From IMG/VR virus record IMGVR_UViG_3300006789_000015: a stretch of 20,000 nucleotides of DNA, one strand, 5' to 3'. This stretch comes from an uncultured virus (IMG/VR IMGVR_UViG_3300006789_000015) (Duplodnaviria; Heunggongvirae; Uroviricota; Caudoviricetes). The translations under genes were made by a program, and so were the position numbers. Below are positions 1 through 20,000 of the stretch, piece by piece. Numbering within the stretch: the stretch's first letter is position 1; every line of letters starts with the position of its first letter. The notes under the pieces are model-generated. The model was given only the letters and a program-made list of their open reading frames with translations. It had not been told where the DNA came from and ran no database searches.

Positions 1-531
1 TACGTTTTTATCAAAACAATAATAACCGGGAACGGCATATTTACTTTTTGGTTTCTTAGGCTTCTCTTCTATGGAAAGAGCCTTACCTTTGTCGTCAAAA
101 TCAATAACCCCATATTCTTGAGGGTTTTTTACTCCATAGGCGAAAACTGTTCCGCCCTTATCTGGTATCTCAAATTTTTGAGCACCCTGAAAAATGTTAT
201 CACCTAAAATTAAAGAAACATTAGAGTTGCCGATAAAACTTTCCGCTATCAAAAAAGCTTCTGAAATTCCTTTGGGGGCTTCTTGTAAACGATACTCTAT
301 ATTTAAACCCAAGCTTTCCCCGTTTCCAAATAGTTGAATATAGAAACTTAAATACTGTGGTGAAGATATAATGCAGACATCTTTTATCCCATTTTTTATA
401 AGCGTGGATAACGGATAGTAAATCATTGGCTTATCGTAAACTGGTAATAACTGTTTGTTGATAATCCCAGTTAACGGATAAAGTCTAGTTCCAAGCCCCC
501 CAGTAAGAATTATACCTTTGCGATTTGACAT
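1..531 (-). CDS. rmlA: glucose-1-phosphate thymidylyltransferase (C-terminus runs off the window; absent from the ORF track)
   Basis: Hand translation from ATG 531 gives MSNRKGIILTGGLGTRLYPLTGIINKQLLPVYDKPMIYYPLSTL...LILGDNIF...YGVIDFD...IEEKPKKPKSKYAVPGYY, matching the RmlA/RfbA signature motifs. The frame is open to position 1. Confidence 0.95.
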   Translation of the reverse strand, partial: MSNRKGIILTGGLGTRLYPLTGIINKQLLPVYDKPMIYYPLSTLIKNGIKDVCIISSPQYLSFYIQLFGNGESLGLNIEYRLQEAPKGISEAFLIAESFIGNSNVSLILGDNIFQGAQKFEIPDKGGTVFAYGVKNPQEYGVIDFDDKGKALSIEEKPKKPKSKYAVPGYYCFDKNV

Positions 532-532
532 T

Positions 533-895
533 TTAACTCAATCTTTTTCCCTTTTTTCTTTTTAATTTTTTGCCATTAATTTCTACTAAACCTGCATGTA
601 TTTCAGCATGGCAATTCCTGCAAACTAAAGCGCATAATTTTGTCTCTTTCAATGCTTCTTCGTAATTATCTAAAGAAGTTCGACTATTTATAAAATCAGT
701 TATCGGAAAATTTTTTTTCTTAGGGTCAATGTGATGAAATTCTAATGCTCTAAGGCATCTATTATATCCGCAGACCTTACATTTTCCACCGCTATCGTCA
801 ACGAGCTTCCTCTTAAATAAAGTTCTTCTTGCTTGATAATTCTTGTTCTGCGCTTTACGCCGTGCCTTTTTTTTCCCTTTGTCATCCTGCCCCAT
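533..895 (-). CDS. HNH endonuclease (Zn-binding, small phage type)
   Basis: CKVC...LEFHHIDP...CALVCRNCHAEIH pattern, with basic termini. Confidence 0.85.
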   Translation of the reverse strand: MGQDDKGKKKARRKAQNKNYQARRTLFKRKLVDDSGGKCKVCGYNRCLRALEFHHIDPKKKNFPITDFINSRTSLDNYEEALKETKLCALVCRNCHAEIHAGLVEINGKKLKRKKGKRLS

Positions 896-897
896 AA

Positions 898-1491
898 TTA
901 GAAATCAAAACTATCATCAAGCGCAGTCGAAAGAGCTTTAGCTTTTGATTCGGAAAATTTAATTAAATCTTTTTCGGGTACAAAATATGCCTCCCCTTGA
1001 CCGTTAGGATTTTTCAAATACTTATCTTTAATGGCGTCTCCTCCAAGCATCCATCCCGCAATTCTAAAGTCTGGAGTAAGTTCATATCTATCTACAGTCA
1101 CCGATTTCTTTTTTGCTCTTATATAGGTGGAAGTCTTTGTAATTTTAGTCCCTTTAACTAAAACGTACCTGTCATTAAATTTAGAGTTTTCTTTTGGCCT
1201 AACGATTAAGCATCCATTAGGGTTATCGGTGTACCTAACTTGCCAATTAGGGGCAACGTCAGGTTTATGAAAAGTATTTACTCCCCCTATCCAATCTTCT
1301 CCAATAAATTTAGCGAACGCTACTTCTGCTATTGCAGAAGCTATATCACAAGCCCACTTGTTCCCGCCAATAGAAGGAAAATCCTCTTTTTGTTTCACTT
1401 GGCCAAATGCATTTGTGACCGTCCTATCTACACCAGCCTTGGCCCCTTCGGTAAACTCCTTCATGGTCACGGAAATGATGCTAGAGTTCAT
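898..1491 (-). CDS. phage hypothetical protein, possibly restriction-endonuclease-like (PD-(D/E)XK) fold
   Basis: AEVAFAK...PDV...WQVRYT...LIVR...YVLV...IAGW...YFVP pattern, recalled from phage proteins. Start moved from GTG 1515 to ATG 1491 because a promoter occupies 1499-1527. Confidence 0.5.
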   Translation of the reverse strand: MNSSIISVTMKEFTEGAKAGVDRTVTNAFGQVKQKEDFPSIGGNKWACDIASAIAEVAFAKFIGEDWIGGVNTFHKPDVAPNWQVRYTDNPNGCLIVRPKENSKFNDRYVLVKGTKITKTSTYIRAKKKSVTVDRYELTPDFRIAGWMLGGDAIKDKYLKNPNGQGEAYFVPEKDLIKFSESKAKALSTALDDSFDF

Positions 1492-1498
1492 GATTAAT

Positions 1499-1527
1499 AA
1501 TCTACAAAGAAACACCCCTTAACGCAA
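1499..1527 (-). promoter_or_regulatory. sigma70-like promoter TTGCGT-N17-TAGATT, 7 nt before ATG 1491
   Basis: -35 at 1522-1527, -10 at 1499-1504, 17-nt spacer. Confidence 0.6.
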
Positions 1528-1547
1528 GTTAATACGAAAAGGGGTAT
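1506..1547 (-). terminator. possible intrinsic terminator after the 97-aa gene, overlapping the next promoter
   Basis: Inverted repeat ACCCCTT (1514-1520) / AAGGGGT (1539-1545), followed on the minus strand by GTTTCTTT. The loop is long. Confidence 0.4.
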
Positions 1548-1584
1548 CTAAAAAGAAAAATTATAATAATTATTTTATAATAAT

Positions 1585-1878
1585 TTACTTCTCCCTTGTC
1601 TGAACTGGGGTTTGAGGGGATTCAACTTCTTGACTACTAGTAACTGCATCTGTAGGCATAGAAACCGTTTTAATTGTTGGTTCTTCCATCGGTTGCCTAT
1701 CAGAAAGACCATCAATTTGTAGTTGGGTAGTTTCGTTCATGTTCATGACGATGTAGCCCGTGAGGCAGAAGTTAAAAGCTAAAAGTACAATCGCCGCCCT
1801 AGCGTAAACTGTCCTAACCGTAGTGAATCTGCTGTCCGTATTGGTACTTTGAGTTTGCTCTGTATTTGAATCTGTCAT
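1585..1878 (-). CDS. small single-pass membrane protein
   Basis: One hydrophobic segment (AAIVLLAFNFCLTGYIVM) flanked by Thr/Ser/Gln-rich low-complexity sequence. It has its own promoter. Confidence 0.7.
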   Translation of the reverse strand: MTDSNTEQTQSTNTDSRFTTVRTVYARAAIVLLAFNFCLTGYIVMNMNETTQLQIDGLSDRQPMEEPTIKTVSMPTDAVTSSQEVESPQTPVQTREK

Positions 1879-1886
1879 ACGCGCAA

Positions 1887-1915
1887 AGAATACTGTTTAT
1901 ATTTTTCAAAGTCAA
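1887..1915 (-). promoter_or_regulatory. sigma70-like promoter TTGACT-N17-TATTCT, 8 nt before ATG 1878
   Basis: -35 at 1910-1915, -10 at 1887-1892. Confidence 0.7.
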
Positions 1916-1935
1916 GCTCTTTTGTTTTGGGAAAA

Positions 1936-1946
1936 GTGTAATATAT
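1936..1946 (+). promoter_or_regulatory. GTGTAATATAT motif directly before the ATG (candidate second promoter class)
   Basis: A near-identical motif precedes the ATG at 3529 on the opposite strand. Confidence 0.45.
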
Positions 1947-1947
1947 A

Positions 1948-2478
1948 ATGATGGGAAAATTAAAAAAATATTATGTAATATTTATTTTTACTTTAATTGC
2001 TATATTTTTATCTCAAGGATGTATAGGCTTTCATCCAGATTATGCTCAAAGAGATAAAGACAGAAATTATATAATGCATTATACATCATGCGGCCCTAAA
2101 GCTCTATCAAAAGCGTTAAAAAGCCTTGGGCATAACGTAACTAGTAAAGACGTTAGCATACAAATACAATCAACAGGAAATTTAAAAAGACATACTTTAT
2201 CCATAATACATTACGAAGCCGTATTAATTACTTGGCCTCAAGAAGTAAAAAATATAATAAAAAAATATGGATATGAAATTAAAAATTTAAATAGCTTGTC
2301 AGAATTAAATAAAGAAGACGTAGCTGTTGTTTTAGTTAGTGGAAGCTTACTGGAACGTCAATGGCATTGGATGTCTTATCCAACTGATAAAAACATAAAA
2401 AATTACTTTCCAGAGGGTACTAAAATCGTAGCTATCTATAAAATAAAAAAGCCCCGCAACGCGGGGCTTAAAAAATAA
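1948..2478 (+). CDS. exported papain-fold (peptidase C39-like) protein, possible lipoprotein
   Basis: Basic N-terminus, hydrophobic stretch and SQGC, then SCGP (catalytic Cys-like) and a downstream strand followed by QWHW (His). It is the only convincing plus-strand gene. Confidence 0.65.
   Translation: MMGKLKKYYVIFIFTLIAIFLSQGCIGFHPDYAQRDKDRNYIMHYTSCGPKALSKALKSLGHNVTSKDVSIQIQSTGNLKRHTLSIIHYEAVLITWPQEVKNIIKKYGYEIKNLNSLSELNKEDVAVVLVSGSLLERQWHWMSYPTDKNIKNYFPEGTKIVAIYKIKKPRNAGLKK
2444..2469 (-). terminator. intrinsic terminator between convergent genes
   Basis: Perfect stem AGCCCCGC-aac-GCGGGGCT (2450-2468) with a T-tract on the minus strand, 15 nt past the stop of the 102-aa gene and overlapping the 3' end of the plus-strand gene. 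Confidence 0.85.
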
Positions 2479-2483
2479 GAAAT

Positions 2484-2792
2484 TTAACGCCTCATTAATA
2501 AGCGCATAACCCCTAATAATATAGCTAAAATTCCAACCAATTTCCAAGGTTCAATAATTGGGCATATTAATAATAAACCAAAACCTAAAATTAGTACCGA
2601 GTGAATTTTCCATTCGTTATAGTCAACCCAATCAATCACGGAATCAAGCCAACTTTTTACAGAAGACAAAAGGCTTTTGGCCTTTTTCATTACGTTTCCA
2701 TTTTTTACTTTAGAGATAATATTAGAAAGCCAACCTTCTTTTTTGGCCGGTTTCTTTCTTCTCCTATTTGTTGTTTTTTTGTTTGTTTTCAT
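2484..2792 (-). CDS. small membrane protein with a basic N-terminus and two C-terminal TM segments
   Basis: K/R-rich start, an amphipathic helix, then VLILGFGLLLICPII and LVGILAILLGVM. Confidence 0.7.
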   Translation of the reverse strand: MKTNKKTTNRRRKKPAKKEGWLSNIISKVKNGNVMKKAKSLLSSVKSWLDSVIDWVDYNEWKIHSVLILGFGLLLICPIIEPWKLVGILAILLGVMRLLMRR

Positions 2793-2794
2793 AA

Positions 2795-2992
2795 TTAATA
2801 TATAATAAAAGGATCGTCTGACACGTCACCCCAATCAACTGACCCTTTAGACTTCTTTGCTTTTCTATACATAGAGTGGCAAACAGCTACCCTTTGTTTG
2901 TTGTTGGGAAATTCTTTAGACATTTTATTATCTGACATGCATCTAGATACAAATTCGCTCTCTTTTTCATCTGAAGGTTTAGGTAAAGGCAT
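2795..2992 (-). CDS. small conserved-looking phage protein (MPLPKP..E.EF..RC...QR.AVC)
   Basis: The motif is recalled from small phage proteins, often near head genes. The gene packs tightly with its neighbours. Confidence 0.65.
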   Translation of the reverse strand: MPLPKPSDEKESEFVSRCMSDNKMSKEFPNNKQRVAVCHSMYRKAKKSKGSVDWGDVSDDPFIIY

Positions 2993-3010
2993 AATAAAAT
3001 GCTTAAAAAA

Positions 3011-3529
3011 TTAATCTAAATCAAAATAAGAACTAGAAGAAAGAGGATTATCCAAGTAAAGATCGTCAACGGTATCATAAGAAAAGTTTAAATCGTATTT
3101 TTGCACATCTTCGTCTGCCAATTCAAACATCTCATCTGAAGGAATCCAATCTAACGATATGTCTAAATCTTTGAAATCGGCAAAGCACTCTTTTTCTAAA
3201 ACGGCTTCTTTTAGCTCTTCTTCTTTTTCAATTTTCTCAATGGGTTTTTCGGCAAAAATAAACATGTTTACTCTAGCTAATCCCCATTGATTATTGGTCT
3301 TACCGGGATGGCAATCTTCACAAATAACCCTAGCCCCGTTTCTATAAACGTTTTTTAACTGACTTAAGGTTAATCCTCTTTCTGGATTGCTATCGTTATG
3401 TTCACTTAGCTTTGCGTCAAGAGCCGAAACAATTTTATTGGAAATATCAATTGAATCTTGCTGATCTTGTTGGGGATCATTAGCTTCAACCTCTTGTTGC
3501 TTTATCCAATCTGAATAATCAATTTCCAT
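3011..3529 (-). CDS. acidic protein with a DUF5824-like motif
   Basis: LSQLKNVYRNG...HPGKTNNQWGLARVNMF resembles the viral L..VY.RG...HRPG....QW..ARV..F motif. Confidence 0.55.
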   Translation of the reverse strand: MEIDYSDWIKQQEVEANDPQQDQQDSIDISNKIVSALDAKLSEHNDSNPERGLTLSQLKNVYRNGARVICEDCHPGKTNNQWGLARVNMFIFAEKPIEKIEKEEELKEAVLEKECFADFKDLDISLDWIPSDEMFELADEDVQKYDLNFSYDTVDDLYLDNPLSSSSYFDLD

Positions 3530-3534
3530 TCTTA

Positions 3535-3545
3535 ATATAATACAC
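3535..3545 (-). promoter_or_regulatory. GTGTATTATAT motif 5 nt before ATG 3529
   Basis: 10/11 identical to the motif at 1936-1946. Confidence 0.45.
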
Positions 3546-3584
3546 GAAATTAAAGAAAAATCTAAAATTTAATATTTACTTTTT

Positions 3585-3622
3585 AAAAAAAAGCCCCCTG
3601 ATTATAAAATAAACAAGGAGCC
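3585..3622 (-). terminator. intrinsic terminator after the protease gene
   Basis: Minus-strand GCTCCTTG...CAGGGGGC stem (two G-U pairs) followed by T8. Confidence 0.65.
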
Positions 3623-3643
3623 TATAGTTTATAAATGATGATT

Positions 3644-4609
3644 TTATTTCTCTCTAGTAAAAATTATCTGAGGGTGTAAACATTCAGGTCCACATTTATG
3701 CCCCGGACTGCGAGTAATCCTGAGTCTAAATGGAAACATCTTTTTAGCTTCAGCTTCGTCGGCAGTGTCCTCTTCCTTTTCTTTAGGTTCATGCTCAACA
3801 GGCATCTTTTTTAATTCGTCTTCTGTTGGCATAGCAACGCTTTTGTCTAAGGCCCACATAATTTTATGCTTCTCGCAATAATCGACCATCCTACGCACAG
3901 GAACAATAAGATTAAACCCTTCTCCTGCCCCTCTTACGAGCATTCCTACGTATTTAGCGTCTTTCTTTAGATATACTCCACCCCCACTGCTTCCGGGAAA
4001 AGCCGTCACGGTTGTCTGATCGAACACATATTTGTTTAAACTTTTAATTAATCTGCCATGTTGAGAGTAGATTCCATCCGTCATGCTGTTTGCTCCCATT
4101 TGACCTAACAAGGAGCCGACATGAAGAAGGTCTGTTCCAAGCTCCGGTATTTCTTTACTTAAATAAAAGGTTACCGTGTCTGTAACAAAGTTAAGCTTAC
4201 GCACTCTTAACAAAGCTAAATCGTGCCCATCATCTGCGTCAGAATATTTTAAAACTTCAGCATCCATCTGCAAACGACCAACAGTTCTCCCGTTTTGTCT
4301 AATCTCTTTTATTACCATCGGGTCTTTAAACTCTACTAAAGTTTTCTTTGAGCCGTTAACTAAAACTTCTCTAGTGGACCTTAAGTTATCTATAACGTGG
4401 GCAGCAGTCCAAACTAAGTTTACTTGGTTTCCGTCTTTATCTTTTCGAGTAAAAATAACCCCAGAACCTTCTCCGTTAGAGAATTGACCTTCCGATCTAA
4501 TTGTAACAGAAACATTTTGTAAATGTTCTGCGGTTGTGTTCTTTTTTTCGGCTGAGTTTCCGTTAAAGGGAATCGAAAAACCTAAGATTAAAAAGGGCAG
4601 AATTTTCAT
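3644..4609 (-). CDS. secreted trypsin-like serine protease (S1)
   Basis: Signal-like N-terminus, GSGVI, and an intact catalytic triad: TAAHV (His), HDLALL (Asp), PGSSGGG (Ser). No PDZ domain. Confidence 0.9.
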   Translation of the reverse strand: MKILPFLILGFSIPFNGNSAEKKNTTAEHLQNVSVTIRSEGQFSNGEGSGVIFTRKDKDGNQVNLVWTAAHVIDNLRSTREVLVNGSKKTLVEFKDPMVIKEIRQNGRTVGRLQMDAEVLKYSDADDGHDLALLRVRKLNFVTDTVTFYLSKEIPELGTDLLHVGSLLGQMGANSMTDGIYSQHGRLIKSLNKYVFDQTTVTAFPGSSGGGVYLKKDAKYVGMLVRGAGEGFNLIVPVRRMVDYCEKHKIMWALDKSVAMPTEDELKKMPVEHEPKEKEEDTADEAEAKKMFPFRLRITRSPGHKCGPECLHPQIIFTREK

Positions 4610-4618
4610 GTCAAAATT

Positions 4619-4647
4619 AAATTACTATAAAAAAGTAAATTAATCAA
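4619..4647 (-). promoter_or_regulatory. sigma70-like promoter TTGATT-N17-TAATTT, 9 nt before ATG 4609
   Basis: -35 at 4642-4647, -10 at 4619-4624. The region is very AT-rich, so support is weaker. Confidence 0.45.
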
Positions 4648-4670
4648 TCTAAAATATTTTTTAAAAAAAA

Positions 4671-4949
4671 CTAGAATTGGAAAAATAAAGCTCCGTTATG
4701 ATACAATTTTACTATATCAGACTCAGCCTTTTCCTTAATAGAATCTTGAGTTACTAAGTCCATAGACATGGACAAGCTAAGGTAAAACTCTTCTGCTTTC
4801 TTGGTTCTAGCTTTTTTACCACAACCACAGCCTTTATTAATAGTTTCTACCTTATTCTTAAAAGAAGAAATTACGGGCGTTTCCTCGACACCTTTCTCTG
4901 TGATAAAATTGTATAATTCTGTAAAATTATTAAATTGTACCTCAAGCAT
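4671..4949 (-). CDS. hypothetical protein with a GCGC motif
   Basis: The ORF fills the gap after the glycosyltransferase and contains INKGCGCGKKAR. Confidence 0.65.
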   Translation of the reverse strand: MLEVQFNNFTELYNFITEKGVEETPVISSFKNKVETINKGCGCGKKARTKKAEEFYLSLSMSMDLVTQDSIKEKAESDIVKLYHNGALFFQF

Positions 4950-4966
4950 TTCATTACATAATCACA

Positions 4967-6904
4967 CTAAAATGATTTTAAATCAAACATAATTTTATCT
5001 TCACCATTATGAGTATAATTAGCGTGTCTTTGAGCCGTCATATGCGATAAAAAAAGTATATCAAAAAAGCCCTTATGGTTGCCTTGACCCTCCATTAAAA
5101 AGTGATCTTCGCACTCTTTAAAGTAAGGAATATGTTTATGAATATAAGGGTTACCATCTAGTATACTCCTGTATTCAGGTTTGCAGGAAACGTATAAGTC
5201 GTAATCTGGATAAGTCTTTTTTAAATTTTTAAACAAGCTCGTGGCCATATAAACATCCCCTGCGCTTTCTGGTATTACGTATAAGATTTTTTTACGCTCA
5301 TCATCTTCATCTACATAATCTTTTAAAGAACTGGCTTTTTCTAATTCTCCTAGAGCGACTTTACGAAAATACTTGTCTATATTTTTTCTTTTTTGCTCGT
5401 TTAATATAGGCCCATTTTCATCACTTTGGTCTTGAGCTAACTGCTCTTTCCAATACTTAAATCCGTCATCGTTCTCGTCAACATTCATTGCGAGAATATC
5501 CCTGTAAAGGGATGTAAGCCATTCGTTTTCTGGAAGGCTTATGTCAACTTCAGCGTCGGGGTTTTGCTTTTGCTTTATCTCAAGCTCTCCCTCGAAAAAA
5601 GGAGCAGAGTCTATTAACTTTTCAACTCTTTGTCCTATTTTTTCTACAGAAAAATTATCAATTACCCACTGTCTACCCTTCTTTCCTATCTCAGTCCTCT
5701 CCTCTTCAGTTAAAAAGTATACCTTTAAAAGTTGCTGGGATATAGAGTCTGAATCTGTAGACGCTTTAATAAACTCAGTTCCCGCTTCTCTATATTCATG
5801 CCAAGTTAACGGAAGTGAATGAGCTTCTTCAGCGCAAGAGTCTTCTCCACAACTATAATTTGTAACTAAAGTTATCAATTCGGTTAATTTAGCTTCTTGA
5901 ATCGGGATTTCTTGACCTCCAGAAGTAAAGGGATGACAGTAAACATCCATTAAATTATAGATTTCGTTTAACTGGTATTCAGTTACTCCACCCCCAACAC
6001 TTGTAGTATTAAGGGTTTTTTCAGTTTGGCAAAATGGGCACTTCTGCTGCTCTCCAGCAAAAGCGTTCGCTAAAAAAGCTCCACAAGCAGAGCAGTTATA
6101 AGTCGTAAGAATTTCCTTTTTATCTATGCCGTTTTCTTCGGCAAGTTTCATAATGTTCCAACCTTCATCAAAATTAGTATGAAGTAATAAATAAGTTTTC
6201 TTATCTTTCGGAAGCTGCTTTTTAAACTTAACGTACCCTTTTAACAAATTCGGAACAGATTTTCTTAACTGATTTCTAAAAACGAAACCAATGACAAAAG
6301 CATCCTGTTCTATTTTAAATATCTTTCTTAAAAGTGACCTATACTTATCGTCGTACCTAAAAAAGTCCTTCTCATTTAAACAGCCCCTAACCGTTTCAAC
6401 ATGATTAAAGCCGAGCTTATGTAAATCTTTCGTAGCAAAATCAGCCCACACCCAATAATTTTTTATTTTAGGAGCTTTACTGACAGCGATAGGTAAAATC
6501 GGCCTTGAGTCTAGGGTTGTCCAAACTACTGAAGTTATTTTATTGAACCAATCTCTATCAACACAATATTCGAGACCCCATATGTCCTGAACCCCAATAT
6601 AAACATCAGGCTTTTCCTGCTTGATTATTTCGTCAATACAAAAAGCTCCATAATTCATTCTCGCAAAAAGCTTTGCATCTTTTTGAGCTTCGTCTATCTC
6701 CTTTTGGGACATCGGTAAAGTACCGATAGTTTTCCAAGGTAAATTTTTGAAACTTGGGTGCTCTTTATTAGTACCGCAACCTAATTGAACTAAATCATAC
6801 TTTCCAGTTTTATATAAGTGTGATAAAACTAGCTTTGCGTTTTTACCAAAGCCAGTTTTTAACTGGGTATAATCGCTATGAAAAAGAACTTTTTTTTTAC
6901 GCAT
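4967..6904 (-). CDS. multidomain glycosyltransferase: GT-B/GT4-like with a Zn-ribbon insert, a DUF4214-like segment and a GT9-like N-lobe
   Basis: TGFG, KPDV, VIGFVFRNQLRK, IYNLMDVYCHPFTSGGQEIPIQEA, GRQWVIDNFS (GT4-like); CSAC...CPFC; ILYVIPESAGDVYMATSLFKNLKKTYPD...ILDGNPYI (GT9-like). The likely start is ATG 6904, overlapping the upstream stop (TAATG). Confidence 0.85.
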   Translation of the reverse strand: MRKKKVLFHSDYTQLKTGFGKNAKLVLSHLYKTGKYDLVQLGCGTNKEHPSFKNLPWKTIGTLPMSQKEIDEAQKDAKLFARMNYGAFCIDEIIKQEKPDVYIGVQDIWGLEYCVDRDWFNKITSVVWTTLDSRPILPIAVSKAPKIKNYWVWADFATKDLHKLGFNHVETVRGCLNEKDFFRYDDKYRSLLRKIFKIEQDAFVIGFVFRNQLRKSVPNLLKGYVKFKKQLPKDKKTYLLLHTNFDEGWNIMKLAEENGIDKKEILTTYNCSACGAFLANAFAGEQQKCPFCQTEKTLNTTSVGGGVTEYQLNEIYNLMDVYCHPFTSGGQEIPIQEAKLTELITLVTNYSCGEDSCAEEAHSLPLTWHEYREAGTEFIKASTDSDSISQQLLKVYFLTEEERTEIGKKGRQWVIDNFSVEKIGQRVEKLIDSAPFFEGELEIKQKQNPDAEVDISLPENEWLTSLYRDILAMNVDENDDGFKYWKEQLAQDQSDENGPILNEQKRKNIDKYFRKVALGELEKASSLKDYVDEDDERKKILYVIPESAGDVYMATSLFKNLKKTYPDYDLYVSCKPEYRSILDGNPYIHKHIPYFKECEDHFLMEGQGNHKGFFDILFLSHMTAQRHANYTHNGEDKIMFDLKSF

Positions 6905-7518
6905 TACCACATTTCATCCGTTTCTTCTTTTGTTAGTTCCGACTTAGAATCTTTTTCGTCAAAGCTACCCCAATCATCTTCAAAGTCATCTTTAGCTGCT
7001 TTCTGTTTAGTTGGGGCGGGTTTTTTGTTTGGCGACTTTTCTTCTTTTGGTTTAAAAGCGTTTAACGCAAACTGTTTATTCAAGCAATAAACAAGAAAGG
7101 TCTTTAAGTATATAACCTCAGATTCAGATAATCCAATTAATATACTAGCTTTTTGGTCGTTATTTTTATGGAAAGTACAAAGTACTCCAAAAGTAAATCC
7201 TCCTTTGGGGCTGCCAGTCTCACGATCACGATAAAGACCAAACTTAATAGATGTAGACTTTTCAGCAGTTTTATGAAAGCCCTTCCAATCTTCAGAGGTG
7301 TTAATGGAATGTATGATAGAACTAACCTCTATTGGCGTTAACTTGATTACGATATTATTTTGAGTGCTACCTCTATTTTTAGAAAAAGAGGCTCTATTTG
7401 TGCTATTATTCCAGCCGTCCTGCCTCAATAAAGAGGCCATTACTGCACCATCTTGGCTTAAATAAAACGAACAAGCTGACCCTGTTCCTTTCTTAGTTGG
7501 CTTATAGAAAGATATCAT
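6904..7518 (-). CDS. putative single-stranded DNA-binding protein, Whirly/PC4-like fold, acidic tail
   Basis: Two repeats of beta-strands followed by L.P.E / LS.SE helices; ISFYK, IKLTPIEV, GFH, GFTFGV, IGLSESEVIYL; acidic tail ending DEMW; lies next to dnaE. Confidence 0.65.
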   Translation of the reverse strand: MISFYKPTKKGTGSACSFYLSQDGAVMASLLRQDGWNNSTNRASFSKNRGSTQNNIVIKLTPIEVSSIIHSINTSEDWKGFHKTAEKSTSIKFGLYRDRETGSPKGGFTFGVLCTFHKNNDQKASILIGLSESEVIYLKTFLVYCLNKQFALNAFKPKEEKSPNKKPAPTKQKAAKDDFEDDWGSFDEKDSKSELTKEETDEMW

Positions 7519-7526
7519 AGGGGTGT

Positions 7527-7555
7527 ATTATGATTTGAATAAAAAAGTGCGTCAA
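7527..7555 (-). promoter_or_regulatory. sigma70-like promoter TTGACG-N17-CATAAT, 8 nt before ATG 7518
   Basis: -35 at 7550-7555, -10 at 7527-7532. It fills the 40-nt intergenic gap. Confidence 0.8.
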
Positions 7556-7558
7556 GGA

Positions 7559-10105
7559 TTATTTGTTTTTTAGTTGAGATAATTTTGTATAAACCTTACG
7601 ACTCTGAATTCCTATGACGTCCCCCCAAATAACGGGTATATCCCCATTCTTCTTCAATCCCTTAACAATAATGATGTCTTCTTCTTTGGGGATTCTTGTA
7701 TTCATGTCAATGCACTGTTCAATTTTTTTACTAAACAACATTACGTCTATCTTGGCTGTCTCATCTGAGACTATTAATTTAAGATATTTATTATTATTTT
7801 TTGAAACTCTACTTATGGCTTTCTCAACCACACAAGCGCAAACAACAGACATGTCAGAGTCTACTTCAAACATTCTGGAAATGTTTACTAAGGATTGTCT
7901 CTTTTTAGAAAAGACATTTTTTAGAGTGGAGCTATAACTATACCCAAGTAAATACCTTTCATAGTACCAATTAGCAAATTCCTCAGATTTACTATTTAAA
8001 ATAAAAATTTCTTTATAAAGATCAGCCTTCTTCTTTATAGTTTTTAATCTGCTCTCTTTGATGACAAGCTTTCCTTTCTCATCTTCAAATTCTATAAGCT
8101 TTTTGATAACTTTAACTAAATCATAATCATACTCTTCAGCAAACTGATAAACATATTTTTTTTCTCTAGCTGTAAGGAGGTTCCAAAGTTGTGCCTCGTA
8201 AACAATTTTGCTGCGAGACTGTTTGTATGATCCATCTAAAGCTCCAGCTTGAAGCAGAGCGCAGAGAACTCCTAAATTAACTTTAGCTTCCTCCGCTGCT
8301 TGAAAAATTTGAAACTTATTAGAGTATTCATTTTTAAAATTATTAATTTTTTCTATAGACTTTTCTGAAACGCCTTTAATTGACAAAAGCCCAAATCTAA
8401 TATCATCCCCCTCAATAGTAAAATCCATTTCTGACTTCAAAATATGAGGTGGCAATAAATTTATCCCAAAATAAGGTAGCTCTTTTTGTATTGTTGATAT
8501 TTCGTTAATAGGGTCAGGCTCATTTCTAGTCATTTTAAGTAAGGAAAGAAAAAAGCTCTTAGGGTGATTAAACTTTAAGTAAACCGTTATGGCTGCTAAA
8601 GCTGCGTAAGCAACAGAGTGAGCCTTATTGAAGGAGTAATTTGCAGAGTCTTCCAATACTTTCCAAAGGATATCTCCTATCTCTTTATCTAAATTGCTTT
8701 CTTTAACTTTTTCTTTAATCTTCTTTTTCCATTTTCTTACTTCGGAAACTTTTTTCTTACCAACTATACGGCGAAGAATCTCCGCTTCATCTAACGTAAA
8801 GCCAACTTTATTAGCCATCTGCATCATTTGCTCTTGGTATAAGCAAACCCCCCCAGTTGATGATAAAATTTCATCAAAGAAAGGGTGAATTGGCTCGTAA
8901 ACGTCTTCGTTAACGTAACTCGCGTACTGATCAACAAACTTCATAGCTCCCGGACGGGCTAAAGCAAGTACCGCACTTAATTGCTCTAGATTTTTCGGTT
9001 TAACCTTATTGCAAACCCGAAAGGCTAGGTCAGCTTCAATTTGAAATAATCCATGAGGGTGTCTAAGGTCTTGAAAATGTCTGTAAATCTCTTCACTTGT
9101 TAAATCAATATCTGACATTTTTGTGCCAAGGCTTTCGCAAGTGTTAAAAGAAACGGTTACACCCCTCAAACCTAAAACATCAAGTTTAAGGTTGTAAATG
9201 GAAGCCCAGTTCATATCAAAGGAAGAAACTGTAGACTTATCTGAAGAAAGCTCCGTAGGGCAAGTCCCATCCATCAAGTCATAAGAAAGTAAAATTCCAG
9301 AAGGATGTATTCCTTTATTTTTTATTAAAGATTTAAGCTTTAATGCTATGTTATAAGAGCTTCTATTTTCATCGCACCACTCTTTAAACTCTTTTACCTC
9401 TTCATAAGCAGTTTCAATATCTTGGACTTGACCAAAAACTTTTGGGATAAAGCTGGTTATCCTGTTCATCTCGGACTCTTCTTTTTGTCCAACTATTTTT
9501 CCGGACTCTTTTATTAACAACTTACCGCTAAGAGTATTTAAGGTTAATATCTTAGAAGTCCTTCCAAAAAACTTTTCCTCAAGATAACTTAAAACTTCTG
9601 GACGTCTATAATAGCAAATATCTAGATCAACATCACACATTAAAGCACCATCTAGATAGGTTACCCCGTCAACAACTTTTTTCTTAGCTCTAGTCTTAGA
9701 TATAAATCTCTCAAAGAACAATCCATATTTGATAGGGTCAATTTGAGTAACATTAATACAAAACAGAATTAAACTACCTGCCGCAGAACCTCGGCCAAGC
9801 CCAACTGGGATATTACTTTCTCTACAGAAATTTATAACATCCCATACTAAAAGCATATAGTCTGTAAAACCTAAATCTAAAACAGTTTTAAGCTCGTAAT
9901 CTAATCTCTCTTTATATTCTTTTTTATTAACATTTTTCTCTTTTAATCCATTTAGACATATAGATTTTAAAAAAGTAAAATTATCTACGTCTTCACTAAC
10001 CTTATTCTGGCGTTTGTATTTAACGTCAATGTCAAACGAAGGGAGCCTTACTCCATGTATGGGTAAGTCTAAAGCTTTAAATTCGTCTGTAAAAAACTTA
10101 CTCAT
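7559..10105 (-). CDS. dnaE: DNA polymerase III alpha catalytic core (palm/thumb/fingers/HhH/OB), lacking the PHP domain
   Basis: GRGSAAGS, FERF, DVDLD and KLDVLGL (catalytic Asps), LFQIE, ARPG, YQEQMM, YSFNKAHSVAY, IRFGLLSIKGV, and a C-terminal OB fold. The ORF starts at the PHP/palm junction. Confidence 0.95.
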   Translation of the reverse strand: MSKFFTDEFKALDLPIHGVRLPSFDIDVKYKRQNKVSEDVDNFTFLKSICLNGLKEKNVNKKEYKERLDYELKTVLDLGFTDYMLLVWDVINFCRESNIPVGLGRGSAAGSLILFCINVTQIDPIKYGLFFERFISKTRAKKKVVDGVTYLDGALMCDVDLDICYYRRPEVLSYLEEKFFGRTSKILTLNTLSGKLLIKESGKIVGQKEESEMNRITSFIPKVFGQVQDIETAYEEVKEFKEWCDENRSSYNIALKLKSLIKNKGIHPSGILLSYDLMDGTCPTELSSDKSTVSSFDMNWASIYNLKLDVLGLRGVTVSFNTCESLGTKMSDIDLTSEEIYRHFQDLRHPHGLFQIEADLAFRVCNKVKPKNLEQLSAVLALARPGAMKFVDQYASYVNEDVYEPIHPFFDEILSSTGGVCLYQEQMMQMANKVGFTLDEAEILRRIVGKKKVSEVRKWKKKIKEKVKESNLDKEIGDILWKVLEDSANYSFNKAHSVAYAALAAITVYLKFNHPKSFFLSLLKMTRNEPDPINEISTIQKELPYFGINLLPPHILKSEMDFTIEGDDIRFGLLSIKGVSEKSIEKINNFKNEYSNKFQIFQAAEEAKVNLGVLCALLQAGALDGSYKQSRSKIVYEAQLWNLLTAREKKYVYQFAEEYDYDLVKVIKKLIEFEDEKGKLVIKESRLKTIKKKADLYKEIFILNSKSEEFANWYYERYLLGYSYSSTLKNVFSKKRQSLVNISRMFEVDSDMSVVCACVVEKAISRVSKNNNKYLKLIVSDETAKIDVMLFSKKIEQCIDMNTRIPKEEDIIIVKGLKKNGDIPVIWGDVIGIQSRKVYTKLSQLKNK

Positions 10106-10107
10106 AA

Positions 10108-10359
10108 TTAGTTAAAAAACCCTTCGTCTTCATCATTAAAGTCCGTCTCTCCTCCTTCTTCCCCTATCTCTTGCCTAATCGTATCTATAGTCAAATTTAA
10201 AGCGTCTATTATCTCCACAGCTTCCTCTTTAGTGTTGTACTCGTAAAATACATGAACCTGATCAGCTTCTTTGCCCTTCTGTAGAAAGGACATTACGAAA
10301 CTAAAATTTTCCTTTTTGAACTTGTCGATTAAATCGTATACGTAGTCAAATGATGGCAT
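10108..10359 (-). CDS. small acidic hypothetical protein
   Basis: Gaps of 1-2 nt to both neighbours, and an acidic tail ending EDEGFFN. Confidence 0.7.
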   Translation of the reverse strand: MPSFDYVYDLIDKFKKENFSFVMSFLQKGKEADQVHVFYEYNTKEEAVEIIDALNLTIDTIRQEIGEEGGETDFNDEDEGFFN

Positions 10360-10360
10360 A

Positions 10361-10999
10361 TTACATAGATGTTTTTGCTTTTAAGGTATTCCAAACTTTT
10401 AAATTTAGCTCCAAGTCCACAATAGCATTGTGTAGCTTTTCGTAATTATGATCTATATTAAATTCTTTTCCTAATGCGGTAAGGTTTGTCCTTACCCCCT
10501 TTCTTCTAGTGTGGAGCATTTTATATTGATACTCCAAAAAAGAATTACTTAAATCATAATTAATTCCAAGCTTATAACCTCTTGCAATACTTAACGTATC
10601 TACGACTTTATTTGTGATAAAATTATAATCTTTTCCAAAAAGTTTATAAAGAGATTTAATTAAATAGATATCAAAACCTAAAACATTATGACCCACAATG
10701 TAATCACAATTAATAAACCAATCATCAATTGTCGGGAAAGCTTCTTCTGGTTTAATCCCGTCTTTATCTATTTTGCTTTGACTGTACCTTGTGATTCGGG
10801 CGGCTTCGTTACTTATCTTTAAATCTGTATCCCACTTAATATAAAAATCTTTTTCATCGATTTTTTTATTACCTTTAACTTTAATCATTGCAATTTGCCA
10901 AGGAAGATTATGGCAAGAATGAAGACAAAGGTTAAGGGTCTCGCAGTCTACAAAAGTATAAACGGTATCTGAATCAAATTTAAATAATTTATTACTCAT
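10361..10999 (-). CDS. DEDDh 3'-5' exonuclease (DnaQ/epsilon-like)
   Basis: ExoI FVDCET, ExoII VGHNVLGFD, ExoIII LHNAIVD. Confidence 0.9.
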   Translation of the reverse strand: MSNKLFKFDSDTVYTFVDCETLNLCLHSCHNLPWQIAMIKVKGNKKIDEKDFYIKWDTDLKISNEAARITRYSQSKIDKDGIKPEEAFPTIDDWFINCDYIVGHNVLGFDIYLIKSLYKLFGKDYNFITNKVVDTLSIARGYKLGINYDLSNSFLEYQYKMLHTRRKGVRTNLTALGKEFNIDHNYEKLHNAIVDLELNLKVWNTLKAKTSM

Positions 11000-11361
11000 C
11001 TAAAAAGCCTATAGCTATCTTCATCTCTATGGAATTTACTTATTTCAATAAGCGTTACATCCCCGTCTTGAGCCATTAACATATGAGCTTGACCTCTCTC
11101 CATCTCCATGCTTTCGCCCTGTCTACAGGTCATAGTAAACGGATGATGATTTGGCTCTTCTTTATTGTGCAGCATGTCCACACGTAAAACACCTTCTAGG
11201 ACATAAAATGTCTCATGCTTATCTACATGATAGTGCATTGAGCTATGACACCCCTGTTTAATAAAAAGAATCTTACCACAGTAATCTTCCCCCTCATTAT
11301 TGGCTAACCATGTTTCGTGGCCCCAATCTTTTTCTACTTTCTTTGGCCTAAACGGAACCAT
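10996..11361 (-). CDS. cupin, sugar isomerase-like (mannose-6-phosphate / D-lyxose isomerase type)
   Basis: KKVEKDWGHE, SMHYH..KHETFYVLEG, GQAH, LIEIS, DSYR. The likely start is ATG 11361, overlapping the PHP stop. Confidence 0.8.
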   Translation of the reverse strand: MVPFRPKKVEKDWGHETWLANNEGEDYCGKILFIKQGCHSSMHYHVDKHETFYVLEGVLRVDMLHNKEEPNHHPFTMTCRQGESMEMERGQAHMLMAQDGDVTLIEISKFHRDEDSYRLFR

Positions 11362-12112
11362 TTTTTTCCTTCCAACTTTCGAAACAAAATTCATCACTAC
11401 ACATATGATCTAGTCCCGGTTTATTTAACGTACTCCTATTGTTAATGCATCTAAAAGTCAGGTATGCTTTAAAATCTTCTCTGTTTTTGTAAAAGATACT
11501 TTGAGTTTTTAAAGTCTTAAACTTTCCTTCGGCATAAACCTTTACCTTTTCCGAAATTAAATTATCAAACGGTAAGTCATTATCTTCCAGAAAAAATATT
11601 GGGTCAGTAAAATCAATCTCTGGAATACATAAAGAGTCATGAAGGCAATTGTTAAAAATAAAAGAGTCGTAAAACGGGACGCACAACATCAAGTTCGGTG
11701 TCCAAAATTTCTTTAAAGATTTATAATCAATCCTAGGGTAATAATAAAAGCCGTCTTTGGCTGCGAAAGAATAAATCTTAATCAAATCATGATAGCCTTC
11801 AGTATTTTTTATAAAAATAACGAACTTGCACGTTTTCTTTAAAGACTCAGGGCTTTTGTCTTCTACGTCATTACATAAAGAAATTCTAAGCCCATAATGT
11901 AGCTCCGCTTTTGCTTCTTTAGAGTTTAAATAAGCTTGTAAAAATCCGCTCAAGTTATCCTCTAGAAGAAAAAGGTCTTTCACTTTATTTTCTTTAAGGA
12001 TGTCAAAGATAGAGTCAGCACCAAAACTTTTGTTTTCCCCTAACTCGTTAAGAGTCAGTATGCTCCTACCTATGCTGTAGTGAGATTTAAATAAAGGGAT
12101 AACGTTAAACAT
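11348..12112 (-). CDS. stand-alone DnaE-type PHP domain (N-terminal part of Pol III alpha), metal ligands degenerate
   Basis: FKSHYSIGRSIL (cf. H.HS.YSLLDG), LLEDNLSGF (cf. ITDH..L.G), HYGLRI, FIKNTEGYHDLIKIYS, GFYYYPRID, FFLE. The likely start is ATG 12112. Confidence 0.85.
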   Translation of the reverse strand: MFNVIPLFKSHYSIGRSILTLNELGENKSFGADSIFDILKENKVKDLFLLEDNLSGFLQAYLNSKEAKAELHYGLRISLCNDVEDKSPESLKKTCKFVIFIKNTEGYHDLIKIYSFAAKDGFYYYPRIDYKSLKKFWTPNLMLCVPFYDSFIFNNCLHDSLCIPEIDFTDPIFFLEDNDLPFDNLISEKVKVYAEGKFKTLKTQSIFYKNREDFKAYLTFRCINNRSTLNKPGLDHMCSDEFCFESWKEKNGSV

Positions 12113-13133
12113 CAAAATCAAAAGGGTCTTTTTTATTATTAACTTCCACCTTGGCGGCTTCAGCTTTCTCGCTGTAATCTACGATGACATTAGAGGCGTC
12201 ATTCGCGTGATGTCTAGGGCATCCCAAGTAAGTCATTTTCTTTACTTTTTGTTTGTCTCCCGCTACTAAATCATCCTTTTTTGAAGTCTTTAATAGTTTA
12301 TCGTTTTCATCATATAAAGCGTAAAAATCATATGAGTCTCTCAAGGGGCAGACCCAAGTTTTACCAGCAGCACAAAACCATTTTGTCTCAGCTTTATCCG
12401 CTGCATAATTAGAAGTTGCGTCCTGTTGGCTGAAGTTATTTACGACTTCATTTATATAAGATAAGTAATGCTCAAATCCAGATATTTCATCTTTAGTAAA
12501 CTCAAGCTCTTGAATTGGAGCTCTAGGGAATCTTAAAAAAAGAAATCGAACTTTGATCCTCTTAATCCCTTTCTTTAATTTTCTTCCAGCTAACGTGTAC
12601 ATCATAGCTTGACCGTTAGCGTGTAGCCCGTCTCCTTTGAATTTACCTTTGCTAGATTTATAGTCAGTGATTATTAAAGTATCTCCATGAAAAGCATGTT
12701 TATCTATAAATCCTCTTATTTTATATTTTAAACGCTTATTCTCTATCATAAAGCCTACTTCAGCTTCACCCAGCTTTCCCCCTTCTTCGAAAAAATCATT
12801 ATTTAAGCCAACGTAAATCATTTTATCAATTAGCTCATAATTGTCTTTTGTATTAAAATTATAATTATTTAAATGTTTATTTATAAGACGAATTATTGCT
12901 GGACAATTTTCTATAGAATGATCTTTTAATATAGCGTCATAATATTTTCTGTGACGATCCTTCATTAAAAGCTCAAATATAAGGTGACAAATAGAACCTC
13001 TAGCAGAACCTTCATTGGCTTGGTCAGGAAGTTTAAGATGATACTTAGCCCAGTAAGTCCAACTACAATCCTCAAAAGTTTTTATTTTTGACGCTGACAG
13101 TATTTGTCCTACATTTTTATTTTTTTCTGCCAT
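12105..13133 (-). CDS. PD-(D/E)XK exonuclease (RecB/AddB/Cas4-like)
   Basis: LSASKIKTFEDC, GSICHLIFE, AEV, IRGFID, ITDYKS, QAMMY, plus C-terminal cysteines. Confidence 0.88.
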   Translation of the reverse strand: MAEKNKNVGQILSASKIKTFEDCSWTYWAKYHLKLPDQANEGSARGSICHLIFELLMKDRHRKYYDAILKDHSIENCPAIIRLINKHLNNYNFNTKDNYELIDKMIYVGLNNDFFEEGGKLGEAEVGFMIENKRLKYKIRGFIDKHAFHGDTLIITDYKSSKGKFKGDGLHANGQAMMYTLAGRKLKKGIKRIKVRFLFLRFPRAPIQELEFTKDEISGFEHYLSYINEVVNNFSQQDATSNYAADKAETKWFCAAGKTWVCPLRDSYDFYALYDENDKLLKTSKKDDLVAGDKQKVKKMTYLGCPRHHANDASNVIVDYSEKAEAAKVEVNNKKDPFDFDV

Positions 13134-14026
13134 TCTATAATCTCTTCCTTCGACATTTCCCCAAAGTCATTCTTAACATCAGGTAAATGAATTGCTATCT
13201 GATTTTCGTCAAAGTACTTTAAAAACTTATTTTTTGCTTTTTCTGCAGCGCGATTCCCTACCAGATTATTATCTTTATCGTTATTGAATGCAATCACTAT
13301 TTTATCTATATCAAATCTAATCAGAAAATTTAATATCCCCAAGCTTACATCTATACCAAAAACAACAATGACATTTTTTACTCCCGCCTCCCATAAGGAA
13401 AGCATGTCTCCGATGCTTTCTACTAAAATTACATAATTAGAATTTTTTAAAATTTCAAAATTTAAAAACAAAGGGTACTTCCAGTATCCTTTATCTCCTC
13501 GATGCAGCCATTTGGGTAAAGATTTCTTTTTTCTTTCATATATATATCTACCGCTATAGCCAACTAGCTTTTCTTTAGAGTCAAAAATGGGGAATACATA
13601 TCTATTCTTCATCATGCCTTTACCACAAACCCCCCCTTTAAATAAGCGTAAAGTATCTTTAGAAATGCCTCTGTCTATCCAGTATTTATGGTCTGGCAAA
13701 AGCTCATCGAGGTACTCCTTTGGAAAGATTCTTCTATCTTTTATTTTAGGCTTAGGTTCCTCTTTCCTTTCTAAATCAAAACCATTTTTTTCTAAATACT
13801 CTTTAGCCTCAGATATATCGTTTAAATTTAAAGTTATCTTTACTAAGTCTGGTAAAAATCCTCTTACATTCTCACTGTAATCTATCCAAAACCCATTATC
13901 CTTCTTTATAACTAAAGAGTTATCATTTCCGGAATCTCTGTAAATGGGTCGAGCGCGAAACTCTTTACCATTATCTCTAAGGGTATAGCCCAGCCCTGTT
14001 AAAACATCTCTGATTTCCTCCTCCAT
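13109..14026 (-). CDS. dnaG: DnaG-type TOPRIM primase
   Basis: YWIDRGIS, RYVFPIFD..LVGYSGR, PKWLH, LFLN, VILVESIGDMLSL, IAFNND, GNRAA, KNDFGE. It overlaps the helicase stop (TAATG). Confidence 0.88.
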   Translation of the reverse strand: MEEEIRDVLTGLGYTLRDNGKEFRARPIYRDSGNDNSLVIKKDNGFWIDYSENVRGFLPDLVKITLNLNDISEAKEYLEKNGFDLERKEEPKPKIKDRRIFPKEYLDELLPDHKYWIDRGISKDTLRLFKGGVCGKGMMKNRYVFPIFDSKEKLVGYSGRYIYERKKKSLPKWLHRGDKGYWKYPLFLNFEILKNSNYVILVESIGDMLSLWEAGVKNVIVVFGIDVSLGILNFLIRFDIDKIVIAFNNDKDNNLVGNRAAEKAKNKFLKYFDENQIAIHLPDVKNDFGEMSKEEIIEWQKKIKM

Positions 14027-15534
14027 TATAAAAGCCCAAGATCGTTAGGGTCAGAGTCTTGATCATTAAAGATTTCATTTTCCCTGTCAATGACTTCTCT
14101 CAAGCTCTGCTTTTCATCTATATCAAATTTATTAACTTCAAAATTAATATAATTTTTAAAATATTTTGTAGTTTCTATCCTTCTCCCGTGAACCTCCTGC
14201 ACTATAGTTCTTCTTAAGCTGTCTTGATATGTCTCGGAAGCTTTTCCCATGCTTCTAATTTCAACAGGAATTAGCTTATGTGTCCCAAATTCTTCTCCGT
14301 CTAGCTCTCTTTCTTCTGGAGTCTTTTTTCTAAAAATGGCAACTAGTGTAGCAAACCAGTTAATTCTATCTGACAAAGCTGCTGTTGTTGAGTCATCCAC
14401 AATAGACAAAGCATCTTTCCCAAAAGTATCTCCACTTCTATTTTGCTGAAGTGCTGTGATAACTGGAGCATTAATCTCCTCCGCAATCCTTTTTAAAGAG
14501 TCTATTTTACCACCTATTACTTGATGCTCTGCCCAATTTGCCCCAAGTTTTTCTCCTGTAAGTTTAATATAATCATAAGCTATAACACACTGATTACCTT
14601 TTCCGACTTCTTTGTAATACCACCTACGTATCAGAGAGGCGATTTCGTCAATAGTTCTATTTCTTACATGGTAATGATAATAGAAACCGTCTTCCCTGAA
14701 CTCGTCCCATACAGCAGTAACTTTCTTAAACATGTCAGGGTTATCTTTATAATTACCCGTGCTTAAATACCAAAGCGGAACTCCCGTTCTAGCTGAAGCC
14801 ATTCTAAACATCACCTCTTTTGTCGGCATTTCAGTATCAAGGATAAGACATTTTATATTATTTATTTTTGCAGTTTTATAACATATGTCATTTAGCCAAG
14901 TACTTTTCCCTTGCTTCGGTCTAGCTATAATAGAATAAAGATTTCCCGATTTAAGCCCCCCGAAAAAATAATTAAATTTTTCGTAAGGAGTTTTGATTCC
15001 CTCTTCATCTTGAGGGTTATTGCCCCTCTCCTCTAGCTCATCTTTCATTTCTAGAAAGGGTTGCATAGGTTTATCTTCGAGGTCATCTGTAAGGTCTTGG
15101 TTACCGTAAATAGCATCACACCCAGAAGCTATATTACTGAAGCTCTCATTTAGATTATCTTTAATGTGACTTCTGGAATCCTGTAAGACTTTATCTAATT
15201 CTCTACACTTGTAGAGTTTTGAAACTTCATCACACGCTTCTTGCGCGGCTTCTTCATTTATAACTGATAAAAATAAATTTTCTACATAATCAAAAACATT
15301 TACTTCATCATCAAAAGAGGCTCCTAAATTTTTAATTTTATTAGCAATTAAAACTTTATCTAATTTTTCTTGATTTAATAAAGACTGCTTTGCTACTAAA
15401 AATATTGTTTCATGAAGTGAGGAATGAAAACTCTTTTCGGACAAGTAGCTCTGGACGTTAGAAAACACTGTCGGATGTTGCAAAATTCCCGACAAAGCGT
15501 GTCTTTCCAAGCGAACAGAGTGAAGATTCGACAT
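14026..15534 (-). CDS. dnaB: replicative DNA helicase (SF4)
   Basis: DnaB N-domain (ERHALSGIL, FHSSLHETIF), Walker A ARPKQGKST, LDTEM, Walker B YDYIKL, LKRIAEEINAPVITALQQNR. Confidence 0.93.
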   Translation of the reverse strand: MSNLHSVRLERHALSGILQHPTVFSNVQSYLSEKSFHSSLHETIFLVAKQSLLNQEKLDKVLIANKIKNLGASFDDEVNVFDYVENLFLSVINEEAAQEACDEVSKLYKCRELDKVLQDSRSHIKDNLNESFSNIASGCDAIYGNQDLTDDLEDKPMQPFLEMKDELEERGNNPQDEEGIKTPYEKFNYFFGGLKSGNLYSIIARPKQGKSTWLNDICYKTAKINNIKCLILDTEMPTKEVMFRMASARTGVPLWYLSTGNYKDNPDMFKKVTAVWDEFREDGFYYHYHVRNRTIDEIASLIRRWYYKEVGKGNQCVIAYDYIKLTGEKLGANWAEHQVIGGKIDSLKRIAEEINAPVITALQQNRSGDTFGKDALSIVDDSTTAALSDRINWFATLVAIFRKKTPEERELDGEEFGTHKLIPVEIRSMGKASETYQDSLRRTIVQEVHGRRIETTKYFKNYINFEVNKFDIDEKQSLREVIDRENEIFNDQDSDPNDLGLL

Positions 15535-15540
15535 CGAAAA

Positions 15541-15569
15541 TTTATAGCAGCAATAAAAATGTGAGTCAA
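15541..15569 (-). promoter_or_regulatory. sigma70-like promoter TTGACT-N17-TATAAA with extended TG, 6 nt before the dnaB ATG
   Basis: -35 at 15564-15569, -10 at 15541-15546. It shares 16/18 nt with the promoter at 7538-7555. Confidence 0.75.
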
Positions 15570-15573
15570 TAAC

Positions 15574-18500
15574 TTAAGGTATTCTACCTATAAGGTTATA
15601 ACGATCCTCGCAATAGTAACAATTTTGTCTGTCATTGATTGTGGGGATTATACTAGTTTTCATCCCAATGACCCCATTTATTTCACCAGTCACCCTATGT
15701 AACCCCATGGCCGAAGCTCGGCCACTGCTACTTTTTCCGAAAGCCTTAGCAAGGTTGGTTTCTCTTGCTGATGACGAGGGTAATGTACCAAAATAAATCA
15801 CATCAATGTATCCCTCGTGATCGCTCCAAAATAAATCATTTCCCCCTACCGCGTACGGCGAACTTGACCAAACACTTGATAATCTAGCTTTAATGGTCTC
15901 TGCCTTGGATTCATCCCGGCCATGCTCTTCGTAATGATCGTCCTCAATAGATTTATAAACAGCTATATTCCTAGCTATCACTTCAAATCTTAAAGATTTT
16001 ACCCATACGCCCGTAAGGCCAACGCAATTATCAACACGCTCTTTATCTTCTGGGGTTAAATTTGTGTAACCCCTCGCACGGCTGAACGCTGCGGATTTAA
16101 CTTCATACCTTTTAATCCATTGTAAAGCACTATGCCCCTTGCCGCCGGTCTGCACGTAACAAATTTGATCCCTTACCGCCTTACACCAGTCTTGAGCGTC
16201 CTTTACGCTCGTAAAACTACCATTACCAAAATCCCTAGGTGTCGCGTCCCAAGTAAGTTGTGTAGCTAAAGGGTTATTAAGGATTTTCATTATCCCAATA
16301 TACCATCTCTCAAGCATGACCAACTGCCCAGAGTACCAACCATTATAAGCATCTATGACCTTACATGGGTTAGCTCTGCCTCTAGTGTCAACTTCGCTAA
16401 ATGTACTATTGACTCTTTGCCTAACTTTAGGTGCTTGATCATCTCTTGCCCAATCTTCCACTTCGTCACAAGCGGGTGTCCCATCTGGTCCTTCTATTTT
16501 GTCCCAAATGTCTACGGGATTAACTCCGCATACCCTATTAAGGTCGGCCCCTGCCCCGGTTGTCATCATAGCTCGTATCGCTCCAAGTTCCGCTAACGCG
16601 TCTCTCTTGTTGCCGTGCGTTATGCCGTGCTGCCAAGCATCTCTGAAAGCTGCCTCTAATGCTGCGCTACATCCCGTCCAATCATCAGCATTGCAACCTG
16701 CAGCAATGCCGTTATCGATTGCGGTTGGATTATACGCTTGATTAAGATCAACGAGCCCCATATCCCCAATCATTGTCAAAAACTCATACCTCATCGTCCT
16801 GAGCATGTCCATCGCTTTTCCTAGAATTAAACAATTATCTAGAAAATCTGAACAGTTATGCAGTTTTGTGTTGCCTCCGCAATTAGTAATTTGAGTATAA
16901 GTGGCTAATGTTTTTTCAGCGAGTTTAGCTTGAGAAGCTTGTACTTTTCTTAGTTCTGGACATGACCTATCAATAAATCTTCGGGCTGCCCCCAAAGTTC
17001 CTAACGTGATCACAACTTTTAGTAATTGGGCAATTGTGGAGACTATGGTAAAAAATAATCGGGCTACCGCTTGTAAAGCTCTAATCGGATTAGCGACTCT
17101 AACTAGTTTATTTAAAAGACTTCCGGAAACCTGTGCTGCTCGTCTTCTGATTTCGTCTGGATCATTGGTATCTCTCAATACGTCAAACGTTTCCGTTTCA
17201 GTATTCATCATCTCAGCAACATTTTGAACTCTATTTGTGTAAGCCCCGCTCTCCTCCTTATCTTTTTCATGGTCCCAAAATGCTCCATCAGCAACGCGTT
17301 GATAAGCACTTAATCCAGCACCCGCCACAGCGGTCATTCTTGCCGAATTAAAGCAAGTGTCCAAGAAATCACAAAAAGTATTATCTTCAAACCATTTCTT
17401 TTTCTCCCTAAACTTTGCGTGGTATAACACTATTGATTTATCACACGCATTTAAACTACTGAATTGAGCTACCTGTCCCGTATCATCAACTGTTACTAAC
17501 GGGTTTGAGCTTTGCAAGTTGCTCTCAACTTGCAAATCTAAGTTGGCAATTTCTTTTACTGCATGTGTATCATATTGACCTTTACATATTTCAATAATTC
17601 TAGCTGTTCTTGTTGGTATAACTCTCGCAATATATTCCTGCGTTGTCTCTTTGTCTCCTAAAGTTGAGAGCCCCGGAATTAAACTAGTTAGTTTTCCTAA
17701 AACGGGCACGTCATGCATGAAAGCGTGATGCCTTATTTCCATTTCGTGACGGAATTGATCAACTATTTGAAAAGATATATAGAATGGACCCATGACCATA
17801 TCGAAAGCGGTCCCCCCCATACCTTGACCAGCTAAACCTCTGGCTCCATTGTAAGAGCTTAAAGCAAACCCTGCTGCTGGACCGAACCCAATGATAAATG
17901 GAATATCAAGATGCTTTAACCAACTGGCTTGATAAACAAGTGCAACACTTGCTCCCACATCAAAAGAAATACCTCCTGTTGCCAAAAGCCCACTTTGGGG
18001 AACATTTACGCCGAGTACCGCTCTTGCATTTGATTTAAAGTATATTTTAGATTTAAGAGTTTTAAAATTTAAAATGGCATGATTGTACGTAACGTCAAAT
18101 CCAGCTTGGGAAGCACCCGTTAATGTATCATGTGACCCAAAAATTTTCATTGTTAGGTCGTAATTTTGACCTTGAATTGGCCCCCCTTTAAGGCAATAGT
18201 TAAATAAGAACTTAGCTCCACCCGTTAGGGCATTGTAATTAACTTTTATAGATTCTCCGTAGAGAATACTACATCCAAGCGTTGGTGCAAATTCTCCATT
18301 CTGCCAAACTACCCCAGCTTGTGGTGTAAATTTTGCTTTACCTGCTGATGCTTGAAATTTACTACCATTAATTTTTACCCCTAAAGCAAAGTTGCCAGAT
18401 GCATCTAAGGAAGTGTTAAAAATAAATCTGTCTTCAAAAAATTTCTTTTGCAAAGACATGTTAGCAAATACTTCTGCAGTTTTTTCTTCTCCATTTATGG

Positions 18501-20000
18501 TTGTTGTCGTAGTGCTGGAACTTCCAACATTGTACTCAAAATACCAATCATTCATGAAGTACATTTTATGGGAGACTCCGACGCTAATTACTTGAGCGGA
18601 ATAAGCGGAGCTTGGGTCGTAGTCTTCAATCTGTCGATTCCCATTTTGGTCAACGTATGCGTGTCTTTTTATGGCTCCATCGACGGAATACTTAACGTCA
18701 ACACTCACAACATCCTTCTTCAGCGTACTTCCGTTTGGGTCAACAATATCTTTAAGAATATTATCGTAAGACACTCTTGCTTCTACGGTCATGGTTTGCT
18801 GTGAGGTCGTTGGGCCGTCTGTGTCAGTAGCACTTAAGGTCATACCGTAAACAAAATTATCACCCTCAATGGCAAAACCCATTGATTGGGCTATGGTCGT
18901 CAACTTCTCTAAAGCTAACTTTCTTAATTCTCCATCTTGTGGAACAACTGCGCCGGAAGACCGATTTCCAGCTTCTGCTTCTAAAATTTCCCTATACTCA
19001 CTGTCAGGATCAAATACTGTAAACATTTGCCGCCAAATTTCTTGAGCTTCGTAAATCGTATCTTGAGTAACCGTCATGAAACTCTCTATTTGCAGGATTG
19101 ATCCGTCAATCTTAGTGTCCCAAACAGTAACTTCCTCTTGGGCATTTTCTTCAAATACTGTGTTGGCAACTCCATGCACTCTTTGACCTTTACGCATTCC
19201 ATGCGCGGTATATCTTTTCCAGACATATTTACCCATCCTCTGCTTATTATTCTTGTCTACGGAAGAGCATAAAAAAGTTCCACCTTGAAGGGAGCGAGGG
19301 TCAAAGCCGATGGCAATAACAAACTTCATAGCTGTCTCCTGAAACCAAGCTGAATTTTCAGGGACACAGTCACCCTTTCCTGTACCGCTGCAACACTGGA
19401 TTTGACCGTTTGGTTTGGGGCATGTAGAGTCTCCTGCTGTTCCGCATCTTCCAGTTTGTAATAGTCTGCTAGAATCGTAACTATACGAACTGCCTCCATT
19501 TCTCGATAAAAATTCGTCATTCTCCCCCGGCCCTGCCACCTCTTCTATTGCGAAACAAGTATGATAACTTGCATATTCGTCACCTTTAAATTTTAACGTC
19601 CCAGTATGAGCTTGGTACTGGAACATCGCGCACCCCCCTAAATCTTCTGGATCGTCTATTGTATTTGGGCTACAGCATAAACCTAAATCATCAAAGGGAA
19701 TGTCTTTTAATACAAAATCTCTGAACGGTGCAAGTAATGTTGTTCCTCCGTTTGACCCGTTAATATTTGCGTTTATAAATTCTGACCCGTTTCCCCCTGC
19801 ATAACATAATGTGAGTCGAGCGTGTCTTTTAAGATTTGGGTCAGGAGCTTCAAATATTACATCAAAATACGAAGGGTTATAATCAACACTGGCTAAATTC
19901 CCTGCATTAACTGAAATAGTCATTCCGGCGTCTTGAAAACATTCTAGCTTTACCACGCCTACCTTTATCGGATCACCCGGCGTGACTCCTGCTTTTTGTA
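15574..20000 (-). CDS. very large Cys-rich protein of unknown function (N-terminus beyond the window)
   Basis: The frame is open from 19998 (QKAGVTPGDPIKVG-VVKLECF), so GTG 19956 is probably not the true start. At least 1474 codons. No family recognised. Confidence 0.8.
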   Translation of the reverse strand, partial: QKAGVTPGDPIKVGVVKLECFQDAGMTISVNAGNLASVDYNPSYFDVIFEAPDPNLKRHARLTLCYAGGNGSEFINANINGSNGGTTLLAPFRDFVLKDIPFDDLGLCCSPNTIDDPEDLGGCAMFQYQAHTGTLKFKGDEYASYHTCFAIEEVAGPGENDEFLSRNGGSSYSYDSSRLLQTGRCGTAGDSTCPKPNGQIQCCSGTGKGDCVPENSAWFQETAMKFVIAIGFDPRSLQGGTFLCSSVDKNNKQRMGKYVWKRYTAHGMRKGQRVHGVANTVFEENAQEEVTVWDTKIDGSILQIESFMTVTQDTIYEAQEIWRQMFTVFDPDSEYREILEAEAGNRSSGAVVPQDGELRKLALEKLTTIAQSMGFAIEGDNFVYGMTLSATDTDGPTTSQQTMTVEARVSYDNILKDIVDPNGSTLKKDVVSVDVKYSVDGAIKRHAYVDQNGNRQIEDYDPSSAYSAQVISVGVSHKMYFMNDWYFEYNVGSSSTTTTTINGEEKTAEVFANMSLQKKFFEDRFIFNTSLDASGNFALGVKINGSKFQASAGKAKFTPQAGVVWQNGEFAPTLGCSILYGESIKVNYNALTGGAKFLFNYCLKGGPIQGQNYDLTMKIFGSHDTLTGASQAGFDVTYNHAILNFKTLKSKIYFKSNARAVLGVNVPQSGLLATGGISFDVGASVALVYQASWLKHLDIPFIIGFGPAAGFALSSYNGARGLAGQGMGGTAFDMVMGPFYISFQIVDQFRHEMEIRHHAFMHDVPVLGKLTSLIPGLSTLGDKETTQEYIARVIPTRTARIIEICKGQYDTHAVKEIANLDLQVESNLQSSNPLVTVDDTGQVAQFSSLNACDKSIVLYHAKFREKKKWFEDNTFCDFLDTCFNSARMTAVAGAGLSAYQRVADGAFWDHEKDKEESGAYTNRVQNVAEMMNTETETFDVLRDTNDPDEIRRRAAQVSGSLLNKLVRVANPIRALQAVARLFFTIVSTIAQLLKVVITLGTLGAARRFIDRSCPELRKVQASQAKLAEKTLATYTQITNCGGNTKLHNCSDFLDNCLILGKAMDMLRTMRYEFLTMIGDMGLVDLNQAYNPTAIDNGIAAGCNADDWTGCSAALEAAFRDAWQHGITHGNKRDALAELGAIRAMMTTGAGADLNRVCGVNPVDIWDKIEGPDGTPACDEVEDWARDDQAPKVRQRVNSTFSEVDTRGRANPCKVIDAYNGWYSGQLVMLERWYIGIMKILNNPLATQLTWDATPRDFGNGSFTSVKDAQDWCKAVRDQICYVQTGGKGHSALQWIKRYEVKSAAFSRARGYTNLTPEDKERVDNCVGLTGVWVKSLRFEVIARNIAVYKSIEDDHYEEHGRDESKAETIKARLSSVWSSSPYAVGGNDLFWSDHEGYIDVIYFGTLPSSSARETNLAKAFGKSSSGRASAMGLHRVTGEINGVIGMKTSIIPTINDRQNCYYCEDRYNLIGRIP

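Follow-up and report, generated by a model that had tools for sequence, protein, structure and literature searches.

The window analyzed here is a 20,000-nt stretch of an uncultured Caudoviricetes virus (IMG/VR record IMGVR_UViG_3300006789_000015). It encodes a DnaE-type polymerase without a PHP domain, and a PHP protein in a gene of its own, with an exonuclease gene between them. We asked whether these genes are parts of one DnaE and whether their products act as one enzyme.

A DnaE divided between two genes

The first-pass annotation, made from the letters alone, described a split dnaE with the gene order PHP, cupin, exonuclease, 83-aa acidic protein (p83), and polymerase core, joined by overlaps or 1- to 2-nt gaps. 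The open reading frame coordinates confirmed this layout (Table 1). The PHP and cupin genes overlap, the cupin and exonuclease genes share 4 nt, and gaps of 1 and 2 nt separate the exonuclease gene from p83 and p83 from the core, respectively. The PHP stop codon and the start of the core gene are 1,243 nt apart. The upstream replisome genes, for DnaB helicase, primase, and a PD-(D/E)XK nuclease (12105-15534), belong to the same densely packed block as the polymerase genes, and their order is repeated in related loci. The first ATG of the PHP open reading frame coincides with the end coordinate of the region described in the first-pass annotation.

Table 1. Genes of the polymerase locus and its flanks (window coordinates)
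Feature	Coordinates	Strand	Remarks
Conserved 204-aa protein, acidic tail	6904-7518	minus	immediately downstream of core
DnaE polymerase core	7559-10105	minus	848 aa; palm, thumb, fingers, HhH, C-terminal OB; without PHP
p83 (83-aa ORF)	10108-10359	minus	between exonuclease and core
DnaQ-like DEDDh 3'-5' exonuclease	10361-10999	minus	212 aa
Cupin protein	10996-11397	minus	133 aa from GTG start
PHP protein	11348-12121	minus	257 aa from TTG start at 12121; 254 aa from ATG at 12112
PD-(D/E)XK nuclease	12105-13133	minus	Pfam and PHROGs
DnaG-like primase	13109-14026	minus	Pfam and PHROGs
DnaB helicase	14026-15534	minus	Pfam and PHROGs

Profile scans matched PHP, DNA_pol3_alpha, and RNase_T in the expected open reading frames. 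In the core, Pfam identified DNA_pol3_alpha (PF07733; residues 45 to 312, 1e-58), the finger domain PF17657 (2e-31), and HHH_6 (PF14579; 5e-17) and no PHP domain. An OB match at residues 764 to 816 fell below the Pfam cut-off (E = 1.7e-4) and is C-terminal, as in DnaE. The core enters the NCBIfam dnaE profiles at ∼283 to 288 and covers them to ∼1043 of 1146 positions, and the polC models reach only 1e-7. It aligns to residues 385 to 958 of Taq DnaE (9e-79) and 313 to 890 of Escherichia coli DnaE; its MCDVDLDI falls on MPDIDTDF of the Taq enzyme and its LKLDVLGLR on LKMDFLGLR. These aligned DxD and third-Asp motifs are what we take to be the site of the catalytic Asp residues. The core thus has the palm, fingers, HhH, and C-terminal OB of a DnaE-type family C polymerase, and lacks the N-terminal PHP domain in the same chain.

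That domain is encoded upstream. The PHP open reading frame matched Pfam PHP (3e-8) and covered positions 27 to 252 of the NCBIfam dnaE profiles, and its family profile matched residues 50 to 253 of Taq DnaE (5e-11). Against phrog_405, a full-length DnaE family of 1190 positions, the PHP protein aligned at 63 to 292 and the core at 322 to 1075; the two genes thus encode the two parts of one DnaE. In a Foldseek search with the AF2 model of the PHP protein (pLDDT, 88.6), the DnaE proteins of E. coli and Taq were the best matches (E = 1e-10; TM, 0.71 to 0.75), with RNase AM and other stand-alone PHP phosphoesterases at 1e-2 or worse. Sequence profiles and fold search agree in grouping the protein with DnaE PHP domains rather than with PHP phosphoesterases.

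The split DnaE is the phage's sole DNA polymerase, as it is in near-complete relatives: five related large records (three at least 90% complete) each contained exactly one PF07733 match, in an open reading frame of 856 to 885 aa, and neither PolA nor PolB was detected in these five. A search for dnaN in the same records found none.

Inteins are rife in the core genes of this clade (around residues 105 to 115, 440 to 470, and 495), and in one relative (L044) the core is broken at an intein, so we considered whether the halves might be joined covalently after all, through recoding, an intron, or a split intein that escaped detection. We found no Hint or intein domain in the PHP or core open reading frame with the Pfam library, which did find Intein_splicing/Hint in the broken L044 core, and no Rfam match in window positions 7000 to 12600 at E values up to 0.1. 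The PHP protein ends within ∼10 residues, and the core starts within ∼5, of the point at which fused relatives continue, so there is no room for intein halves, and whole conserved genes lie between the two. Covalent joining is very improbable, and the intein-free split that had been claimed holds. Judged from the sequence, the break falls exactly in the PHP/palm linker, with no intein or RNA element found joining the parts.

The layout is unusual and the record is a fragment (∼24% complete), which might point to misassembly or to a broken dnaE being lost. We regard this as negligibly probable: the layout recurs in 37 distinct assemblies, the catalytic motifs of core and exonuclease are intact, and the split polymerase is the only one of near-complete relatives.

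Conservation of the split and fused relatives

The synteny search that had been proposed revealed that the split is common. Of 47 related IMG/VR loci, 43 had PHP, exonuclease, and core, in the same order in every case (43/43) and never within a shared open reading frame (0/43); 37 of these 43 are distinct DNA stretches. Stand-alone PHP proteins of 141 to 450 aa formed 1,529 clusters.

Fused forms also exist. Loci L050-L053 carry, in the same neighborhood, a single 1,364-aa open reading frame comprising PHP, RNase_T, and polymerase domains. Among the best 150 core representatives, 10 were PHP-core fusions and 1 was a PHP-exonuclease-core fusion. All three parts are in one chain in representative P0209, and P0129, like the 10 PHP-core fusions, has no exonuclease between; the exonuclease therefore need not sit there. 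The linker of the fused forms corresponds to the C-terminal end of the window's PHP protein followed by the N-terminal end of its core. Split and fused states have interconverted at least seven times. A search for a close contig for representative P0135 found none.

PHP protein, exonuclease, and the genes between

The canonical ligand motif of an active Pol III alpha PHP domain is described as nine residues, HHDHEH[C/H]DH (PMC12926913). In the PHP protein, the N-terminal HxH..D is replaced by I/L..L..R/K, the TDH histidine by E54, ligand E by R79, ligand H by K99, and the D..H pair by S208..F/Y; the residue at the C/H position is ambiguous and may be D152. The nine-residue motif is thus missing and no ligand histidine is retained, which suggests a catalytically dead protein; E54/D55 and D152 could still bind metal. 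Lacking the metal-ligand motif, the PHP protein is most likely a structural adaptor. Neither the dead PHP nor the single-chain relatives had been foreseen in the first-pass annotation.

The exonuclease matched RNase_T (Pfam; residues 16 to 202 of 212, 1e-14), phrog_192 (“DNA polymerase exonuclease subunit”), NCBIfam epsilon (5e-18, below curated cut-offs), and the exonuclease part of polC (8e-12). Its DEDDh residues D18, E20, D110, H190, and D195 (Exo I, Exo II, and the H-x4-D of Exo III) were invariant in 29 sequences. The exonuclease alignment is conserved to its last residues without an extension, and the C-terminal tether of E. coli epsilon is absent.

Complex modeling, also suggested beforehand, supported a PHP-exonuclease interaction, with a score of 0.85 in each of three runs against 0.00 for the best of three controls. 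The three runs shared at least 92% of contacts, with partner pLDDT of at least 86. In calibration, 116 of 157 solved complexes reached the mark, as did 2 of 215 mismatches; these rates are only roughly valid for the alignments used here, and the score may in part reflect resemblance to known structures of alpha-epsilon or PolC. The predicted interface was not enriched in conservation on either side: residues at least 90% conserved made up 6 of 21 interface positions against 55 of 257 overall in the PHP protein, and 4 of 22 against 40 of 212 in the exonuclease.

That some relatives have PHP-core or PHP-exonuclease-core as a single chain points to the three proteins acting together as one enzyme. 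Because of these relatives and the complex prediction, we consider the best reading, with a probability of roughly 0.78, to be that the phage's sole polymerase is a noncovalent three-protein family C (DnaE-type) enzyme of core, PHP protein, and exonuclease. The 848-aa core would supply catalysis through its palm, thumb, fingers, HhH, and OB; the 257-aa PHP protein would pack on the palm and thumb, as in every solved DnaE, and form a docking platform; and the 212-aa DEDDh exonuclease would supply proofreading, predicted to be docked on the PHP protein via its globular domain. From these results we infer that the three proteins physically assemble and that PHP acts as an adaptor; PHP-core binding in particular is suggested by analogy, from the fused relatives and the solved DnaE structures.

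The complex prediction backs the PHP-exonuclease pair only, and PHP adjoins the exonuclease directly in 19 of 43 loci, so the two might instead make up a nuclease of their own for proofreading or repair, working in trans and unattached to a core that functions without PHP. This is unlikely in view of the PHP-core fusions without an exonuclease (10 of the best 150, plus P0129), the joining of all three parts in L050-L053 and P0209, and the presence of PHP within the polymerase chain of every solved DnaE matched.

The modular noncovalent replicase of the first-pass annotation is thus supported for PHP, exonuclease, and core; it had also included the cupin and p83. Tight packing of the operon in the window would favor such a five-part enzyme, as would the p83 family, found in 21 of 46 loci with exonuclease and core and lying between them; by position, p83 could be a theta-like exonuclease partner. 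We nevertheless consider a five-part replicase quite improbable. Besides the window, just 2 of the 43 related loci have a cupin among the polymerase genes. The cupin of the window matched Cupin_2 (27.3 bits; cut-off, 27.2), Lyx_isomer (6.5e-8), phrog_7851 (3e-25), and, below cut-off, WbuC; these matches, with an HYHVDKHE motif in its translation, place it in the cupin superfamily. A second phrog_7851 cupin is encoded at L049:5053-5400, in the sugar-modification cluster of the record. By sequence and distribution, the cupin is cargo, probably sugar-related, rather than part of the replicase.

The spacing between exonuclease and core is less than 100 nt in 23 of 43 loci, leaving no room for p83, which is therefore absent there. 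About 65 aa of p83 are conserved and its tails are variable, acidic here and basic in relatives. It had no Pfam, PHROG, or NCBIfam match; its model (pLDDT, 68.8) has a helix-hairpin-helix layout and no fold match, and an Atlas comparison was uninformative. This distribution marks p83 as an optional accessory, frequent yet dispensable. In other loci the slot taken here by the cupin is filled by other genes, for glycosyltransferases, a carbamoyltransferase, T5orf172, and PD-(D/E)XK endonucleases. The PHP/exonuclease and exonuclease/core junctions are thus hot spots at which cargo and homing-endonuclease genes insert.

The 204-aa protein that follows the core in the window is located after it in many related loci as well. 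It had no family match in Pfam, PHROGs, or NCBIfam; one Atlas cluster at 0.92 is labeled Whirly, with PF08536 on 13% of cluster members, a lead by which we list the protein as a candidate single-stranded DNA-binding protein.

Comparison with known family C polymerases

A close parallel is the Pol III core of E. coli, made up of alpha (DnaE1), epsilon (DnaQ), and theta and described as having an inactive PHP with a separate DnaQ-type DEDDh proofreader attached to it (PMC3664792, PMC2528190, and PMC3919608). The phage core shares its DnaE-type domain order. Unlike in E. coli, the phage PHP is its own protein, and the phage exonuclease lacks the 57-residue C-terminal tether of epsilon to alpha, its predicted contact being made by the globular domain.

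The gene order had also been read as an echo of PolC, the Firmicutes family C polymerase whose own chain includes a DEDDh exonuclease. Taken coarsely, the phage genes and the L050-L053 chain do follow the PolC order of PHP, exonuclease, and palm. The likeness is loose, because the PolC exonuclease is reported to be inserted inside the PHP domain (PMC3919608), whereas the phage exonuclease follows a complete PHP. Consistent with this, the family profile matched PolC (9qpc) at 373 to 462 and again at 639 to 684, the PHP being interrupted at profile positions ∼94 to 110. The OB is C-terminal here and N-terminal in PolC; neither an exonuclease within PHP nor an N-terminal OB/NTD was found in the phage.

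Bacteroidetes DnaE1 has likewise incorporated a DnaQ-like domain, in an event separate from that in PolC; there the exonuclease is described as N-terminal to PHP, with a linker of ∼60 residues (Timinskas et al. 2014, PMC3919608). In the phage single chains the exonuclease instead lies between PHP and palm, and in the window it has its own gene.

DnaE in pieces is also known from cyanobacterial dnaE-n/dnaE-c and from “fractured” marine-metagenome DnaE, whose pieces are described as carrying split-intein halves and being spliced, with the break inside the polymerase (Dassa et al. 2009, PMC2677866). Relatives in the phage clade also carry inteins, including the intein-broken core of L044, but the phage break is at the PHP/palm linker; the term PHP has 0 occurrences in the text of Dassa et al. 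2009 (PMC2677866). Among phages, gp20 and gp18 of Rossellomorea phage phiT1 are both labeled “DNA polymerase III subunit alpha” in GenBank, with the break inside the polymerase (573 and 469 aa), and PHROGs includes part-length DnaE families (phrog_11165, 12219, 13169, and 7513). Three features set the present case apart from other two-gene phage DnaE: an exonuclease gene is conserved between the halves, the PHP is dead, and some relatives have PHP, exonuclease, and core in a single chain.

We tentatively propose, at slightly under even odds, that in this very large group of uncultured phages (∼100 to 200 kb) PHP is a free, dead adaptor whose remaining role is to keep a DnaQ proofreader that lacks a tether on the polymerase. 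In this proposal the neighboring PHP, exonuclease, and core genes were repeatedly re-fused, and the single chain is a third independent route by which a family C polymerase gained an integral proofreader, PolC and Bacteroidetes DnaE1 being the first two. If this is true, PolC-like architectures can come from in-place fusion of subunit genes, and the long-standing puzzle of why PHP domains invariably persist when inactive becomes testable with separable natural parts. To our knowledge, every bacterial Pol III alpha retains its PHP domain, even when inactive, and the structural role of PHP has been probed only by in-chain mutation. A detached, dead PHP beside a proofreader gene, with natural single-chain versions for comparison, would offer a clean system for the roles of PHP in stability, exonuclease docking, and fidelity, and the split and fused forms show the assembly and dismantling of multidomain replicases in evolution. 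Annotation pipelines call the 250-aa PHP protein “DNA polymerase III alpha,” and the split is thereby hidden.

Division of DnaE between two genes

The window represents the reverse strand of a 36,766-base IMG/VR virus record with an estimated completeness of ∼24%. Its replication block is tightly packed and lies entirely on the minus strand (see table), with junctions that are overlaps or gaps of 1 to 2 nt, as the first-pass annotation had described. Based on Pfam profiles, the core polymerase ORF encodes the Pol III alpha palm (PF07733; E value of 1e-58), fingers, HhH, and a weak C-terminal OB domain but no PHP domain. It aligns to dnaE NCBIfam profiles from position ∼283 on, to Taq DnaE at 385 to 958, and to E. 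coli DnaE at 313 to 890, and the separate PHP ORF covers positions 27 to 252 of the same NCBIfam profiles. The full-length phage DnaE family phrog_405 is split between the two ORFs (PHP ORF at 63 to 292, core at 322 to 1075), and we therefore conclude that together they make up a single DnaE, with the break at the PHP/palm linker. No intein was matched in either ORF by a library that, as a positive control, detects Intein_splicing/Hint in the related viral locus L044. The profile matches and the intein search thus bear out the initial proposal of an intein-free split DnaE with separate PHP and core genes. An Rfam scan of window positions 7000 to 12600 returned no RNA-family or intron matches at E values up to 0.1, and counts of promoter-like (31 versus a shuffled mean of 30.5) and terminator-like (5 versus 4.4) sites were uninformative.

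Coordinates of the replication block and other genes of the window
Feature	Coordinates	Strand	Profile evidence
1,460-aa ORF	15574-19956	-	no PHROG match
DnaB helicase	14026-15534	-	Pfam, PHROGs
DnaG-like primase	13109-14026	-	Pfam, PHROGs
PD-(D/E)XK nuclease	12105-13133	-	Pfam, PHROGs
PHP protein	11348-12121	-	
Cupin	10996-11397	-	
DEDDh exonuclease	10361-10999	-	
83-aa ORF	10108-10359	-	
DnaE core	7559-10105	-	
204-aa ORF	6904-7518	-	
647-aa glycosyltransferase-like protein	4967-6910	-	phrog_2170 (weak)
HNH endonuclease	533-895	-	phrog_2255 (3e-21)

The split layout is real and old. Scanning viral contigs recovered 47 related loci with core identities of 46 to 67%, 43 of which contain PHP, exonuclease, and core genes; these are in the same order in all 43 loci and share an ORF in none (37 distinct DNA stretches), and the other 4 loci are truncated by contig ends. 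PHP-protein relatives of 141 to 450 aa form 1,529 clusters at 90% identity in a large protein database, many of them from marine surveys. Some stand-alone relatives carry the source label “DNA polymerase III alpha subunit,” and public records show the layout, with the small protein carrying the JGI label “DNA polymerase III alpha”; PHROGs also includes part-length DnaE families. Among 50,697 phage records, tblastn with the core found matches only below 33% identity, and the PHP protein had only three weak matches to cultured phage records. In Alicyclobacillus phage KKP_3916, a PHP match falls on a 422-aa “hypothetical protein.”

Five related large records (99 to 203 kbp; completeness of at least 90% in three) have a single PF07733 match each, located in an 856- to 885-aa ORF, and neither a family A nor a family B polymerase, from which we infer that the split enzyme is the phage's replicase. 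A dnaN sliding clamp was found in none of the five, and the core sequence offered no grounds for proposing a clamp-binding motif. In one related locus (L012:7036-9610), the core is read in two frames (residues 5 to 135 and 137 to 847), likely owing to a frameshift or sequencing error. Some PHP proteins (L043:6009-7364 and database sequences P0121 to P0127) have a C-terminal extension of ∼200 aa without a Pfam match, for a total of 451 to 468 aa.

Fused relatives and the direction of change

The main argument that PHP, exonuclease, and core act as one enzyme is that relatives fuse their genes. A search for longer proteins with the PHP sequence returned two full-length DnaEs (database sequences P0128 and P0129). 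Additionally, four viral contigs (L050 to L053) encode, in the same dnaB-primase-nuclease neighborhood, a single 1,364-aa ORF comprising PHP (residues 12 to 254), RNase_T (∼260 to 460), and polymerase (504 to 1358), with 33 to 39% identity to the three proteins of the window. Among the top 150 core representatives, taken from 50% clusters, PHP is fused to the core in 10, all three parts form one chain in 1 (P0209), and 139 have neither PHP nor exonuclease; many of the last group contain inteins at residues ∼105 to 115, 440 to 470, or 495, or are halves broken by an intein. In the fused chains, the linker sequence corresponds to the C-terminal end of the window's PHP protein (“...ESWxEK”), 5 to 15 residues, and then the N-terminal end of its core (“F..EF..LP.GVRLP”). 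For the PHP-core fusion P0135, the viral-contig scan gave no match from which to locate the exonuclease, and one metagenome scan yielded only a window-type relative (L056; 57% identity) and distant DnaEs. At L044:3726-6701, the core is divided into two ORFs (592 and 389 aa) at residue ∼497, the “YSFNK” site, and the first ends in the Intein_splicing/Hint match, so this break is probably a split intein; whole mini-inteins occupy the same site in P0128, P0129, and many representatives.

The core tree was built from match columns (123 rows by 841 columns) with a short IQ-TREE search under LG+G4 without bootstraps, with Salmonella DnaE and a Streptomyces-phage DnaE as outgroups; the rows excluded were P0131, which was misaligned, and 31 partial ones. 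A FastTree of 124 rows agrees with it. The placement of P0131 with the outgroup in the first FastTree was an artifact of its misaligned row. PHP-core fusion requires six changes on the core tree, and the triple fusion requires one (branch support, 100). Equal-cost parsimony counts seven changes if the clade ancestor was split versus nine if it was fused, which mildly and tentatively favors an old split with repeated refusion.

A degenerate PHP domain and its predicted contact with the exonuclease

The AlphaFold model of the PHP protein, built from 29 sequences (pLDDT, 88.6; pTM, 0.87), has E. coli and Thermus DnaE PHP domains as its closest structural matches (E value of 1e-10; TM, 0.71 to 0.75), and stand-alone PHP phosphoesterases match only at 1e-2 or worse. 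The protein thus groups with DnaE PHP domains and not with the non-DnaE phosphatases that the first-pass annotation had named as grounds for abandoning its reading. Ligand positions were located by aligning the family with Taq DnaE and a canonical actinophage DnaE. The G-x-E glutamate is replaced by R79, the next histidine by K99, D-x-H by S208..F/Y, and the T-D-H histidine by E54, and the sequence at the N-terminal HxH..D is (I/L)P(L)FKSHYS(I/L)G(R/K). Judged from these residues, the domain is inactive by the motif HHDHEH[C/H]DH, which a passage of PMC12926913 gives as defining an active site, although E54, D55, and D152 could retain some metal binding. The replacements are nearly invariant across the family and occur in the fused relatives as well, which places inactivation before the present layouts.

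The exonuclease is DnaQ-like (epsilon NCBIfam, 5e-18; exonuclease part of PolC, 8e-12), with D18, E20, D110, H190, and D195 invariant. Its domain fills the protein (residues 16 to 202 of 212), and it therefore lacks a C-terminal tether of the kind by which, according to PMC2528190 and PMC3664792, E. coli epsilon is held to the alpha PHP domain. Complex prediction with a 29-row alignment for each partner scored the PHP-exonuclease pair at 0.85 in three runs (highest score among three controls, 0.00), with at least 92% agreement in contacts between runs and partner pLDDT of at least 86. In the calibration of the method, 116 of 157 solved complexes reached the mark used, as did 2 of 215 mismatched pairs, rates that are only approximate for custom alignments. 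The predicted contact is globular, involving PHP residues 159 to 162, 182 to 188, 217 to 221, and 232 to 243 and exonuclease residues 23 to 30, 107 to 129, and 153 to 165; conserved residues are not enriched at this interface (6 of 21 and 4 of 22, respectively). The modeling supports, but does not show, binding of the exonuclease by PHP, and part of the score may come from resemblance to solved alpha-epsilon or PolC structures.

Cargo genes and known systems

The first-pass annotation had proposed a five-gene replicase with a PolC-like gene order. Its core idea of an intein-free, multisubunit DnaE stands; the inclusion of the cupin does not, the 83-aa protein was overread as a subunit, and the PolC echo was overstated. 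The minimal layout is PHP, exonuclease, and core, with spacings below 100 nt between PHP and exonuclease in 19 of 43 loci and between exonuclease and core in 23 of 43. Cargo in other loci includes an unnamed 155- to 203-aa family (17 loci), a T5orf172 protein, a PD-(D/E)XK endonuclease, glycosyltransferases, and a carbamoyltransferase. The cupin occurs in only two loci besides the window and belongs, like another cupin of the same record, to PHROG 7851; we interpret it as sugar-related cargo. That second copy lies in a long sugar-modifying cluster in the rest of the record (L049:1-16758), along with two epimerase-like genes, an aminotransferase, a methyltransferase, an acetyltransferase, and a 442-aa glycosyltransferase. 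The 83-aa protein is an optional accessory. Its family lies between exonuclease and core in 21 of 46 loci and is conserved only over the first ∼65 residues; the tail is acidic in the window but lysine/arginine rich in relatives. The AF2 model of the protein has a modest pLDDT (68.8) and resembles no PDB fold at an E value of 1e-3 or better, and the Atlas clusters to which the protein was matched are unnamed.

In its working, the enzyme is nearest to the E. coli Pol III core, in which a dead PHP domain is paired with a separate DnaQ proofreader seated on it; in the phage, PHP is detached and the exonuclease is untethered. The likeness to PolC is coarse, since the PolC exonuclease interrupts PHP: passages of PMC3919608 describe it as inserted there, and the PHP family profile matches PolC 9qpc at 373 to 462 and again at 639 to 684. 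The same passages place the Bacteroidetes DnaE1 exonuclease N-terminal to PHP, unlike the L050 to L053 chain, where it sits between PHP and palm, an order not found in those passages or in literature searches. The intein-split DnaE of cyanobacteria and marine metagenomes, as described in PMC2677866, differs in mechanism and break point, and phage phiT1 DnaE is also split differently. Searches of main texts, few of them from subscription journals, returned no description of a stand-alone PHP subunit of phage DnaE or of a PHP-exonuclease-palm chain in phages. The interest of the system lies in its detached, dead PHP domain and in the availability of one enzyme in both naturally split and naturally fused form.

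Directly 3′ of the core, the 204-aa protein is kept in many related loci and has an acidic tail with an aromatic end. Among the Atlas clusters, one (0.92) is labeled Whirly, with PF08536 on 13% of its members, and the protein may be the phage's single-stranded DNA-binding protein. The 647-aa protein has counterparts (44 to 58% identity) after the replication block in most related loci and may glycosylate DNA or virions. The 1,460-aa ORF has a local G+C content of 0.39 to 0.45, versus 0.32 to 0.37 elsewhere, and the HNH endonuclease gene adjoins a phrog_3980 gene truncated by the window edge.
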